Positions 1 to 64,000 of a stretch of DNA of 64,000 nt are shown piece after piece. Location of the stretch: NCBI GenBank assembly GCA_965217775.1, contig CBDCJH010000002.1, forward strand, positions 2,240,001-2,304,000, given 5' to 3'. Source of the DNA: Acidobacteriota bacterium (GTDB lineage Bacteria > Acidobacteriota > UBA6911 > RPQK01 > JAJDTT01). Numbering within the stretch: position 1 is the first letter of the stretch; each line of letters opens with the position of its first letter. The translations under genes were made by a program, and so were the position numbers. The notes below the pieces were generated by a model. That model saw nothing but the letters and a program-made list of their open reading frames with translations, was not told where the DNA came from and did no database searches.

Positions 1-2265
1 CCAGGCGGATACGGCGACTCCCCGGCTGGAGATGGTGGCGATGGCGTCCCGGAAAGAGAGCGGCGTCGGAAACATGTAGTGGGACCCCCGCCCGTCCCCC
101 TGAGTCATGTAGAAATGGTCCCGCATGAAGAGATTGAGCCCCTCGGCCAGCGGCTCCACCGACAGCAGCACGGGATCATCCTTGCCCAGATACTCCCCCC
201 CCGAAATGACAGCCAGCTTTTCGGTGGAAGCCGACAGCAGGACCTCGTCCAGACATTGGCGAGGCCGCGACGGATCGAATTCCCCGTTCCGACTCCACAC
301 CCGTTTGACGTTGAACTTCTCGACGGCCCCCAGCAGCGTCTGGCAATGCCCCGACTCGGTTTCCAGGTCCAGGAAGATCCGGCGATGGTGCTCCACGTCC
401 CAGACCTCCAGAACGGCCCCCACGCCACCGATGGAGTCGAGGTGCCGTTGCAGTGAACCGCTGGTCCGGGCGTGATTCAGGCTCCACCAGACGGGCAGGT
501 TGAAGGCCGAGGGTCCGGCCTTGTCGATGGACAGAAGACCGACCCGCTGCGTGCGGTTGAGGGGGAGCTCGGCGAAGCCGGGTCCCTGCCCCGATACGTT
601 GCCGGAAAAGACGGGTTCGGGCTCGCCGGCCTCGACCAACCCGGCCTTCCAGTCCCGGTAGGATTTCTCGAGGACCCCAATCCGGGACCGCTCGACCTCG
701 GGCAGGTGATCGGCCAACAATTCCAGAAACCGATCGGTGAGGTGAGCCAGCTCCTCCGTGGCACGGCCGGCAGAGGCGTCGCCCACCAGATCCTGGCCCA
801 GACCGTACCACTTGTAGCCCAGCGTGCTGGCGACCCAGACCTGGCGAAAGAAGGTTCGATAGGCAAAGAGGTGGACCGCATTGTCGTCGGCGCCGCGGAA
901 ATGGGTCATGAGGAGGTGCTCGTCATCTCCCACTTCGATGATCTCGGAGGTCGAGGAGATGAGACCCAGCTCCGTCGCTTCCTGGAGACTCGCCTTGGCG
1001 ACGAACCGGAAATGGTTCGGCGGCGTCGTGTGTCCCACCTTGCCTCCACCGTCGGCCTTGATGTCCGAGATGGTGAAACGCGCCCGCTGGTTGGCGCCCG
1101 CAATCAGGGAATCCTGGTCGGGTATATCTTCTAGTCGACCTGCGAGTCGACCGGCCAGTACCGCGGCCCTGGATTCCGACGCTTGGGGATTCAGATAGGG
1201 CTCGAACTCGCCGTGTCCGGCCATCTGCCGGATCAGTTCGGCGGCGTCCCGTTGCAGACAGCGGGTCTCGGGACGATTCTGGTCGAAAATATCCACGACG
1301 TCGGTGTCCGAGGGGATGCGGCCTCGATCGAAAGACTGGTAGGCGTAGGCCACGATCCGGGCGGCTCCCTCGCCGGAACGGAGGGGACGGCTTCCGGGAA
1401 AGTCCACCGGTACCAGCCCGACCCGGTACTCTCCGGCACGCCCTCCCGGTCCGAAATGAAACTCTCCGGCGGCCTGGGTGAATTCGCCGATGGCGGGAAG
1501 CCCCGACTGGGAGCGTCCGATCAGGATGGGATTGAAGTTTCCTCCCACCAGAGCGGCCGGCTCATCCCGCAGATCGCCCTCGGCGAACCTGCCCCGAACC
1601 GCGTAGACCTGACTCAGACGCCACTGCTCAGCATCGGCGATGAGAGCCACCAGCTCGTTCAGTTGGCCCGGTCCGAACTCGTAGGTCCGGACCCGATCCC
1701 GGCCTGCGGCCAGATCTTCGATCGATTCGACCACGCCGAGGTAGTCGTTGGCCTCGATCCTCCGTCCGGAGCCCTTATCCGGGTTGAAGAAAAGATTGAA
1801 GAGAGACCGGTTGAAGAAACCCCACGCGCCGTCCAGGGCTTTGGCCACGAAGATGGGTTCGGCCCCTCGCTCGGTATAGGGAAAGTTCAGGAGGCGGACA
1901 CCCAGAGCCTCCCGCTGCGCGTCCCCGGAAAGTGAGAAGACTTCCTCGGCCTCGGGTCCGGTCAGACCGGCCGCCAGCGCCTGTTCCAGGGCTTTGAGTC
2001 CACCCTGCAGTCCAATCCCGGCCGAAACCTCTACCGCAGCCTCATTGGAAAAGTCTCCATTGAGGCTGGAGAAATGGATGTGAACGTCCCCGCCGAAGCC
2101 TCGGACCCAGGACCCGCGAAGACCGGATCGGAGGACCGAGGCGGCCACTTCATCTCTGACGGCCTGCACGATGGCGGCCGGAGTCTCCGCCGCGGTCCAG
2201 CGGCCCAGATCTACGGAAACGATGGTGACATTGGATTGTTCGGAGACGGAATTCCCCGTTTTCAT
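1..2265 (-). CDS. Tandem two-domain fructose-1,6-bisphosphate aldolase/phosphatase (class V FBPase-like), 3' end runs off the window
   Basis: Not in the ORF track because it has no stop in the window. Manual translation from ATG 2265 gives 755 open codons. The second half has TISDIKAD..GH, VGDD.HLLMTH, YGLGQDL, FSGNVSGQGPG, DKAGPSAFNLP, STEKL..YLGKDDPV, RGSH. The first half has ERGAEPIF, GFFN..LFNLFFNP, RSQSGLPAIGE, HGEFEP. Confidence 0.88.
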   Translation of the reverse strand, partial: MKTGNSVSEQSNVTIVSVDLGRWTAAETPAAIVQAVRDEVAASVLRSGLRGSWVRGFGGDVHIHFSSLNGDFSNEAAVEVSAGIGLQGGLKALEQALAAGLTGPEAEEVFSLSGDAQREALGVRLLNFPYTERGAEPIFVAKALDGAWGFFNRSLFNLFFNPDKGSGRRIEANDYLGVVESIEDLAAGRDRVRTYEFGPGQLNELVALIADAEQWRLSQVYAVRGRFAEGDLRDEPAALVGGNFNPILIGRSQSGLPAIGEFTQAAGEFHFGPGGRAGEYRVGLVPVDFPGSRPLRSGEGAARIVAYAYQSFDRGRIPSDTDVVDIFDQNRPETRCLQRDAAELIRQMAGHGEFEPYLNPQASESRAAVLAGRLAGRLEDIPDQDSLIAGANQRARFTISDIKADGGGKVGHTTPPNHFRFVAKASLQEATELGLISSTSEIIEVGDDEHLLMTHFRGADDNAVHLFAYRTFFRQVWVASTLGYKWYGLGQDLVGDASAGRATEELAHLTDRFLELLADHLPEVERSRIGVLEKSYRDWKAGLVEAGEPEPVFSGNVSGQGPGFAELPLNRTQRVGLLSIDKAGPSAFNLPVWWSLNHARTSGSLQRHLDSIGGVGAVLEVWDVEHHRRIFLDLETESGHCQTLLGAVEKFNVKRVWSRNGEFDPSRPRQCLDEVLLSASTEKLAVISGGEYLGKDDPVLLSVEPLAEGLNLFMRDHFYMTQGDGRGSHYMFPTPLSFRDAIATISSRGVAVSAW

Positions 2266-2290
2266 TTTGCTTATGACTCCCAGGCACCAG

Positions 2291-2354
2291 GAGCCTGCGC
2301 GGCAGAAATTGATCTACTGCTTTCTCGCTACGATCATTTCTACAGCGCAGACTC
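2291..2354. mobile_element. Short, internally deleted copy of a MITE-like inverted-repeat element
   Basis: GAGCCTGCGCGGCAGAAATTGATC...GATCATTTCTACAGCGCAGACTC. Both ends match the ends of the element at 9140-9298. Confidence 0.75.
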
Positions 2355-2684
2355 CTGGAAAAAACGATTCAACCGTACCGGCGACGGAATCTTCAGGACC
2401 GGTATCACAGCCGTCGATCAACCAACTCTCACTCGGACGGCGTTATTGTACCTTTCTCCCCCGAAAAAAACGTCGTCCGCCGATGCTCACAGCCCCACAT
2501 CGCCGACTCCCGAAGACGGGACCGGAACAGAGTCTCGGTGAGTCTGCGGATCATCAGGTCCGATGATGCGGTCTGGTACCGGAGATTGGCGATAGTTGAA
2601 CTCTCGCAGACGCTCGCCAACAAGGAGCGATAGGGGACAGTGGAACGTCGCCACCCGTCAGGAGGCGGGGACATTGCAAGGCGG

Positions 2685-4208
2685 TTATGCTCTCGACCGG
2701 CGAAGTTCCCGGATGCCCTCGGAAAGAATGCGCAGGAAGCTGGATCGGTTCTGCCAGAGCAACAGGATCCAATGCCGCTTCTTCATCTGGGGAAAGTAGA
2801 TGCCCCGGAACGCCAGCCGCGTGAAGAACATCAAGGTTCGTTCGTGGAAGGGACGCCCCTCGATTTTCTTCAATGCCTGGGCCGTGGTCTGGGGTGAATA
2901 AGACCGTCTCCAGGCTTCGTGCACTTCGGCTTCGGCCGCCTTGACGCTGATGTTGTTGGGAGTGAAGGCCATGCGGAAAGGCCTGAAATCGAGCCAGTGT
3001 TTGGGACGGGTCAGCCGCTTCTGCGCCAACAGACGATCATACAACGGGGTTGCGGGATACGGCGTCAGCAAGCCGAACACGGGCAGCCCCGGAGGCCAGC
3101 TGTCGATGATGTCCAGGGTCTTCCGGGCCACTCCCGGACGATCACCGTCCATCCCGAAGATGAAGGAGGTGATGGAGTAAATTCCGCGTCTGGCGAGGCG
3201 ATCCAGGACCTCCGCGTATTGCGCCGGTTTGTTGAAGCCCTTGTTCACTCCCTTGAGGTTCTCGTCGTCAATCGACTCGAGACCCATGAAAATCCAGCGA
3301 CCGCCACTCTCCTTGATCAGGTCCACCAGTTCTTCGTCCTTCAGCAGGTTCACGCTGATCTGAGCTACCCAGGGAATTATGGCATCCTGCGCAATGATTT
3401 CCCGAAGCAGCGATTTGGTCCGCCGCTTGTTGAGGGCGAAGTTGTCGTCGATGAAGAAAACGCCGACTCTACTGTCCTCCTTTCGGGCCCGGGCCTTGAG
3501 CCGCAGCATCTCGTCAACGACGCTCTGATCGCTTCGGAAGCGAATGGAGTCGCCGAAGAACCCGGTGACGGTGCAGAAATCGCATCCGTACGGACAGCCC
3601 CGGCCGGACTCGATGGGTACGACGTAAAGGCCCTTCCAAGTGTTTCCCGCTTTCCTCAGCAGGTAGCGGCCCCAGTTGGGGATCTTGGACATGAGGTCGA
3701 ACTGGCTCAAGTCCAGATCTTCCCATGGAATGTGGGGGTAGTCGTCCAGAGAGGGCTTGACCTCATGACCCGTTTCATCGACTGGCTTGTAGACTTCTTG
3801 GAGCTGACCCGCCTCCGCGTCGGCCACGATCTTGGGCCAGACGTCATCCGCTTCCCCCAGCGCCACGGCGTCGGCGTGGCGAGGTTCGCCGCTCCTTCCG
3901 ATCGGCTCGTCGGGAACCTCGGTCACGTGGGGTCCCCCCATCACGACCTTGGCGCCCGCCGACCGAATGGCGTCGGCCATCTGGTACGCGCGCGCCGCCA
4001 TCCGGGTCATGGCCCCGATGCCGGCCAACTGGATATCGTTCTCCTTGACGAATTCCATGATGTCCGCCCGCGTCATGGGCTGGGCGTTCCCGTCGATCAG
4101 GAACACCTTGTGCCCCGGAGGCGTCACCGCCTGCAGCACAAACATCCACAGATGCGGCATGTAGTTTTTCGTCACCTGGTTGTCGGGGTTGTACAGCAAA
4201 ATGTTCAT
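2685..4208 (-). CDS. B12-binding radical SAM protein
   Basis: N-terminal cobalamin-binding-like domain (VVMGGPH); ESGRGCPYGCDFC (CxxxCxxC); FFIDDNF; GLES. Confidence 0.85.
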   Translation of the reverse strand: MNILLYNPDNQVTKNYMPHLWMFVLQAVTPPGHKVFLIDGNAQPMTRADIMEFVKENDIQLAGIGAMTRMAARAYQMADAIRSAGAKVVMGGPHVTEVPDEPIGRSGEPRHADAVALGEADDVWPKIVADAEAGQLQEVYKPVDETGHEVKPSLDDYPHIPWEDLDLSQFDLMSKIPNWGRYLLRKAGNTWKGLYVVPIESGRGCPYGCDFCTVTGFFGDSIRFRSDQSVVDEMLRLKARARKEDSRVGVFFIDDNFALNKRRTKSLLREIIAQDAIIPWVAQISVNLLKDEELVDLIKESGGRWIFMGLESIDDENLKGVNKGFNKPAQYAEVLDRLARRGIYSITSFIFGMDGDRPGVARKTLDIIDSWPPGLPVFGLLTPYPATPLYDRLLAQKRLTRPKHWLDFRPFRMAFTPNNISVKAAEAEVHEAWRRSYSPQTTAQALKKIEGRPFHERTLMFFTRLAFRGIYFPQMKKRHWILLLWQNRSSFLRILSEGIRELRRSRA

Positions 4209-4396
4209 GAAGGCTTCCTCGATCCAGGGTCCGGCAACCGGCCCCTTCCCACCATTAGCAGACTAGAAAACAGCGACACACAGAGGTTCTCAAGGGAGTT
4301 CAAGCACAGAGTTTACTTGAGCCGGTTTTCGATGTACAGGGCTCGACCCAAGGTTGCCTCGAATCCAGCCAGAATGGCAGCAGGCCAAAACCGGGA

Positions 4397-5782
4397 TCAA
4401 GACCCCACCAACGTCGAAGCCAGCCTGCTGACCTTGCGGACTGCCGCTCCGATTTCTTCCATGTCGGAACGCGAACCCAGAAAGACGGATTGCCCCAACC
4501 AGACGGCCTCTTCGCAGAGGCGGTCGTTCTCGGGGCAGCGATTCCGCTCGGGCCACTCCTTGAGGACCCTTTCCGGATAGATTCTCCGAAAGGCACGGGA
4601 CTGGAGGGTCTGCTCCAGGAACGGCTCCCGGTTCAGTGGACGATAGCCGGGCGAGCAGCGAACCCCCTCCGCCCGAAGCGCTTCCAGGAATCGGTTCCTC
4701 GGAAGACCCGCAAAAGCTTCGGGCCGGTAGCGGAACATGTAGAGGTGGTAGGCATTGCCGGTGCAGCCCTCGTATTGCCGCGAGGGCTCGATGCCGGGAA
4801 TCTCGTCGAACAGCCGAGTCAGGTAGGCAGCGTTCTCCCTTCGAAGCCGAGTCTGGGCGTCGAGGCGCTGCAATTGGGCCAGCAGCAGCGCCCCCTGAAA
4901 TTCGGTCATGCGCCGGTTGTCGCCGCTTCGCACGTGCGCCAACGGTGCGGCCGCTCGCTCCAGGTGTCCCTCGGACGTCGCCTGGTAGGCCCGCCCGGCG
5001 TCCTGGAAGCTGGTGCAGATCGCGGCCAGTTCGGGGTCGTCCCCGGAAATCGCTCCCCCTTCTCCGCAATTGAGATTCTTGGAAGCCTGAAAGCTGAAGC
5101 AACCCAGATCTCCCAAGGTTCCTACCGGGCGTCCTCTCCATTCCGCCAGATGAGACTGGCAGGCGTCTTCCACCACCTTCAGCCCCCGGCTCCGGGAGAT
5201 CTTCAGGATCCGGTCCAGGTCACACACGTTGCCCCCCAAATGAACCGGGATGACGGCTCGCGTCCGTTCGGTTGCCGCTTGCTCGATTCGAGACGGATCC
5301 AGTTGGGAGGTTTCACGATCGGAATCCGCAAAAATGGGCAGGGCGTGGCAGAGCAGAACCACGTTGATGGTGGCAACGAAAGTGTATGGGGGGACGATGA
5401 CCTCGTCTCCGGGTCCCACCCCCAAGGCATTCAACGAAGTGTAGAGGGCGCTGGTCCCGCTGGAGGTGGCGACGACGTACCTGGCGCCCAGCCGATCCCT
5501 CCACTCCGCCTCGAAACGCTCGACGTAGCTGCCGCCCCTGCGGTTCCAGCGCCGCGTTTCCAGCACTTCTTTCCAGATCTTCCGGTCGCCGTCTTCGAGG
5601 ATCGGCCACGAGCTGAAGGGCCGCGACCGGACCGGAGTTCCCCCCAGCAGAGCCAGCCGATCGTCTCGAGTCGTTTTCGTCAGCGGCGCCGAGGCCGCCC
5701 GGCCCGTAAGCCGGGCGCCTGCAAACGCGGCCGAGGCGCCAAGAAAGAATCGGCGCGACCAACTTCTGCCTTTCATTTGCAC
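4397..5782 (-). CDS. DegT/DnrJ/EryC1/StrS PLP aminotransferase with Tat-like signal
   Basis: [11 protein letters not shown]; SGTSAL; PPYTFVAT; VVEDACQSH; [15 protein letters not shown]. Confidence 0.88.
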
Positions 5783-5812
5783 CTCCCGTCGATGCCCCCG
5801 CGTTTATCCTCC

Positions 5813-6808
5813 TCAGGAAAAGGCGACGTGGACGCCCAGATCCTGGTCGCGGGCCTGCTGGTAAATGGTGCGAGCGATCGTAGTGTCCTGGATGCCGATC
5901 CCCACTCCGTCATAGAGGGTGATCTGATCCTCGTCCGTCCGGCCCGCGACGTCCCCGTTGATGACCTGGCCCAGCGAGCCGGCATAGCAGTCCTGACCCA
6001 GGATTCCAGCCTCCACCGCCTGACTCACCTCGCCCCGAACCAGAGCATGCTCGACAAAATCGGCGAAAAGCCGGCAGCGGGGCATCAACTCCATTTCACA
6101 TTCGATCTTCTCCCCCAGATCCGAACCCATGCAGCAGAGATGAGTTCCGGGCCGCACCCAATCGGACTGGACGATGGGCCGGCGGCTGGTGGTCGCGGTT
6201 ACGATGACGTCCGCCCCGCGGCACGCCTCCTCGGCCTCCGCCACCTGGATCGGCGCCGGCGCCTCGCCGGCGAGTTCGCGGCTCACCTGCTCGGCCGCTT
6301 CCCGGCGCAGATCGTGGAGGTAGATCCGGCTGAAGGGCCGGACCGAGCTGACCGCCCGCAGGCACTGGCGTCCCAACTGTCCGGCACCGATCACGGTCAG
6401 CGTCGCCGAATCGGAACGGCTCAAGCGTTTCGCGCTCACCGCCGCAGCCGCGCCGGTACGGTACATGGTGGGCAGGGTGCCGTCGCAGATCATCAGGAGC
6501 TCTCCGGTCCGGGGCTCGAATGCCGCGATCCAACTGTTGGTGGTGGGCAGCCCCCACTCCAGGTTGTCGGCCCGTTCCTGGCCGACCTTCATGGAAAGCA
6601 GGTCGGCGGCCTCGGTATAGCCGGTGATGCAGGCCGCCATGCCCCCGCTCGTCCCGGGAATCGACAACGGATAGATGGCTTTGGGAGGGAGGAAATCATT
6701 GCCCCGCTCGAATTCTCCCATGGCGTGCTCGATGGCGGGGATGGCGGCCTTGATGTCGATTCGGGAACCGATGTCCTTGCGGGTCAGAATGATTGTTTCT
6801 CGAGCCAT
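5813..6808 (-). CDS. Ornithine cyclodeaminase/mu-crystallin family protein
   Basis: MYRTGAAAAV; IGAGQLG; ADVIVTAT; DGVGIGIQD. Start moved to ATG 6808 (MARETIIL); the track's N-terminal extension overlaps the upstream gene. Confidence 0.85.
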   Translation of the reverse strand: MARETIILTRKDIGSRIDIKAAIPAIEHAMGEFERGNDFLPPKAIYPLSIPGTSGGMAACITGYTEAADLLSMKVGQERADNLEWGLPTTNSWIAAFEPRTGELLMICDGTLPTMYRTGAAAAVSAKRLSRSDSATLTVIGAGQLGRQCLRAVSSVRPFSRIYLHDLRREAAEQVSRELAGEAPAPIQVAEAEEACRGADVIVTATTSRRPIVQSDWVRPGTHLCCMGSDLGEKIECEMELMPRCRLFADFVEHALVRGEVSQAVEAGILGQDCYAGSLGQVINGDVAGRTDEDQITLYDGVGIGIQDTTIARTIYQQARDQDLGVHVAFS

Positions 6809-7950
6809 GGAATCATCCTTTCGAATGCCTTCTCGATCTGGTCCATGGAGGTCGCGAAGCTGATCCTCAAGGCGTTGTTGCAGGATCGGCCGAAAGCGCC
6901 TCCCGGGATGGTGCAGACACGAGCCTCCTTGAGCATCTGCATGGCCACCTCGAATCCATCGGCTCCCTCGGGAAGGAAGGGCATGATGAAGAATGCACCC
7001 CCCGGCTTGTAGCCGGTCAGAGAGGGCGCCTGATCCACCAGTTCCACGATCCGGTCCCGACGCCTGCGGTATTGCCGGACCATTTCGTCGACGCAACTCT
7101 GGTCCCCTTCCAGGGCCGCCACGACGGCCCACTGTGAAGCGGTGTTCTCGGTGGTGCTGATGAACATGTGGTAGCGCTGAAGGTCCACGATGTTCCGGGC
7201 GCTGGAGATGGCCCATCCCAGACGCAGACCGGCCATGGAGTAGGTCTTGGACACGCTGCTGGCCACGATCACATGATCCAGCGACGGGGAGCAGGTCAGA
7301 GCGCTGGCGTATTCCACCTCGTCGAGGATGAGGCACTCGTAGACCTCGTCGCTGATCAGGGCCAGTCCCCGCTCGACCGCCGCCTCGCTGATGGCGCGGA
7401 TCGTCTCCTCGGGATAGATGGCGCCCGTCGGGTTCCCCGGGGAATTGAGCATGATGGCGCAGGTACGATCATTGATGGCGTCGATCACCGCCTGCGGGTC
7501 CAACTGGTACCCTTCCCCGGCCGTCGTGACCAGGGGCCGGGGGATGGCTCCGGCCATGCGAATGATGTGGACCAGGATGAAGACCGGCTCGACGACGATC
7601 ACCTCCATGCCCGGTTTGACAGCGGCAGTGAGAGCCATGAACATGGCCTGGCAACAGCCGGTGGTGATGAGGACGTTGTCGGGACCGAGATCGATCCCGT
7701 AGCGGAGATTGTACCAGTCGGCGACGGCCTCCCGGAGCCGGGGCAGGCCGGCGTCCAGCTCATACCGCGTCTTGCCCTCTCGGAGCGCCCGGACGTGTGC
7801 CTCGACGATGTGGGAGGGAGTGGGAAAATCGGGCTGGCCGATGGAGAGATGCACCACATCCTCCATGGCGGCGGCGGTGTTGAAGTACTTGCGAATGGGA
7901 GAGAACGGAAGCTCGGCCAGATTCGGATTCCAGTCGATGCCTGTGGTCAT
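6784..7950 (-). CDS. Class I/II PLP-dependent aminotransferase (AspC-like)
   Basis: LSIGQPDFPTP; NSPGNPTG; ISDEVY; SVSKTYSMAGLRLGW. Start at MTTGIDW. Confidence 0.88.
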   Translation of the reverse strand: MTTGIDWNPNLAELPFSPIRKYFNTAAAMEDVVHLSIGQPDFPTPSHIVEAHVRALREGKTRYELDAGLPRLREAVADWYNLRYGIDLGPDNVLITTGCCQAMFMALTAAVKPGMEVIVVEPVFILVHIIRMAGAIPRPLVTTAGEGYQLDPQAVIDAINDRTCAIMLNSPGNPTGAIYPEETIRAISEAAVERGLALISDEVYECLILDEVEYASALTCSPSLDHVIVASSVSKTYSMAGLRLGWAISSARNIVDLQRYHMFISTTENTASQWAVVAALEGDQSCVDEMVRQYRRRRDRIVELVDQAPSLTGYKPGGAFFIMPFLPEGADGFEVAMQMLKEARVCTIPGGAFGRSCNNALRISFATSMDQIEKAFERMIPWLEKQSF

Positions 7951-8100
7951 GAGTCCTCGGCGCTTGCTCCTCGTCCCTGGACTTCGCGTTCCTTTACAGG
8001 AGCGTGAACTGCGGAAATGCTCTATCAACCCGGAAGCGGTGTCAAGAAGCCTCGGGTAGCGTGCTGAAGCCGCTCATCAGACGAGACGCACGGAGAAATC

Positions 8101-9180
8101 ATGGTCGTAAGGAATAGCCGGATTCGCGGGTTTGCGAGCGATACGAATGCGGGCATCTGCCCCGAAGCCTGGGAGGCGTTGGATCGCGCCAATCGGGGAC
8201 ACGCTCCCGCCTATGGCTTCGACTCCCATACCCAGGAGGCGCGCGCCGCCATTCAGGACCTTTTCGCCACCGATTGCCAAGTCTACTTCGTCTTCACCGG
8301 TTCGGCTGCCAACTCGCTGGCGGTGGCTCATCTCTGCCGCAGCTATGAGCTGGCCATCTGTCACGAGACTGCTCATCTGGACCTGGGGGAATGCGGCGGT
8401 CCGGAGTTCTTCAGCGGCGGCTCCAAGGTGCTGCCCCTGCCGGGAGAGCACGGAAAACTGGACGCCGCCGGCATCCGGTACGCGGTCGAGACTCGAACCC
8501 GCGACTTCCAATACCCAGCCCCCCGGCTCGTCAGCCTGACCCAGGCCACGGAGACGGGAACCGTCTACAGCCTGGAACGGCTCCGGGAAATCTCCAACCT
8601 GAGCCGCGAATTGGGACTCCGGGTCCACATGGACGGGGCCCGTCTGGCAAATGCCCTGATCCACCTGGACTGCGAGCCGGCCGACACGACCTGGAGAGCG
8701 GGTGTCGACGTCCTCTCCTTCGGCTGCACCAAGAATGGACTCCACCAGGGGGAGGCTGTCGTGTTCTTCGATCGGGAGTTGGCCTCGGGCTTCGAGTACC
8801 GTTGGAAGCAATCGGGCCAGGTCGCTTCCAAGATGCGTTTCCTGTCGGCGCCCTGGACGGCCCTTCTCAAGAGCGGCGCCTGGCTCCGCAATGCCCGGCA
8901 CGCCAATGCCTGCGCCGCCCGTCTGGAGCGGGGTTTGAGACGGTTGGAGGGCATCTGCATCCCCTACCCGCGGGAGGCCAACGGCGTGTTCGTCCGGCTC
9001 AAGCCCGCCCTGGCAGCAGCCCTGAGGCAACGGGGCTGGACCGTGGGAATCATGCCCGGCGGCGCCGCCCGCTTCATGTGCAGTTGGGACACCCGGGACG
9101 AGGACGTCGACGCATTGGTCCACGATTTCCGGGAACTGGGAGCCTGCGCGGCAGAAATTGATCTACTGCGAAAGCGGTAG
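8101..9180 (+). CDS. ltaE: Low-specificity L-threonine aldolase
   Basis: FASDTNA; TGSAANSL; TQATETGTVY; HMDGARLANA; LSFGCTKNG; SKMRFLSA. The last 13 codons and the stop lie inside the MITE. Confidence 0.85.
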   Translation: MVVRNSRIRGFASDTNAGICPEAWEALDRANRGHAPAYGFDSHTQEARAAIQDLFATDCQVYFVFTGSAANSLAVAHLCRSYELAICHETAHLDLGECGGPEFFSGGSKVLPLPGEHGKLDAAGIRYAVETRTRDFQYPAPRLVSLTQATETGTVYSLERLREISNLSRELGLRVHMDGARLANALIHLDCEPADTTWRAGVDVLSFGCTKNGLHQGEAVVFFDRELASGFEYRWKQSGQVASKMRFLSAPWTALLKSGAWLRNARHANACAARLERGLRRLEGICIPYPREANGVFVRLKPALAAALRQRGWTVGIMPGGAARFMCSWDTRDEDVDALVHDFRELGACAAEIDLLRKR

Positions 9181-9298
9181 AATCGGTCCATATTTCCCCG
9201 ATTTTTCGGCGAATAGAATGACTATGCACCTCAAAATCGAGAAAATCTGGTCTCGATTCCCCGCTTTCTCGCTACGATCATTCCTACCGCGCAGACTC
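9140..9298. mobile_element. MITE-like element, 159 bp, imperfect ~24-bp terminal inverted repeats, flanked by CTGG direct repeats
   Basis: Left end GAGCCTGCGCGGCAGAAATTGATC; right end GATCATTCCTACCGCGCAGACTC; CTGG at 9136-9139 and 9299-9302; AT-richer interior. Confidence 0.75.
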
Positions 9299-9329
9299 CT
9301 GGTTGCCGACCCGGCGCTCACTTGAACCG

Positions 9330-10568
9330 ATGATCCTCGATACCGTGGTCACGCACCCCGATTGGGCCGCCGCCTGGGGCAATTGGGGGAGGGTGGGGGT
9401 CCGCAGGATCGCGGACGCCTGCGCCGCCGGGGGCATCCGCAGGATCTACTGGAGAGCCAACTGCGGCTCCCGGGTCTTCTACCCCAGCCGTCTCGAGGAC
9501 ACCTTTCGGGGCGAGGACCGGGAAGCGTGCGAGGTCCCCGATTACTGGAAGGTCACGCTGGCCGAAACCGATTACTCAACCTGGAACCTGCTGGAGGAGG
9601 CCGTGGAGTGCACTCTCGGAGCCGGCCTGGAGCCCTGGGTCTGGTACGGTCTCTACGAAGAATCCCACGGCCAGGTCTCGCTGACCCGTTTCGCCCGCGA
9701 GCATCCCCAGTACCATGCGGTGGCCCGGGACGGACACCGGAGGTCCTCCCGGCTCGGCTTCGCCTATCCCGAAGTACGGCGCCACAAGCTGGCGGTCGTC
9801 GAGGAACTCATATCCTATGGCTTCCAGGGCGTCCTGTTGGACTTCGTCCGCCAGTTGCCCCGGATCGACGAGAACCTGCCTCCGCAACTGGACCGGCGGG
9901 GCGTCTGCCGGTATGGCTATGAGGCGCCGGCCCTGGAGAGTTACCGGCGGACCCATGGGATCGATCCCAGGGAACAACCCAACCACACCGATTCCTGGAT
10001 TCGCCATCGGGCCGCGTACGTCACCCGTTTCATGGCGGAGCTGGACCGGCAGCGGCGGACCAAGAGTGACGAATATCCCGTGAGCGTGCTGGTGTCGCCG
10101 GAGAGTCCCCTGAGTCAGGTCCTTCCCGACTGGCCCCGCTACGTCCGTGACGGACTCCTGGAGGAGACGAGCCTCTGGCGGATGCGAACCGACGCCCTGA
10201 GGGGCGCGCTGGTGGACTGGACGTCGTGGCTCGCCGGGGGACTCTGCCAGGAGGTCCACATCATGCTGCCCGAATGGAACTTGGCGCGGCTGGACCCGCA
10301 GGCCGTGGCACGGCAGATTCACCAGGCCAGGCAGGCGGCCGGCGACGGAGGCGGCATCCTGGCCGGAATCTACTGCTACAACATGGACCAACTGGGACTG
10401 CGGAAGGGCTCGGCACGGCTGGAATCGGGCGTCCGGGCGGCTCGGGAGGCGGGAGCCGAGGGCGTCGTCCTCTGGGAGTCCACGTCCATCGAGAGCTGGT
10501 CGGGATGGGACAAGTACCTCCCCTCGGGACTGTGGGCCACCGTCGCGCGGCTGGCCGGGGATGCTTGA
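9330..10568 (+). CDS. Glycoside hydrolase-like family 10 (DUF187-like) TIM-barrel protein
   Basis: GIRRIYWR; FAREHPQY; FAYPEVRRHKL..VEELISYGFQGVLLDFVR; GAEGVVLW. Start taken at ATG 9330. Confidence 0.6.
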   Translation: MILDTVVTHPDWAAAWGNWGRVGVRRIADACAAGGIRRIYWRANCGSRVFYPSRLEDTFRGEDREACEVPDYWKVTLAETDYSTWNLLEEAVECTLGAGLEPWVWYGLYEESHGQVSLTRFAREHPQYHAVARDGHRRSSRLGFAYPEVRRHKLAVVEELISYGFQGVLLDFVRQLPRIDENLPPQLDRRGVCRYGYEAPALESYRRTHGIDPREQPNHTDSWIRHRAAYVTRFMAELDRQRRTKSDEYPVSVLVSPESPLSQVLPDWPRYVRDGLLEETSLWRMRTDALRGALVDWTSWLAGGLCQEVHIMLPEWNLARLDPQAVARQIHQARQAAGDGGGILAGIYCYNMDQLGLRKGSARLESGVRAAREAGAEGVVLWESTSIESWSGWDKYLPSGLWATVARLAGDA

Positions 10569-10693
10569 ACCGCCGGAGGAGATTCGGCTAATATGGCCGC
10601 AGTCGACCGCAGGGGCCGGCGTCCATAATCGTCCTATTCCCGTTTCCGAGCGCCCTCGGACCGGGAGCCATGCACCGGAAAAAAGGAGTCGCC

Positions 10694-12013
10694 ATGAGCA
10701 AGTCATCCATCAGCCGCCGTCGATTTCTGTCTCGCTCCGCTGGAGTGGGGGCAGGATTGGCCGTCTCCGGGTTCCCCGGAATCGCCAGCGCCCGCAACGT
10801 GAACAATCGGATCAACGTGGGAATCGTGGGTCCGGGCGGCCGCGGCACGAGTCTCCTCAAGAACTTTTTTGCGCAGAACCATCGCTTCAACGCTCACCTG
10901 ACGGCAGTCGCCGATCTCTGGAGCTACCGGCGCGAAGAATCCTCCAAGTTCGTCACCGAAAGGCAGGGGCAGGCTCCCAAGGTGTACCGCCACCACGAAG
11001 AGATCCTGGCCGACGCCGATCTGGATGCCGTCATCATCGCGACTCCCGATCACGCCCACGCCCAGGTCCTGACGGCGGCCGCGGAAGCCGGCAAGGACGC
11101 GTACTGCGAGAAGCCCATGTCCAACGTCCTGGAGGAGGCCAACGACGCCCTGGACGCGGTCAGAAAGGCCGGAACCATCGTTCAGATCGGGACCCAGAGG
11201 CGCTCCTGGCCCAAGTACCGGCAGGCCGCCAAGATGATCGCCGACGGCATCATCGGCGACGTGGTCAAGGTGGATATCCTCTGGAACGCCTACAGTCCCT
11301 ACCGTTGGGCCGGGCGAGCCGACCAGCGCGCCATGGTCAAGGAAAGCGATGTGGATTGGACCAGTTGGCTCATGGGGAAACCCCACCGCCCCTTCGATGC
11401 CAGGATCTTCCGCTGCTTCCGCCTCTGGAAGGACTTCTCCAGCGGCATCATCGACCAGTGGATGACCCACGGAATCGACCTGGCCCACATGTTGGCCGGC
11501 GTGACGACTCCGTTGAGCGCCGTGGCCCACGGCGGCATCTACAAGTATAAGGACTGGAGAGAGAATCCGGACACCTTGGAAGTCGCCCTCGAGTACGAGA
11601 AGGGCGGCAATAAACTCATGGCCGTCTACTCCACCAATCTCATCAACGGCTACGGCAAGGCGACGCAGGTCCACGGCACTCTGGGCAGCTTCTCTCCCGG
11701 CGGCGGGATGGACTGGAAACAGGGCAAGGAGGAGCCCAACGCCGATCCGTCCCAGGGCTGGCGATTCACGGGCAAGGGCGTCAAGGCCGACGGGAAGGTC
11801 GGCGACGTGGTCGAGGTTCCCGATGCCCCGGGCGAAGTCAGCCACATGGCCAACTGGCTCGATGCGGTTCGGCAGCAGGATCCCAAGAGGCTCTACTGCA
11901 CGGTCGACGCGGGCTACGCCCACTCCATCGCCTGCATCATGTCCAACGACGCCTACTGGGCCGGCCGGCGCATGACCTTCGATCCGGTGAAGCGGACCAT
12001 CCAGGCGGGCTGA
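10694..12013 (+). CDS. Gfo/Idh/MocA oxidoreductase with Tat signal
   Basis: SRRRFL; IVGPGGRG; IATPDHAH; YCEKPM; QIGTQRRS. RBS AAGGAG before ATG 10694. Confidence 0.9.
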   Translation: MSKSSISRRRFLSRSAGVGAGLAVSGFPGIASARNVNNRINVGIVGPGGRGTSLLKNFFAQNHRFNAHLTAVADLWSYRREESSKFVTERQGQAPKVYRHHEEILADADLDAVIIATPDHAHAQVLTAAAEAGKDAYCEKPMSNVLEEANDALDAVRKAGTIVQIGTQRRSWPKYRQAAKMIADGIIGDVVKVDILWNAYSPYRWAGRADQRAMVKESDVDWTSWLMGKPHRPFDARIFRCFRLWKDFSSGIIDQWMTHGIDLAHMLAGVTTPLSAVAHGGIYKYKDWRENPDTLEVALEYEKGGNKLMAVYSTNLINGYGKATQVHGTLGSFSPGGGMDWKQGKEEPNADPSQGWRFTGKGVKADGKVGDVVEVPDAPGEVSHMANWLDAVRQQDPKRLYCTVDAGYAHSIACIMSNDAYWAGRRMTFDPVKRTIQAG

Positions 12014-12501
12014 ACGCCAAGCGACGCTTCCGGCCGAATTCGGTTGGCTAAAGCATCCATTCGGCGGCACGGATCGGCGAAGGGTGGACTTCGCTCGAGG
12101 AGAAGTTTGATGATTCCCCAGACCTTGGGAATCTCATCCCGGCTCCAAGCAAACTAGGGGTTTCGGCCGGGCGATCGGTCAGGCCGACTCCGATTCTATC
12201 GATCAGGACCGATCTGGTTGAGCTTCGGACCGGGACGAGAATGCATCTGGCCGGACTCCGGCGAGATTGCCAAGGTCAGGGCCATGGTGTCCAGTGTCGA
12301 CGCGGACTTCCAGGTGTTCGCCGCTCCGATCGCGATCATCCTCAAGAGCTCCGGGGAACGAAACATCATTGGTTCGGCGCCCGACGGCAAGATGCGTTCT
12401 CATAATCTCAAACGGCTACCCACCGTTGACCGAATCGTATCTCCCCCAACACGACTATTTCCCACAATGCCGCGCCTTTGACAAGAATTGAGGGAGTACC
12501 A

Positions 12502-13674
12502 GTGTTCATACACCGGATTACGCTGCGGAACGCTCTCTCGTTCGGTCCGACCCGGCAAGCTTTGACACTGAATCCACTCAATGTGTTGATCGGGCCGAAC
12601 GGTTCCGGCAAGTCGAACCTGATTGAGGTCGTGGGCTTGCTTCAGGCTGCGCCGACCGACTTGACCGCCCCGATTCGTGAGGGTGGAGGCACAGGAGAAT
12701 GGATCTGGAAGGGAGAGCCGAAGGCATCGTACGCAGAGGTAAGGGTCATTGTCGACAACCCGCATGGACCACAGCGCCTTCGTTTCGGCTTCAAATTCGC
12801 CGAACGCGGGCAGCGATTCGAATTGATCCAGGAAACAATAGAGAACGAAGAGCCTTTTGGACAACAGGTCGATCCATACATCTACTTCGAAGCTTCAGGG
12901 GGGAGAGCGACGCTGAACTATCTGGACGCTGAAGCCCAACGGCGGCAGTTGCGGACGGAAGACATCGACATGGAACAATCGATTCTGGCGCAGCGCAAAG
13001 ATCCCGATCACTACCCCGAACTCACCTACCTTGGGAAGGAATTCAGCACCATGCGCTTGTATCGGGAGTGGTCTTTTGGGCGCTATACGCCACCCCGCCG
13101 GCCTCAGAAATCCAACCTTCCCAATGATTTTCTCGCAGAAGACGGTAGGAACTTGGGATTGGTGCTCAATCGGTTGGCACGGAAATATGAGGTCAAGCAG
13201 CGCATCCTCAAAGCTCTGCATGACCTCTACGATGGTGTGTCGGATTTCCATGTGAATGTTGAGTATGGGACGGTCCAGGTGTTCATGCAGGAAGGCAACG
13301 TGACTGTGCCGGCGACACGATTATCGGACGGCACGCTACGATATCTCTGCCTGTTGGCGGTTCTCTGCGATCCAGACCCTCCGCCGCTGGTCTGTATCGA
13401 GGAACCCGAACTGGGCCTGCACCCCGATGTACTCCCGGTCTTGGCGGATCTCCTGCGTGAGGCGTCCAAACGGTGTCAGTTGATTGTCACGACGCACTCG
13501 GACACGCTCATCGATGCGCTGACGGAGACACCGGAAAGCGTTGTGGTCTGCGAGAAAATCAACCGGCAGACGACCTTGAAACGTCTCGATAAAAGCAAAC
13601 TGGCTCACTGGCTCGACAAGTACCGGCTCGGGGAACTCTGGAGTGCTGGAGAACTCGGAGGAAATCGCTGGTGA
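12502..13674 (+). CDS. ABC-type AAA ATPase (AAA_21/AAA_15-like)
   Basis: LIGPNGSGKSN Walker A; LSDGT signature; CIEEPELGLHP Walker B/D-loop; TTHS; C-terminal LGELW.AGELGG. GTG start after GAGGGAG. Confidence 0.88.
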   Translation: MFIHRITLRNALSFGPTRQALTLNPLNVLIGPNGSGKSNLIEVVGLLQAAPTDLTAPIREGGGTGEWIWKGEPKASYAEVRVIVDNPHGPQRLRFGFKFAERGQRFELIQETIENEEPFGQQVDPYIYFEASGGRATLNYLDAEAQRRQLRTEDIDMEQSILAQRKDPDHYPELTYLGKEFSTMRLYREWSFGRYTPPRRPQKSNLPNDFLAEDGRNLGLVLNRLARKYEVKQRILKALHDLYDGVSDFHVNVEYGTVQVFMQEGNVTVPATRLSDGTLRYLCLLAVLCDPDPPPLVCIEEPELGLHPDVLPVLADLLREASKRCQLIVTTHSDTLIDALTETPESVVVCEKINRQTTLKRLDKSKLAHWLDKYRLGELWSAGELGGNRW

Positions 13675-14276
13675 ACGCCAAGGTCTACGTGGAGGGAGGC
13701 GGAGACAGGAGAGAGCTGAGGGCCAGATGCCGCAAAGGTTTCAGTTGCTTCTTCCGCAAGACGGCTCTGGCCGGAAAGATGCCACGAGTCATCGCCTGTG
13801 GTGGTCGGCACAAGGCTTATGACAGATTCTGTACCGCTATCGCCCACGCGAAGGCGGACGTTTTCATCGTTCTGCTGGTCGACAGCGAGGAGCCGGTGAC
13901 GGCTTGTCCGTGGCGGCACGTGAGGGGTCGCGACAACTGGCGCAAGCCCCCCAACGCCACCGACAACAACGTTCATCTCATGGTCCAGTGTATGGAATCC
14001 TGGTTCTTGGCCGACACGGAAGCCTTGGCATCATACTTCGGGAACGGGTTCGCCCGGAATGCGCTTCCAGGTCACGCCAAGGTTGAAGATGTTTCGAAGA
14101 CCGCCCTCATGGAGTCCCTGAAGAGGGCAACGCGGGCGTCTGTCCCCAAGGGGACGTATCACAAGGGGAAACACTCGTTTGATATTCTCTCTTCACTGGA
14201 TCCTCAGAAAGTAGCCGAGGCGTCCCCTTATGTTAAAAGGCTCCTCGGCACGCTGTTGAACAAGTCATCTGAATAA
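13671..14276 (+). CDS. DUF4276-like (Toprim-like) partner of the AAA ATPase
   Basis: VYVEGGG; IACGGR; LLVDSE; MVQCMESWFLAD; YHKGKHS. GTGA overlap with the ATPase. Confidence 0.75.
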   Translation: MNAKVYVEGGGDRRELRARCRKGFSCFFRKTALAGKMPRVIACGGRHKAYDRFCTAIAHAKADVFIVLLVDSEEPVTACPWRHVRGRDNWRKPPNATDNNVHLMVQCMESWFLADTEALASYFGNGFARNALPGHAKVEDVSKTALMESLKRATRASVPKGTYHKGKHSFDILSSLDPQKVAEASPYVKRLLGTLLNKSSE

Positions 14277-14384
14277 TGATTCCGTTCTCAAACGTCCCCC
14301 GTCGGTCTGGCTGACCCGGCAGACCGCCTGGTGGCGGCAACGTTCAGAATCCGTCACCCGCTGCCAGCCCGCCACGAAGCGAGT

Positions 14385-15746
14385 TCAGACGAGCCGTCGA
14401 AACCCGGTGTGTTTCACCGGGCCGCCGATCCGCGGCTCGATATCTCCCTTCTGAATCGCCTCAGCCAGTTCTTGGAACACCGGCTCGCAGGCCTCCAGGA
14501 ACTGCTCCACGTGCGTCTCCTGGTGGGCAAAAGTGGGATAGAAGCCGCCGGCCACCAGGAATCCCCGGTCCAGCATGCGCACGGTCCAAAGAGTCTGAAG
14601 AGCCGCCGCTTCGGGATGGTCGAAATGGTAGAAGGTGAGGGCCGGATGACCGGTGGCTCCGAAGGGGACTCCGCAACGGTCTCCCAGTTCCTTCAGGCCC
14701 TGCCTGGCCGCTTCCCCGATCCGCGCCACGTGTGAGCGAACGTCCTCCCTCTGAAACTTGCGGATGGTGGCCAGGGCGGCCGTGGGACCCACCGCCTCCG
14801 TCCAGAGCGCGCTGGAGATGAAGCTGTTCTGGGCCGCCTGCATGATCTCGCGCCGGCCCACTACAGCCGAGATGGGGTGCCCGTTTCCGGTGGTCTTGGC
14901 GAATACCGCCATGTCCGGCTCCAGCCCGTACTTCAGGTGGGCGCCTCCCAGCCAGAGCCTCCAGCCGATGGTGATCTCATCCATGATCAGGCAGGCTCCG
15001 CAACGGGTGGCCAGTTCCCGGATCTCCTCCAGGAACCCGGGATTGGGATCGTAGTTGCGGGTCGGCTCCATGACGATGGCGGCCAGTCTCGAGCCGTGCC
15101 GGTCCACGATGGCTCTGAGTTCCTCGATCTTGTTATAGGTGAACGGCATGGCCGTGCCGGCCAGCCCGCTGGGCACGCCTGCCGGTTCCAGCCCCGGCAT
15201 CAGGTGTCCCCCTCCCAACCGGTCCACCGTCTCTTCGCTGCGGTCGACGGGAAGATTGGCGGCCAGGTACCAGTCGTGCCAACCGTGGTAGCCGCAGAAC
15301 GCCACCTTGTCCCTCCCGGTATAGGCTCGAGCGATCCGCACCGCGATGGTCATGCTCTCTCCGCCAAGCCGCCCGAACCGCACCATCTGAGCCCAGGGAT
15401 GGAGTTCCAGAATCAGTTCGGCCAACTCCACCTCATCGGGGGGATTCAAGGAAGACATGCAACCGTTGCGCACCCGCCGGATGACCGCCTCGGTCACGTC
15501 AGGATCGGCATACCCCAGGAGCGTGGCGCCAATGCCGGCCATGGACATGTCGACGTAGTGGTTTCCGTCCACGTCCACGGTCTCGCAGCCCTGGGCCTGG
15601 GCGAAGTAGGCCGGCCACTGCCCCGGAGCGGTCATTTCCTGGCGCTTGCCGTAGAGCTGCGTCGCGCCGGGGATGAGCTCCCGGGCCCGGTCATACATCT
15701 TCTGACCCAAGATTCTCTTATTTCCTTTTTTATTGACTATTTGCAA
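14385..15746 (-). CDS. Class III aminotransferase (glutamate-1-semialdehyde aminomutase-like)
   Basis: DVDGNHYVD; CGYHGWHDW; MDEITIGWR; PDMAVFAKTTGNG. TTG start after AGGAG. Confidence 0.82.
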   Translation of the reverse strand: MQIVNKKGNKRILGQKMYDRARELIPGATQLYGKRQEMTAPGQWPAYFAQAQGCETVDVDGNHYVDMSMAGIGATLLGYADPDVTEAVIRRVRNGCMSSLNPPDEVELAELILELHPWAQMVRFGRLGGESMTIAVRIARAYTGRDKVAFCGYHGWHDWYLAANLPVDRSEETVDRLGGGHLMPGLEPAGVPSGLAGTAMPFTYNKIEELRAIVDRHGSRLAAIVMEPTRNYDPNPGFLEEIRELATRCGACLIMDEITIGWRLWLGGAHLKYGLEPDMAVFAKTTGNGHPISAVVGRREIMQAAQNSFISSALWTEAVGPTAALATIRKFQREDVRSHVARIGEAARQGLKELGDRCGVPFGATGHPALTFYHFDHPEAAALQTLWTVRMLDRGFLVAGGFYPTFAHQETHVEQFLEACEPVFQELAEAIQKGDIEPRIGGPVKHTGFRRLV

Positions 15747-15974
15747 TTTACTGTCTCCTAAGTTACCTGACCTTCATCCAAGCACTTCAAGTGAAACTTC
15801 ACCCCGAATTTGATGCGAAACATATCCAACCGCAGGTGCCCGGTCAACATTCTCGGGCGGCTGTGCCCATCAGTTCCGGGGTCTCCCGACGGGCTCGCGA
15901 AGCGGACCTCGATCCAATATGATGGGGCGCCCTGAGGAGGACTCTCCTCCTCCGACCAAGGGAGAGCAACGAAC

Positions 15975-17117
15975 ATGGTGTACGACCCCGGAAAGATCTA
16001 TCGCGCCGCCCTCATCGGTTGCGGCTCCATGGGCAGCTACTGCATGGACGAGCTCCAGAACGCGACGGGCCGGATCCTGCTCCCCTTCGGACACGCGGAG
16101 ATCCTGAAGACCCATCCCAGGACCCGGTTGGTTGCGGGGGCGGACCCGGACCGGGGACGCCTGGAGGACTTCGGAAAACGATGGGAGGTCGACGCCCTCT
16201 ATTCGGACCACCGCGAGATGCTGGAAGCCGAGCGCCCAGAAATCGTAGCCATCGCCAGCCCCCCCGATTTCCATGCCCCCCAGGTCGTCGACTGCGCCCA
16301 GAGTGGAGTCAAGGGCATCTTCTGCGAAAAACCGTTCACCACCAAATTGGCGCTGGCCGACCGGATGATCGAGTCCTGCCGCAAGACCGGCACCCGCTTG
16401 GCCGTCAACCACACTCGCAGGGGCGATCCCCTGATCCTCCGTTCACGCCGCCTCCTGGACGAGGGGCGCATCGGAGAGGTCCTCAGCATCGTCGCCACCT
16501 GGCCCGGACGCCTCTTCCTGTCGGGAACCCACTGGTTCGATCTGGTGAACTACCTGGCCGGAGACTCGCCGCCGGCCTGGGTCGTGGGGCACTCGGAAGA
16601 TCCCGAAATATCGATGGTGGCCATTCCCACCCAGCGGGGACGGGATCTGGGCGGCACCCTCTACGCCGTGTATCCGAACGGGATCCGGGCCTTCTTCAAC
16701 GGCAGGGACAGTCACGCGGGCTATCGCGTGGAGGTGAACGGCACCCAGGGCGTGCTCAACATCGAACCTAACGGAGTCCGCCTCTGGAAGATCAATGCGG
16801 GGAGCGTGTTCCGGGAGCTCCTGGAACACCCGTTTCCCCAGATGATGCACCATACCGCGCCCATGGTTTACCTCCTGGAAGACCTGCTGGAGGCGGTGGA
16901 AACGGGCCGCGAGCCCCTCTCCAACGGAATCACGGCCCGGAACGCCCTGGAACTGATCCTGGCGACCCATGATTCCTCCCGGAGAGGCAACGTCAAGATC
17001 CAACTGCCCTTGCAAGATCGAGAGCTGAGGCCTCCATTCCGGTGGCAGAATCCTGACGGCTCCACGTTCTACAGCGCGACCGCAGGAGACGGCTCTCCTC
17101 CCTCCGATGATTCGTAA
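15975..17117 (+). CDS. Gfo/Idh/MocA oxidoreductase
   Basis: IGCGSMG; FCEKP; VNHTRR; GTHWFDL. Confidence 0.88.
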   Translation: MVYDPGKIYRAALIGCGSMGSYCMDELQNATGRILLPFGHAEILKTHPRTRLVAGADPDRGRLEDFGKRWEVDALYSDHREMLEAERPEIVAIASPPDFHAPQVVDCAQSGVKGIFCEKPFTTKLALADRMIESCRKTGTRLAVNHTRRGDPLILRSRRLLDEGRIGEVLSIVATWPGRLFLSGTHWFDLVNYLAGDSPPAWVVGHSEDPEISMVAIPTQRGRDLGGTLYAVYPNGIRAFFNGRDSHAGYRVEVNGTQGVLNIEPNGVRLWKINAGSVFRELLEHPFPQMMHHTAPMVYLLEDLLEAVETGREPLSNGITARNALELILATHDSSRRGNVKIQLPLQDRELRPPFRWQNPDGSTFYSATAGDGSPPSDDS

Positions 17118-18726
17118 CCACCGCCTCCTGCTCGCCAAGCTGGTCTTTCTGCTGGGATGGACCTCGTCGTGCGCCCCCGCCACCGACACCGGATTTGATC
17201 CCGCCGGCGACACCGACCGGTCCGAGAGCCTCCGTTTCGCGTGGCAGGGAGATCTGACGCCCATGTGGCACCCTTCCGGATACGAAACCTTCAGTCAGGC
17301 GGTGATTTTCTTCCTCCTCTTCAACAAGCTGGTCCGCCTGGGTCCGGACCTGACGACCATACTTCCCGACTTGGCCGAGAGTTGGGAGGTCTCCCCCGAC
17401 GCCCGCGTCTTCACGTTCCGGTTGCGGCGGGACGTCCGCTGGCACGACGGCGAACCCTTCACCGCCCGGGACGTGGAGTTCAGCTTCAGCCGCCAGCTCC
17501 TGGAGCCCTACCGGTACGTCAAATTCGCCGGCGGGATCGCCGGAGCGGAAGCCTATGAGGAGGGAAGGTCCGACCGTCTGGAGGGCCTGGAGGCGCTCGA
17601 CGACTTCACGGTTCGAATTACGCTTCGGGGACCCGACGTCACGTTCCTGCAGAAACTCGCCGAGCCGTCCATGGTGATCATTCCGTCTCACCTCCTGGCG
17701 GGAGTCGAGCCCGACGCCGTGCAGTCGGCGTCCTTCACCACCACTCGTCCCGTGGGAACCGGTCCCTTTCGCTTCGTGAAATACTTGACCGACCTCTACC
17801 TGGAGTTGGAGTCGAATCCGGACTACTTCCGGGGCGCCCCCTCGATTCGCAGGGTCTACATGAAACGTCTCCGGCCGGAGGTGACGGTGGCGCAACTGGA
17901 GAGCGGGGAGCTGGACCTGGGAATGCGGCTTCAACTTCTGGACTACGACCGGTTGGCGGCCCTGCCCCACCTGGAGACGACGACCCGTTCCGGCATCGGC
18001 ATGATCTCGGTGGGGTTCCCCCTGGACCGCCCCGTGGTTCAGGACCGCCGCCTGCGCCAGGCCATCTACTGCGCCATCGATCGGAAGACCGTGGCCCGAA
18101 CCCTGTTCCGGGGCCGTGCCAAGGCCATGGAGGGGATCCCGCTCGGCATGGAGCCGGACGCGAGACTCGACCCCTACGAGCACGACCTGGAAAGAGCCAG
18201 GAGGTTGTTGAAGGAGTCGGGCTTCGACACGGCGACTCCGCTGCGCCTCATCTACGACCAGACTTATCCCCGCGCGGCCCAGATCTATCCCATCATCGGC
18301 CAACAGTTGAGAGCCTTGGGACTGAGGGTGCAGTTGGAGGCCATGGAATCGACGGCGTACATCGCCCGCCGCTACGAGCAGCGGGACACCTACGAAATGT
18401 CGGGGAGCCATGGCGGAGCCTACGGTCTCGGGCCTCACGTGACCTCCACCTACTTCAACTGCCGGCGGGCCGACTGGCAGTATGGCTATACCAATTGCGA
18501 TCTGGAGCGCTACTTTGAGGAAGCGACGGCCACCGTGGACCCGGACCGGCGGCGGGACCTCTACTTCCAAGCCGCCCGCCTGCTGAACCGGGACCTGCCC
18601 CTCCTGCCCCTCTGGGCGCCCGACGAGGTCCACGCGCGCCATGGTCGGCTGGGGGGTGGCTTTGCTCTCCACCGGGACGCACGCCGGACGTTCGGCAACA
18701 TCGAGACCTGGACCTTGAAGCCCTAG
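17107..18726 (+). CDS. ABC transporter substrate-binding lipoprotein (family 5, peptide/nickel)
   Basis: Lipobox-like TSSC; PDLAESWEVS..FTFRLRRDVRWHDGEPFTARDV; PVGTGPF. Confidence 0.9.
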   Translation: MIRNHRLLLAKLVFLLGWTSSCAPATDTGFDPAGDTDRSESLRFAWQGDLTPMWHPSGYETFSQAVIFFLLFNKLVRLGPDLTTILPDLAESWEVSPDARVFTFRLRRDVRWHDGEPFTARDVEFSFSRQLLEPYRYVKFAGGIAGAEAYEEGRSDRLEGLEALDDFTVRITLRGPDVTFLQKLAEPSMVIIPSHLLAGVEPDAVQSASFTTTRPVGTGPFRFVKYLTDLYLELESNPDYFRGAPSIRRVYMKRLRPEVTVAQLESGELDLGMRLQLLDYDRLAALPHLETTTRSGIGMISVGFPLDRPVVQDRRLRQAIYCAIDRKTVARTLFRGRAKAMEGIPLGMEPDARLDPYEHDLERARRLLKESGFDTATPLRLIYDQTYPRAAQIYPIIGQQLRALGLRVQLEAMESTAYIARRYEQRDTYEMSGSHGGAYGLGPHVTSTYFNCRRADWQYGYTNCDLERYFEEATATVDPDRRRDLYFQAARLLNRDLPLLPLWAPDEVHARHGRLGGGFALHRDARRTFGNIETWTLKP

Positions 18727-18741
18727 CCGAGAAGGCCAGCC

Positions 18742-19725
18742 ATGGGCCGTTACCTGCTCCGCCGCCTGCTGATCGCGATCCCGGTGCTCTTGGGCATCAC
18801 CTTCGTCGCCTTCGCGGCATTGGCGCTGGCTCCGGGAGACCCGATTCTGGCCCGGATCGATCCCAGCATCCTGGCCCAGCAGTCGCCGGAGTGGATCGAG
18901 GAGCGCCGCCGCGAGCTGGGACTGGACCGACCCATTCCCGTCCAATACGCGAAATGGCTAACCGGTCTTGTCCAGGGGGATCTGGGTTACTCGGTGGCGA
19001 CCCGCCGGTCGGTGGGTGCCGAGCTGCGGACGCGTCTTCCGGTCAGCCTGAAGCTCATGGGTGCGGCCCTGTTGTTCGGGATTGTCATCGGAATCCCATT
19101 CGGCGCGCTGGCCGCGCTCAAGCAACACTCGCGGCTGGACTATGCCCTCAGCTCCCTCACCATGCTCCTGATCTCCACCCCGACCTTTTTCCTCGGACTG
19201 CTGGCCATCTATCTGTTCGGTGTCCATCTGAGGCTGCTGCCGACGGGTGGCATGGCGACCCTGGGTACCGTCCCCAACCTGGCCGATCAGATCCGGCACC
19301 TGGTGCTGCCGGCCACGGTCCTGGGACTGCGGAACGCCGCCCTGCTGATGCGGCACACGCGGAGCAGCCTGTTGGAGGTCCTCCGTGAAGATCACGTGAC
19401 CACGGCCCGCGGCAAGGGATTGTCCCAGCGGGTCGTGTTCCTGCGTCATGTCCTGAGGAACGCCCTCATCCCCATCATCAGCGTCCTGGGATTCCTGCTG
19501 CCCGAGTTGGTGGTGGGAGCGGTGATCACGGAACAGGTCTTCGCCTGGCCGGGGATGGGATTCATGGCCGTTCGAGCGGCGGCGGACCGCGACCCCTCCA
19601 TGCTCATGGGAGTGGTCCTGGTGGTGGGAATCGGAGTCCTCCTGAGCTCCCTGCTGGCGGACATCGGCTACGCCATCGCCGACCCCAGGGTCCGCTTCGC
19701 CCGAAAGCAGAGAACATGGATCTGA
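18742..19725 (+). CDS. ABC transporter permease (DppB/OppB-like)
   Basis: LGLDRPIPVQY; GDLGYS; TARGKGLS (EAA loop); VITEQVFAWPGMG; ADPRVR. Confidence 0.9.
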   Translation: MGRYLLRRLLIAIPVLLGITFVAFAALALAPGDPILARIDPSILAQQSPEWIEERRRELGLDRPIPVQYAKWLTGLVQGDLGYSVATRRSVGAELRTRLPVSLKLMGAALLFGIVIGIPFGALAALKQHSRLDYALSSLTMLLISTPTFFLGLLAIYLFGVHLRLLPTGGMATLGTVPNLADQIRHLVLPATVLGLRNAALLMRHTRSSLLEVLREDHVTTARGKGLSQRVVFLRHVLRNALIPIISVLGFLLPELVVGAVITEQVFAWPGMGFMAVRAAADRDPSMLMGVVLVVGIGVLLSSLLADIGYAIADPRVRFARKQRTWI

Positions 19726-20594
19726 CACGAGACGAAGGGAGACCGGCGAGACTCCGCCGGGGTCCGGGACCCTGGGCTCGATTCTTGCGCCACCGGCTCG
19801 CCTGCGGTGGCTCGGTCTTCCTGGGAATCATCATCCTGGCCGCCCTCCTGGCTCCCTGGGTGGGCCGGCACGACCCCTTCCATACGGAACTGGAACATCT
19901 CAACCAGGCACCCGACGCCGTCCATTGGCTGGGGACGGATCTGATCGGAAGAGATGTCTGGAGCCGGGTGATCCATGGCAGCCGCACCTCTCTGACCGTG
20001 GGAATCCTGGCAGTCGTCCTCTCCACGCTGATCGGCTCGCTGCTGGGTGCGCTGGCGGGATATTCAGGTGGTGTCGTCGATCAGGCCGTCATGAGGGCCA
20101 CGGAAGTCATGATGAGCATCCCGGTCCTGCTCATGGTCATGCTCTTCGTCTCGCTGCTGGGGCCCAGTCTCACCTCGGTCACCCTGGTCATCGGGCTGCT
20201 GGGCTGGTCCAGCACCTGCCGCGTCGTGAGGGGAGAGGTCCTGGTGCTGCGAGAGAAGGATTTCATCATGGCGGCCCGGTCCCTGGGCAACGGCCACGCC
20301 CGCGTCATCCTGCGGCACATCCTGCCCAACACCGTGGGCCCACTGAGCGTGATCGCCACCTTCGGTTTCGCCAACGCCATCCTGCTGGAGGCGGCGCTCA
20401 GCTTTCTGGGCCTGGGAGTCCCCCCTCCCACGCCGAGTTGGGGAGGGATGCTCAACGAGGCGCAGTCGCCCACGGTGCTGGCCGACATGCCCTGGCTCTG
20501 GATGGCGCCCGGGGCCGCCATCGCCGTGACGGTGCTGGCCGTCAATTTCATCGGGGACGGACTGAGAGACTCGGCGGACGTTCGATCCCTTTGA
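19716..20594 (+). CDS. ABC transporter permease (DppC/OppC-like)
   Basis: HWLGTDLIGRDVWSR; HILPN; EAALSFLGLG; NFIGDGLRD. Confidence 0.9.
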   Translation: MDLTRDEGRPARLRRGPGPWARFLRHRLACGGSVFLGIIILAALLAPWVGRHDPFHTELEHLNQAPDAVHWLGTDLIGRDVWSRVIHGSRTSLTVGILAVVLSTLIGSLLGALAGYSGGVVDQAVMRATEVMMSIPVLLMVMLFVSLLGPSLTSVTLVIGLLGWSSTCRVVRGEVLVLREKDFIMAARSLGNGHARVILRHILPNTVGPLSVIATFGFANAILLEAALSFLGLGVPPPTPSWGGMLNEAQSPTVLADMPWLWMAPGAAIAVTVLAVNFIGDGLRDSADVRSL

Positions 20595-20619
20595 GACGGA
20601 TCGCTTCGGCCCAGTGAAC

Positions 20620-22489
20620 TCAATTTGCCACCAGACCCAGTTCCCCGGCCTTCCGCCGAATCTGGTCCATTCGATCCTGGACCGGAACCAGTCGGTTCCC
20701 GTCCGGCGTGGCGCGAGCCAAGTGGAAGAATTCGTACAGATCGAAACCGGCGAAGCGACGGTCGCGCCAGATTTGTTCCATGTCCTCTACATATTCTTCG
20801 ATGGGAATGGCCCGGGCCACGTACCGGTTCAGGTAGACCGGAAGGCCCAGGTGTTCCGTCACCTCCAGGACCTCTCCCACCACCGGGTCGGCCAGGACGT
20901 CGTTCAGCCTGCTTCTCCGAGCTGGAGATCCGTCCAACGGATCCTCGGCGGCCTCGTACCAACTGGATCTCAGGGTCACGGCGTCGGCCAGTCCCTCGTC
21001 CAGCCATTGCCGCCAGGCGAAGTGGATGTTGGCCGGGAAACCCATAAGCTGACCGAAGACGGGATCGGGACGGAACGCCTCGGTGTGGACCTGCACCTGG
21101 AAGAGCTTCCCGGCTCTCCGGGTCATGGCGCTGGCTTCGCGGACGAATCGGGTGTAGGCCTCGCCCCGCAGAGCGCCCAGGAGGTCCGGATCGAAGTCTT
21201 CCCGCCGGATGTCGACTCCGTGCCGTTCCCGGTAGGCCTCCACCACGGGAGGGTTGAAACCGTACTCGCAGGGCTCGTCGGTGAGGGTCCCGTGAGCCGA
21301 GGCGCGGAGCACGACGCCGTCAACGCCCTTTTCCAACATGCGGTTGACACGCCACCTCCAGAGCCGCCGGACCTCGGGATAGAACTCGCACGGCGCGACC
21401 GGCAGATAGTCGTTCTTGCCCCGGGCAAATGCAATGAAACCACCTCCGGGCCCCCGACCCAGCTCGGCCCGATGTTCATGCCAGGTGCGGGTCTGCGATG
21501 CTTTCGGCGTCGACCCTTCGGCCGCTGGTTCCCGGACCCCGTCCAGATGGAGCAGACGGGTCCCATATCCCGAGTCGAACTCCAGGCCGTAAGTGCGGAA
21601 GTCGCGCGGCCGAACCCAGGTGGCGTCCCCAGTGGCCACCACAATGGGCAGGGTTTCGGGACCCGGACCGAAGACTTGGATCATGCCCAGAGCCGTATTC
21701 TCGAAGTCGGCCGTTCCGTCTCGGAACTTGGTGGCCACCACCAGATAGGGGTCTCGGAGATCGAAACCCGTGAGGGTGAGAACCCGGACGGAATCTCCTT
21801 TTCTGGTAACCACTTGTCCGTAATAGTCTCGAATTTCCTGGAGGGACGGATCCACCGTCTCTTCGAGCCGGAAGTCCACCTGCCGGCACCGGTACCGGTA
21901 GTTGTCCGGACTGCTCCAGATCTCCAGATGCCGGGCCCGGATTCGAGTGGGAGAATCGTCCCGTTTGATCAGCCGAATCCGGCGAATGGGAATGGCTTGT
22001 AGGTTCAGCGTACCCTTCAGAGGACGGCGCTGGATCCGGGTGTGTGGAAACCTTTCCATGAACGGGTTGAAGCACTGGAGACTTCCCCCGATCCGGCGCA
22101 CCGGCGTTGCGGGGTCCGAATCCGGCGAGCCTTCGGGATAGGTGGCCGACATCCCGGTGTGATAGGGCTTCAGGACCCCGAAGATTTCCAGGCCCCGGCG
22201 GTGGGCCGCCCGCACGGCGGCCTCCAACGGCTCCCCGATCGCCGCCAGCGTGAGGGGCCCGTACTTCGCCCAAGGGGTCGCGAAGCATGTTGGTTCCGGC
22301 GCCGTAACGGTCCTGCTCCAAGTCTCCCAGGTACTGCCAGTACACCCGGGTGACTCCCAGACGGCGGGCCGCCCGCATCATCAGGTCCAGGGTGTGAGGC
22401 GTATAGAGCCCCCTGCCCCCGTCACCGAAGAAATCCACCGTCATGGAGAGCTTGAATGGCGGCTCTCGGTCGACCCGGACCGGCGGCAT
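20620..22489 (-). pseudogene. GHL10/DUF187-like protein split by a frameshift near 22270 (pseudogene, sequencing error or +1 slip)
   Basis: The N-terminus (MTVDFF..GVTRVYWQY) is in the frame of ORF 21476..22489 and the body (EAAVRAAHRRGLE...) is in the frame of ORF 20620..22227. Dropping one T in GAC CCC TTG GGC joins them as DPWAKYGPLTLAAIGEPLEAAV. Confidence 0.65.
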
Positions 22490-22502
22490 GGAGTCCCCGC
22501 GG

Positions 22503-23612
22503 TCAGGAGATGTGGGCGCCCTGGGTCTCGACGTAAACGGCGTAGAGTGACTGGCTGGCGGTCATGAAGAGGCGGTTGCGCTTCCGGCCTCCGAAGCAGA
22601 CGTTGCCGCAGATCTCGGGGAGGCGGATCTGCCCGATGCGTTCCCCGTCCGGAGCGAAGATGTGGACTCCATCGTATCCATTTCCGACCCAGCCGGCGCT
22701 GGCCCAGACGTTGCCGTCCACGTCGGCCCGGATCCCGTCGGCGAAGCCCGCCTTTCCGTTCAACTCCATGGAGGTGAACTCGCGGCCGCCGGAGAGGCGT
22801 TTCCCGTCGACCACGTCCCAGACCTTGATGTGCTTGGGAGCCTCCGGGTAGTGGGAGGCGCCGGTGTCGGCCACGTAGAGCTTCTTGTAGTCCGGAGAGA
22901 AGCAGAGCCCGTTGGGCTTGAAGATCTCGTCCGTCACCTTGTCCATCCGGCCGCTCGCGGCGTCGATCCGGTAGACGGCTTCCTTGATGTGGAGCGTTCC
23001 CTTGTGTCCCTCGTAGTTCATGAGACTGCCGTATCCGGGATCGGTGAACCAGATAGCGCCGTCGTCCGGATGCACCACCACATCGTTGGGAGCGTTGAGC
23101 GGCTTCCCATCCCACTCGCTGGCCAGCACCGTGGGCGTGCCGTCCGGCTCGTAACGCACGACCCGCCGGGTGCCGTGCTCGCAGGAGATCTGGCGTCCCT
23201 GGTAATCGAACGTATTCCCGTTGCTGTTTCCCGAGGGGGACCGGAAAACGCTCACGTGTCCGTCCTCGTCCAGCCAGCGCAACTGCCGGTCGTTGGGAAT
23301 GTCGCTCCAGACCAGGTAACGTCCCACCCCACTCCAGGCGGGTCCCTCCGCCCAGAGGGTTCCGGTGTAAAGGCGCTGGATGGGCGTATTGCCCAACTTG
23401 TAGCGGGCGAAGCGTTGGTCCAGCACGACGATGTCGGGGTCCGGATAGCGCACCGGTTGCGCCGAGGGTCCATATTCCCTGCCCAGGACGGGAACCGACG
23501 CGGCCGCAGCCGCCAGGAAGGAGCGCCGCCCCCATCGGTCCCATCGATAGGAAGAAGTTTTTGATGTATGGCTTCTTATCGTTTTCATCTGTGCACTGGC
23601 ACCTGTCTTCAT
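22503..23612 (-). CDS. SMP-30/gluconolactonase family protein with Tat-like signal
   Basis: RRSFLAAAAA; WAEGPAW; SNGNTFD; LNAPND; IWFTDPGYG; PNGLCFSPD; ADGIRAD. GGAGG RBS before ATG 23612. Confidence 0.88.
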   Translation of the reverse strand: MKTGASAQMKTIRSHTSKTSSYRWDRWGRRSFLAAAAASVPVLGREYGPSAQPVRYPDPDIVVLDQRFARYKLGNTPIQRLYTGTLWAEGPAWSGVGRYLVWSDIPNDRQLRWLDEDGHVSVFRSPSGNSNGNTFDYQGRQISCEHGTRRVVRYEPDGTPTVLASEWDGKPLNAPNDVVVHPDDGAIWFTDPGYGSLMNYEGHKGTLHIKEAVYRIDAASGRMDKVTDEIFKPNGLCFSPDYKKLYVADTGASHYPEAPKHIKVWDVVDGKRLSGGREFTSMELNGKAGFADGIRADVDGNVWASAGWVGNGYDGVHIFAPDGERIGQIRLPEICGNVCFGGRKRNRLFMTASQSLYAVYVETQGAHIS

Positions 23613-23743
23613 ATGGAACCTCCGTCCCCAGGATTGCACATCTCGCTGCCGGGATGAAGTAGACGGGCTCGCACAAACGATCCCAGCTGAATGGAAACGC
23701 ACCGACGAACACCCGACCTCAGGAGGTGCTACTATTCGTTACC

Positions 23744-24229
23744 ATGCCAAATCAAGAAACCGTCCGATTGGTTTGGCACGAGTTGGTGGACTCCGATCGG
23801 CTGCGCCGCTACTACGGCTACTTGGCGGACAAATTCTCAAGACAAGAAACACGACTTTCATGGATCTGTGTCGGCTTGTCCTCCGGTACCGTGGTTACCG
23901 TATTGTCGGATCGTCCGCTTTGGGCTGCCACCCTGGCTGCCCTGATCGCTCTACTCAATGGCTGGTTGGTCATAGCGAAGCTTTCAAAGAGGGCTTTGTC
24001 GAGCGCCTCCCGCCAGTAGCGTTTCGGTGAGTTGCAACTTGAATGGGAAAAGTTGTGTTCCGACTTGAGCGCAATGGAGGACGATGCCGTTTGCCGACGC
24101 TGGAGACAACTGTCCGATCGACCCAGCATTCCGCCAAGTCGGCCGCCTGACCGACCGGGCGGCACAGTGACCAAGGCCGGTTGGCTACCACCGGCGACGC
24201 CACTTCCGCCCCTCCACCTCTGCCCCTGA
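23744..24229 (+). pseudogene. Two-TM (SLATT-like) membrane protein interrupted by an in-frame TAG
   Basis: RYYGYLA..two hydrophobic helices; TAG at 24017-24019, then the same frame continues RFGELQLEWEKL. The 3' limit is uncertain. Confidence 0.5.
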
Positions 24230-24384
24230 AAAAGTGAGGAGTCGAAGAACCGTTCCCTGACCAGAAACCCCGAGTTGGCCTGCTGTGGCATGGTGTTTCG
24301 TCGAGTGAGCCGGTACCGCGCGGAGACGACAAATCCCTGTAGCGGAAAATGACTCGATAGATGGCACCGGACAGGAGAAGACGG

Positions 24385-26514
24385 ATGAAGGAGATTTTTG
24401 ACTGGGTTCCGTGGTTTCAGGGGCTCGCGAGCAGGATTCGAAAGGAAGAACGGAAGTATCTGGCTGCAAAGGCCAAGCAGGTGGACTGGCATGGCGCCGA
24501 CCCGCTGTTGCTCAATATCGGGGATGAGAACATCGACCCGTTTTCGTTTTTCTCCTACTTGGCTACGAGAAACTCTCGACAAGGGTGGAAGACAGTCTAT
24601 CCAAGTGTTGCCGACGTGTTCGAAAATCCAGTCTCCCTTGATCCACCGCCTAAGGAGGGATTTTATTTCCCTTCTCCGGATCCTCGAAATGTCCTGTTCT
24701 ATGACAAGACCGGTCGTAACCCCGAACTGCTGTGGAAGTTGTTTGAGCAGGCATTGTCGGACTCGGTGACTGAAGAGAATTTCACGGGAGCACTGGACAT
24801 TAAAGGGGTCGGGGTCGCCAAGCTCACACAAACTCTCTTTCTGATCAATCCGACACGTTTTCTCCCCTTCGATAGCCATAGCACACTCTCACTGGGAATT
24901 GGGAAGTACAGCAAGCGACCGTCCAAGCTCACATGGAGCGAATATTGTCAAGAGCTGGAGAAGATCAGGAACGTGTTCTCCGAATGTAAATGTTACGAAA
25001 TCAACATGTTCTCGTATTTGCGGAACAAAGGCCGGATACCCGTAAATATCAGTCGTCGCTACCAAGTCAGCACGAATGTTTATGACGACGGTCGGGATTT
25101 TCGCAAAGAGTTCCATGAAAACAACTACGTTTACACTGGGGGCCCGGGAAAAGGTAGACCGTGGCCAGTTCCGGGGGAGTCGGTTCAGAGAGGTGGCTAC
25201 CCGCTTGAAAGGCCGGACCCCGGGGACATCGTGCTCGTTCGACACGGACTATCGCAGGGTCTTGGGATTGGCATCGTGTACAAGAACGACTACAAGGAAA
25301 ATAGTCTTTCCTCCGACAGCAAACTGCACGTGCTGTGGGTGAACAAGGCGTCCAGCCAGTTGGCACCACATCAGATTAGAAGGCTGTGGGGTTTTAGGGG
25401 AGCCAATAAGTTCGCGGATGTATATCGGTCGACTGCCGTATACGCTCCTACGTTTGATCTGCTTGATCGGCTTGACCGAAACGCTCCCCCAAAGACAGTA
25501 CAAGTTCCGCCGGGTCCAGGGCCCGCAGAACGAGTAAGACACCCGCTCAACCAGATTCTCTACGGGCCACCGGGCACGGGAAAAACCTATGACACGGCAC
25601 GACGATGCGTCGAGATCTGTGACGGCTCCGCGGTGCAATCACATGAGGATGTTCGGCGGCGTTATACCAAGCTTGTCGAACAGAAACGGGTTGAATTCGT
25701 CACCTTTCACCAGTCCTACGGCTACGAAGAGTTCGTCGAGGGTCTCCGACCCGAGACAGGTGGAAGTCAGGACGCCGAATCCGATCTCGGATTTCGGCTC
25801 GTCCCGCGTGCCGGTGTACTCAAGCGCATTGCGGAACAAGCTCGCAAAAAGCAGTCGCCCCATGTCCTCGTCATCGACGAGATCAACCGCGCCAACATCT
25901 CCAAGGTGATGGGGGAACTCGTTACGCTTCTGGAGAAGGACAAGCGGGAAGGCGCCGACAATGAGCTCGTCGTGACGCTACCCTACTCCGGCAAGCGCTT
26001 TGCTCTGCCTGCGAACCTCCACATTCTCGGCACGATGAACACCGCAGACCGCTCCATCGCGATCCTCGACACCGCACTCCGCCGCCGATTCGAGTTTGAG
26101 GAGCTGCCACCCGATCCCGGAACACTGAAAGAGGCTGCCAAATCAACCGACATTGACCTGCCGGAAGTGCTCCGCGCCATGAACGAGCGTCTGGAATGGC
26201 TCGTGGACCGCGACCACCTTATCGGGCACGCCTGGCTGATGGGTGCACGCACCAAGGAGGATGTCGACCGCATCATGCGCCGCAAGGTCATTCCACTTGT
26301 CGCCGAGTACTTCTACGACGACTGGGAGAAAGTCCGTGCCGTCCTCGGTGGGACCGACGATTTTGTGCGACGCAAACGACTGAAGCCACCGCCGGGACTC
26401 GACGACCCGGGAGAAGTGCGCTACCGCTGGATCGTGCGGCAAAAAAGCTTTCCTTCGGAAGCCTACCAACGCCTGATCTCCGGCGGCGCGGACGCGGAAA
26501 CCGGGGTGGAATGA
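24385..26514 (+). CDS. mcrB: McrB-family GTPase of a type IV restriction system
   Basis: LNQILYGPPGTGKTY; VTFHQSYGYEEFVEG; IDEINRAN; GTMNTADRS (NxxD); ALRRRF; IGHAWL. Confidence 0.92.
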   Translation: MKEIFDWVPWFQGLASRIRKEERKYLAAKAKQVDWHGADPLLLNIGDENIDPFSFFSYLATRNSRQGWKTVYPSVADVFENPVSLDPPPKEGFYFPSPDPRNVLFYDKTGRNPELLWKLFEQALSDSVTEENFTGALDIKGVGVAKLTQTLFLINPTRFLPFDSHSTLSLGIGKYSKRPSKLTWSEYCQELEKIRNVFSECKCYEINMFSYLRNKGRIPVNISRRYQVSTNVYDDGRDFRKEFHENNYVYTGGPGKGRPWPVPGESVQRGGYPLERPDPGDIVLVRHGLSQGLGIGIVYKNDYKENSLSSDSKLHVLWVNKASSQLAPHQIRRLWGFRGANKFADVYRSTAVYAPTFDLLDRLDRNAPPKTVQVPPGPGPAERVRHPLNQILYGPPGTGKTYDTARRCVEICDGSAVQSHEDVRRRYTKLVEQKRVEFVTFHQSYGYEEFVEGLRPETGGSQDAESDLGFRLVPRAGVLKRIAEQARKKQSPHVLVIDEINRANISKVMGELVTLLEKDKREGADNELVVTLPYSGKRFALPANLHILGTMNTADRSIAILDTALRRRFEFEELPPDPGTLKEAAKSTDIDLPEVLRAMNERLEWLVDRDHLIGHAWLMGARTKEDVDRIMRRKVIPLVAEYFYDDWEKVRAVLGGTDDFVRRKRLKPPPGLDDPGEVRYRWIVRQKSFPSEAYQRLISGGADAETGVE

Positions 26515-27761
26515 CTCCATCATCGTGCCTGACGTGCCGGGAGTGGGGCGAATTGTCAGTCACAGAGAGCGGTCTGAGGGAGTCGGAAGCCAGTCGGCTA
26601 CTCGCCGTGGCCAAAAGCGCCTCTCGCCGGCTGAAATTGCCCAAAACAGCCGTTCTGACCCGCACCTACCGAGGCTTGAAGGCCGGTCAGGTGGTGGGCA
26701 TTCTCGTCATTCCCGGGCGGACACTCGAAATCCTGCCGAAGATCGACGGCGAAATCGGTGTCGTTCGCGCGGCGCTGGTGGGTATGCTAGCGGTGGCGTG
26801 GCGACTGCGCATCCATGACGGCGAACTCGCCGCCCTGTCGACACAACGGCACGATCTGCTGGAGCTCCTGATTCGACTGTTTGCCGAGCGACTGCTGGTG
26901 GCAGTCCGGCGGGGGCTCCCGAGGCGCTACGTCGCGCACCGGGAAGATCTCATGCTGTCGCGCGGCAGCCTCGACGTGGTGCGCCAGTTTACCCATCTGG
27001 CCGTGAGTCCGAACCTGCTGGCCTGCCGTTTTGACGAACTGTCCGAGGACACTCCCCTGAACCGCGTGTTCAAGGCTGCGGTGCTACGCCTCACGAGCCT
27101 CACCCATAGCGCCGAGAACATGCGGCGCCTGGCTGAGCTCACTGCGCGACTGGAATTCGTGGGTGACTCGTCCGACCCATTACGAGAACCGGTTCAACTC
27201 GACCGCACCAACCTCACATTCCACGATCTCCACCGGCTCGCCCGACTTTTACTCTCAGGGGATTGGCAAACCACGACCAGCGGCCGAACTGGAGGTTTCT
27301 CCCTCCTGTTCCCTATGAACAGGCTCTTCGAAACGTTCATCGGGGAGTGCCTCCGGCGGGCTCTCGCACCGCGATCGGTCCGACTGCAAGATACGAGCCA
27401 TCACACCCTGACTACGGAAGACTATCGTTCGCTTTTCCTCCTTCGCCCCGATGTCGTGATCGGAATGCCGGTTCAGCCCGTGATTCTCGACGCCAAGTGG
27501 AAGCGCCTCAACCCACTCGAACGGACCCTCGATGTCGAGCAATCCGACATCTACCAGATGCTCGCCTATGCCCAGGCATACAGCGCCAGACATCTCGTCC
27601 TCCTATATCCTTGGCATCGGAAGTTGGAAAAGGAGGGAATCCTCAGACGTTGGCGGGTGACCGGGTCCCCCCGTCAACTGGATATCGCGGCCATCGACTT
27701 GGGCCGACCAGATTCAGTCGTCCGGACTCTACGCCAAATGGCTAGGCGTGAAGCGTGGTGA
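26511..27761 (+). CDS. mcrC: McrC-family PD-(D/E)xK nuclease subunit
   Basis: EILPKI; DTPLNR; FPMNRLFE; LRPD..ILDAKWK; DIYQMLAY. ATGA-coupled to mcrB. Confidence 0.9.
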   Translation: MTPSSCLTCREWGELSVTESGLRESEASRLLAVAKSASRRLKLPKTAVLTRTYRGLKAGQVVGILVIPGRTLEILPKIDGEIGVVRAALVGMLAVAWRLRIHDGELAALSTQRHDLLELLIRLFAERLLVAVRRGLPRRYVAHREDLMLSRGSLDVVRQFTHLAVSPNLLACRFDELSEDTPLNRVFKAAVLRLTSLTHSAENMRRLAELTARLEFVGDSSDPLREPVQLDRTNLTFHDLHRLARLLLSGDWQTTTSGRTGGFSLLFPMNRLFETFIGECLRRALAPRSVRLQDTSHHTLTTEDYRSLFLLRPDVVIGMPVQPVILDAKWKRLNPLERTLDVEQSDIYQMLAYAQAYSARHLVLLYPWHRKLEKEGILRRWRVTGSPRQLDIAAIDLGRPDSVVRTLRQMARREAW

Positions 27762-28075
27762 TCCTGGGAGAACGTGACATGTTGCCACACAGGAGCGGAG
27801 GCCCGCTCATCCGGAATCGCTCGCGGACAACGGGGTCCTTCCGACAAATTCATCTTCCCACGCCATACCCGTTTGATGGAGATGCGCCAAGATCCCAACC
27901 AATGACGTGCATGACCAAGTCCGGATTTTCCGGCGAAACGAATGCACGACATCCACCGACCCAGATCACGCTTGGTTCTGTCGCGTTGCGCCACGCCATC
28001 TGGTTGAGGTCAGACTGAGATCTCGAAAGTGGGCGAGTACCGAGTCTTCGTGCGCGGCAAGTTGTAGTCGAAACG

Positions 28076-28531
28076 TCACACGGTATTCCAGTTGCGAAGA
28101 AGCACGACCTTGCCGCCCTTGTAGGCACGACGTACATAACGTTCATCCGCGGTAACGAAAATGCCATCCTGAATCAGTGCCACGGCGTGGTAGGCCGCAT
28201 CGTAAAACGTGACGCCGAAGGTAACGGCGAGCTCCACAGTTTGTTTCCGCCATTGTGCGTCGGGCCGCACTTCCGCCAACTGATAATCAATCAGAGAATT
28301 CAGAAGATCGTTCGCCTGATCGGGGAGCCGCCGGACCAGCGTATTCCCCACTTCATAGAGCCAGAGTTGCGGGACGACCAACTTTATGGCACCGGCACGG
28401 GCTTCGCTAAGCAACGCCAATGCAAACCCGGCATCCGGCTCGTCGTCTCCGGGAAGGACCCACTTGAGCAGCACCGAGGCGTCAGGGACGACTATGCTGA
28501 TGGCCGTCGCTCCCGGTCTTGGCGAAGCCAA
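28076..28531 (-). CDS. vapC: PIN-domain toxin
   Basis: VVPDASVLLKW; YEVGN; TFYDAAY; FVTAD. Confidence 0.85.
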   Translation of the reverse strand: MASPRPGATAISIVVPDASVLLKWVLPGDDEPDAGFALALLSEARAGAIKLVVPQLWLYEVGNTLVRRLPDQANDLLNSLIDYQLAEVRPDAQWRKQTVELAVTFGVTFYDAAYHAVALIQDGIFVTADERYVRRAYKGGKVVLLRNWNTV

Positions 28532-28728
28532 CGGACCACCTCGTCGGTGCTGACCGGTGGTAGCGTGGCGCGTATCTCACCCATCCTGGCGACCGCGTCG
28601 CGACGTTTGCGAAGGCGCGCCCATTCCAGAATCGCGACACTGACGGCTCGACTGCGCTCTCCGCGAGGTAGCTTCGCCAGCACGTCCCACGCTTCATCTT
28701 GAATCACGACGTTGACTCGATGGGACAT
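28492..28728 (-). CDS. vapB: RHH-like antitoxin
   Basis: 78 aa, upstream of and overlapping vapC; beta-helix-helix pattern RVNVVI..ERSRAV; GGAGG RBS. Confidence 0.72.
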   Translation of the reverse strand: MSHRVNVVIQDEAWDVLAKLPRGERSRAVSVAILEWARLRKRRDAVARMGEIRATLPPVSTDEVVRWLRQDRERRPSA

Positions 28729-28954
28729 CGTAACTATTCCTCCGTTTCGCTCATGAAACTTATACTATTGCACATTATCCGGCAGATTCCTGGCAACGCT
28801 CGAACTTGGCGAAATCCTGGCGGAGCCCTGTCAGGCCGTGGGCTGCACGCTGCTCGTTTCGCCTCGTTCTACCGGCGTGATGAGGTGAGGAATCTCCGGC
28901 GAGCATCCGCACACATGGACGAAAGACATACCGGGACGGGACTCACCTCCACCT

Positions 28955-29371
28955 CTACTCCGTCGTTTTCGTCGATTCCCGTCGCCGTGTCGCCTCCATG
29001 ATCGGAAGATTCGCCTCGGTGGGAATGTAGATGGTCTCGCTGGAGCCGTCCTGCAACCCCTGAATCCAGAGATACCTCAGATAGGCCTCGTTCCCTTTGA
29101 GGCTGTCCCCGATGATCTTGTTGGCCTCCGCCACTCCCTTGGCCCGTTCTACCTCGGCCTGACTTTCGAATTTTGCCGACTCAAGTCTGGCCTTGGCCTC
29201 TTCCACCCTCACCTTGCGGCTCGATTGCGACTCTCGCAGCTTCGCCTCGCCGGCCAGTCCCTGCTGCCAGACCATGTACTTCGGGCACCCGTACATACCG
29301 CCCACGACGACGAAGATCACGGCCCATGACAGCACCGTTCCATACATCCAACCTTCCGTCTTGTAGTCCAT
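28955..29371 (-). CDS. Short stomatin/prohibitin-tail-like membrane protein (phage-type 'membrane protease subunit')
   Basis: One TM, then PKYMVWQQGLAGEAKL..AEVERAKGVAEANKIIGDSL..YLRYLWI..IYIPTEANLPI. AGGAGG RBS. Confidence 0.7.
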   Translation of the reverse strand: MDYKTEGWMYGTVLSWAVIFVVVGGMYGCPKYMVWQQGLAGEAKLRESQSSRKVRVEEAKARLESAKFESQAEVERAKGVAEANKIIGDSLKGNEAYLRYLWIQGLQDGSSETIYIPTEANLPIMEATRRRESTKTTE

Positions 29372-29555
29372 CTCACGCCTCCTTTCGTCAAGTCCGTGTG
29401 GCCACCGCTCATCGACGGCCTCCACACTTGCTACAACGGGTGAAAGGCTGTTTCCGCGAAGTAAATTGAACCGAATCAGGCCAGCCGAGCCCTCGCCGAA
29501 CGTTCCGGTACTGGCAGTTTGCCCATGGCCGGCCAAATCGGGTTAGAATCGGCGG

Positions 29556-31277
29556 ATGGCGAAAAAATCGGGCCCAAATGCGGCGCGCGAATCTCGGCCG
29601 CCCCGGTCATTGGACTTCCTCCGGGCGATCCTCGAGGACGACCGGAAGACCGGTCGCTTTCAGGGCCGGGTCCGAACCCGATTCCCTCCCGAGCCCAACG
29701 GATACCTCCACATCGGGCACGCCAAGGCCATCTGTCTGGACTTCGGATTGGCCGAAGAGTACGGCGGTCTCTGCAACATGCGCTTCGACGACACCAATCC
29801 CACCAAGGAGGAGCGGGAGTACATGGTGAGCATCCTCGAAGACGTGCGCTGGCTCGGCTTCGATTGGGACGACCGCCTCTACCACGCCTCGGACTATTTC
29901 GAGCAGCTATACGAATACGCCCTTCAGCTCATTCGAGCCGGAAAGGCGTATGTGGACAGCCTCAGCGCCACTCAGATCCGGGAATACCGGGGCACCCTCA
30001 CCGAACCGGGCCGCAACAGCCCTTATCGGGAACGGTCGGTGGAGGAGAACCTGGATCTGTTCGAACGAATGAGAATGGGAGAGTACCCCAACGGCACCCA
30101 CGTCCTCCGGGCCCGCATCGACATGGCCTCAGGCAACCTGAACCTTCGAGATCCGGTCATGTACCGGATCCTCCATGCCTCCCACCCGCGTACGGAAGAC
30201 AAGTGGTGCATCTACCCCACCTACGACTTCGCCCACGGCCAGTCCGACTCCATCGAGAGGGTCACCCATTCCATCTGCACCCTGGAGTTCGAAGATCATC
30301 GGCCACTGTACGACTGGTTCCTGGAGCATCTGGGCATCTATCGCTCCCAGCAGATCGAGTTCGCTCGTCTCAACATCACCAAGACCATCTTGAGCAAGCG
30401 AAGACTATCCCGCTTGGTAAAGGAGGGTCACGTCAACGGCTGGAACGATCCCCGTATGCCGACGCTTTCGGGGATGCGCCGGCGGGGTTACACGGCGGAG
30501 GCGATCCGGGACTTTTGCGCCCGGGTCGGCGTCTCCAAGAAAGACAGCGTGGTGGAGGCGCAGATGTTGGAGCACAGCCTCCGCCAACACCTGAACCAGA
30601 CTTCTCCCCGGGTCATGGGGGTGCTTCGTCCACTCCGGGTGGTCATCGAAAACTATCCCCGGGACCAGGTGGAGGAACTGACGGCCATCAACAATCCCGA
30701 GTGTCCCGAGGCGGGCGTCCGAAAGGTCCCCTTTTCCCGAGTTCTCTACCTGGAGCGGGAGGACTTCATGGAGAACCCGCCCCGCAGGTTCTTTCGGCTG
30801 GCGCCCGGACGCGAGGTCCGCCTGCGCTACGCCTACTTCATCACCTGCGTCGGAGTCGTCAAGGACGAAGCGGGACGAGTCGTGGAGTTGCGCTGCACCT
30901 ACGATCCGGCCACGCGGGGAGGAGACGCGCCGGACGGGCGCCGGGTCAAGGCCACCCTGCACTGGGTCTCCGCCGCCCACGCCCTGAGCGCCCAGGTCCG
31001 TCTCTACGACAGCCTGTTCACCAAGGACAATCCCAACGACACCGGTGACGGATCGGACTTCATCTCGAATCTCAATCCCGACTCTCTAAAGGTGCTCGAA
31101 GACTGCAAACTGGAGCCCAGTCTCGCGAGCGCCCAAGGCGGCCAACGGGTCCAGTTCGAACGCCTGGGCTATTTCTGCGTGGATTCGGAGGACTCGTTGC
31201 CGGACCGGCTCGTCTTCAACCGCACCGTGACCCTGCGGGACGCCTGGGCCAAGATCCGGAAATCCCGGAAAAAATAG
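29556..31277 (+). CDS. glnS: Glutamine--tRNA ligase
   Basis: [18 protein letters not shown]; RFDDTNP; THSICTLEF; LSKR; WNDPRMPT; QFERLGYF. Confidence 0.97.
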
Positions 31278-31326
31278 TTTGGGAACTGCGCAGCGACCGG
31301 CTATTGCCCGGCCAGGCAAGTCAAGC

Positions 31327-31512
31327 CTAGCAATAGAGGCAGCGGATGTCTTCGAAGACCGTCGATTCGTCGGCCTCGGTCAGCACGTAGTCGATGACGA
31401 CCCGCAGAGCCTTGTCCTGATCTCCCAGATCGTACTTGTCGGCCATCTGCTTGAGCCAATCCACGTGATTCGGATTCAACTGATAAATCGCTTCGACCTT
31501 GGGTCCAGCCAT
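31327..31512 (-). CDS. Small RHH-like protein ending in CxxC
   Basis: 61 aa; AGGAGG RBS; DKALRVVIDY; C-terminal RCLYC. Confidence 0.65.
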   Translation of the reverse strand: MAGPKVEAIYQLNPNHVDWLKQMADKYDLGDQDKALRVVIDYVLTEADESTVFEDIRCLYC

Positions 31513-31583
31513 CAGGGCGTCCTCCTGAAATATTCCAACAACCAGCTACATAAACCGCCGCGAACGATGGCGACAGGAGGCCG

Positions 31584-32081
31584 CTACCATTCGCCGTGCT
31601 TGTATCGTTTGGCCCAATCGACCCCTTGCCAGCTCATGAGCTTGCGGGGCCGGACGAAAAACAGCCATCTGGGCTCGTTCAGAGTCGGAACCAGGTAGTC
31701 CGGGCCCCGGTGTCCCAGATAGCGTAACGACATTCTGCGGGCGATCCCGACCCATCTTCCACCCACGTTGGGCTCCTCCAGGACCTCGGCCTCGCCCCGG
31801 ACCAGGACCCTTCGATTGTACCGGGTGGAATCGTCGATGCACAGAAACACCCGGGGCTCGCGCTGAATGTGCCTGGCCCAGGCGGAACGGGCTCGCGGAA
31901 TGATGTAGAAGCCTCCATCCTGGTACTCGAACCAACAGGGCACCACGTAGGGCCATCCCTCCCGGTCCAGACAGCCGAGCCGGCAAATGGGGTCTCCGGA
32001 AAGGAATTCCTGCAGTTCCTGCGGGGACAGCTTCCCCACCCTCCCCCGCCAGCTCCGGTCTTCGTCCGACTCTCGAACCAT
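31584..32081 (-). CDS. Pyridoxamine 5'-phosphate oxidase family (split-barrel flavin/F420) protein
   Basis: ELQEFL..CRLGCLDREGWPYVVPCWF; PRVFLCID; VRGEA. Confidence 0.8.
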   Translation of the reverse strand: MVRESDEDRSWRGRVGKLSPQELQEFLSGDPICRLGCLDREGWPYVVPCWFEYQDGGFYIIPRARSAWARHIQREPRVFLCIDDSTRYNRRVLVRGEAEVLEEPNVGGRWVGIARRMSLRYLGHRGPDYLVPTLNEPRWLFFVRPRKLMSWQGVDWAKRYKHGEW

Positions 32082-32230
32082 CGCCGGATCACCATAGCCC
32101 AGTCGGCGGCGCCTCACAAGGGCGTCGCCGGTCGCTGGAACGCAACGGTTTCGCTCGTCCCGCACCGCCTCGAAATCGGGGGTGGCCAAGTTCGCATCCG
32201 CTGATCTTTGACGGTATCCTTCTCTTCATC

Positions 32231-33088
32231 ATGGGGCTGACGACTTCCGCGGCACCGGAGTATCTGGAGGGGTCCACCGTCGAGGTGCTCCAGGACGTTT
32301 CCCGCACCCAGCCCCCCCGTTGTGCCCTTTTCGACTTCGACGGCACCCTCAGCCTGATCCGAGAAGGTTGGCCCCAGATCATGATCCCCATGATGGTGGA
32401 CATCCTGAAGCAGAGCGGCAGCGGCGAGAGCGATGAGGAGTTGGAGCGTGTGGTCACCGACTTCGTCACCGAGCTGACGGGCCGGCAGACCATCTACCAG
32501 ATGATCCGACTGGCGGAGGAACTGGAAAAAAGAGGGGGAACACCTGCTGATCCGCAGGAATACAAGAGCCGCTATCTGGACCTCCTGATGGAGAAGATCC
32601 GGCACCGGCGCCGGCGCCTGCGCACCGGCAAGGCCCTCCGCGCCGACTACCTGGTTCCGGGATCGGTCCGGATGCTGCGCGCCCTCCGGGAGCGGGGCGT
32701 CCAGCTCTACCTGGCCAGCGGCACCGACGAGCAGTACGTCCGGGAAGAAGCACGCCTCCTGGAGCTGGACGGATTCTTCGGAAGCCATATCTACGGCGCC
32801 CGGGAAGACTACGCGAACCACTCCAAGCGAAGGGTCATCGAACGAATCCTGCGGGAGAACCGGATCGACGGCGCCTCTCTGGTGGGGTTCGGGGACGGTT
32901 ACGTGGAGATCGAAAACGTGAAATCGTGCGGCGGAATCGCCGTTGCCCTGGCCACCGACGAAGCTCATCCCGGCGGGGCTCCCGACCCCTGGAAACGAAC
33001 CCGGTTGAGCGCGGCGGGCGCCGACCTGTTGGTTCCCGACTTCCGGGACTGGAGGGTCCTCATCCGCTGCCTGTTCCCGCGAGTGTGA
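32231..33088 (+). CDS. HAD-family hydrolase
   Basis: FDFDGTLS; LASGTD; FGDGYVE. Confidence 0.85.
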   Translation: MGLTTSAAPEYLEGSTVEVLQDVSRTQPPRCALFDFDGTLSLIREGWPQIMIPMMVDILKQSGSGESDEELERVVTDFVTELTGRQTIYQMIRLAEELEKRGGTPADPQEYKSRYLDLLMEKIRHRRRRLRTGKALRADYLVPGSVRMLRALRERGVQLYLASGTDEQYVREEARLLELDGFFGSHIYGAREDYANHSKRRVIERILRENRIDGASLVGFGDGYVEIENVKSCGGIAVALATDEAHPGGAPDPWKRTRLSAAGADLLVPDFRDWRVLIRCLFPRV

Positions 33089-33091
33089 AGA

Positions 33092-34096
33092 TTGCCCTTC
33101 CCCCAGTTCGACCGCAGCCGCCTGCGCCTTCTGCCCCTGAGCCGGCGGTCCCACGACCTGAAGGCGGAGGACGTGTTGAAGACCCCGGGAGGGAGTCGGG
33201 AGCCTTTCCGGCATCCGGCACTGCCCACACTGGCCCGGCGCATGGTGGACGCCTCGCGGGCGGGCCGGTCCGTCATCTTCGCCTGCGGCGCCCATGTCCT
33301 GCGGGAAGGCAACGCCCCGTTGCTCATCGATCTCATGGAGCGGGGAGTCCTCGGCCACCTGGCCCTCAACGGCGCGGGAGCCATTCACGATTTCGAGCTG
33401 GCGCTGGTGGGCGAGACCTGCGAGAGCGTTGCGCGCTACGTCGCCGAAGGACAGTTCGGACTCTGGCGGGAGACCGGACGCATCAACGAGGCCGCTTCGG
33501 CCGCGGTCCGCGACGGGATCGGCCTGGGGGAGGCGGTCGGCCGGATGATCCAGGAGGAGTCCTTTCCCTATCGGCGCGAGAGCGTCCTGGCCGCGGCCTA
33601 CCGGCTGCAGATCCCGGTTACGGTCCACGTCTCCATCGGCCAGGACATCATCCACCAGCACCCGGGATTCGACGGAGCCGCCACCGGGGCCGCCTCCTAT
33701 ACCGACTTCCTGATCTTCACCGAGTCGGTGACCCGCCTCGAGGGTGGAGTTTTTCTCAATATCGGGTCGGCCGTCATGGGACCCGAGATCTACCTGAAGG
33801 CCCTGGCCATGGCTCGCAACGTGGCTCACCGGGAAGGCCGGCGTATCGCCCACTTCACCACTGCCGTCTTCGACCTGGTTCCTCTGGGAGACACCTCCCG
33901 GGAGGCCGACAAGTCGGATGCCCGATACTATTTCCGGCCCTTCAAGACCATCCTGGTGCGCACCGTGGCCGACGGCGGCGAGAGCTACTACGTCCAGGGG
34001 AACCACGCAGCCACGGTACCTGCCCTCTACGATCTGGTCCTCGCCCGGCTTCAGGCAAGGGAGCTCTCCGCAGGCGATCCTTCACCGGACTCATGA
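33092..34096 (+). CDS. Deoxyhypusine synthase-like NAD-binding-fold protein (GSU2086-like)
   Basis: GAHVLREG; NGAGAIHDFELA; GQFGLWRETG; GLGEAVG; PVTVHVSIGQDIIH; GSAVMGPEIYLKA. Confidence 0.7.
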   Translation: MPFPQFDRSRLRLLPLSRRSHDLKAEDVLKTPGGSREPFRHPALPTLARRMVDASRAGRSVIFACGAHVLREGNAPLLIDLMERGVLGHLALNGAGAIHDFELALVGETCESVARYVAEGQFGLWRETGRINEAASAAVRDGIGLGEAVGRMIQEESFPYRRESVLAAAYRLQIPVTVHVSIGQDIIHQHPGFDGAATGAASYTDFLIFTESVTRLEGGVFLNIGSAVMGPEIYLKALAMARNVAHREGRRIAHFTTAVFDLVPLGDTSREADKSDARYYFRPFKTILVRTVADGGESYYVQGNHAATVPALYDLVLARLQARELSAGDPSPDS

Positions 34097-35154
34097 AGAG
34101 ATCGAGACTGGAAGAATTGACGGGCCGGTTCCCCTCCTGCCGGATCGCGGTCTTGGGGGATTTCTTTCTGGACCAGTATCTGGACGTCGATCCGGCCCTG
34201 GAGGAGAGGAGTCTGGAGACCGGAAAGAGAGCCCACCAGGTCGCCGCCGTACGCTCCAGTCCCGGCGCCGCCGGAACGGTGGTAAACAACCTGGTCTCGC
34301 TGGGCTGCGGCCAAGTCCACGCTCTGGGAATCATCGGAGATGACGGCCACGGATTCGAGTTGCGACAATATCTGGACCGGATCGGCTGCACGACCCGGGG
34401 ATTGCGGCGCCGGAAGGCATACCTGACTCCCACCTACCTGAAGCCGAGGGACCTGTTCCGGACGGGACTTTCCGGAGAGCACGAGCGCTATGACATCCGG
34501 ACCCGAGCCCCCACCTCCCCGGATCTCCTTCAGGAGATGTTGGCCGACCTGGAAGGTTTGCTGGATCGCGTCGACGCGGTCATCATCGAGGATCAGGTGG
34601 AAGAACCGGATTTGGGCGTCGTGACCGAAAGGGTCCGCGACGGCTTGGCGGATCTGGCCCGTCGTCACCCTCGGGTCGTCTTCTGGGCCGACAGCCGGGC
34701 CCAGATCCACCGCTTCCGCCGGATGATCCTGAAGCCGAACCAGTTCGAGGCGGTGCGGCGTTCCACCCCCGGACCCGGAGAGAAGGTCCCGGTCGAATCC
34801 ATCCGGCGGATCCTGCCCCGGTTCCGGGCGAGGGTCTCCGCTCCCATATGCGTGACCTTGGGTGATGCGGGAGCCCTGGTGACCGACCCGGAGATGGCGC
34901 GGGTGCCGGCCGTCCAAGTGGAAGGGCCGCTGGACGTGACCGGAGCGGGCGACAGCTTCACCGCCGGCGCGGTGTTGGCGCTGTGCAGCGGGGCGAGCCT
35001 CCCGGAATCCGCCCTGGTGGGCAATCTGGCGGCTTCGGTCACGATTCGGCAACTGTCCGTGACCGGCACGGCGACGCGCCGTCAACTGTCCCGGCGGCTG
35101 TCGCTCTGGAAGAAACAGAACGAGGAGCAATTTATGTCGGGGCGGCCCTTGTGA
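34093..35154 (+). CDS. PfkB carbohydrate kinase, HldE/RfaE kinase-like
   Basis: VLGDFFLDQY; PGAAGTV; KPNQFE; DVTGAGDSF. ATGA overlap at 34093. Confidence 0.82.
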   Translation: MKRSRLEELTGRFPSCRIAVLGDFFLDQYLDVDPALEERSLETGKRAHQVAAVRSSPGAAGTVVNNLVSLGCGQVHALGIIGDDGHGFELRQYLDRIGCTTRGLRRRKAYLTPTYLKPRDLFRTGLSGEHERYDIRTRAPTSPDLLQEMLADLEGLLDRVDAVIIEDQVEEPDLGVVTERVRDGLADLARRHPRVVFWADSRAQIHRFRRMILKPNQFEAVRRSTPGPGEKVPVESIRRILPRFRARVSAPICVTLGDAGALVTDPEMARVPAVQVEGPLDVTGAGDSFTAGAVLALCSGASLPESALVGNLAASVTIRQLSVTGTATRRQLSRRLSLWKKQNEEQFMSGRPL

Positions 35155-35242
35155 CCGTCCTGCCCCGCTTTCGGCCGGGATGCAGCACCGGTCGAGTTCG
35201 CAGGCGGCGATTGCCGCAGGCTGCTGGCAGGAGAGCACGACC

Positions 35243-36406
35243 ATGATCCTGAAGACACTGGAATTTCTCGACCCCCTTTGGCTGGGACTGGCCCTGGTGA
35301 TCCTGACCGGACTGACCAGTTGCGCATCCCCTCCGAAAAAGCCGGCGCCCGCACCCCGGTTGCTGGTCCTGAAGAATGGACTTTCCCAGGTCACGCTGGA
35401 CCGCTGGGGCGGCGGTATCATCGACATCCACTTCCTGGACCACGCGGTCAATCCGCTGAGCTGGCGGGCCACGGAGGACATCGAACCGTTGAACCCGGAC
35501 GAACCGAACCTGCAGGGGCATTTCATCTGCTTTGATCGCTGGGGCGCCCCATCTCCGGCCGAGGAGAAGATGGGGATGCCCTACCACGGCGAAGCCCCGC
35601 GGGTGGTCTGGGAACGGCTCGGCCCTGGCGCAGATGAACCCTCGGACCACGGGCTCCGCATGGGGTGCACCCTTCCCTTGGCGGGTATGGAAGTGACGCG
35701 TACCGTCCGGCTCCAGGAGAAGGAGGCGTCCCTCACGGTGACTGAACAAGTCACCAACGTCCGGGCGGCGGGACGCGTCTACAACCTGGTGCAACATCCC
35801 AGCATCGCCCCTCCCTTCCTGGACGACACCACGATCGTGGACTGCAACGCCTCCCATGGGTTGGTCCAGGAAGAACCGGTGCCCCAATCGACGGACGACG
35901 CCGACCACTGGCCTCGGATCTCCATTGGAGGGACGCCGGCGAACCTTCGTTTCTTCCGCGGCACCGAGGATGGCGCCTCGGGACACGACGTCACCGCGTT
36001 CATCTTCGATCCCGGAGTCGAGTACGGCTGGGTGACGGCCGCGACACCTTCGGCCGGCCTTCTGGTGGGGTATCTCTGGAAGATCTCCGAGTACCCTTGG
36101 CTCAACATGTGGCGTTACCGGCAGCAGGGAAAAGTGAGCGCCCGCGGGCTCGAGTTCGGGACGACGGGGATCCACCAGCCGTTCCCGACCCTGCTCCAGT
36201 TGGGAAAAGTGCTGGACCGAGGAGTCTACGAGTACCTGGATGCGGGGGAGACGGACACCCGGAGCTACATCCTGTTTCTGGCGCGGGTCCCGCACGATTT
36301 CCAAGGCGTGGAGTCCGCCGAATACGATGGCGCCCAACTCCGCATCCGGGAGCGTCGCGATGACCAACCCAGAAGCCTGACCGTCGAGGTAGGGGCCCTG
36401 CCCTGA
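35243..36406 (+). CDS. Putative lipoprotein with aldose-epimerase/galactose-mutarotase-like fold
   Basis: LTSC lipobox; GHFICFDRWG; MPYHGE; VQHP; YPWLNMWR; GLEFGTT. Confidence 0.55.
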   Translation: MILKTLEFLDPLWLGLALVILTGLTSCASPPKKPAPAPRLLVLKNGLSQVTLDRWGGGIIDIHFLDHAVNPLSWRATEDIEPLNPDEPNLQGHFICFDRWGAPSPAEEKMGMPYHGEAPRVVWERLGPGADEPSDHGLRMGCTLPLAGMEVTRTVRLQEKEASLTVTEQVTNVRAAGRVYNLVQHPSIAPPFLDDTTIVDCNASHGLVQEEPVPQSTDDADHWPRISIGGTPANLRFFRGTEDGASGHDVTAFIFDPGVEYGWVTAATPSAGLLVGYLWKISEYPWLNMWRYRQQGKVSARGLEFGTTGIHQPFPTLLQLGKVLDRGVYEYLDAGETDTRSYILFLARVPHDFQGVESAEYDGAQLRIRERRDDQPRSLTVEVGALP

Positions 36407-36451
36407 CCGTCCATGGCCTGATCGACTGACTCGGAAGAAGGAGAGGAATCG

Positions 36452-37720
36452 ATGAAAAGGATGTTCGGCCATCCCCGGCTCAGCCTGATGATGTTCCTGC
36501 AGTACGCCATCTGGGGGGCCTGGGCTCCGGCCCTGGCCGGGTACCTGGAAGCGCAATTGGGGTTCTCGGGATGGGGGTTGGGGCTGATCTACGCTGCTTT
36601 TCCTTTGGCCAACCTGGTGGCTCCCTTCACCGGAGGCCAAGTGGCGGACCGCTGGCTTCCGACCCAGGTGGCGCTGGCCATCTTTCATCTGCTGGGCGCC
36701 GGATTCCTGCTCTGGATGGCCTACAGCGAGACCCTGAGCGCCATGTTGATCCTGATGCTCCTGTACTGCCTGGTCTTCGCGCCCACCCTGGCCCTGACCA
36801 ATGCCCTGGCCTTTCAGCATCTGGCCGACGGACAGCGGGACTTCGGACCCATCCGGGTCTGGGGCACATTGGGTTGGATCGGCGCCAACTGGGCCCTGAC
36901 CGGGATGCGGGTCCTGTTCGACACCGAGTCGGCCGGCTACATCGACACCTTCGTCCTGGCGGCCGGTTTTTCCCTGATCCTGGGCCTCTTCTCCCTGGCG
37001 CTTCCCCACACGCCTCCCTCCCGGGAGGCTTCGGATCCCCTGGCCTTCAGGAAATCGTTCGGGCTGCTCAAGGACCGGAACTACCTCAGCTTCTTCATCA
37101 TCGCTTTCGTGGTGGCCACCGAGCTCCAGCTCTACTACATCCTCACCTTCCCCTATCTCCAGACCATCGGTCCCGCGGTGGGCATCACCTCCGAGAATCT
37201 GCCCGCCTGGATGACCATCGGACAGATCGCCGAGATCTTCACCATGGCGTTGATCCTCCCCTACGCCCTCTCCCGCTGGGGGGTGCGGGTCTCCATGCTG
37301 GTGGGCATCCTGGCCTGGCCCGTCCGGTATGTCATCTTCGCGGCCGCCTGGCCGCTGTACGAGAGCGCTCCGGTGCTGGTCTGGGTCGTCGTGGGATCAC
37401 TGAGCCTGCACGGTTTCTGCTACGTCTTCTTCTTCGTGGTGGCGTTCATCTACACGGACATGGTGGCGCCGGCCGACATCCGCGCTTCCGCCCAGTCGCT
37501 GATCAACGTGGCGGTCCTGGGCATCGGACTGTTCATCGGGAGCCTGTTCTCGGGCTGGCTCAAGGAGGTGGCCACGGTGGGTGAAACGACTCGTTACGAT
37601 GTCGTCTTCGCCGTCCCCGCGGTCATTACGGCCCTCTGCGCACTCGTTTTCTGGCGAGTCTTCCGGGAGCCGGGGACGGGTCCCGGATCGGGCGCCCGTT
37701 CGGAAAGAATCGCCGCCTGA
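36452..37720 (+). CDS. MFS nucleoside:H+ symporter (NupG/XapB-like)
   Basis: LSLMMFLQYAIWGAW; QVADR; IRVWGTLGWI; LPHTPP; GQIAE; LHGFCYVFFFV; RASAQ. Confidence 0.85.
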   Translation: MKRMFGHPRLSLMMFLQYAIWGAWAPALAGYLEAQLGFSGWGLGLIYAAFPLANLVAPFTGGQVADRWLPTQVALAIFHLLGAGFLLWMAYSETLSAMLILMLLYCLVFAPTLALTNALAFQHLADGQRDFGPIRVWGTLGWIGANWALTGMRVLFDTESAGYIDTFVLAAGFSLILGLFSLALPHTPPSREASDPLAFRKSFGLLKDRNYLSFFIIAFVVATELQLYYILTFPYLQTIGPAVGITSENLPAWMTIGQIAEIFTMALILPYALSRWGVRVSMLVGILAWPVRYVIFAAAWPLYESAPVLVWVVVGSLSLHGFCYVFFFVVAFIYTDMVAPADIRASAQSLINVAVLGIGLFIGSLFSGWLKEVATVGETTRYDVVFAVPAVITALCALVFWRVFREPGTGPGSGARSERIAA

Positions 37721-37832
37721 GGAGCGGCGGTTTCCAACCGCCGAAAAGGAGCGGCGGTTTCCAGCCGCCGAACTCCGAAATCGCGTCCATGAGCCCACCG
37801 GGGAAGGAATGGGCGATTGGAAATCGCCCCTC
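37721..37832. repeat. Cluster of three REP-like palindromes between convergent genes
   Basis: GGAGCGGCGGTTTCCAACCGCC at 37721, GGAGCGGCGGTTTCCAGCCGCC at 37748, and an inverted variant GGGCGATTGGAAATCGCCCTCC at 37811-37832. Confidence 0.75.
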
Positions 37833-37840
37833 CAGGCAGC

Positions 37841-39796
37841 CTACCCGCCGATCCCGGCCAGCGTTACGGTGAGCCAGATCAAGCCTCCCACCGCCACCCA
37901 GGCCAGACCGAATCCGACCAGCCCCACCACGCCCGGACGGGGAATCTCCAGTCCGGCCGCCGAGAACAGCTTTTCGGTCTCGGCCGGCAACGGATTCTCC
38001 GGGAGGGTACAAGGCTCGTCGATCTTTTCGCCCTCCCGGACCGGAGTGTGGATGAGACGGAAGAAATGGTCCAGCTTGGCCCGGGCGACGGGCCGGGTCA
38101 GAAAGCTGGTGACCAGACCGGCCGCCGCGCCGAATGAGAGATAAATGAGAATCTGGTAGGGAAGGCGGGTCCGGTAGGCGACTTCGCCTCCCGCCCCCTG
38201 GACCACCTGCATGATTCCGGGAACCTGCTCGTAGAGCCAGCCCCGAACCAGGCCGGGAAGATAGTCGATGTTGAGCTGGAAGAACTGGGAGCTGCCCAGG
38301 GCGGCGATGGTCTCGAACGGATTGTGAGTCTGGGTCAGGTACCAGGCCAGAGCCGTGGCGATGGTGGAGGCCCAGACCGCCCTGGCCGTGTAGCCCCTCC
38401 ACGTGATACCGAACCAGAAGGCCAGGCCCATGAAGGTGGGGATGGGCTGGATGTAGCGGGTCAGGACCTGAATCACGTTGTCGAACTGGGTGAGCATCAG
38501 CAGCGCCAGGCAAACGATCCCCAGGCCGGTCAGGCGCCCGACCCACAGATAGTGACGCTCACTGCCGCGGGGACGGATGAAGCGCTTGTAGATGTTCTCG
38601 GTGAAGAGCCCGGACCCCACCACCATCTGGGCATCGCAGGTGCTCATCACCGCCGCCAGCAGTGCAGCCATGAGGAGTCCCACGAGGCCGACCGATATGG
38701 TGGGAAGAATGTCGTGGGCGGCCCGTCCGAAGACCTGGTTGGCGAAGGCGGCCAGCGCACCGGGATCGGCCTGGACCCGCTGGATCTCGGCGGCCGACAG
38801 GTACCCGTTCTCGGGCGTCAGGTAGATGATGATGCAAGCCAGCCCGGTGAAGGTCCAGGCGATGGTGCAGAACCGCTTGATGAAGTTGCCGACGGTGAAG
38901 CCGAACCGTCCCTCGAACTCGGTGCGTCCGGCGCCGCAGACCCCCATGATGTGGGGCTGGACCACGATTCCGATAAGCCCGGTGAGAGAGAGCATCACCA
39001 CATAGAAGAGGGTGATGGGCTCCTGCCCCATCAGGCTGCTGACTTCCTCCGTGACCGTGAGGCTCAACAGCTCGGAGCCGCTCCGGCCCGGAACGCCCTG
39101 GTGCAGCGCCGCGAATCCGCTGGAGGTTCCGGCGACCCGGGCCGCGGCGGTAAACGCGAAGGGGAGGAGCAGGAAGGAGAAGACGATGGTCAGGACGCCC
39201 TGGATGAAGTCGGTGATGATGGCGGCGCCCAGACCTCCGGCCATCCCGTAGAGGACGAAGAGCACCGTCATCCCGGCGACGGCATATTCCATTGGGAAAT
39301 AAGGCTTTCCCGTTGCCGGGTCGGTGCCTCCCGCAAGTCCTTCGATCATCTCGCCGCTGCCATACAGGGCGCCCGCCATGAAGACCACGGACATGACGAT
39401 CCCCAGGCACGAATAGAGCGTGGCGGTGGATGAATCGTAACGGGCCTGGAAGAAATCGCTGGTGGTCAAGGCCCGCATGCGGCGAAAGACGGGAGCGATG
39501 ATCCAGTAGAAGGGTGTGGCCCAGAGCCACAGAAACTGGTACCAGATCCCGGCCAGTCCGTAGCGGAAGGACCCGGCGGCGACGCTGAGGGCCTGCTCGC
39601 TGCTGGTTCCGACTCCGAAGGCGAAGAACATCATGAAGACCTTGCCGAAGCGGCGTCCCCCCATGAAGAAGTCGGTGAGATCCTTCACCTTCCGGTAGGA
39701 CCAGAATCCGATGAAGGAGACCGCCAGCAGGTAGACCATCAGGACGATCCAGTCCACCCAATGCAGTCCCAGCCAGATGGATTGAGTCAGGATCAT
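37841..39796 (-). CDS. Sodium:solute symporter family protein
   Basis: DFFMGGRRFG; AGGLGAAIITDFIQG; GLLMAALLAAVMST; about 13 TM helices. Confidence 0.88.
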   Translation of the reverse strand: MILTQSIWLGLHWVDWIVLMVYLLAVSFIGFWSYRKVKDLTDFFMGGRRFGKVFMMFFAFGVGTSSEQALSVAAGSFRYGLAGIWYQFLWLWATPFYWIIAPVFRRMRALTTSDFFQARYDSSTATLYSCLGIVMSVVFMAGALYGSGEMIEGLAGGTDPATGKPYFPMEYAVAGMTVLFVLYGMAGGLGAAIITDFIQGVLTIVFSFLLLPFAFTAAARVAGTSSGFAALHQGVPGRSGSELLSLTVTEEVSSLMGQEPITLFYVVMLSLTGLIGIVVQPHIMGVCGAGRTEFEGRFGFTVGNFIKRFCTIAWTFTGLACIIIYLTPENGYLSAAEIQRVQADPGALAAFANQVFGRAAHDILPTISVGLVGLLMAALLAAVMSTCDAQMVVGSGLFTENIYKRFIRPRGSERHYLWVGRLTGLGIVCLALLMLTQFDNVIQVLTRYIQPIPTFMGLAFWFGITWRGYTARAVWASTIATALAWYLTQTHNPFETIAALGSSQFFQLNIDYLPGLVRGWLYEQVPGIMQVVQGAGGEVAYRTRLPYQILIYLSFGAAAGLVTSFLTRPVARAKLDHFFRLIHTPVREGEKIDEPCTLPENPLPAETEKLFSAAGLEIPRPGVVGLVGFGLAWVAVGGLIWLTVTLAGIGG

Positions 39797-39855
39797 GCGC
39801 TTCTCTTCCCCTCGGTCCCCGGGAAGCAGGACCCGCACATCCTCTCAGAAAATGT

Positions 39856-41295
39856 TCAGATAGTCAGGACCCGGAGCAGATCGGTTCCACCGGAAAGGCC
39901 GATGGGGACGCCGGCCACCAGCACCACCAGCGCCCCTTTCTTGAGACCGGCGCGGCGCACGGCTTCCTCCCGGGCCCGGTCGAAGAAGTCGTCGGTCTGC
40001 TCCAGGCTTCCGGTGGTCACCGGCTGGACCCCCCAGGTAACGGTCAAGGATCGGCGCGTCCGCTCGTTGTGGACCAGAGCCAGGACCGGCGTCTGGGGCC
40101 GGTACTTGGAGACCCGTTTCGCGGTGCCCCCCGATTCGGTGAATGCCACGATCAGGGAGGCGCCCAGTTGATGGGCCGTCTGGCAGGCATTGTAGGAGAT
40201 GGCGTCGTCGGTCAGGGGCTCCAGATGGTCTCGCTTGTCCACCAGCATGGCATCGTAGGGAAGGGCTTTTTCGGCCTCCATCGACACCTCCGCCATGAAC
40301 CGGACCGCTTCCAGGGGATACCGCCCAATGGAAGTCTCGCCTGAGAGCATGACGGCGTCCGTGCCGTCGAACACGGCGTTGGCCACGTCGGCCACCTCGG
40401 CCCGCGTCGGAACCGGCAGGGAAATCATGGACTCGAGCATCTGCGTGGCCGTGATCACCGGTTTTCCCAGCTCGTTGCAGAGGCCGATGAGCTCCTTCTG
40501 GACGATGGGAACCCGGGCCAGCCGGATCTCCGTTCCCAGGTCTCCCCGGGCCACGATGATGCCGTCGCTCACGTCGATGATGGACGCCTGATTGGTGACG
40601 GCCCGGGCACGTTCGACCTTCGAATAAATTCCTCCGGCGAACCCCATTGCCCACAGGATCTCGCGGGCTTTCAACACGTCATCGGATGTGGTCACTGTGG
40701 AGAGTGCGACGAAGTCCGCCTTCTGCCGAGCGGCAAATCCCATTGCGGCCGTTGCTTTTTGGTCGGGAAAAGGCTGGGAGGGTTCGACGCCCGGAGTCGT
40801 GACTCCCCGACCCGGAGTGATTCGACCCGCGGTGAGAGCCTCGCAGAGAACGTCCACGCCCTGAACCTCCCGGACCTCCAGGGTAATCATTCCGTCGTTC
40901 AGAAGGACCCGGTTTCCAGCCCGGGCGTCCCGGTGGATTCCCGCAGGTTTCACCGGCACCACGAGATCTTCCTCGCCCGTCCCGCTCTGCCGGCTGGTGA
41001 GCGTGACCCGTCGACCCACTTCGAAGGAGAGTGATCCCGACGGAATATCACCCGTCCGGTACTTGGGGCCGGGCACGTCCACCATGATCCCCACGGGTTG
41101 TTTCAGTTCCTCGGCGATGGCGCGAACGTGGCCGAACGCCGTCACGTGGTCCTCCAGGGTCCCGTGGGCCATGTTGAGGCGGGCGACGTTCATGCCGGCC
41201 TCGACCATTTGCCGAATGCTGGAACGGGATTGCACCGACGGGCCCAGAGTGCAGACGATCTTGGTTCGGGGCCGGCTCCTGCTGGAGAACATCAT
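39856..41295 (-). CDS. pyk: Pyruvate kinase
   Basis: RTKIVCTLGP; ARLNMAHG; IVARGDLG; ATQMLESM; PTRAEVADVANAVFDGTDAVMLSGET. Confidence 0.96.
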   Translation of the reverse strand: MMFSSRSRPRTKIVCTLGPSVQSRSSIRQMVEAGMNVARLNMAHGTLEDHVTAFGHVRAIAEELKQPVGIMVDVPGPKYRTGDIPSGSLSFEVGRRVTLTSRQSGTGEEDLVVPVKPAGIHRDARAGNRVLLNDGMITLEVREVQGVDVLCEALTAGRITPGRGVTTPGVEPSQPFPDQKATAAMGFAARQKADFVALSTVTTSDDVLKAREILWAMGFAGGIYSKVERARAVTNQASIIDVSDGIIVARGDLGTEIRLARVPIVQKELIGLCNELGKPVITATQMLESMISLPVPTRAEVADVANAVFDGTDAVMLSGETSIGRYPLEAVRFMAEVSMEAEKALPYDAMLVDKRDHLEPLTDDAISYNACQTAHQLGASLIVAFTESGGTAKRVSKYRPQTPVLALVHNERTRRSLTVTWGVQPVTTGSLEQTDDFFDRAREEAVRRAGLKKGALVVLVAGVPIGLSGGTDLLRVLTI

Positions 41296-41422
41296 TGGGG
41301 GTTGGACCGTGTTTGGGAGCCCTGTGGAGTCCAGCTTACTACGGGAGGCTGAAACAAGACCAGATCGAATCCCTCCCAGGACCGTGGACCCCGTCGAATT
41401 ATTCGACTATTCTCACAATTCA

Positions 41423-42742
41423 TTGAAAATTCACGGTCCGACCCTGCTATTCGTCCTCCTGCTGGCGGCCATCGCCTCCTGCGAGCAGCGCCGGGAATTC
41501 CCTGCGAAACCAGAGCAACCCAATATCCTTCTGATCCTGGCCGACGACGTGGGACGCGAGGTGCTGGGCAGCTACGGCGGCACCTCCTACCCCACTCCCA
41601 ACCTGGACCAGTTGGCCCGAACCGGGCTGCGCTTCGAGCACGCCTACAGCATGGCCGTCTGCCACCCCTCCCGGATCTGTCTGATGACCGGGCGTTACCC
41701 GTTCCGGCTGGGACATCCGGTCTGGGGAACCTTTCCGGAAGGGTGGGAGGAGAGAACTCTGCCCCAGGTCCTGAAGCGAGCCGGATACGCCACTGCCATT
41801 GCCGGCAAATGGCAGCTCACGCTCCTCCGGGAAGATCCCGAGCATCCGTTTCGCCTGGGTTTCGACCAATATTCCCTCTTTGGCTGGCACGAAGGTCCCC
41901 GTTATCACCAACCTCTCATCTGGGAGAACGGCCGGATTCGATCCGACGTCCGGGAGCAGTACGGTCCCGACGTCTACGTCCAGTTCCTCACGGAATTCAT
42001 GGAACGGCACCAGTCGGGTCCCTTCTTCGCCTTCTATTCCATGGCACTCTGTCACGACGTCACCGATGATCTGGAAGCACCGGTCCCCTTCGGTCCCCAT
42101 GGGCGTTACGACAATTATCGGGAGATGGTGGAGGCCATGGACCAGCGGGTCGGGCGCCTTGTTGGAACTCTGGACCGCCTCGGATTGCGGGAGAAGACGT
42201 TGATCTTCTTCACCACCGACAACGGGACGCCCAAGAGGTCCATCATCACGGCCCAGGGCGGAAAGCTCGTCCGGGAACCCGTATCGAGCCGGATGGGAGA
42301 GCGCACGATTCCCGGAGGCAAGGGAGACCTCACCGACGCCGGCACCCGGGTCCCCACGATCGCAAACTGGACCGGGACGCTGTTCCCGGGTCAATCGACA
42401 GAGGCTCTGATTGACTTCAGCGACTTGCTGCCGACGCTGGCGGAGCTGGGCGGCGCCGAGGTCCCCCCGGGGGAGACCCTGGACGGGACCAGCTTCGCGG
42501 CACTACTGAGAGGAGAACCGGGACCGGGACGAGATTGGGTTTTCGCGGAACATCGGGGCCGCAGTTGGGTTCGGACCCGGGATTGGAAGCTGTACCGGGA
42601 CGGCCGATTCTTCCGCATGACGGCCGACCCGGACGAGACACGGCCCGTCCCCGAGGAGGAGAAGACTCCCGTCCGTAGCCATATGCGGACCGTACTGGAC
42701 CGCCTCTTCGAGAAACGTCCGCCGGGCACCGCCGACGATTGA
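41423..42742 (+). CDS. Sulfatase (formylglycine type), lipoprotein signal
   Basis: PNILLILADD; CHPSR (CxPxR); AGKWQL; TDNG; GGKG. Start approximate (TTG). Confidence 0.9.
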   Translation: MKIHGPTLLFVLLLAAIASCEQRREFPAKPEQPNILLILADDVGREVLGSYGGTSYPTPNLDQLARTGLRFEHAYSMAVCHPSRICLMTGRYPFRLGHPVWGTFPEGWEERTLPQVLKRAGYATAIAGKWQLTLLREDPEHPFRLGFDQYSLFGWHEGPRYHQPLIWENGRIRSDVREQYGPDVYVQFLTEFMERHQSGPFFAFYSMALCHDVTDDLEAPVPFGPHGRYDNYREMVEAMDQRVGRLVGTLDRLGLREKTLIFFTTDNGTPKRSIITAQGGKLVREPVSSRMGERTIPGGKGDLTDAGTRVPTIANWTGTLFPGQSTEALIDFSDLLPTLAELGGAEVPPGETLDGTSFAALLRGEPGPGRDWVFAEHRGRSWVRTRDWKLYRDGRFFRMTADPDETRPVPEEEKTPVRSHMRTVLDRLFEKRPPGTADD

Positions 42743-42809
42743 CTTGCCGTCGATGTGGAGCGTGAGGCCTCTTTTCGGAGCTGAACGCCGAACCGAGCGG
42801 CTACTCCGA

Positions 42810-43340
42810 TCAGGGAGGAAGAATCTCCACCATCTCGGCCAGAACCCGGCCGTCCTCACCGGATATCAGATTGTGCCGCCCGTATAGGGGATCACGGCTT
42901 TCCAGTTCCAAGGCCTCCGCTACGATCTGGTCCGGTTCGACTCGGAGATAGCGCTGAGGGTCGCTCCGGTGAGGGACGTTCTCCCGCTTCAAGATGGTCC
43001 CCAGCGGGAGCAGGCCTTCCCGGATCATTTCTTGAGCCGACGCCCCGAAACCGTCGAGCCGGATACGGATCGCTCCGAACTCCACCGGCTTGGCGCTCTC
43101 CGTAGTGACCAGGACGACTTCCCGGAAGAGAATGCCGGACGGGGCGTCACGGCTCATCACCCGGAGCTGGATCGGCTCTCCGTGGAACGCCTCCAAGGTG
43201 GGGGTCATGTCCCGGTCGTGGACCAGCAGGTCCCGGTAGGGTTGGGGGATCACCGGACCCTCGACCCGCTCGATGGCAGGCAAACAGAGTCTCCGCCTGG
43301 AATATGCTTCAGCCAGAGGATCCAACTCCCGGGGCGTCAT
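42810..43340 (-). CDS. Chorismate pyruvate-lyase/UTRA-like protein
   Basis: LLVHDRDMTPTLE; REVVL; PLGTIL; YGRHN; VEILPP. Confidence 0.6.
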   Translation of the reverse strand: MTPRELDPLAEAYSRRRLCLPAIERVEGPVIPQPYRDLLVHDRDMTPTLEAFHGEPIQLRVMSRDAPSGILFREVVLVTTESAKPVEFGAIRIRLDGFGASAQEMIREGLLPLGTILKRENVPHRSDPQRYLRVEPDQIVAEALELESRDPLYGRHNLISGEDGRVLAEMVEILPP

Positions 43341-43470
43341 ACGGGGTCCAGATTCTAGCAGATGCGGCTGCCTCCACCTCGGACCAGAGGGTGCACTCCT
43401 CTTCCCTCTTCTCTCTTTTCTCTTTCCTGGTTTCCTATTTCCTTTCCGGCGAATGTTAGAATCGGGCCCT

Positions 43471-45030
43471 ATGTTGGATCTCATCGTTCAGGGCGGAATT
43501 CTCATCGACGGCACCGGCAATCCACGCTTCAGGGCGGATCTGGGCATTGGCGGGGACCGGATTCAACAGATCGGGGACCTGACCGGCAAGGACGCCGGCG
43601 ATCGGATCGATGCCCGGGGGCGGGTCGTGGCGCCGGGTTTCGTGGATGTTCACAATCATTCCGATTCGTGGCTGCTCACGAACCCCAACTTCCTGTCCAA
43701 GACGGCCCAGGGATTCACCACCGAGGTGATCATGGCCGACGGCATCTCCTACGCCCCCGTCGACCGGGAGACGGTCCACGCCTGGACCTACTACCTGCGT
43801 TCGCTCAATGGACTCCGGCTCGAGGAGTACGAGGGCTGGGAGAGTCTCGCCGAATACATGTCGCTCCTGGATGGCCGGACCGTACAGAACAGCATCCCTC
43901 ACATCCCCTACGCCAACGTCCGTTCCCTCGCCTGCGGGTTCGGACGGCAGGCGCCGGACGATGTCCAGATGGCTCAGATTCTTAGGGAGATCGAAAAGGG
44001 AATGGAGGCGGGCGCCGTGGGAATCTCCACGGGGCTGGACTACATCGCCCAATGCCACGCCTCCACCGACGAACTGGTCCGGGCCTGCCGGGTCATGGCT
44101 CCCCAGGGTCTGTACGCGACCCACATGCGCTACAAGATGGGAACCTTGGAGGCCCTCAAGGAGGCCGTGGAGATCGGCCGGAGAGCCGGGGTCCCGGTGC
44201 ATATCTCCCACCTGAAGGCCGTCAACGAACCCGCGGCTGAAGAGATTCTGAACTACGTCGACCAAGTGGCCACTCAAGAGGTGGACTTCTCCTTCGACGT
44301 CTACCCCTACCTGCCCGGGTCCACCATGCTCAATTTCCTCATGCCCTACGAGATCTGGGACCGGGGACCGCTGGCGGCTCTGGATCAGCTCCGGACCCGC
44401 AGGTTCCGGGACCGGCTGGCCTCGATCCTGGACGTCCCGCCCTTGGATCAGGCGATCATCGCCTGGACCTCCAGCAAGGGCAACCACCACCTTCAGGGCA
44501 TGTCCATGGGCGACTACATCTCCCAACGCGGACTCCCCCCGGCCGACGCGGTCGCCGACCTGCTGATCGAGGAGAACCTGTCGATCCTGCTAGTGTTTCA
44601 CCGGGGGAACGACTCCATGGTGGAGCCCTTTCTGAGCCACAGCCACTACATGATGGGCAGCGACGGGATCTACCAGGAAGGGGGCCTCATCCACCCCCGG
44701 CACTACGGATCGGGCCCACGCCTGCTGGGTCCCTGTGTCCGCGACCGGAACCTCTTCTCCCTGGAAGACGCGGTTCACAAGCTGAGCGGCTACCCGGCCC
44801 ACCGTTTCGGGCTGCGGGACCGGGGGGTCCTGAAGGAGGGGAACTTCGCGGATCTGGTGGTCTTCGACCCGGAAACGGTCCGGGATCGAGCCACCTACAA
44901 GAATCCCCACCAACTCCCCCTGGGGATCGATCACGTGGTGGTCAACGGCGTACCGATCCTGCGGCACTCCCAGCCGGTGGAAGGCCTGGAGAGCCCCTTG
45001 CCGGGCCGAGCTCTGCGATTTCACCAATAG
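43471..45030 (+). CDS. N-acyl-D-amino-acid deacylase (amidohydrolase)
   Basis: IDGTG; APGFVDVHNHSD; GISTGLDY; VHISHLK; GSDG..HPR; ADLVVFDP. Confidence 0.9.
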   Translation: MLDLIVQGGILIDGTGNPRFRADLGIGGDRIQQIGDLTGKDAGDRIDARGRVVAPGFVDVHNHSDSWLLTNPNFLSKTAQGFTTEVIMADGISYAPVDRETVHAWTYYLRSLNGLRLEEYEGWESLAEYMSLLDGRTVQNSIPHIPYANVRSLACGFGRQAPDDVQMAQILREIEKGMEAGAVGISTGLDYIAQCHASTDELVRACRVMAPQGLYATHMRYKMGTLEALKEAVEIGRRAGVPVHISHLKAVNEPAAEEILNYVDQVATQEVDFSFDVYPYLPGSTMLNFLMPYEIWDRGPLAALDQLRTRRFRDRLASILDVPPLDQAIIAWTSSKGNHHLQGMSMGDYISQRGLPPADAVADLLIEENLSILLVFHRGNDSMVEPFLSHSHYMMGSDGIYQEGGLIHPRHYGSGPRLLGPCVRDRNLFSLEDAVHKLSGYPAHRFGLRDRGVLKEGNFADLVVFDPETVRDRATYKNPHQLPLGIDHVVVNGVPILRHSQPVEGLESPLPGRALRFHQ

Positions 45031-45051
45031 GCCTCCCGACAGGAGCACGAT

Positions 45052-46440
45052 ATGAGCATCGACCCAGAGGTCCACGCGCGAGTCTCCGCTGCCGCCGAGG
45101 GGCTATACGACGAGACCGTCCAGCTCATCCGGGAGCTGGTGCGGATTCCCAGCGAGAGCCCCAATTACGCCTACGCCAAGATCTACCAGGAGCGGGGCTA
45201 CACCAAGCTGTACGACGCTCCCGTGACCTTGGGCGGCGAGAAGAAGGTGGCCGAGCACCTGCATCCGATCTTTGCCCGGCTGGGCGCGGAGACCTTCATG
45301 GAGGCCAAGGAGCCGCTTCGGCCCAACCTCATCGGGATTCTCCCCGGTAGCGGCGGTGGGCGGTCCCTGGCGGTCAACGCCCACACCGACACCGTCCCCA
45401 CCGGCCCCCACGAGGAATGGCGCTGGGGAGATCCGTTCAGCGCGCGTCTCGCAGAGGGGAAGCTCTGGGGCCGCGGCTCCACCGATGACAAGGGTCCCCT
45501 GGCCTGCATGATCAAGGCCGTGGAGGTGATCCAGCGGGCCGGTTGTCGTCTCCGGGGCGAGCTGCAGCTCCACGCCACGGTGGGCGAGGAGACCATGGAC
45601 GGGAAGACGCACGGCCCCGGATATTTCCTTCCCCGGAACCCCCGTTGCGTCACCGACGCCTGCCTGGTGTGCGAGTCGTCGGCGCCGCCTCACCGCCATG
45701 GTATCTGCCTGGCTTCCGGCGGAGCCTCATGGCTGCACATCGAGGTCACCGGCAAACCGGTCCACGCCGCCATGGGTTACCGCACCTACCGCATGGGCTA
45801 CGAAGGGGGAGACGTGGGCATGGACGCCATCGGCAAGGCCCTGAAGATCTACCGGGGCCTGGCCGAGCTGGATGAGGAATGGGCCGCCAGCAAGCTCGAC
45901 CCGCGGGGTCTCACGCCCATGGGGTATCCGTCCATCATCACCGCGTGGATCCACGGCCACCCCAAGGGAATCGAGATCCCCTTCTTCGTGGCGGATCACT
46001 GCGAGTTGGGAGCGGCCGTCTGGCGGGACCCGCAGGACAGTTACGAACGGGTCCGGGAAGAGGTCGACGACCGGATTCAGGCCATCTGCCGGATGGACCC
46101 CTGGCTCCGGAAGCATCCTCCCGACGTGCAATGGCGTCTGGACTGGCCGCCGTTTCGGATCGAGCAGGACCACCCGCTGGTCACCGCCGCCGGCCGCGCC
46201 TACGAAACGGTGCTGGGGCAGGAACCGCGCTACATGACCTGGCAACCGGTGAGCGACGCCCGCTTCTACCAGGAATGCGGGGTGCCCTCAATGCTCATGG
46301 GGCCGGGAGACTACCGCCGGGCTCACTGCTACGACGAGTATCTGGAGCTGGATCAGATCGTGGAAGGACTCACGATCTACGCACTGACCATCCTGGAGTG
46401 GTGCGGATTCGACACGCAGAGTGCCGTACCAAGCTGTTGA
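45052..46440 (+). CDS. M20 metallopeptidase (ArgE/DapE-like)
   Basis: NAHTDTVP; WGRGSTDDKG; GEE; GKPVHA; SDAR; GPG..AHCYDE. Confidence 0.9.
   Translation: MSIDPEVHARVSAAAEGLYDETVQLIRELVRIPSESPNYAYAKIYQERGYTKLYDAPVTLGGEKKVAEHLHPIFARLGAETFMEAKEPLRPNLIGILPGSGGGRSLAVNAHTDTVPTGPHEEWRWGDPFSARLAEGKLWGRGSTDDKGPLACMIKAVEVIQRAGCRLRGELQLHATVGEETMDGKTHGPGYFLPRNPRCVTDACLVCESSAPPHRHGICLASGGASWLHIEVTGKPVHAAMGYRTYRMGYEGGDVGMDAIGKALKIYRGLAELDEEWAASKLDPRGLTPMGYPSIITAWIHGHPKGIEIPFFVADHCELGAAVWRDPQDSYERVREEVDDRIQAICRMDPWLRKHPPDVQWRLDWPPFRIEQDHPLVTAAGRAYETVLGQEPRYMTWQPVSDARFYQECGVPSMLMGPGDYRRAHCYDEYLELDQIVEGLTIYALTILEWCGFDTQSAVPSC
46295..46413 (+). repeat. Direct repeat copy A (3' end of the M20 gene)
   Basis: 119 bp, 10 mismatches (manual count) to 49819-49937. 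Confidence 0.9.
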
Positions 46441-46580
46441 CAGTCCTATGCCGCATTTCTCACCAGGTCGCTACGCGTATGATGAAAAATAATCTGTTTT
46501 TGAGCATTTACGCGGAATTTGCCAAGATTTCTCCGGGACAGACTGCGCGATCGTCACGCCCCCTTCTGAGAAACAACCCT

Positions 46581-47924
46581 TTATGCCCCCTGCGGAACCA
46601 GCTTGTAGCCGAGGAGACGGGCCTGGTTTCGCACCCGGCGTTCGAAACGTTGCCGGTCCTGGTGCTCGGTCTCGGTGAGCTTGTCCTCCTTATAGTCCAC
46701 GCGATCGGTGATGAGGCGATAGATGATCCGGGCGAGTTTATGCGCGGTGGCGACGATCGCCGCCGGCGTGCCCACTCGGGCGCGCAGCCGGCGGAAGTAT
46801 TGCCCGAGAGGCGATTGGCTGCGAAACAGGGACTGGGTGGCCCAGCGCAGAGCCTGGGCGGCCCGGTTCGCGCCCGGTCCGGTGCTGGAACTGATCACCT
46901 TGCCGCCGCTGATCTTGTTCTTGGGACACAGGCCCAGCCAGGAGGCGAAGTGCGCCGAATTGGGAAAGCGGGACAGATCCGGTCCCACTTCCGTGAACAG
47001 GACCAGGGCGGTCTGCTCCCCGATGCCGGGGATGCACATCAGGTCCGTGCCCATCAGTTGCTTCAGTTGCACCCGCAACGGCACCGCCGCAGCCGAGGCG
47101 TCCGCACCCTCTGAGGCCCTCGCTTCAAGCGGTAGCGTCGAGCGTTCGAACCCCCGGATCAGGACGGCGATTTCCTGATCACATTCCCCCAAGAGCTGCT
47201 GGAAGTGGGCATAGGTCTCCCGAGCTTGGCGTAGCGTGAACAGCAGTTCGTCGCGCCAGTTCCCTTCCAACGCTGCGATCAACAGTTCCCGTTTTCGGGT
47301 CCGAATCCGCGGGTGGGCCAAGTCGGCCAACCGGGCCGGATCCCGCTCGCCAGCCAGGATGGCGTCGATGATCCGCAGCCCCGAGAGTCCCGTGATGTCG
47401 GTGATCGCATGGTGCAGATGGACATTCATCTGGTCCATCGCCTTTTGCATGTGCAGCGTCGCCTTCGCGGCGGCCTTGACCAAGGTGTCGCGGTGCCGTA
47501 GCAGGGTGCGCACCCGACAGCTCTCGTCGGCCGGTCGGAACGAGCCCCGCAACCAGCCCACCGAGTGCAGGTACCGCAGCCACTCGCAGTCGGCCACGTC
47601 GGACTTGCGTCCGGGGACCACACTCACATGACGGGCGTTGACCAGCACCACATCGAACCCGTAGTGCTCCAGGATCTGGTACACCGGGATCCAGCAGACT
47701 CCCGTCGACTCCATGGCCACGCTTTTTACGTGGCACCCCTGCAGCCACCGCGCCAGGGCGTGCAGTTGGGAAGTAAAGCTGCGAAACGATCGGATCGGCT
47801 GCGGATCGCGGTCGGGGCGGACCGCGACGTACAGTTCCCGAGCGCCGATGTCGATGCCGGCGGCCTCCGGATGCACGACGTTGGGTTGGGCGCTCCGAGT
47901 GCCGGTGCGTTTGCGTCTTGCCAT
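46581..47924 (-). CDS. IS110 DEDD transposase/recombinase
   Basis: AAGIDIG; VAMESTG; RKSDVAD; IPGIG; FASWLGLCP..ISGG; ATAHKLARI. GGAGG RBS before ATG 47924. Confidence 0.93.
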   Translation of the reverse strand: MARRKRTGTRSAQPNVVHPEAAGIDIGARELYVAVRPDRDPQPIRSFRSFTSQLHALARWLQGCHVKSVAMESTGVCWIPVYQILEHYGFDVVLVNARHVSVVPGRKSDVADCEWLRYLHSVGWLRGSFRPADESCRVRTLLRHRDTLVKAAAKATLHMQKAMDQMNVHLHHAITDITGLSGLRIIDAILAGERDPARLADLAHPRIRTRKRELLIAALEGNWRDELLFTLRQARETYAHFQQLLGECDQEIAVLIRGFERSTLPLEARASEGADASAAAVPLRVQLKQLMGTDLMCIPGIGEQTALVLFTEVGPDLSRFPNSAHFASWLGLCPKNKISGGKVISSSTGPGANRAAQALRWATQSLFRSQSPLGQYFRRLRARVGTPAAIVATAHKLARIIYRLITDRVDYKEDKLTETEHQDRQRFERRVRNQARLLGYKLVPQGA

Positions 47925-47964
47925 GATGATTCCCTCCACGTTGATTTGGGAAATGTGCCAATAT

Positions 47965-48146
47965 GGAGCGGGGCGGCCAGGGCGTGAGTTCCGGTAATCT
48001 TCTGTTTGGGATGATCCTCTCTGGCTTGCTGCCAGGGAGGATCTCACCATGGATTCCGCCACCCGCCCCGGGGCCAAGCTGATGACCGGGTTCGCCTTGA
48101 AAGGCTCAACGCCAGTGGGGGACCGGACTACTTCGCGCCCCACTCC
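47965..48146 (-). ncRNA. Putative IS110 bridge RNA
   Basis: Closing stem GGAGUGGGGCG/CGCCCCGCUCC; two stem-loop arms with internal loops containing UCAUCAG and CAGAAG, which match the junction flanks; TAGACT -10-like box at 48158-48163 (minus). Confidence 0.62.
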
Positions 48147-48241
48147 GAAACGACCCCAGTCTAGCGAAAGCGAACCCCCCTGTTTCTCTTAGGATTTCGC
48201 AGGCCGCAGGCCGGTGGGGGAGCTGATGAGAAATGCGGGCT

Positions 48242-49798
48242 ATGGCTGAAATCTCCGAGATCAACTACAAGCTGGGTCAGGACAACGTCCAGTTCCTCGG
48301 CCTCGACGTCCATCATCCGGTTTTCGTCGTCTCCAGCCTCACCATCATCGCCTTCGTCGCCGGGGTGCTGGCGTTCCAGGCCGAGGCGGCGGTCGCCTTC
48401 GAGGCGCTGCGCGCGTGGCTCACGTCGACCTTCGACTGGGTGTTGATGGGCACGGGCAACCTCTTCGTGCTCTTCTGCCTGCTATTGCTGGTGACCCCGC
48501 CTGGCCGTGTGCGCCTGGGCGGCGCGGATGCCCGGCCGGACTACTCCCGAACGGCCTGGTTCGCCATGCTGTTCGCCGCGGGGACGGGCATCGGCCTGAT
48601 GTTCTTCGGGGTGGCAGAACCGGTGGAGCATTTCCTGCAACCGCCGCTCGGTCTCGATGCGGCCGACACGGCGGCGGCGGCGCGCCTCGGCATGGCCAGC
48701 GCCATCTACCACTGGGGAATCCATGGCTGGGCCATGTACGCGGTGGTGGCGGTGGCGATCGCCTTCGCGTCGTATAACCTCGGCCTGCCGCTGGCGCTGC
48801 GGTCGGCGTTCTATCCGCTGATGGGGGAGGCTGTGTGGGGCCGGTTCGGCCACGGCCTCGACACCCTTTCCGTCTTCGCCACGCTCTTTGGGCTGGCCAC
48901 ATCGCTCGGCCTGGGCGCCGAGCAGTTGGCGGCGGGGCTGGCACGCCTGTGGGGCACGCCGGCGACCGACACCACCCAGGTGCTGCTGATCGTCGGTATC
49001 ACCGGCATGGCGCTGGCGTCGGTTATCAGCGGCATGGAGAAGGGGGTGAAGCGGCTGAGCGAGGCCAACCTGCTACTCGCCCTGCTGCTGCTGGTGTTCG
49101 TGCTGACGGTCGGGCCGACGCGCGCCATCGCCACCGGCGCCGTCACCAGCCTGGGCCAGTATCTCGCGTCGATCGGACCGCTCAGCAACTGGGTGGGCCG
49201 CGAGGATCTCGACTTCATGCACGGCTGGACGACCTTCTACTGGGCTTGGTGGCTCTCGTGGTCCCCCTTCGTCGGCCTGTTCATCGCCCGGGTCTCGCGT
49301 GGCCGGACGGTGCGCGAACTGGTCGCCTGCATGCTGGTCATCCCGACGCTGACTGCTACGATCTGGATGAATGCCTTCGGAGGGACCGCGGTGTCGCAGT
49401 ACGTCGACCGCGGCCATTCCGCCGTGATCACGGCGGTGCAGGCGCAGCAGCCGGAGATCGCCCTGTTCGCGCTGCTGGAGACGCTGCCACTTGCGACCGT
49501 CACCTCGTTCATCGGCCTCGTGTTGGTGGTGGTGTTCTTTGTCACCTCCTCCGACTCCGGATCACTGGTCATCGACACCATCACCGCCGGCGGCAAGCTG
49601 GATGCGCCGGTTGTCCAGCGCGTGTTCTGGTGCGTCTTCGAGGGGCTGATCGCCATCGCGCTGCTGCTCGGCGGCGGCCTTGTGGCCGCGCAGGCGGCCA
49701 CGCTCGCCGCCGCTCTCCCCTTCGCGCTGGTGCTGGTCGCCATGTGCTACAGCACCTGGAAGGGCCTGCGCGCGAGCACGGCGGGCAGGGTCCGTTAA
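48242..49798 (+). CDS. BCCT-family (betaine/choline/carnitine) transporter
   Basis: WFAMLFAAGTGIGLMFFGVAEP; HWGIHGWAMY; WTTFYWAWWLSWSPFVGLFIARVSRGRT; FFVTSSDSGS. Confidence 0.92.
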   Translation: MAEISEINYKLGQDNVQFLGLDVHHPVFVVSSLTIIAFVAGVLAFQAEAAVAFEALRAWLTSTFDWVLMGTGNLFVLFCLLLLVTPPGRVRLGGADARPDYSRTAWFAMLFAAGTGIGLMFFGVAEPVEHFLQPPLGLDAADTAAAARLGMASAIYHWGIHGWAMYAVVAVAIAFASYNLGLPLALRSAFYPLMGEAVWGRFGHGLDTLSVFATLFGLATSLGLGAEQLAAGLARLWGTPATDTTQVLLIVGITGMALASVISGMEKGVKRLSEANLLLALLLLVFVLTVGPTRAIATGAVTSLGQYLASIGPLSNWVGREDLDFMHGWTTFYWAWWLSWSPFVGLFIARVSRGRTVRELVACMLVIPTLTATIWMNAFGGTAVSQYVDRGHSAVITAVQAQQPEIALFALLETLPLATVTSFIGLVLVVVFFVTSSDSGSLVIDTITAGGKLDAPVVQRVFWCVFEGLIAIALLLGGGLVAAQAATLAAALPFALVLVAMCYSTWKGLRASTAGRVR

Positions 49799-49818
49799 CC
49801 CGCCACGTGCATCCCTGT

Positions 49819-49943
49819 TCATGGGGCCGGGCGACTACCGGCGGGCGCACTGCTACGACGAGTACCTGGAACTGGATCAGATCGTGGAAGGACTCACGAT
49901 CTTCGCGCGGGCCATCCTGGATTGGTGCGGATTCGACGGATAG
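49819..49943 (+). pseudogene. Orphan 3' fragment of an M20 peptidase gene (direct repeat copy B)
   Basis: MGPGDYRRAHCYDEYLELDQIVEGLTIFARAILDWCGFDG*, nearly identical to the C-terminus of 45052..46440. Confidence 0.85.
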
Positions 49944-50018
49944 TCAGACAGGCACGGCCCGAGCCACCGCGGGTCGTCCGGCGCCAGAATGACTTTCGTC
50001 CAACCGATTCCGGTCGAA

Positions 50019-51479
50019 CTACCCCCACAGATCCGGCAAGGGGGTCCCCTTCACCAGCTCACGAGGCTGTCCCAGGTGGTTGAGAACCTCCATGTGCGGA
50101 TCGATGCCCAGGCTGAAGTAGACGGATGCCAGCAGATCGTTGGGATGCACCGGCTTCTCCCTGGGTGAGGATCCGGTCTCGTCCGACTCTCCGTAGAGCG
50201 CCCCGCGAGCGATGCCTGCGCCCGCCACCAGCGCCGTGTAGCAGTAGGGCCAGTGATCCCGGCCGTCGGGGGAGTTGGTGTTCCCCGAGGTGCTCACACC
50301 GAGCCGAGGCGACCGTCCGAACTCTCCCACCGTGACCACCAGGGTCTCCTCCAGCAGCCCCCGGTCGTCCATGTCCTCCAAAAGCGCCGAGAGCGCCTGA
50401 TCCAGGACCGGACAATGCAGATTCTTCAGGGGACCGAAGTTGGCGGCGTGGGTGTCCCAGGCCGTGGTCTCCGGGTTCCCGTTGGCCACGGACGGCCAGT
50501 TGAGCTGAACGAATCGGGTTCCGGCCTCCACCAAGCGGCGGGCCATCAGAGCCCCCTGGCCGAAGGTGGTGCGCCCGTAACGCTCGCGCACGGCGACCGG
50601 CTCCTGCTCCAGATCGAAGGCGGCCCGGGCCTTGCCCGAGAGGACCAGGTCGTAGGCCCGCTCGTAGTACTCGTCGAGTGCGTGCTGGCCCACGGCCTTC
50701 TCCAGGTCGGGCATGGACTTGTTGATCCCCTTCAACAGAGTGAAGCGATCCTTCAACCGCTGGGCCGGGACTTCCTGGCGCAGGGACAGGTCATCCAGGC
50801 GGATCGGCTTGTTGGGATCCTGGTAGAGCCGGTAGGGATCGTAAGCCTTGCCCAGGAACCCGGCGGCTCCTCCCTTCCCCACCACGTTGGATTCCTGCAG
50901 CGGACGCGGCATCTCCACGAAGGGCAGCACCGGTTCATCCAGGGGAAGCATCTTGGAGATGTGAGATCCCGCAGTGGGAAAATCGGCCGGCGACGGGGGT
51001 TCCAACTGTCCCGACGGCGAGACCCGATCGGGTGGATATCCGGTCAGCATCTGGTAGATGGCCGCCGTGTGGTTGAACAGCCCCTTGGGCGTGTAGCTCA
51101 TGGAGCGGATCAAGGTGCACTTGTCCACCTGCTGGGCCAGCATGGGCATGGTTTCGCTGAGCCAGATTCCGGGGACCTTGCTCTTGATGGGCTTGAATTC
51201 GCCCCGAATGTTGGCCGGGGCGTCCGGCTTGGGGTCCCAAATGTCGATGTGACTGGGTCCGCCTTGGAGAAAAAGGAGGATCACGCTCTTGGCGGAGCCG
51301 AAGCCTTTGCTGGCCACCAGGTCGCCGGCGACCGACGGCGTGGAGGCGGCTTGGGCGGCCTGCCAGGAGAAGAAATTGGGAAGGCCGAGACCGAAAAGGC
51401 CGATGGAACCGACCCGTAGGAATTCCCGGCGCGTCGGACCGTCACAGAGAAACGCGCGATGACCTGGTACGACTAGCAT
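50019..51479 (-). CDS. DUF1501 domain protein
   Basis: TRREFL; [17 protein letters not shown]; ARRLVEAG; WDTH; GEFGRSP; GRDHWP. Confidence 0.88.
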
Positions 51480-51587
51480 TGGATACCTCCGTGTTCAAAA
51501 GCTGGCCCACGACGGCAGGTAGAGAACCGGCCGTTGCGGTCCATTCTCTATTTTCGGTCCCCGTCTTGCAACCTCGTGCAACTCCAC

Positions 51588-54104
51588 TCACCGATTGAAA
51601 AGAAAGGCGTTGCTGTTCAGCAGTGCCCAGAGTAGATCCTGGGCCGTCCCGGCCCGGCTCTCCCGCTCTTGGAACAGAAGCGCAGCCGAGGCGTATTCGG
51701 GAGCCGTGGGCGGCCGACTCAGGGTGGACAGGTAGAGATCCTCGATCAGCTCGCGATCCGAGGCGCCTTCCAGAACCAGGGATGCGATCCGCCCCTCGGG
51801 GTCCGCCACGGCCCGGCCCACGGTGGGGCCGTTGACCAGATTCAGCGCCTGGGAAAGGCTCATGTCGCTCTTGCGCTCGCACTCGCAGGGCTGGTCCCGC
51901 TGAGGCCGCCCGAAGAGGTCCAGAAACTCGCCGTTCTCCACGTGGGGATCGGGCAACTGCGCCGCGCGCGAGTCGTCGGGAACGGTTTCGAACTCGACCC
52001 GCGAGCCGGTCGCCGCGGAGATGGCGTCGGCCAACTGTTCCGCGCTCAGGCGCCGGGGAATCCGGCGGGAGAAGTTGATGCCGTCGTTTTCATTCCAGGA
52101 GTTGGTCCGGATCGACGCCTGGTAGGTCCGGGACTCGACGATGGTCCGCATGAGATGCTGAAGATCGTAATCGTGGTCCTTGAGATCCTGCGCCAAGGCA
52201 TCCAACAGGGGAGCGTTGACGGCCGGATTGGAGGCCCGGATGTCGTCCACCGGTTCGATGATGCCCCGGCCGAAAAAATAGCTCCAGACGCGATTGGCCA
52301 CCGCCCGCGCGAAGAAGGGGTTCTCCTTGGAGGTCAACCACTCCACCAGGGCCGGACGCTGGTCGCCCTCACCCTTAACTGCGGGAGCTCCCTTGACCGG
52401 AACCAGATACTCAGGCTCCACGACCCGCCCATCCTTGGGATGTTTCAGCTCGGCGTCCCGGCGTTTCTCGTAGACGATCTCTTCTCCGCTCTTGAACCCG
52501 GGCCGGATTCCGATGGCGGAAAAGAAGGCCGCCATCTGAAAGTACTGGTCCTGGGTCCATCTCTCGAAGGGATGGTCGTGACACTGGGCGCAGACCATGC
52601 GGACTCCCAGGAACAACTGGGTGGTGGTCTCCATGGCGTCCTGGGGAGTCCTCGCCACGCGGAAGTAGTTGACGGCGGGGTTCTCTCCCGTGCTCCCCTT
52701 GGAGGCCAGCAGTTCCCGGACCAGCTCGTGATAGGGCTTGTTCTCGGCCACCGACTGCCGGATCCACTCCTGGAAGGACCAGATGCCCTTGTGGCCCAGG
52801 AACTTCCGGTTGTTGCGCAGGAGATCGCCCCACTTCAGGGTCCAATGATCGACATAGGCGTCACTGCCCATGAGCCGGTCGATGGCCTCCCGACGCTTCT
52901 CCTGCGGGTCGGCCGGATCCTCCAGAAAGGCCTGCACTTCCTCGGGCCGGGGGAGACGCCCCGTCAGGTCCAACGAGACACGGCGCAGGAATTCGCTGTC
53001 GGACGCCGGGGGCGAAGGCCGCACCCGGATCCGCTCCAGCTTCCCGTCCACCAGGCGGTCGATGTAGTTGTACTGGGGCAGCGGACGCCACTCGAAACCG
53101 GAACTGGGATTCAGAACCGTGACCGGGACCGTCACGAACTTTCCCTCGTAACGGACCAGCAGGGCCCCCTCTCCGACCCGCTCGCCCTCCACCACCGCTC
53201 CGTCCGTCACGGCGATGGCCTCGGTGTTGCTGCTGCCCAGATGGGCCTCCCGGGTGACGTCCCGGAGGCTGCCGTCCACATATTCCGCCAGAATCACGAC
53301 GCTCTGTTTCTGGCCGGGCGCAGTCAGGAAAACCTCCTCCGGCAGGACCTCCAGCCGCCGCACCCGATCCGTCGACTCTTCGCCGAAGGGCACTCCATCG
53401 GTGATCCACTGGAGGAGGGTGTCGTAGTAGGGGGAGTCCGGTGGCAGCCTCAGGCCGCCCCCATGGGCCACCTGCTGGGCGGGCTTGGCCAGCATCAGGC
53501 TGCGGGCCGGATCGGCGCGATTGAAGCGGCGGCCCGACATGTCGTAGAGGAGCGACTGGTAGTCGAAGCGGGGATCGTAGCCCCGCAGCGAGAGCTTGAA
53601 GCCGTTCTTCCCCTTCGCCGCCCCGTGACACATTCCATTCGTGCAACCCACCTTGTTGATGACCGGCAGGACGTCCTTCAGGAAGGTGGTCGGTTGTTCC
53701 CGGGCCGGCTCGATCCGAACCGGCAGATCCACACTGAGAGCTTCAGCCGTCACCTGAAGCGTCGTTTCTCCCGGCTCCCTCGGGTGGAGAAAGCCATTGC
53801 CCTGGACCTCCACCAGACCGGCCGGATCATCGTAGCGGGCCTCTGCCGTCAGGTCCCGTTTTTCGCCCGTTGTCATGATTCCGGTGACCAGAATCCGCCT
53901 GGCGGAACCCGGTCCGGAGAAGACCAGAGGAGAGGGCTCGACCCGAATCTCACGGAACACTTCGCCGGCTGCCACGAGAGGCCCGGCGGCGAGCACTGCC
54001 GCCATAGCTATGGCCCCGAACACGCCTGCCAACACCGTCCTGTTCGGGTTCAACTGCATCGATACGCGTTCCGTGAACATAGACGCCCCCGATCCATTCA
54101 TCAT
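51588..54104 (-). CDS. DUF1549/DUF1553 protein with Ig-like domains and heme-like motifs
   Basis: CTNGMCHG..GKNGFKLSL; FLRRVSLDLTG; CAQCHDHPF; NRVW..FFGRG; RRLSAEQL; CECER. Confidence 0.88.
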   Translation of the reverse strand: MMNGSGASMFTERVSMQLNPNRTVLAGVFGAIAMAAVLAAGPLVAAGEVFREIRVEPSPLVFSGPGSARRILVTGIMTTGEKRDLTAEARYDDPAGLVEVQGNGFLHPREPGETTLQVTAEALSVDLPVRIEPAREQPTTFLKDVLPVINKVGCTNGMCHGAAKGKNGFKLSLRGYDPRFDYQSLLYDMSGRRFNRADPARSLMLAKPAQQVAHGGGLRLPPDSPYYDTLLQWITDGVPFGEESTDRVRRLEVLPEEVFLTAPGQKQSVVILAEYVDGSLRDVTREAHLGSSNTEAIAVTDGAVVEGERVGEGALLVRYEGKFVTVPVTVLNPSSGFEWRPLPQYNYIDRLVDGKLERIRVRPSPPASDSEFLRRVSLDLTGRLPRPEEVQAFLEDPADPQEKRREAIDRLMGSDAYVDHWTLKWGDLLRNNRKFLGHKGIWSFQEWIRQSVAENKPYHELVRELLASKGSTGENPAVNYFRVARTPQDAMETTTQLFLGVRMVCAQCHDHPFERWTQDQYFQMAAFFSAIGIRPGFKSGEEIVYEKRRDAELKHPKDGRVVEPEYLVPVKGAPAVKGEGDQRPALVEWLTSKENPFFARAVANRVWSYFFGRGIIEPVDDIRASNPAVNAPLLDALAQDLKDHDYDLQHLMRTIVESRTYQASIRTNSWNENDGINFSRRIPRRLSAEQLADAISAATGSRVEFETVPDDSRAAQLPDPHVENGEFLDLFGRPQRDQPCECERKSDMSLSQALNLVNGPTVGRAVADPEGRIASLVLEGASDRELIEDLYLSTLSRPPTAPEYASAALLFQERESRAGTAQDLLWALLNSNAFLFNR

Positions 54105-56599
54105 TCCCCCGTCCGGAGAGAAGCCACGCCGGTATCGTCCTCCTGCGACTCCTTGCCGGCGACGATCAAACGGGTGGCCACCGACGGAATCCGATAGGGG
54201 ACCTGCGTTTCCGTCCGGGTCGCCAGAGTCGAGGACGAGGACAACTCCATGGCGTACTCACCCGGCTGTACCGATTGCCCGGCCCTGCAGGGGATCTGAA
54301 ACTCCTCCTGGTCCAGACCCACCTGAACCGGCTCGCACAGAACGCCGTTGGGGAAATTCTCGGGTTGAACGTTCACCGGCCGGTCGAAAAGCGGGTCGCG
54401 TTCGACCCGGCCCCGAAAATACCCGCTACCCCCCGGCTGGAGCGTCAGACCCGTTTCCTCTACCCGGATGTGGTAGCCCTGCACCACGTCGAAGGTCAGG
54501 GGACGGCTCCGGATCGTCTGCTTGCGTCCCCGGATCTCCACTTCCCCCTCCGCCAGGAAGTTGAACTTTCCATGGACCGTGCCCATGGTGGTGGCCACGA
54601 TAATGGCGCCGGTGCCCGGTTCATCCTGCCCGCTGCCTTTGACGGCCCGAATCCGCAGTTCGCGGGCTATCGCCCTGTTCGTCTCGAGCTTCCGGGGCAG
54701 GGTCACTGCGGGATCGGCGGCCACCATGCGCCAAGTCACACGCTGGTCCATGCCAGGCAGCAGGCGCTCCGAAGACACTCCCGCCAATTCCAGGCGAATG
54801 GGAACCTCAGGGCTCACGTTCACCGGCACTCCAAGACCCAGCCAGGGAGCCGTGAACGGTTCTTCACGCATCCGCATGGAGGGTTCCGGCAAACCCGTTC
54901 CGGGCTTCACCGCGGTGATGAGACCCGGCGCCCGGGCCCAACGTTCGATCCGGGTGCCGTCGGGCAACACGGCCGTTCCCCGGACCGAGACCCGGCGTAC
55001 TCCCTGGGAGGCTCCGCTCTTGGCCGTGACGGTCAGAATCCCGGGAGCGGAGCGGAAGGGACTCTCGGGGGCCACCAATTCGGGAGGCACGTCACCCCCC
55101 TCAACCAGCAGAGCGTCTCCCGCATCCGGGATCTCCAGCCGGACGGCACCGGCATACCCCCGTCGATCGATCCTGGCTTCGATCCATGCGGTTCCATTTC
55201 GCGGCACGTTCAGGTAGGGAGTCAACACGGAGACGGTGAAATCGGCGGCACCCTTCCAGGCCGAAAGCCGGTAGGCGTAATCCGGCCCGCCGCGCCCCAC
55301 CAGATCTTCCACGGTGACGGTCACCTCTCGCGCCCCATCGGGGGCCTTGAAATTCAGATGGGGATCGCGGCTGACGTTGCCGTGCACCCGGAACGAGTCG
55401 TTCCTCAAGGGCACCTGATCGCCTCCCGAGGCCAGGAGTTTTCCCTGGGAATCCAGGACCGAGACCCGGCCGAAGAGGCGCGTCGTGCCCAATCGAGACC
55501 CCGCCAGATGAACCGACCATTCCTCTCCCGGTGCAACATGAAGACGGTAGCGGTCGACTTCGCCGGGCGCCGAGATCCGCCCGTTGACCACCGTGGAGGG
55601 CTCCAGCACTCCCAAAGGCTGGTCTTCCGGCTCCAGCCGCTCGGGAAGGTCGCCCACCACGAAGGGCAGCGGAAGCGCGCCCGGGACTCCTGGAGCCTGA
55701 AGCATCACGAATTCCCCGTCCACTCCCGACAGGTCCAGAGGGACCTCCCGGGGACCGGCGGGGCTTCCACCGACCATTTGGACCTTGACTTCTTCGCCTC
55801 TTTGCCAACCCAGGGGGAAGACCCCCTCGGCGTAGTCGAAGGCGCCGATCTTCAGCCGATAGAAGTTCTGGTCCTGGCGGCTGAACCGGGCGTCGTGGAC
55901 CACCGCATAGTAGTCGCCGTCGGGCAGCGAAAGGTCGAGGCGCGAATCGACGCCGATTCCGGGGGCGTCATCGTTTCTGGCGACCTGTTTCCCCTGGGAA
56001 TCGAGGACCAGAAGCACGGGGTCCAGAGCCGAGGCGACTCGGCGGCCCTCCACCTCCAACACGAACCTCTCCCCTTCCCGGGCCCGGAAGCGATAGACGT
56101 CGCGGTCGGGTCCCTCCAAGGTCCCGTTCACCGTCACGGGAACGGAAACCATCTGACTTCCCGCGGGGGTGTCGTTGGATCCTTCCTTCTCTTCGTTGAC
56201 TTCGGGAAACTCACCCACGGAGAAGAGCAGGACGTTGGAGAGTCCCCGGTCGCTGTGGACGCGAATAGGGTAGAGGCTGGGGGCCGCGTCTTTTCGGACC
56301 TCCACCAGAAAGGCCGCCGATTCCACGTCCTGGGCCGGGGCGTCCGGGGCCTGCGCCGCCAGCGGGGTGAAGCTTGCCGGAAGCGAAGAGAGGACCTTCA
56401 GATTCCCGCCCAGGCTCTTACCCGATACGGTCAGGGTCACGGCCGACCCCTTTTGGGCGCCCGGGGGATGCATCTGTTCCAGCAACGGTGCCTCGGCCCC
56501 CAGCAAAGACCCACAGAGCAGGGCCAGCAACGCCGTCATACCCCGGAATCGTGTTCCTGCCGAGAAATGGAAGCGGGAGTCGTTCATGGTTGGATCCAT
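54101..56599 (-). CDS. Secreted PPC-domain (pre-peptidase C-terminal repeat) protein
   Basis: Signal peptide; PPGAQKG; E.ESND; VNGTL..DRDVYRF; LDPVL..NDD; YRLKIG; a second VNGRI..EVDRY repeat. Confidence 0.75.
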   Translation of the reverse strand: MDPTMNDSRFHFSAGTRFRGMTALLALLCGSLLGAEAPLLEQMHPPGAQKGSAVTLTVSGKSLGGNLKVLSSLPASFTPLAAQAPDAPAQDVESAAFLVEVRKDAAPSLYPIRVHSDRGLSNVLLFSVGEFPEVNEEKEGSNDTPAGSQMVSVPVTVNGTLEGPDRDVYRFRAREGERFVLEVEGRRVASALDPVLLVLDSQGKQVARNDDAPGIGVDSRLDLSLPDGDYYAVVHDARFSRQDQNFYRLKIGAFDYAEGVFPLGWQRGEEVKVQMVGGSPAGPREVPLDLSGVDGEFVMLQAPGVPGALPLPFVVGDLPERLEPEDQPLGVLEPSTVVNGRISAPGEVDRYRLHVAPGEEWSVHLAGSRLGTTRLFGRVSVLDSQGKLLASGGDQVPLRNDSFRVHGNVSRDPHLNFKAPDGAREVTVTVEDLVGRGGPDYAYRLSAWKGAADFTVSVLTPYLNVPRNGTAWIEARIDRRGYAGAVRLEIPDAGDALLVEGGDVPPELVAPESPFRSAPGILTVTAKSGASQGVRRVSVRGTAVLPDGTRIERWARAPGLITAVKPGTGLPEPSMRMREEPFTAPWLGLGVPVNVSPEVPIRLELAGVSSERLLPGMDQRVTWRMVAADPAVTLPRKLETNRAIARELRIRAVKGSGQDEPGTGAIIVATTMGTVHGKFNFLAEGEVEIRGRKQTIRSRPLTFDVVQGYHIRVEETGLTLQPGGSGYFRGRVERDPLFDRPVNVQPENFPNGVLCEPVQVGLDQEEFQIPCRAGQSVQPGEYAMELSSSSTLATRTETQVPYRIPSVATRLIVAGKESQEDDTGVASLRTGE

Positions 56600-56657
56600 G
56601 GACTTGGATTAAAGATGTAGTTCCCAGTCTACTACGGACGAGTGTCAGAATCCCGCG

Positions 56658-58037
56658 TTACCGGGACGAGACCAGCGTCTCCCGGATCGGCACCGGGATG
56701 AATTCGGAGACGGTCCGGCCCGAGTCCAACTCACAGATTCTCACGGTGCCGTCGAAGCCACCCATGGCCAGACGGGCGCCATCCGGATGAAAGGCCACGG
56801 CGTAGACTCCCTGGTGGCCGGCATCGCAGACTCCGGAGGCGGCTCCGCTCTCCACCTCGTACAGGGGGACGCGGCTCGAGGCGCCGGACACGGCCAGCGT
56901 CCTCCCGTCCGGACTGAAGGCCAGATCGAAGATCTCGCCGTCCTGCTTCTCCAACTCATGAAGCAGGTTCGTGTTGTCCGCGATCAACATCTTGGCGGCC
57001 TTGTCCACCCGGTAGAGAAGGGGCGTCCGGTCCTCGCCGCCGATGGCGACGGTCTCGCGGCTGGGATGCCGGGCGATGGCCGTCAACTCTCCCTTCAGCA
57101 GATTGACGTTCTCGATGAAGGCACCGCTGGTGGCATCCACCAACTTGGCCGCCCGGTCCCGGCCCACCGAAATGACACGCTTGCCGTCCACCCCGAAAAC
57201 GGTCCCCAGGACCCAGTTCTCGTGATGACGCATCTTCAGCAGCTCTTTGCCTGTGGCCACTTCCATGATCCGGACCGTGTGATCGGCGCAGCCGAAGGCC
57301 ACCCGGGTCCCGTCCGGAGACAGAGACGCCCCGAAGAGCGTGTCGTGACAGCTCCGCACGGCCCTTCGGAGTTGTCCGGACTCCACGTCCCAGAATTGGA
57401 CCTCCCCGAAGCTGGCCGGCCTGCCCCCTGCCACCATGAGGGTCTTGCCGTCGGCGGTGAAGCCCAGCGACTGGATCCGATCGGCGGTCCCCACCAACCG
57501 GGCATCGGGTTCCGAGTCCGAATCCCGGTGCAGCAGCACTTCCCGGTAGCCGGACACGGCCAGCGTGCCGCCATCGGGAGAGTAGGCCAGCGCGGTGATG
57601 ACGGGCGGCTGCCGGTACACGGGAGGCTTTCCGCCAGCCAGCCGGGTGGCCATCTCCGAAGAGTCGTCCCGGGCCCCCGACGCGATCCAAGCCCGAAACA
57701 GCTCGATATCGGAAGGGTCCAAGGGCGGCTGTCCCAGCGGCATCCGAGGCTCCCGGTCCCCGGTGAGGTGCGCCAGGAGAAGGCTCCTGTCCGGGACGCC
57801 CACAACGAAGGCTTCTCCATGTTGGCCCCCGGTTCGAAGACTCTCGATATTGGTGACGTCCAGTCCCCCTTGACGGCTGGAAGGCTGGTGACACCCCTGG
57901 CAACTGCGTTGGAGAAGGGGCTGGATGTCCTGAGAGAAGCTCACCCCCGCGATCGATTTGGACTCCGCCTCGCCGCTGCCGAAAAGGCCGGAAGCCAACA
58001 GGACCGAAGTGCTCAGAAAGGCAATCAAACGAATCAT
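56658..58037 (-). CDS. Planctomycete-type cytochrome c domain plus WD40 repeats
   Basis: FSQDIQPLL..CQGCH; RMP; WIASGA; repeated A[YF]SPDG; GEVQFWD. Confidence 0.88.
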   Translation of the reverse strand: MIRLIAFLSTSVLLASGLFGSGEAESKSIAGVSFSQDIQPLLQRSCQGCHQPSSRQGGLDVTNIESLRTGGQHGEAFVVGVPDRSLLLAHLTGDREPRMPLGQPPLDPSDIELFRAWIASGARDDSSEMATRLAGGKPPVYRQPPVITALAYSPDGGTLAVSGYREVLLHRDSDSEPDARLVGTADRIQSLGFTADGKTLMVAGGRPASFGEVQFWDVESGQLRRAVRSCHDTLFGASLSPDGTRVAFGCADHTVRIMEVATGKELLKMRHHENWVLGTVFGVDGKRVISVGRDRAAKLVDATSGAFIENVNLLKGELTAIARHPSRETVAIGGEDRTPLLYRVDKAAKMLIADNTNLLHELEKQDGEIFDLAFSPDGRTLAVSGASSRVPLYEVESGAASGVCDAGHQGVYAVAFHPDGARLAMGGFDGTVRICELDSGRTVSEFIPVPIRETLVSSR

Positions 58038-58178
58038 TTCGCGCGTTCCGCCATCATAGGATGCGGGCTATTCGGGGTCAAGAAAAGGGGCGCGGTGGGG
58101 TGCGGCTTTCCGGCCGCCGGACTCCCAAAGGAGCGTACGGCCAGTAGGGGCGACCCTCGTGGTCGCTCTCCCCCGTCC

Positions 58179-61019
58179 CTACGGGGCCGGAGCGTTTTTC
58201 TCGGGGTTGAGGACACCCATAACGTAGCGCTCTGGATTCAGGTAATTCCGTAGCGTGTCCCGCATGCGGTCGGAGGTGACGCTCTCGACCAGGGGTTGGT
58301 AATCCAGGATGAGGCGGGGATCGGTGCCGTAGCGGTAGTGGCCGGCCAGCCGGTTCAACCAGAATCCGTTGCGTTTCAGCGACACTTCCCGGGATCGGAC
58401 CTGGCCTTCGCGGACCTTGACCAGGATCTCGTCGTCCACGCCGTGCTCGCGGATCTTCCCGAGCTCGTCGAGGGCGGCCTTCACCAGCTGATCCACGTTC
58501 TCGGGAGCGCAGCCGAAGGAGATGGTGAAGGTGTACGACTCGGTGGGCCGGCGGCGGAGTCGGCTCCTCACCCGGACGCCGTAGGTGCCTCCCATATCCT
58601 CTCGGAGCACCTCTCGCAGGCGGATGCTCAAGACCCGCGCCAGGGACGTCAGGTCGTGCTGGCTCTGGCGGCTCCAGCCGGCTTCGCCCAAATACTGGAT
58701 ATGAACCCGGCTCTTGGGCTCGAGCCCCTTCTTCACTTCGAAACGGACCACTTCCTGCGAGGATTGGACGCCCACGTCCCGCCATTCCTCCTCACGGCGA
58801 CTGGACGGCAGACCGCCTACGTAAGTGAGCAGAGGTCCCCGGAGAGCTTCCAGATCCAGGTTCCCCACCAGGACGAAGGTGAAATCGCTGGCGTCCTGAA
58901 ACCGCTCCCGATAGATCTCCAACGCCTTCTCCGGGTCCATCCGGCCCAGGCTCTCTTCGGTGGGGGGCCGGCGCCGGAGATGATTTTGGCTCAACACTTC
59001 CTGGAGCCGGTCGCCGAAAACGGCCTGGGGCATGACCAGGCGGTTGCGCACCGATTCCAGGGCGTTGGCCTTCCACGCGGCGATCGCATCCGGGTCCAGG
59101 CGGGGAGCGGTCAGGCGAAGATAGACCAGTTGGAGCATGGTCTCCAGGTCCTGGGGAGATGCCCGGCCACGCACCGTTTCCTCCAGCTCGAAGATGGAGG
59201 TGGAGACCCGGACCACCTTTCCGGCCAAGGCCTTTTCCAGCTCCACGGCGCTGAAGCCTCCCGCTCCGCCCGTCCCGACCACCGAGTCGGCATAAAGGGC
59301 CGACGGGTAGTCCTGATCGGAGGCCAGAGAGTGGCCTCCCGGGCTGAAGCCGGAGAGCAGGATCTCGTCGTTTTTGAAGTCGGTGGGCTTCAGGATCACC
59401 CGAACCCCGTTGGAGAGCTTCCAGACGGTGACCCCCAGCTCCGGGATCCCGGATTCCTCGGCGATACGGCCGGGCGGCGGCGGTTCGGGCACCAGAGGCC
59501 CGGCCTTGGCCCGGTCCTGATAGGCCTCGACCTTCCGGTCGCCGCGGTCCATCAGGGCCAGAAGCGCCTCCTGTTTGGGGACCTGCGTCCCCTCCAGGGC
59601 GGTGACGGTGACGACCCGGCTTCCCGGCCGGCCCCACTCACGAGCCACGGCATTCAGGTCATCGGCGTCGATGCCGGGAAGGAGCTCCTTCAGCAACTTC
59701 AGCTCAAAGTCGATCCCGGGCATTCCCTCGCCCACCAGGAAGTGGCGCAGGATCTCCGAGGTGTAGCGCCGCGACCGGACCTTGTCCTTCTCCCGGGCGC
59801 TGGTCTCGTAGCCGCGCAGCATCTCCTTCTTGACCCGATCCAGTTCCGAGGGCTGGAAACCATGGACGGTGGCCCGCTCCACCTCGGTCAGGAGGGTCTC
59901 CATGCTCTCGGCGATCTGGTCCTGCTTGGCCATGGCCGCCTGGACCAGGATGTCGGCGGACCGGACCATGGAACGAACGGTCTGAGACATGGAAAAGCGG
60001 AACGGGGCGGCGGCGGTGCGCCGTTTTTCCTCCAAGCGGGCATTGAGCATGGCGTGGAACAAGCGTTCGATCACCATCTGCCGGTAGGCGGCCCGGCTGT
60101 TCTGGGGCAGCGCGGGCAGCTTCTTGAGGAGAGAGACGGAGGTGCCGGGAACCTCGGGGTCGGTGACGATGGCGACCAGGGTCTCCTCATGGGGCGGAAC
60201 CGGATGCATGACCCGGGGACGCGGATTCTCCGGACCCTTGAGGTCGCTGAAACGCTCCCGAATCGCTTTTTCCACCCCTTGTCCGTCAAAGTCCCCCACC
60301 GCGATGACCGCCATCAGGTCGGGCCGGTACCAGTCTCGGTAGAAGCGCTTCAGGGCCTCGGGCTGGGCCGCCTTCAGGATCTCCTCGGTGCCGATGGGGA
60401 GCCGATTTGCATACCGGGACCCCTTGAAGATGACCGGAAACTGCTGGTCGCGGATCCGCGACTGGGCCCCCAGGCTGGCGCGCCTCTCCTCCAGGACCAC
60501 GCCCCGTTCCTTCTCCACCTCCTCCGGGTCCAGGACGATCCCCTGGGCCCATTCATGGAGAATCAGAAAGGCCTTCTCCATGTATTCGGGGTTGTCCGTG
60601 GGGACCTCCAGCATGTAGACCGTCTCGTCGAACGAGGTGTAGGCGTTGACGTCGGGGCCGAAACGCATCCCGATGGTCTCCAGGTAGTCGACGATCTCCT
60701 GCTTCTGGAACCGGCGCGTGCCGTTGAAGGCCATGTGCTCCAGGAAGTGGGCCAGACCCTGCTGATCGTCGTCTTCCTGCATGGAACCGGCGTTGACCCC
60801 CAGCCAGAGAGCCATCCGCTTCTCCGGTTGCCGGTGGACCCGGACGAAGTAGCTGAGACCGTTGTCCAGGCGCCCCTTGGTGACGGCCGGGTCCAGGGGC
60901 AGCGCATCGGAGGCCGGTGTTTGATGCGATTCCAGGGCCAGAACCGGTGCGGAGCCCAGGCCTCCCGCCAGCAGCCAGAACGCCAGGATCCAGACGATGC
61001 GCCGCGACCTGCAGATCAT
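58179..61019 (-). CDS. M16B zinc protease (PqqL-like)
   Basis: GLAHFLEHMAFNGT (HxxEH); NAYTSFDETVY; ERGVVLEE; RLPIG; LSNGVRV; LREDMGGTY. AGGAGGAG RBS. Confidence 0.92.
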   Translation of the reverse strand: MICRSRRIVWILAFWLLAGGLGSAPVLALESHQTPASDALPLDPAVTKGRLDNGLSYFVRVHRQPEKRMALWLGVNAGSMQEDDDQQGLAHFLEHMAFNGTRRFQKQEIVDYLETIGMRFGPDVNAYTSFDETVYMLEVPTDNPEYMEKAFLILHEWAQGIVLDPEEVEKERGVVLEERRASLGAQSRIRDQQFPVIFKGSRYANRLPIGTEEILKAAQPEALKRFYRDWYRPDLMAVIAVGDFDGQGVEKAIRERFSDLKGPENPRPRVMHPVPPHEETLVAIVTDPEVPGTSVSLLKKLPALPQNSRAAYRQMVIERLFHAMLNARLEEKRRTAAAPFRFSMSQTVRSMVRSADILVQAAMAKQDQIAESMETLLTEVERATVHGFQPSELDRVKKEMLRGYETSAREKDKVRSRRYTSEILRHFLVGEGMPGIDFELKLLKELLPGIDADDLNAVAREWGRPGSRVVTVTALEGTQVPKQEALLALMDRGDRKVEAYQDRAKAGPLVPEPPPPGRIAEESGIPELGVTVWKLSNGVRVILKPTDFKNDEILLSGFSPGGHSLASDQDYPSALYADSVVGTGGAGGFSAVELEKALAGKVVRVSTSIFELEETVRGRASPQDLETMLQLVYLRLTAPRLDPDAIAAWKANALESVRNRLVMPQAVFGDRLQEVLSQNHLRRRPPTEESLGRMDPEKALEIYRERFQDASDFTFVLVGNLDLEALRGPLLTYVGGLPSSRREEEWRDVGVQSSQEVVRFEVKKGLEPKSRVHIQYLGEAGWSRQSQHDLTSLARVLSIRLREVLREDMGGTYGVRVRSRLRRRPTESYTFTISFGCAPENVDQLVKAALDELGKIREHGVDDEILVKVREGQVRSREVSLKRNGFWLNRLAGHYRYGTDPRLILDYQPLVESVTSDRMRDTLRNYLNPERYVMGVLNPEKNAPAP

Positions 61020-61044
61020 GGAAATACTCCTCCTCGGCAACCTT

Positions 61045-62100
61045 TCAAACGCTCGTCGAGACGTAAAGCTCCAGATCGACACTCTCGGCGCCGATGCGGA
61101 ACCGGTCCGGGAAACGGGCGGTCCTCCGGAATCCCGCTTCACGGGCCAACTTCAACTTGGCGTCGTCGCAGGAGGCGAAGCGGGCCTCTACAGTCTGGAC
61201 GCCTCCTTCGCGGGCCTGGTTCAGAACGGCCGTCAGCAGTTCATGTCCCTGATCCAGGTACTCGGGCCGGATCAGGAAGTCGAGACGCCCCACGTGCGCC
61301 TGGAAGGGAGCAGGTTCGGGAAGCAGCGCGGCCAGCCCCACGATGCGCTCCCGGCTCGTCTCCAGCACCTGCACCGATCCCCCGGGCCGCTCCGCCCGGA
61401 GCATGAGCGCGGGGAAGATGGAAAAATACCGGAGTTTCTTCAGGGAGGGATGGATGATGAGGCCTTCCTGGTAGTCCTGGACCAGCCCGGGATGGGGAGC
61501 GGCGTACAGGGCCGCGACCCTTGAGGCGTCGCTCCAGACGGCAGGCCGGACATCGGCGGGTCCGGTTCGCGCAAACAGCCTCCGTTCGAATCCCTTCGCC
61601 TCGGTGCCGGGACTCAGGCGCCGCATCACGTGTCCGTTGTAATCCCGAAACCCGTATTTCTCGTAAACGTGATGGGCGATGGGATTCCCGGTCCCCAGCA
61701 GCATGCAGACTCCTCCCCGGTCCTGGAACCACTGGACCGCCAGCCGGGTCAGGTGCGAGCTGATTCCCTTCCCCCGTTGGGCCGGATCGGTGAAGACCCA
61801 GCCGAGGCTCCCCACCTCGGGGCAGTCCCGGGAGACCTGGCAGCCCACGTCCCCGGCGATCCTCCCGTCGAGGCGCCCCAGGAAGAGGGGGTCCAAGCCG
61901 GTTTCGGCGAACCGGCCCTGGAGGCACCGCTTCAGGTAGAGGGACTCGGCCACGGAGGCCCACGAGTCCAGGGTCTCGACCTGGATCACGAAGCGGGTGA
62001 TCTCCGCCGCCAGCGAGGCGGGAACCTGGGGTCCCGGCTCGAAGTACTCGATCGAGAGCGTCTCACCGCTCTTCAACTTGCAACTTGGGATGGTCTTCAC
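61045..62100 (-). CDS. Tandem GNAT-family N-acetyltransferase
   Basis: VFTDPAQRGKGIS; NPIAHHVYEKYGF; degenerate second GNAT domain (RPEYLDQG..EAGF). Start uncertain. Confidence 0.72.
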   Translation of the reverse strand: MKTIPSCKLKSGETLSIEYFEPGPQVPASLAAEITRFVIQVETLDSWASVAESLYLKRCLQGRFAETGLDPLFLGRLDGRIAGDVGCQVSRDCPEVGSLGWVFTDPAQRGKGISSHLTRLAVQWFQDRGGVCMLLGTGNPIAHHVYEKYGFRDYNGHVMRRLSPGTEAKGFERRLFARTGPADVRPAVWSDASRVAALYAAPHPGLVQDYQEGLIIHPSLKKLRYFSIFPALMLRAERPGGSVQVLETSRERIVGLAALLPEPAPFQAHVGRLDFLIRPEYLDQGHELLTAVLNQAREGGVQTVEARFASCDDAKLKLAREAGFRRTARFPDRFRIGAESVDLELYVSTSV

Positions 62101-62134
62101 GGTATCGGCTCGAACGGGCTCGACTCCGGGACCT

Positions 62135-63274
62135 TCAGCGCCGTTTCTTGGGTGGTAGCCACCGGACCACACCCATGTGGTAGCGGCGGTGGTCATGAAT
62201 TCCGTCGCTGTAGTACGCCGTCACCAACATTTCATCCGCCAACTGCACCGTGGCGGGATAACCGCCGTCGCCGGTTCCCTCCAGATGGAGCAGATGTTCG
62301 GGGGCACCCCAGGTCCTGCCGTCATCGGAGCTGACGCGGTAGCCGACTCCCTTGTGGCCTGCCTCCCGGATCCCGTAAGTCAGGATCACCCGCCCGTCGT
62401 AGAGCTGAAGCAGATGAGCCGGGTGGTGACGCGACGGCGTCAGCGTTCCTCCAGGCGCCCAGCTCCTGGCCTCGTCTTCCGAGCTGAACAGTTCCAGGTG
62501 ACCGTCTCCATGAGTCCGGATCGCCGCCAGCCAGCGGCCGCTCTGGAGTCGGATCAGGGCCGTTTCGTTGTAGTCGTCCTCGGCGATGACCGCGTTCTCC
62601 GTCCAGCTCCGCCCGTCGTCGCGGCTGAAGACCACGTAGGCGGTAGAACCGGCGGGCGGGATATGAGGCAGTCTCCAGGAGTAGCCGGGAGCGACCAGGA
62701 TGTTCCCTGGGGCCTGGACGATGTCTCCAAAGGGGATGAGATTTTGGACCCCTTCGGGCAGGGTAACGCCGGAACTCTGCTCCCAGGTCCGCCCGCCGTC
62801 GCTGGAACGGCACACCAGGGACGGCAGAATCCGCTCGCGGAAGCCGGCGCCCCCCCAGCCGGAAGCCAGCACCACCACCGACCCGTCGTGGGCCGCGCCG
62901 GCGGCCACGTTCATGCGGTTCGAGCCGTCCTCGTGGGGAGCCACGACACCTCCCCGTTCCCACATCCGGCCTCCGTCGGTGCTGACCCACGACTCCACGT
63001 CTCCCTCTCCCTTGCCGTGATGGGGTTGGTTGAAGATGGTGGCGGTCAGGGTGCCGTCCTTGAGCAGCGTCAGGTTGGGCCAGGCGCAGACGTTGTCCAC
63101 CGACACGTACCGCTCCAAAGGTTGGGCCGGCAGAAGCGTGAACATGCTACAGACCAGGATGCAGATGGGGAGAATTCGGCTCACGATGGACCTCGCTCGT
63201 GGTTGAATGCCCTCCGGCCTGAACCGGAGGCAAGCGTGAATGGAAAGGGAATTGGGAGCCGGACTCTCGCTCAT
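62135..63274 (-). CDS. Sialidase-like (BNR/Asp-box) protein
   Basis: Asp boxes STDGGRMW, SSDGGRTW, SRDDGRSW, SEDEARSW, SDDGRTW; GGYP. Confidence 0.82.
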   Translation of the reverse strand: MSESPAPNSLSIHACLRFRPEGIQPRARSIVSRILPICILVCSMFTLLPAQPLERYVSVDNVCAWPNLTLLKDGTLTATIFNQPHHGKGEGDVESWVSTDGGRMWERGGVVAPHEDGSNRMNVAAGAAHDGSVVVLASGWGGAGFRERILPSLVCRSSDGGRTWEQSSGVTLPEGVQNLIPFGDIVQAPGNILVAPGYSWRLPHIPPAGSTAYVVFSRDDGRSWTENAVIAEDDYNETALIRLQSGRWLAAIRTHGDGHLELFSSEDEARSWAPGGTLTPSRHHPAHLLQLYDGRVILTYGIREAGHKGVGYRVSSDDGRTWGAPEHLLHLEGTGDGGYPATVQLADEMLVTAYYSDGIHDHRRYHMGVVRWLPPKKRR

Positions 63275-64000
63275 TGGTAGGCGATGTTGCCGTCGGGCTC
63301 GATGACGAAGGGCCGATGCCATTTCTTGAGCGGATTGCCGGCAAAGGCCTTCTCGTTGAGTTCGACTCCCAGTCCCGGATCCTGGGGCAACTCCAGGTAG
63401 CCGCCCACCCGTTTCATGGGCTCCAGGACCAAGTTTCGCATGGGACCCCGGCTGTCGTCCCGGTATTCCAGAATGATGAAATTGGGCGTCGAAGCGGCAA
63501 AGTGGGTCGACACGGCCGTGGAGACGGGACCCAGCGGGCTGTGCGGAGCGATGGTCAGGTACTCGGCCTCGGCCATGGCGGCGATCTTCTTGGACTCCAT
63601 GAGCCCGCCGCACAGCAGCAGGTCCGGTTGCAGAATGTCGGCGGCTTCGGCCGCGATCACGTCCCGGAACTCGTACTTGGTATAGAGCATCTCCCCGGTG
63701 GCGATGGGAATGGGGATCTTCCGGTGCAGTCTCCCCATGGCCTCGATGTTCTCGGGCCGGAGCGGCTCTTCGAAGAACATGGGATGGTAGGGCTCGACCG
63801 CTTCGGCCATCTGCAGGGCCCGGACCGGCTCGAAGATCCGGGCATGGGGATCCAGCCCCACGTCCAGGTCGTCGCCTGCGGCCTTGCGAACCGCCTCCAG
63901 CCTCGCCGCCGTCCCCCGGAGCACCTGGTCCCAGGGGAGCTTCTCGGCGTGGGGTGGTTGCGGAGCCATCTTGACGGCGGTGAACCCCTGGTCCACGGCC
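63271..64000 (-). CDS. Mandelate racemase/galactonate dehydratase-like enolase-superfamily protein (5' partial)
   Basis: GFTAVK; LDPHAR; FFEEP; IATGE; DILQPD; APHSP; PGLGVE. Confidence 0.85.
   Translation of the reverse strand, partial: AVDQGFTAVKMAPQPPHAEKLPWDQVLRGTAARLEAVRKAAGDDLDVGLDPHARIFEPVRALQMAEAVEPYHPMFFEEPLRPENIEAMGRLHRKIPIPIATGEMLYTKYEFRDVIAAEAADILQPDLLLCGGLMESKKIAAMAEAEYLTIAPHSPLGPVSTAVSTHFAASTPNFIILEYRDDSRGPMRNLVLEPMKRVGGYLELPQDPGLGVELNEKAFAGNPLKKWHRPFVIEPDGNIAYQ

What the first reader, a model, noticed from the sequence alone, without database searches (positions are those of the whole stretch)
1..2265. Hidden gene: single-chain pseudo-dimer of FBP aldolase/phosphatase with complementary loss of active-site motifs
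Seen: a 755+ codon minus-strand frame, absent from the ORF track, contains two consecutive class V FBPase-like domains. The C-terminal copy (from ~1080 leftwards) keeps the metal, phosphate and Schiff-base motifs (KAD..GH, GDD, YGLGQD, SGN, DK, YLGKDD at ~172-195, RGSH) but has SVEPL where the family has RAQSG. The N-terminal copy has lost GDD, YGxGQD and GKDD but keeps RSQSGLPAIGE (~1485-1518) and HGEFEP. Known: canonical FBPA/P is a single-domain ~370-aa homo-oligomer; as I recall the structure, the QS/QH-G segment reaches the neighbouring subunit's substrate site. Inference: after duplication and fusion, one half kept the catalytic residues and the other kept the in-trans contribution. This would be an asymmetric version of an ancestral gluconeogenic enzyme, possibly with altered substrate or regulation.
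Basis: partly seen in the sequence, partly recalled or inferred. Interest (0 to 1): 0.82.

Follow-up and report, generated by a model that had tools for sequence, protein, structure and literature searches.

The report
Tandem dead-plus-live FBP aldolase/phosphatase
This soil-type bacterium makes a double-length version of an ancient sugar-building enzyme in which the first copy has lost its catalytic residues but kept a few conserved loops that the second, catalytically intact copy has lost, and it appears to be the cell's only enzyme for this step.

Summary
The minus-strand frame at window 1-2265 is real and runs off the window. The whole gene encodes 841 aa. It was missing from the ORF track only for that reason: the exact protein is already in public collections, and relatives are named "fructose 1,6-bisphosphatase".

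Both halves are complete FBPase_3 (class V FBPA/P) folds: Pfam E 1.8e-15 (N) and 4.6e-51 (C); structural Z 33 (N) and 37 (C).

The complementary motif loss holds across 49 tandem rows (45 distinct proteins) from more than 10 bacterial phyla. C halves keep the metal, Schiff-base and phosphate motifs. N halves alone keep ER..EP, RxQSGLPAxGE and HG. N halves and C halves each form one clade.

The two halves are predicted to pack as a pseudo-symmetric dimer (ipSAE 0.66, best control 0.00). The QSG loop is not among the confident contacts, so completion of the site in trans stays inferred.

In this genome I found no class I, II or III FBPase, no PFK, and no class II or DhnA-type FBP aldolase. The class I aldolase search was uninformative.

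I found no paper on the tandem form. Earlier notes of this scan report the same dead-plus-live module inside giant proteins on other DNA. I rate it a new variant of a known kind.

The parts
1..2265 (-). Window part (codons 1-755) of the 841-codon tandem FBPase_3 gene. The last 86 codons and the stop lie beyond the window's start.
1090..2265 (-). N half, residues 1-392: a complete FBPA/P fold without the catalytic residues (pseudo-enzyme copy).
   Evidence: Pfam E 1.8e-15; PDB sequence match 12-364 to 3r1m 5-347; Z 33.1 to 3r1m
1..1089 (-). C half, residues 393-755 within the window (the half ends at residue 841): catalytic copy.
   Evidence: Pfam E 4.6e-51; Z 37.0 to 1umg over model 396..831
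1855..1872 (-). N half E132-R133-G-A-E136-P137: the canonical ER..EP motif, kept in N halves (E, R, E in 100%, P in 94% of 49 rows) and deleted in C halves.
1759..1785 (-). N half N161-P-D-K-G-S-G-R-R169 loop. It takes the place of canonical DPFNTAGL. K164 and R169 are invariant in the 38-row alignment. pLDDT is low in the whole-chain model.
1483..1515 (-). N half R251-S-Q-S-G-L-P-A-I-G-E261: the canonical RxQSGLPAxGE motif. R, Q, G, A, G are kept in 100% of 49 N rows.
1195..1215 (-). N half H351-G-E-F-E-P-Y357: the canonical HGxFxP motif. It lies in the predicted interface with the C half.
1030..1062 (-). C half I402-K-A-D405 ... G411-H412: first metal-site motif. K, D, G, H are in 100% of 49 C rows.
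922..930 (-). C half G446-D447-D448.
790..807 (-). C half Y487-G-L-G-Q491-D492.
613..777 (-). About 55-residue helical insertion (residues 497-551) splitting the lid loop between GQDLVGDA and FSGN. Absent from the solved single-domain enzymes, conserved in the tandem family (L517, L521, P522, W539 invariant).
598..609 (-). C half F553-S-G-N556 (lid loop motif).
520..525 (-). C half D581-K582.
175..192 (-). C half Y692-L-G-K695-D-D697. It aligns to chain positions 229-234 (Y..GKDD) of 3t2b/3r1m. That this Lys is the Schiff-base residue is recalled from the literature, not read here.
148..162 (-). C half S702-V-E-P-L706, where single-domain enzymes have R-A/L-Q-S/H-G. The loop is about 5 residues shorter.
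79..90 (-). C half R726-G-S-H729.

Best explanation
[quoted passage not shown] An old duplication-fusion was followed by complementary degeneration. The C half kept the catalytic core: the metal ligands, the Y-x-G-K-D-D Schiff-base loop, the phosphate-binding motifs and RGSH. The N half lost all of these. Under strong purifying selection it kept a small set of canonical motifs that the C half lost (ER..EP, RxQSGLPAxGE, HGxFxP). The two halves pack through equivalent elements, as two subunits of a symmetric dimer would. The result would be one live and one dead site per chain. The most likely function is the gluconeogenic conversion of triose phosphates to fructose 6-phosphate, for which this genome shows no other recognisable enzyme. 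Shown here: the architecture, both folds, the motif pattern and its conservation, the predicted N/C packing, and the lack of other FBPase or FBP aldolase families. Inferred: catalytic activity, and that the N-half motifs act on the C-half site in trans, within the chain or across chains in a higher oligomer.
For: Two complete FBPA/P folds are present. Column counts over 30 single-domain proteins and 49 N and 49 C halves (45 distinct tandem proteins): the C halves keep K403, D405, H412, D447, D448, Q491, D492, D581, K582, Y692, K695, D696, D697 and S728 in 100% of rows. The N halves keep E132, R133, E136, R251, Q253, G255, A258 and G260 in 100% of rows, where the C halves have gaps or other residues. 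In 25 of 27 single-domain archaeal or bacterial proteins from loci, residues ~1-250 align best to the C half and residues ~250-360 align best to the N half. N halves are monophyletic (support 1.0) and C halves are monophyletic (0.945). The N half is nearly as conserved as the C half: mean identity to this protein 52.7% against 62.2% over 48 relatives. Whole-chain AF2 model: pTM 0.86, mean pLDDT 84.2. N half against C half in complex prediction: score 0.66 (runs 0.71, 0.66, 0.65), best of 3 controls 0.00. That mark was reached by 58 of 80 solved complexes and 2 of 110 mismatched pairs. The runs agree in at least 78% of contacts and the partner's pLDDT is at least 86. My own alignment was used, so those counts hold only roughly. 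FBPA/P homo-oligomers are solved, so the pass may partly reflect likeness to them. The interface pairs equivalent elements: N 193-214 with C 622-651, N 268-271 with C 717-720, and N 344-392 with C 786-833. It includes the retained N motif at 350-358. Function: the own genome (97.9% complete) has no hit for PF00316, PF03320, PF06874, PF00365 or PF01116. Its one DeoC-family gene is LsrF-type (478.6 bits) and not an FBP aldolase (114 bits against a cut-off of 430). Four of five other tandem-bearing genomes (two Acidobacteriota, one Poribacteria, one Gemmataceae) also lack PF00316, PF03320 and PF01116. Gene fusions point to the same pathway: triosephosphate isomerase fused in front of the tandem module in L051, and transaldolase, phosphoglucomutase and a nucleotidyl transferase fused to it in P0144. 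No complete stand-alone N-like protein appeared among the 101 hits of an exhaustive search with the N half. No complete stand-alone C-like gene appeared among the 13 inspected of 79 short hits. Weak support: contigs of four metatranscriptomic runs of one study cover most of the gene at 90-99% identity. That places it in an RNA library but does not prove transcription.
Against: No activity was measured. NCBIfam's FBP_aldo_phos equivalog scores 211 bits against a cut-off of 520. The C half differs from characterised enzymes by a ~55-residue lid-loop insertion and by many changed canonical positions in its last third. Loop remodelling, on which bifunctionality is said to depend (recalled, not read), could therefore differ. 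The QSG loop (251-257), ER..EP (132-137) and the catalytic residues are not in the confident N/C contact list. Unnamed residues are uncertain rather than excluded. In the phylum sample, 35 of 121 genomes have none of FBPase_3, GlpX or class I FBPase (the class I count includes the unpublished genome G023). Other routes to F6P therefore exist in this phylum, and 'only recognisable FBPase' is not proof of function. One tandem-bearing genome (G123) also has a class I FBPase and a class II aldolase. The class I aldolase search (PF00274) is uninformative because its control rang nowhere. A single-domain homologue, Coxiella CinF, was reported to have lost FBP activity despite 39% identity to ST0318 (passages of PMC8740755).
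Confidence: 0.6

Rival explanations
1. The N half is only a scaffold. It replaces the partner subunit needed for folding and oligomer assembly and contributes nothing to catalysis. The retained motifs are interface or stability elements.
For: The confident N/C contacts are mostly strands, helices and the exchanged C-terminal arms (N 367-392 on C 622-647), not active-site loops. The retained HGEFEPY stretch lies in the interface.
Against: The N-half motifs that are invariant over the widest range (R251, Q253, G255, A258, G260; E132, R133, E136) are loop residues outside the confident interface. They are exactly those deleted from the C half, which is odd for purely structural elements of a symmetric fold.
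Confidence: 0.2
2. The N half is a regulatory pseudo-enzyme domain. Its degenerate pocket, lined by retained loops and the new basic loop NPDKGSGRR, binds a phosphorylated metabolite and controls the C-half site. This would give mesophilic bacteria a regulated version of an enzyme usually described as unregulated (recalled).
For: The N half has its own near-invariant motif with K164 and R169 in a flexible loop. N-half conservation is close to that of the C half. The tandem form occurs in large-genome bacteria.
Against: No ligand evidence of any kind. A related loop (NPDHNSG) already exists in a catalytically intact single-domain relative, P0200, so the motif need not mark a new site.
Confidence: 0.12
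3. The tandem enzyme has a changed substrate or reaction, for example another sugar bisphosphate, phosphatase only, aldolase only, or a protein phosphatase as reported for Coxiella CinF. Gluconeogenesis would then run by an unrecognised enzyme.
For: Lid-loop insertion and a diverged last third of the C half. Score below the NCBIfam equivalog cut-off. Precedent of CinF (passages). 35 of 121 phylum genomes lack all three FBPase families searched.
Against: All residues aligned to the metal, Schiff-base and phosphate motifs of the solved enzymes are invariant in the C halves. Fusions to TIM, transaldolase and phosphoglucomutase fit triose-P to hexose-P chemistry. No other FBPase or FBP aldolase family was found in this genome.
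Confidence: 0.08

Closest known systems
Single-domain bifunctional FBP aldolase/phosphatase (class V FBPase; Pfam PF01950; solved as Sulfolobus/Sulfurisphaera tokodaii ST0318, PDB 1UMG and 3R1M, and Thermoproteus neutrophilus, PDB 3T2B-3T2G)
   Same: Same fold in both halves (Z 37.0 and 33.1). The C half keeps every aligned catalytic motif: IKAD..GH, GDD, YGxGQD, FSGN, DK, Y-x-GKDD, RGSH.
   Different: 841 aa with two domains in one chain instead of about 360-400 aa. The N copy is catalytically dead. The C copy lacks ER..EP and RxQSG and has a ~55-residue lid-loop insertion. It occurs in mesophile-type, large-genome bacterial MAGs of many phyla. It scores 211 bits against the 520-bit NCBIfam equivalog cut-off.
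Dead-plus-live tandem FBPase_3 module inside giant, signal-peptide proteins of Omnitrophota and Planctomycetota
   Same: Same module order (dead N copy, live C copy). These rows fall inside the same N and C clades.
   Different: Here the module stands alone as an 841-aa protein. By eye its N-terminus has no hydrophobic stretch, and there are no extra domains. In this genome it is the only recognisable FBPase or FBP aldolase.
Coxiella burnetii CinF (Cbu0513), a single-domain FBPase_3 homologue reported as a protein phosphatase (PMC8740755; passages read)
   Same: An FBPA/P fold whose function may have moved away from the canonical one.
   Different: CinF is single-domain (382 aa) and a secreted effector. 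Nothing here suggests a protein substrate.
Pseudo-dimeric enzymes with one live and one degenerate composite site, such as the C1-C2 catalytic core of mammalian adenylyl cyclases (recalled from general knowledge, not tested here)
   Same: Works like: duplication-fusion of a homodimeric enzyme, then complementary loss so that only one of two interface sites stays catalytic.
   Different: Unrelated fold and chemistry. For the present protein the composite nature of the site is inferred, not shown.

Membership tests
FBPase_3 / class V FBP aldolase/phosphatase (PF01950) | Pfam profile match above the gathering score (25 bits) | tested here: met
   Whole protein 233.4 bits; N half alone 57.5 bits; C half alone 174.5 bits.
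FBPase_3 / class V FBP aldolase/phosphatase (PF01950) | Fold of the solved enzymes (1UMG, 3R1M, 3T2B-G) | tested here: met
   C half Z 37.0, rmsd 2.9, 351 aligned. N half Z 33.1, rmsd 3.0, 327 aligned. Next unrelated rows are at Z about 8.
FBPase_3 / class V FBP aldolase/phosphatase (PF01950) | Y-x-G-K-D-D loop (Lys at chain position 232 of 3t2b/3r1m; its Schiff-base role is recalled) | tested here: met
   C half Y692-L-G-K695-D-D, present in 100% of 49 C rows. Not met in the N half, which has a gap or G-N-F-N there.
FBPase_3 / class V FBP aldolase/phosphatase (PF01950) | Conserved acidic, His and Gln motifs of the metal site (IKAD..GH, GDD, GQD, DK) and RGSH | tested here: met
   All are kept in the C half at 98-100% of 49 rows. 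They are lost in the N half, except D60 and partly D19.
FBPase_3 / class V FBP aldolase/phosphatase (PF01950) | Canonical ER..EP and RxQ(S/H)GLPAxGE motifs in the same domain as the catalytic residues | tested here: not met
   These motifs are present only in the N half. In the C half they are deleted or replaced (SVEPL).
NCBIfam NF041126 FBP_aldo_phos (equivalog) | Score at or above the curated cut-off of 520 bits | tested here: not met
   211.3 bits for the 755-aa window part. The full-length 841-aa protein was not scanned against NCBIfam.
FBPase_3 / class V FBP aldolase/phosphatase (PF01950) | Single-domain subunit of about 360-400 aa forming a homo-oligomer (octamer, recalled) | tested here: not met
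   841 aa with two domains. The oligomeric state of the tandem protein cannot be tested with these tools: the size limit of complex prediction bars two full chains.
FBPase_3 / class V FBP aldolase/phosphatase (PF01950) | FBP aldolase and FBP phosphatase activity | not testable with these tools
   Only indirect evidence: no other FBPase or FBP aldolase family in the genome, and fusions to TIM, TAL and PGM in relatives.

The most novel reading that the evidence does not exclude
The tandem protein is an obligate asymmetric FBPA/P. Its single live site would be composite, built from the C-half catalytic core plus N-half loops (RxQSG, ER..EP, HGxFxP) acting in trans. If so, the canonical homo-oligomer also has shared active sites. 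This single-chain form, with its lid-loop insertion and a possibly ligand-binding dead pocket, would be the main and so far unstudied gluconeogenic FBP aldolase/phosphatase of many mesophilic bacterial phyla: Acidobacteriota, Poribacteria, Planctomycetota, Binatota, Desulfobacterota-type lineages and Omnitrophota.
Probability: 0.4. Interest if true: 0.75.

Novelty: new variant of a known kind. Interest (0 to 1): 0.6.

Why it matters
FBPA/P has been proposed as the ancestral gluconeogenic enzyme. It is usually discussed as a single-domain enzyme of archaea and thermophilic or deep-branching bacteria (recalled; the phrase appears in the papers listed).

A conserved dead-plus-live tandem form is spread over more than ten bacterial phyla. 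In 5 of 6 genomes checked it is the only recognisable FBPase and FBP aldolase. That would widen the enzyme's known range and fill a gluconeogenesis gap in metabolic reconstructions of these MAGs.

It also offers a natural experiment on which parts of the fold act across subunits. Evolution has already separated the cis parts from the putative trans parts.

Annotation pipelines currently call these proteins simply "fructose 1,6-bisphosphatase".

Tried and rejected
1. Direct geometric test of the QSG loop against the C-half site. Model coordinates are not exposed to scripts and no PDB coordinates are available, so I could not measure distances.

2. Structure papers. The two 2011 Nature papers are not held. 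Searches for open papers describing the active site or a tandem form found nothing on a tandem or duplicated FBPase_3. Searches returned 0 papers. Of the other searches I saw only listings and abstract starts, plus passages of PMC8740755. Its SI figure with the alignment was not seen.

3. Conserved gene neighbourhood. I clustered 1210 ORFs from 53 tandem loci. No neighbour is shared beyond close kin; the second-largest cluster is an antisense ORF inside the gene itself.

4. Stand-alone halves. An exhaustive search with the N half gave 101 hits. The short ones are fragments, and the ~360-390-aa ones are canonical enzymes at 24-29% identity. A search with the C half gave 79 hits of 242-772 aa. 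I inspected 13. All start inside a domain (aligned from residue 112-422 of the tandem), mostly on short contigs, so they are truncated calls. The other 66 were not inspected.

5. The class I 'Glycolytic' aldolase search (PF00274) is uninformative because its control rang nowhere.

6. Rfam on the upstream intergenic region: no match.

7. 'Hidden gene' reading rejected: the frame simply runs off the window, and the protein is on public record.

8. Pseudogene or assembly artefact rejected: the frame is intact, and relatives at 59-95% identity in complete chromosomes have the same length.
Full report
**What is in the sequence**

The minus strand of window 1-2265 carries an open frame of 755 codons. 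It starts at the ATG at 2265 and runs off the window's first base. The window lies at G000:C2:2240001-2304000. In the genome the frame continues to a stop, giving an 841-aa protein (P0002; L001:1240-3765, minus strand).

The frame was missing from an ORF list only because it is open-ended. The identical protein is on record from NCBI and ENA. Relatives are named "fructose 1,6-bisphosphatase" or "FBP aldolase/phosphatase" by their sources.

**Two complete FBPA/P domains**

- Scanned separately, residues 1-400 match Pfam FBPase_3 at E 1.8e-15 (aa 31-358 on profile 23-338 of 361), and residues 401-841 match at E 4.6e-51.
- Against PDB sequences, the N half aligns end to end with S. tokodaii ST0318 (12-364 on 5-347, E 2.7e-15). 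The C half aligns in two pieces around an insertion (E about 6e-25).
- The whole chain folds with AF2 at mean pLDDT 84.2 and pTM 0.86.
- The C half superposes on 1UMG with Z 37.0, rmsd 2.9, 351 residues aligned.
- The N half, folded alone (pLDDT 90.7, pTM 0.90), superposes on 3R1M with Z 33.1, rmsd 3.0, 327 residues aligned. The next, unrelated rows are at Z about 8.

**The motif pattern**

I compared 30 single-domain proteins with 49 N halves and 49 C halves. The 49 tandem rows are 40 from loci and 9 from protein searches. Four are duplicates, so 45 proteins are distinct.

The C halves keep the following, mostly in 98-100% of rows:
- IKADxG..GH
- GDD
- H455
- YGxGQD
- FSGN..GxGPGxAE
- DK
- STEKL
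- GEYxGKDDPV
- RGSH

The N halves have lost these. They alone keep three canonical motifs:
- E132-R133..E136-P137 (E, R, E in 100% of rows, P in 94%)
- R251-x-Q253-S-G255-L-P-A258-x-G260-E (R, Q, G, A, G in 100%)
- H351-G352

In the C halves these positions are gaps or other residues (SVEPL, with the loop about 5 residues shorter).

The same pattern shows from the other side. In 25 of 27 single-domain proteins from loci L056-L083, residues ~1-250 align best to the C half and residues ~250-360 align best to the N half. The two exceptions are L063 and L083.

The C half is not simply "canonical minus one loop". Many canonical positions in its last third are changed. A helical insertion of about 55 residues (497-551), modelled with confidence, splits the lid loop between GQDLVGDA and FSGN.

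The N half also has a near-invariant motif of its own, FNRxLFNLFFNPDKGSGRRIEGND, with K164 and R169 invariant in 38 rows.

**Distribution and history**

- A word-indexed search gave 197 proteins of 462-1472 aa at E <= 0.001, among the 7999 candidates scored. The 120 listed are 805-875 aa, 58-93% identical and cover 95-100% of the query.
- In species-representative genomes, 455 of 596 pattern matches encode a relative, and 79 loci were kept.
- The tandem form occurs in MAGs labelled Acidobacteriota, Poribacteria, Gemmataceae and other Planctomycetota, Latescibacterota, Nitrospinota, Anaerolineae, Thermodesulfobacteriota/Deltaproteobacteria, Binatia, Elusimicrobia and Omnitrophota.
- In a FastTree LG+gamma tree (128 rows, 376 columns), all N halves form one clade (support 1.0) and all C halves form another (0.945). 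This fits one duplication-fusion that then spread as a unit. One catalytically intact single-domain protein, P0200, sits between the two clades.
- The N half evolves only slightly faster than the C half: mean identity to this protein is 52.7% against 62.2% over 48 relatives. It is therefore under purifying selection.
- An exhaustive HMMER search with the N half found 101 proteins at E <= 0.001. None is a complete stand-alone N-like protein. Canonical enzymes appear only at E 1e-12 to 1e-5.
- A search with the C half found 79 proteins of 242-772 aa. The 13 I inspected all start inside a domain and are truncated calls. The other 66 were not inspected.
- In a sample of 121 genomes of the window's phylum, 16 have FBPase_3. 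Three have the tandem form (G000, one of the same genus, one of the same order). Thirteen have a canonical single-domain gene.

**How the halves sit together**

I folded the N half (1-392) and the C half (393-841) as two chains with complex prediction.
- Score 0.66 (runs 0.71, 0.66, 0.65), against 0.00 for the best of three controls.
- That mark was reached by 58 of 80 solved complexes and 2 of 110 mismatched pairs.
- The runs agree in at least 78% of contacts, and the partner's pLDDT is at least 86.
- My own alignment was used, so those counts hold only roughly.
- Homo-oligomers of this family are solved, so the pass may partly be likeness from memory.

The confident interface pairs equivalent elements of the two halves:
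- N 193-214 with C 622-651
- N 268-271 with C 717-720
- N 344-392 with C 786-833

This is the pattern of a pseudo-two-fold dimer with exchanged C-terminal arms. It includes the retained N motif HGEFEPY (350-358). It also includes C-half residues that flank active-site motifs (458-460, 568, 590-597).

It does not include the QSG loop (251-257), ER..EP or the catalytic residues. The tool states that unnamed residues are uncertain, not excluded. In the whole-chain model these loops, like the C-half active-site loops, have pLDDT under 50: 164-168, 254-257, 683-694, 723-729, 796-806.

I could not measure distances, because no coordinates are exposed, and the structure papers are not held. The claim that the QSG segment completes the C-half site is therefore neither confirmed nor refuted here.

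The claim rests on an evolutionary argument. These are loop residues that stay invariant in a domain with no catalytic residues, and the same residues are deleted from the domain that has the catalytic residues. That is most simply explained if they act on the live site from the other domain, either within the chain or across chains in a higher oligomer.

**Likely function**

The genome is 97.9% complete with 7.5% contamination. I found no hit for:
- class I FBPase (PF00316)
- GlpX (PF03320)
- class III FBPase (PF06874)
- the PFK family (PF00365)
- class II FBP aldolase (PF01116)

The class I aldolase search (PF00274) is uninformative because its control was silent. The only DeoC-family gene is an LsrF-type thiolase (478.6 bits, cut-off 297). 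It is not a DhnA-type FBP aldolase (114 bits, cut-off 430).

Of five further tandem-bearing genomes, four lack PF00316, PF03320 and PF01116: two Acidobacteriota, one Poribacteria chromosome and one 8.7-Mb Gemmataceae chromosome. One, G123, has a class I FBPase and a class II aldolase.

Relatives carry the tandem module fused to triosephosphate isomerase (L051), and to transaldolase, phosphoglucomutase and a sugar-nucleotide transferase (P0144). These fusions fit triose-phosphate to hexose-phosphate chemistry.

Caveat: in the phylum sample GlpX is in 40 and class I FBPase in 38 of 121 genomes (the class I count includes the unpublished genome G023). By my tally of the listed rows, 35 of 121 have none of the three families. 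Unrecognised routes therefore exist in this phylum.

Contigs of four metatranscriptomic runs of one study cover most of the gene at 90-99% identity. This places the gene, or a close strain's copy, in RNA libraries but does not prove transcription.

There is no conserved operon partner. By eye, the N-terminus has no hydrophobic signal-like stretch.

**Comparison with what is known**

The closest family is the single-domain FBPA/P.
- The protein meets the Pfam, fold and catalytic-motif tests in its C half.
- It fails the NCBIfam equivalog cut-off (211 against 520 bits for the 755-aa window part).
- It fails the single-domain architecture.
- It fails the co-location of ER..EP and RxQSG with the catalytic residues.

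It is best filed as a distinct tandem subfamily of FBPase_3.

Earlier notes of this scan (e1-1106194, e1-4542316, e1-1009987) describe the same dead-plus-live module inside giant signal-peptide proteins of Omnitrophota-type bacteria. I saw such long forms too (L044-L055, P0126-P0145). So the scan has met this module before, on other DNA. The present case is the free-standing, apparently cytoplasmic form.

I found no paper on a tandem FBPase_3 in eight literature searches. Subscription papers and supplements were not searchable. Coxiella CinF shows that even a single-domain homologue at 39% identity can lack FBP activity (passages of PMC8740755). Activity must therefore be tested.

**Verdict**

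- It is a new variant of a known kind.
- Interest is 0.6.
- Confidence is high that it is a conserved pseudo-dimeric FBPA/P with one dead and one live copy.
- Confidence is moderate (about 0.7) that it is this organism's gluconeogenic FBP aldolase/phosphatase.
- The odds are about even (0.4-0.5) that the N-half loops complete the live site in trans.

Noticed in passing
window 2286-2356: Two inverted units of about 35-37 nt lie 21-91 nt upstream of the gene's ATG. They belong to a dispersed repeat. A blastn-short search of window 2266-2684 against the own genome gave 118 hits, about 60 per unit and up to 111 overlapping, at 97-100% identity, scattered over contig C2. Metatranscriptome contigs pile up there (word depth 58-222 against 2-30 in the flanks) with many loose ends at 2289, 2319/2320 and 2356. 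There is no Rfam match. It looks like a REP- or MITE-like element.
   Followed up: partly
window 2685-8028, minus strand: The genes upstream of the FBPase_3 gene are a B12-binding radical SAM protein (2685-4208), a DegT/DnrJ-type aminotransferase (4397-5782), an ornithine cyclodeaminase/mu-crystallin family protein (5813-7336) and a class I/II aminotransferase (6784-8028). This looks like a small amino-sugar or amino-acid modification cluster. It is shared only with close kin.
   Followed up: partly
L001:726-1391, minus strand (just beyond the window's start): A 221-aa protein with a Trans_reg_C (OmpR/PhoB-type DNA-binding) domain lies downstream of the gene. Pfam reported no receiver domain.
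   Followed up: no
L051:1318-6576; P0144; P0126: The tandem module occurs fused to other sugar-phosphate enzymes. In a Planctomycetales MAG, triosephosphate isomerase sits in front of it (1753-aa frame). A 3555-aa protein combines NTP_transferase, transaldolase, phosphoglucomutase and tandem FBPase_3. A 3495-aa protein has 7 FBPase_3 stretches.
   Followed up: partly
P0200 (377 aa): This single-domain FBPase_3 has intact catalytic motifs, but also an N-half-like FNR...NPDHNSG segment and RAQKNFPATEE. In the tree it sits between the N-half and C-half clades (support 0.76 for grouping with the N halves). It may resemble the pre-duplication ancestor.
   Followed up: partly
G000:C2:1776152-1777045 (L084:253-1146): The genome's only DeoC-family aldolase-fold gene scores as an LsrF-type 3-hydroxy-5-phosphonooxypentane-2,4-dione thiolase (478.6 bits, cut-off 297).
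   Followed up: yes
phylum sample: Thirteen of 121 genomes of the phylum carry a canonical single-domain FBPase_3 (E about 1e-150 to 1e-160). Three of these also have GlpX. About 35 of 121 have none of FBPase_3, GlpX or class I FBPase, so another route to F6P must be common in this phylum.
   Followed up: no

What the first reader, a model, noticed from the sequence alone, without database searches (positions are those of the whole stretch)
47965..48146. IS110 bridge RNA whose guide loops can be read against its own junctions
Seen (minus strand): a ~182-nt region closed by GGAGUGGGGCG/CGCCCCGCUCC with two arms. Arm 1 (ACUGG..GCCUU-UC-AAGGC..CCGGU) has a 3' loop strand UCAUCAG (48079-48085) complementary to core plus host flank CTGATGA (48223-48229), and a 5' strand with CCCCC like the other host flank. 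Arm 2 (GAUCCUCCCUGGC/GCCAGAGAGGAUC hairpin) has a 3' loop strand CAGAAG (47999-48004) complementary to core plus element end CTTCTG (46563-46568). Known: IS110 recombinases such as IS621 use a bispecific RNA with target- and donor-binding loops around a CT core. Inference: an intact programmable recombinase with a compact multi-branch RNA and, apparently, the core read on the strand opposite the transposase. The matches are short and the left guides are weak, so covariation is needed.
Basis: partly seen in the sequence, partly recalled or inferred. Interest (0 to 1): 0.75.

Follow-up and report, generated by a model that had tools for sequence, protein, structure and literature searches.

The report
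IS110-family bridge RNA, guides confirmed
This is a jumping gene whose small guide RNA carries short copies of its own insertion site and of its own end, so it is a genuine but fairly ordinary member of the recently described RNA-guided "bridge recombinase" elements.

Summary
On the minus strand, window 48146-47965 folds into a closing stem with two arms, upstream of an intact IS110-family recombinase gene (47924-46581). Three 99%-identical copies sit at the same position of a MITE-like repeat, flanked by a duplicated AG (CT on the plus strand).

Among 98 distinct homologous RNAs:
- The 3' strand of arm 1 (here UCAUC-AG) equals the left flank plus core in 54 of 86 (control 0.6%).
- The 3' strand of arm 2 (here CAGA-AG) equals the element's right end plus core in 55 of 61 (control 2.5%).
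- The 5' strand of arm 1 (here CCCC) pairs with the right flank.
- The two bases after the first guide match the first two bases of the element, a "handshake" guide.
- I found no RNA guide for the left end of the donor.

The guide order is opposite to IS621. It is the order published for IS1111-type seekRNAs, yet the RNA lies upstream of a long, IS110-type recombinase. The same layout is present in ISArsp3 and in a Streptomyces element.

Verdict: a real bridge RNA and a new member of a known kind. The polarity and end anatomy are worth a note. Expression and activity are inferred, not shown.

The parts
48223..48242 (-). Left inverted repeat of the MITE-like target repeat (TAGCCCGCATTTCTCATC-AG). 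The last 7 nt, TCATC-AG (48229-48223), are the left target half plus the core AG (48224-48223).
   Evidence: the same flank occurs in all 3 copies. Empty sites read TCA[C/T]C-AG-GGGGCG.
48216..48222 (-). First 7 nt of the element (CTCCCCC, the right donor half in the RNA-sense frame). The first two, CU, are matched by the handshake bases of the RNA.
   Evidence: the handshake dinucleotide equals the first two element bases in 54 of 78 elements, against a shuffle mean of 12.7 and a maximum of 24.
48200..48214 (-). Left-end hairpin directly after the 7-nt extension. It reads CCGGCC-UGC-GGCCUG here and is a perfect CCGGCC-UGG-GGCCGG in the other two copies.
   Evidence: a hairpin at this position in the homologues. 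Mean MFE is -9.2 against -6.2 +/- 0.36 kcal/mol for shuffled sequence.
48182..48188 (-). Left subterminal inverted repeat GAGAAAC, the partner of GTTTCTC at the right end.
   Evidence: the reverse complement of the 5 nt before the right terminal 7-mer is present in the left end in 48 of 53 elements, against a shuffle mean of 18.0 and a maximum of 25. It lies 33-38 nt inside in most of them.
47965..48146 (-). The bridge RNA core. P1 is the closing stem (48146-48136 with 47975-47965). The target-binding arm spans 48128-48072 and the donor-binding arm spans 48071-47977.
48117..48123 (-). 5' strand of the target loop (GUCCCC + C). CCCC at 48121-48118 pairs with GGGG of the right flank, and C 48117 pairs with the core G.
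   Evidence: columns 9-13 of the RNA are complementary to right-flank positions 5-1, at 0.43-0.65 observed against about 0.26 expected.
48077..48085 (-). 3' strand of the target loop: guide UCAUC, core AG (48085-48079), then the handshake bases CU (48078-48077).
47999..48005 (-). 3' strand of the donor loop: ACAGA-AG. CAGAAG (48004-47999) equals the right end plus core.
46581..47924 (-). Recombinase gene, 447 aa, with DEDD_Tnp_IS110 and Transposase_20 domains. DEDD candidates D25, E72, D109 and D112 are invariant in the family alignment, and ISGGK is in its consensus.
46563..46574 (-). Right end: subterminal repeat GTTTCTC (46574-46568), AGA, and core AG (46564-46563). The element spans 48222-46563, which is 1660 bp counting one core copy.
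46447..46562 (-). The rest of the interrupted MITE-like repeat, from the right target half GGGGCGTGACG... to the right inverted repeat ...CTGGTGAGAAATGCGG.
   Evidence: 49 further matches of this piece in the genome.

Best explanation
Window 48222-46563 (minus strand) is a 1660-bp IS110-family insertion sequence. Its 5' non-coding end encodes a bridge RNA (seekRNA) that specifies both where the element inserts and which DNA is inserted.

The RNA is a three-way structure: a closing stem P1 with two pseudo-symmetric arms. Each arm is an outer stem, an internal loop and a hairpin of the form CAYUGGUG...(G/U)CCCG.

In the target arm, the 3' loop strand UCAUC-AG has the sequence of the left flank plus the core, so it pairs with the bottom strand. 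[quoted passage not shown] In the donor arm, the 3' loop strand (A)CAGA-AG has the sequence of the element's right end plus the core.

The two bases after the target guide (CU) equal the first two bases of the element. By analogy with IS621, they would pair with donor DNA only after strand exchange (handshake). Recombination at the shared AG/CT core between a circular RE-LE junction (GTTTCTCAGA-AG-CTCCCCC) and the site TCAYC-AG-GGGG in a MITE-like repeat gives the observed product.

Relative to the RNA and the recombinase gene, the guides are in the order 'top-strand complement first'. That is opposite to IS621 and ISEc21 and the same as in IS1111-type seekRNAs.

Shown here (computationally): the structure, the covariation of three guides and one handshake, the boundaries, and the site specificity of three copies.

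Inferred: transcription, the circle, catalysis, and how the left end of the donor is recognised. My guess for the last is the conserved 7 nt, the hairpin and the subterminal repeat, read by the protein.
For: - Recombinase domains.
- Copies: three copies at 99% identity with open frames, each in the same place of a different copy of the repeat, and a 2-nt AG duplication relative to empty sites.
- RNA conservation: the RNA is found upstream of relatives in 115 nhmmer hits over loci L021-L135.
- Helices: they covary.
- G1 = left flank: exact in 54 of 86, control 0.6%, with 74 distinct 7-mers.
- G2 = right end: exact in 55 of 61, control 2.5%.
- V1 against the right flank: 2.9 of 5 pairs against 1.3 +/- 0.13.
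- Handshake: 54 of 78 against a shuffle mean of 12.7.
- Core: AG in 98 of 99 G1 and 95 of 96 G2.
- Controls for polarity, read by eye: ISEc21 has its sense guides 5'. IS4321 has the antisense guide 5'. Both agree with Siddiquee 2024.
- Guide variant: a contig from an RNA library (X15) covers 48021-48169. It carries A>G at 48082, which turns the guide into UCACCAG, the majority form of the target.
Against: - No transcript start, end or strand is known. The RNA-library contig may be DNA carry-over, and its depth is 3.5.
- No sigma-70-like promoter or terminator was found in the integrated element. The junction promoter was not examined.
- No RNA segment complementary to the left end of the donor was found, so one of the four canonical guides is missing or was missed.
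- The bases after G2 (A-K-U) do not covary with the right flank, so there is no donor-loop handshake.
- V1 pairs in only about 60% of elements per position, and 21 of 59 have no pair at the first position.
- P2 in this copy has one non-canonical pair (U-C).
- Related sequences are not independent, so shuffle controls overstate significance.
- Rfam has no model that matches.
Confidence: 0.87

Rival explanations
1. It is a bridge RNA with the canonical IS621 geometry. UCAUCAG and CAGAAG would be the left target and left donor guides on the 5' sides of loops in a different fold, and the reader's two-arm fold would be wrong.
For: Both segments are sense to LT+core and LD+core, as LTG and LDG are in IS621.
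Against: The helices that place both segments on 3' loop strands covary in 95 sequences. The 6 nt on the 5' side of the same loop covary with the right flank. The expected antisense guide CCCCCU is absent downstream of UCAUCAG. The handshake bases follow the AG exactly as they follow RTG in IS621.
Confidence: 0.04
2. The conserved 5' leader is a cis-regulatory structure for recombinase translation. Its matches to the flanks would be side effects of terminal repeats or of insertion into a repeat, not guides.
For: The structure lies in the 5' UTR and ends about 40 nt before the start codon. The target repeat and the right end share TTTCTCA.
Against: 74 distinct 7-mers track 86 different flanks, against 0.6% when swapped. 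The flank is host DNA and differs between elements. The match is anchored on the core at a fixed loop position.
Confidence: 0.03
3. A fourth guide for the left end of the donor does exist in the RNA, but my alignment missed it. It could be discontinuous, in the multi-loop region, or outside the modelled part.
For: IS621's RDG pairs discontiguously. Durrant 2024 notes multi-loop donor binding in many IS1111 RNAs. In this element GGUGGCGGA (48062-48054) is complementary to TCCCCCACC of the left end in 8 of 9 positions. There is a weak same-sense signal between the tail after G2 and left-end positions 7-11: LCS 3.26 against 3.07 +/- 0.09, with 5 elements at one offset.
Against: No position-specific covariation above background in 79 elements, anchored four ways. 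The longest antisense match is 5.23 against 5.35 in shuffles. 4-mers and 5-mers in the 5' strand of the donor loop are at shuffle level, while the V1/RT positive control is at 0.29 against 0.02. The closest relative L027 keeps the left end but not GGUGGCGGA.
Confidence: 0.3
4. The element is a fossil: the RNA and gene are still readable but no longer mobile.
For: Only 3 copies are present, although 28 unoccupied sites with the 11-nt motif exist. There is no promoter-like site. The left-end hairpin of the window copy has two changes relative to the other copies.
Against: The three copies are 99% identical, with open frames of 526-535 aa. The catalytic candidates are conserved.
Confidence: 0.12

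Closest known systems
IS621 bridge RNA and recombinase (Durrant 2024, PMC11208160; Hiraizumi 2024, PMC11208158; passages read)
   Same: - A DEDD recombinase with a Tnp domain.
- An RNA encoded upstream of the gene in the left end.
- Two pseudo-symmetric internal loops, one for the target and one for the donor.
- A 3' loop strand that ends in AG and pairs with a CT core.
- Two handshake bases directly after that AG that match the other DNA partner.
- A core dinucleotide duplicated at both junctions.
- A repeat element as target.
   Different: - The sense guides lie on the 3' strands rather than the 5' strands. The CT core strand is therefore antisense to the RNA and the gene, and the 3' donor guide reads the RNA-distal end.
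- A closing stem makes a three-way junction.
- The 5' target guide has only 4-5 nt and ends in C-A, not C-U.
- No guide was found for the left end of the donor.
- There are 5-7 bp subterminal repeats, with the left one 33-38 nt inside, behind a hairpin.
- The recombinase is 447 aa against 326-328 aa. By sequence only the C-terminal domain aligns (E 9e-10).
IS1111-type seekRNAs: ISEc11, ISPa11, ISKpn4 (Siddiquee 2024, PMC11187229; passages read). IS4321 on R751 was read here.
   Same: The order of the target segments is the same: the complement of the top strand is 5' of the complement of the bottom strand. Subterminal inverted repeats are present. The left terminal extension is 7 nt.
   Different: - The RNA lies upstream of the gene, not downstream.
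- The recombinase is 447 aa against 330-350 aa.
- The repeats are 5-7 bp against 11-13 bp.
- The left repeat is separated from the 7-nt extension by a hairpin.
- The right extension is 5 nt plus AG, not 3 nt.
- The protein is only distantly similar to IS4321 Tnp (29% over 139 aa, E 8e-11).
- The RNA profile does not hit the IS4321 non-coding region.
ISEc21 seekRNA (IS110 type; Siddiquee 2024; locus L154 read)
   Same: The non-coding region lies upstream of the gene, and there are two guide modules.
   Different: By my own reading of L154, ISEc21 has its sense guides 5' of its antisense guides in both modules, as the paper states. This is the opposite of the element here.
ISArsp3 (the name comes from the record's annotation), an unnamed Streptomyces IS110-family element and a Citrobacter plasmid IS110-family element
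   Same: - Long recombinases: 30-44% identity over 96-97% of the query.
- The same target module upstream of the gene: nhmmer E 0.11, 0.017 and 4.8e-7.
- By eye, G1 equals the left flank (7 of 8 for ISArsp3, 8 of 8 for the Streptomyces element) plus both handshake bases. G2 equals the right end (7-8 nt). A 7-nt extension is followed by a hairpin.
   Different: The hosts and targets differ. The two actinobacterial nhmmer hits are weak and cover only the target module.

Membership tests
IS110-family bridge recombinase with bridge RNA | Recombinase with DEDD_Tnp_IS110 (RuvC-like) and Transposase_20 (Tnp) domains | tested here: met
   (E 7e-17 and 6e-16, both above the cut-offs). D25, E72, D109 and D112 are invariant, and ISGGK is in the consensus.
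IS110-family bridge recombinase with bridge RNA | Structured non-coding RNA in a non-coding end, with two internal loops | tested here: met
   (P2, P3, P5: 97.3% paired, 0 of 500 shuffles as high). (P1, P4).
IS110-family bridge recombinase with bridge RNA | Loop strands covary with both halves of the target around a shared core | tested here: met
   G1 exact in 54 of 86 against 0.6%. V1 gives 2.9 of 5 pairs against 1.3 +/- 0.13. One search gives the positional matrix.
IS110-family bridge recombinase with bridge RNA | Loop strands covary with both halves of the donor (RE-LE junction) | tested here: inconclusive
   Right-end half met: 55 of 61 against 2.5%. Left-end half: no guide found.
IS110-family bridge recombinase with bridge RNA | Core dinucleotide present in target and donor and flanking the inserted element | tested here: met
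   AG on the gene strand (CT on the other strand). AG in 98 of 99 G1 and 95 of 96 G2.
IS110-family bridge recombinase with bridge RNA | Handshake guides next to the 3' guides | tested here: inconclusive
   Target loop met: 54 of 78 against 12.7. Donor loop: no signal.
IS110-family bridge recombinase with bridge RNA | RNA is expressed and bound by the recombinase, with a promoter formed at the circle junction | not testable with these tools
   There is only a contig from an RNA library over 48021-48169, which may be DNA. No promoter-like site was found in the integrated form.
IS621-like (IS110-type) guide layout | Sense guides (LTG, LDG) on the 5' strand of each loop and antisense guides on the 3' strand | tested here: not met
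   the sense guides lie on the 3' strands and the antisense target guide on the 5' strand.
IS1111 subgroup | Non-coding region and RNA downstream of the recombinase gene | tested here: not met
   the RNA is upstream in all loci where it was found next to a complete gene.
IS1111 subgroup | Subterminal inverted repeats of 11-13 bp (7-17 bp in Durrant 2024), with a 7-bp left and a 3-bp right extension | tested here: not met
   the repeats are 5-7 bp. The left one lies 33-38 nt inside. The right one is followed by 5 nt plus AG.
IS1111 subgroup | Top-strand complement 5' of bottom-strand complement in the RNA | tested here: met
   compared with passages of Siddiquee 2024.
IS1111 subgroup | Recombinase of 330-350 aa that groups with IS1111 relatives | tested here: not met
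   The length is 447 aa. The best full-length named or annotated relatives are long IS110-family proteins. No tree with ISfinder references was made.
IS110 subgroup with long recombinases (395-455 aa, Siddiquee 2024) | Long recombinase and an upstream non-coding region | tested here: met
   The same RNA module lies upstream of ISArsp3 and of a Streptomyces element. Phylogenetic placement against IS110 itself was not tested.

The most novel reading that the evidence does not exclude
The long-recombinase branch of the IS110 family (this element, ISArsp3, and Streptomyces and Citrobacter plasmid relatives) may be a third architectural type of bridge system. It has a left-end-encoded, three-way-junction RNA with IS1111-type polarity, so the whole element is inverted relative to the CT core compared with IS621. 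The RNA reads only three DNA half-sites plus a two-base handshake. The fourth half-site, the left end of the donor, would be recognised without RNA through a fixed 7-nt extension, a hairpin and a displaced subterminal repeat. If so, the position of the RNA gene and the polarity of the guides were uncoupled in evolution, and donor recognition in this branch is partly protein- or structure-based.
Probability: 0.3. Interest if true: 0.55.

Novelty: new member of a known kind. Interest (0 to 1): 0.4.

Why it matters
Bridge and seek RNAs are the only known guides that specify both partners of a recombination. Natural diversity is the source of orthologues for genome engineering.

This family offers about 100 natural, internally consistent examples. 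The guides have clear rules: 5 nt + AG + 2 handshake bases, 4-5 nt + C, and 5-7 nt + AG.

It also shows that an RNA encoded upstream of the gene can have the polarity so far described for the downstream RNAs of IS1111 elements. That bears on how the two subgroups are related.

The apparent lack of an RNA guide for one donor half-site would, if confirmed, limit or simplify donor reprogramming in this branch.

For the genome itself, it explains three insertions in a MITE-like repeat and predicts further target sites.

It does not open a new kind of biology. Large catalogues of bridge RNA variants already exist (2026 preprint 10.64898/2026.10.21.760802, sections read).

Tried and rejected
- Rfam at gathering and E-value thresholds found no family. 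The six weak E-value hits are chance.
- The single-sequence fold is not significant on its own.
- The search for related loci in genome contigs with the single protein gave only 5 loci. The metagenome scan with an alignment gave the useful set.
- Search for a left-end donor guide: a positional covariation matrix, four anchored scans, the longest antisense match and 4-mer/5-mer presence in the donor-loop 5' strand were all at background.
- A same-sense match between the tail after G2 and left-end positions 7-11 (ACCGG here) is about 2 SD above shuffles only, so I did not adopt it.
- A donor-loop handshake with the right flank gave no signal.
- Classification by pairwise similarity is uninformative. 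IS621 (PDB) and IS4321 are about equally distant.
- The RNA profile does not hit the IS4321 non-coding region or ISEc21.
- The promoter and terminator scan of the integrated element found 0 sites of each kind. I did not scan a joined RE-LE sequence.
- Read laying joints (46445>48240, and 46466>48220 with 4 letters between) are not the precise empty site or a circle junction. They probably come from other copies of the repeat, so I make nothing of them. Parts of the element without RNA-library cover are no evidence either way.
- Literature: a search for 'bridge RNA' together with IS900, IS116, IS902 or IS117 listed no paper that holds 'bridge RNA' among the 12 shown. The preprints 10.1101/2024.06.21.599552 and 10.64898/2026.08.14.744561 and the review PMC13604230 contain no passage on guide polarity in upstream RNAs for the terms I searched. 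Figures and supplements (for example Durrant 2024 Extended Data Fig. 10, and the supplementary trees of Siddiquee 2024) could not be seen and may already show this layout.
- No structure prediction, complex prediction, covariance model or protein-database search was run. They would not have changed the verdict.
Full report
**What is there.** On the minus strand of the window lies an open reading frame, 47924-46581 (447 aa). It carries the two Pfam domains of IS110-family recombinases (DEDD_Tnp_IS110 E 7e-17, Transposase_20 E 6e-16). The region 48222-47925 upstream of it is non-coding. The genome holds three copies of the unit at 99% identity (the window copy, C2:1093687-1095387 and C2:2209647-2211346), all with open frames.

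**Boundaries and target.** I aligned the three copies with their flanks and compared them with 24 of the other 49 matches of the downstream piece.
- Each copy interrupts a different copy of a MITE-like repeat. The repeat has terminal inverted repeats TAGCCCGCATTTCTCACCAG ... CTGGTGAGAAATGCGGGCTA.
- Empty copies read TCA[C/T]C-AG-GGGGCGTGACG.
- Occupied copies read TCA[T/C]C-AG-CTCCCCCACC ... GTTGTTTCTCAGA-AG-GGGGCGTGACG.
- The element is therefore 48222-46563 (1660 bp with one core copy). It is flanked by a duplicated AG, which is CT on the plus strand.
- The implied circle junction is GTTTCTCAGA-AG-CTCCCCCACC.
- The genome has 28 unoccupied sites with the 11-nt motif TCAYCAGGGGG. Of these, 16 match a strict pattern for the repeat's end and 18 lie in the repeat by eye. 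Three sites are occupied, all in the repeat.

**The observation.** Every string and coordinate in the finding is correct. The single-sequence fold is unremarkable (z -1.64) and Rfam has nothing, so the case rests on comparison.

**Homologues.**
- I collected relatives of the recombinase from one genome per species of the same phylum: 19 of 401 genomes had a match at E <= 1e-60.
- Genome contigs gave 5 loci.
- In metagenome contigs, 589 of 598 candidate stretches were confirmed, and the best 80 were kept.
- A profile of the RNA core found 115 matches in these loci.
- These reduce to 99 distinct sets of guide sequences, or 98 without the locus from an unpublished genome.

**Structure.** The structure has five helices.
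- RNAalifold on 19 and on 95 sequences predicts P3 and P5, and P2 on the smaller alignment. All three show compensatory changes.
- For P2, P3 and P5 together on the 95-sequence alignment, 97.3% of cells are paired against 84.8 +/- 0.5 in shuffles. The covariation score is 0.403 against 0.160. 0 of 500 shuffles reach either value. Sliding the partner by 1-3 columns drops pairing to 31-46%.
Cognate strands give -26.6 and -16.3 kcal/mol. Strands swapped among 92 elements give -17.4 +/- 0.5 and -12.5 +/- 0.24 kcal/mol.
The two arms are pseudo-symmetric. Each has the form [5' loop strand]-CAYUGGUG-hairpin-(G/U)CCCG-[3' loop strand ending in AG].

**Guides.** These counts exclude L040.
- G1. The 7-mer ending in AG on the 3' strand of arm 1 occurs exactly 60-125 nt upstream of the RNA model in 54 of 86 elements with enough flank. 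A further 24 have one mismatch, 5 have two and 3 have three. Guides swapped among elements match in 0.6%. There are 74 distinct 7-mers.
- G2. The corresponding 7-mer of arm 2 occurs exactly just after the recombinase stop codon in 55 of 61. Five have one mismatch and 1 has two. Swapped guides match in 2.5%. It is always preceded by GTT(T/C)C-like bases.
- V1. With the ends fixed by these two matches, the 5 nt on the 5' strand of arm 1 are complementary to the first 5 nt of the right flank in 2.9 of 5 positions on average. Shuffles give 1.3 +/- 0.13, with a maximum of 1.76 in 2000. In 24 of 59 elements at least 4 of 5 positions pair.
- The conserved C after V1 would pair with the core G.
- Handshake. 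The two bases that follow the AG of G1 equal the first two bases of the element in 54 of 78. The shuffle mean is 12.7 and the maximum is 24.
- In the window element these are UCAUC-AG (48085-79), CU (48078-77), CCCC-C (48121-17) and (A)CAGA-AG (48005-47999).
- The window copy's flank TCATC matches its guide perfectly. The other two copies have TCACC, which the guide U can still meet as a G-U wobble.
- A contig from a metatranscriptome library covers 48021-48169 and carries the change that makes the guide UCACCAG. This is a weak hint of expression and of natural guide variation, nothing more.

**What was not found.**
- No part of the RNA covaries with the first 12-16 nt of the left end beyond the two handshake bases. 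The positive control, V1 against the right flank, is clear under the same tests.
- No handshake signal follows G2.
- In this one element GGUGGCGGA is complementary to the left end in 8 of 9 positions. Both sequences are G/C runs, and the closest relative does not keep the match.

**Ends.**
- The right end is GTT(T/C)C, 5 variable nt (the guide-matched ones) and AG.
- The left end is 7 variable nt, then a hairpin with a covarying stem, then about 6 nt, then the inverse of the right-end pentamer.
- The inverse pentamer is present in 48 of 53 elements against 18.0 in shuffles (maximum 25). The hexamer is present in 38 of 53 against 7.6. It mostly lies 33-38 nt inside the end.
- Here the repeats are GAGAAAC (48188-82) and GTTTCTC (46574-68).

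**Comparison with known systems.**
- In IS621 the RNA is made from the left end. The sense guides LTG and LDG lie on the 5' strands. The antisense guides RTG and RDG lie on the 3' strands, end in AG opposite the CT core, and are followed by two handshake bases (passages).
- The RNA here has the same internal logic: a 3' strand that ends in AG and is followed by the handshake bases. However, that strand is sense to the flank next to the RNA-proximal end, and sense to the RNA-distal end of the element.
- So the strand that carries CT is antisense to the RNA and the gene.
- Siddiquee et al. 2024 report this order (top-strand complement 5' of bottom-strand complement) for IS1111-type seekRNAs and the reverse for the IS110-type ISEc21 (passages).
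- My own reading of IS4321 on R751 and of ISEc21 agrees with them.
- The element here is nevertheless not IS1111-like in other respects. The RNA is upstream. The recombinase has 447 aa; the paper gives 330-350 aa for IS1111 relatives and 395-455 aa for the subgroup around IS110 itself. The subterminal repeats are short and displaced.
- Its full-length relatives on plasmids are long IS110-family proteins of Proteobacteria and Actinobacteria.
- The same target module lies upstream of ISArsp3, of a Streptomyces element and of a Citrobacter plasmid element. In these, the guide equals the flank, the handshake bases match and a 7-nt extension is followed by a hairpin (partly by eye).
- The layout therefore seems typical of a large branch of the family, not a peculiarity of this genome.

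**Novelty.**
- Bridge and seek RNAs, their covariation with target and donor, handshake guides, both guide orders and exceptions in the position of the non-coding region are all in print.
- A 2026 preprint catalogues 32,190 bridge RNAs under 86 models, many unlike IS621.
- In the passages I could read, I found no statement that upstream-encoded RNAs of the long-recombinase branch have IS1111-type polarity, or that one donor half-site lacks a guide. Figures and supplements were not available to me.
- I therefore file this as a new member of a known kind and keep the architectural reading as the novel case.

**Mechanism, and how sure.**
- I hold at about 0.87 that this is a functional bridge RNA working as described under Best explanation.
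- The polarity statement is about as secure as the structure.
- The absence of a fourth guide is the weakest part. I give about 0.3 that a guide exists and was missed.
- Transcription, circle formation and catalysis are inferred from the family, not observed.

Noticed in passing
G000:C2 around 1848279, 4962322 and 6235583 (minus strand); compare window 46563-46574: Three copies of the MITE-like repeat without the element read CCGC(A/G)TTTCTCAGA-AG-GGGGCG instead of ...TTTCTCACC-AG-GGGGCG. They carry the last bases of the element's right end. They look like footprints left when an inserted copy was lost by recombination between the TTTCTCA of the left flank and the TTTCTCA of the right end.
   Followed up: partly
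window 46447-46562 and 48223-48242; about 50 further copies in G000: The target is a MITE-like repeat with 20-bp terminal inverted repeats. It occurs in at least two length forms: about 125 nt, and about 230 nt with an extra internal block. The left inverted repeat (GCATTTCTCA) resembles the element's right end (GTTGTTTCTCA).
   Followed up: partly
G000, 17 matches to Pfam PF02371: The genome holds 17 IS110-family recombinase genes in about 8 groups, with open frames from 299 to 540 aa. One of the four copies with a 330-aa frame lies about 1.3 kb from a copy of the same MITE-like repeat (C2:1656829 against C2:1658334).
   Followed up: no
L055 (G393), L038 (G236), L051; In some relatives the right end is followed directly by a left end (AGCTTAG|CCCAGCCCCCGG, ATGCAAG|TACCCACAGCGG). 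These are tandem or nested copies that carry a natural RE-LE junction.
   Followed up: no
L155, Citrobacter freundii plasmid NZ_CP150625.1: A relative at 44% identity is widespread on enterobacterial plasmids (61 Citrobacter records among 432 records with a match). Its first guide and target end in an A run (UAAAAAAA against the flank TTAAAAAA), so its core may be AA rather than AG. L032 shows the same.
   Followed up: partly
window 48233-49798 (+): The ORF list starts the neighbouring 521-aa membrane protein at an ATG that lies inside the repeat's left inverted repeat. The true start may be the next ATG, a few codons later.
   Followed up: no
runs X11, X14, X15, X19, X20: Parts of the stretch occur in runs labelled sponge metagenome or metatranscriptome, with small shares except where laid. 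I draw no conclusion about habitat.
   Followed up: no
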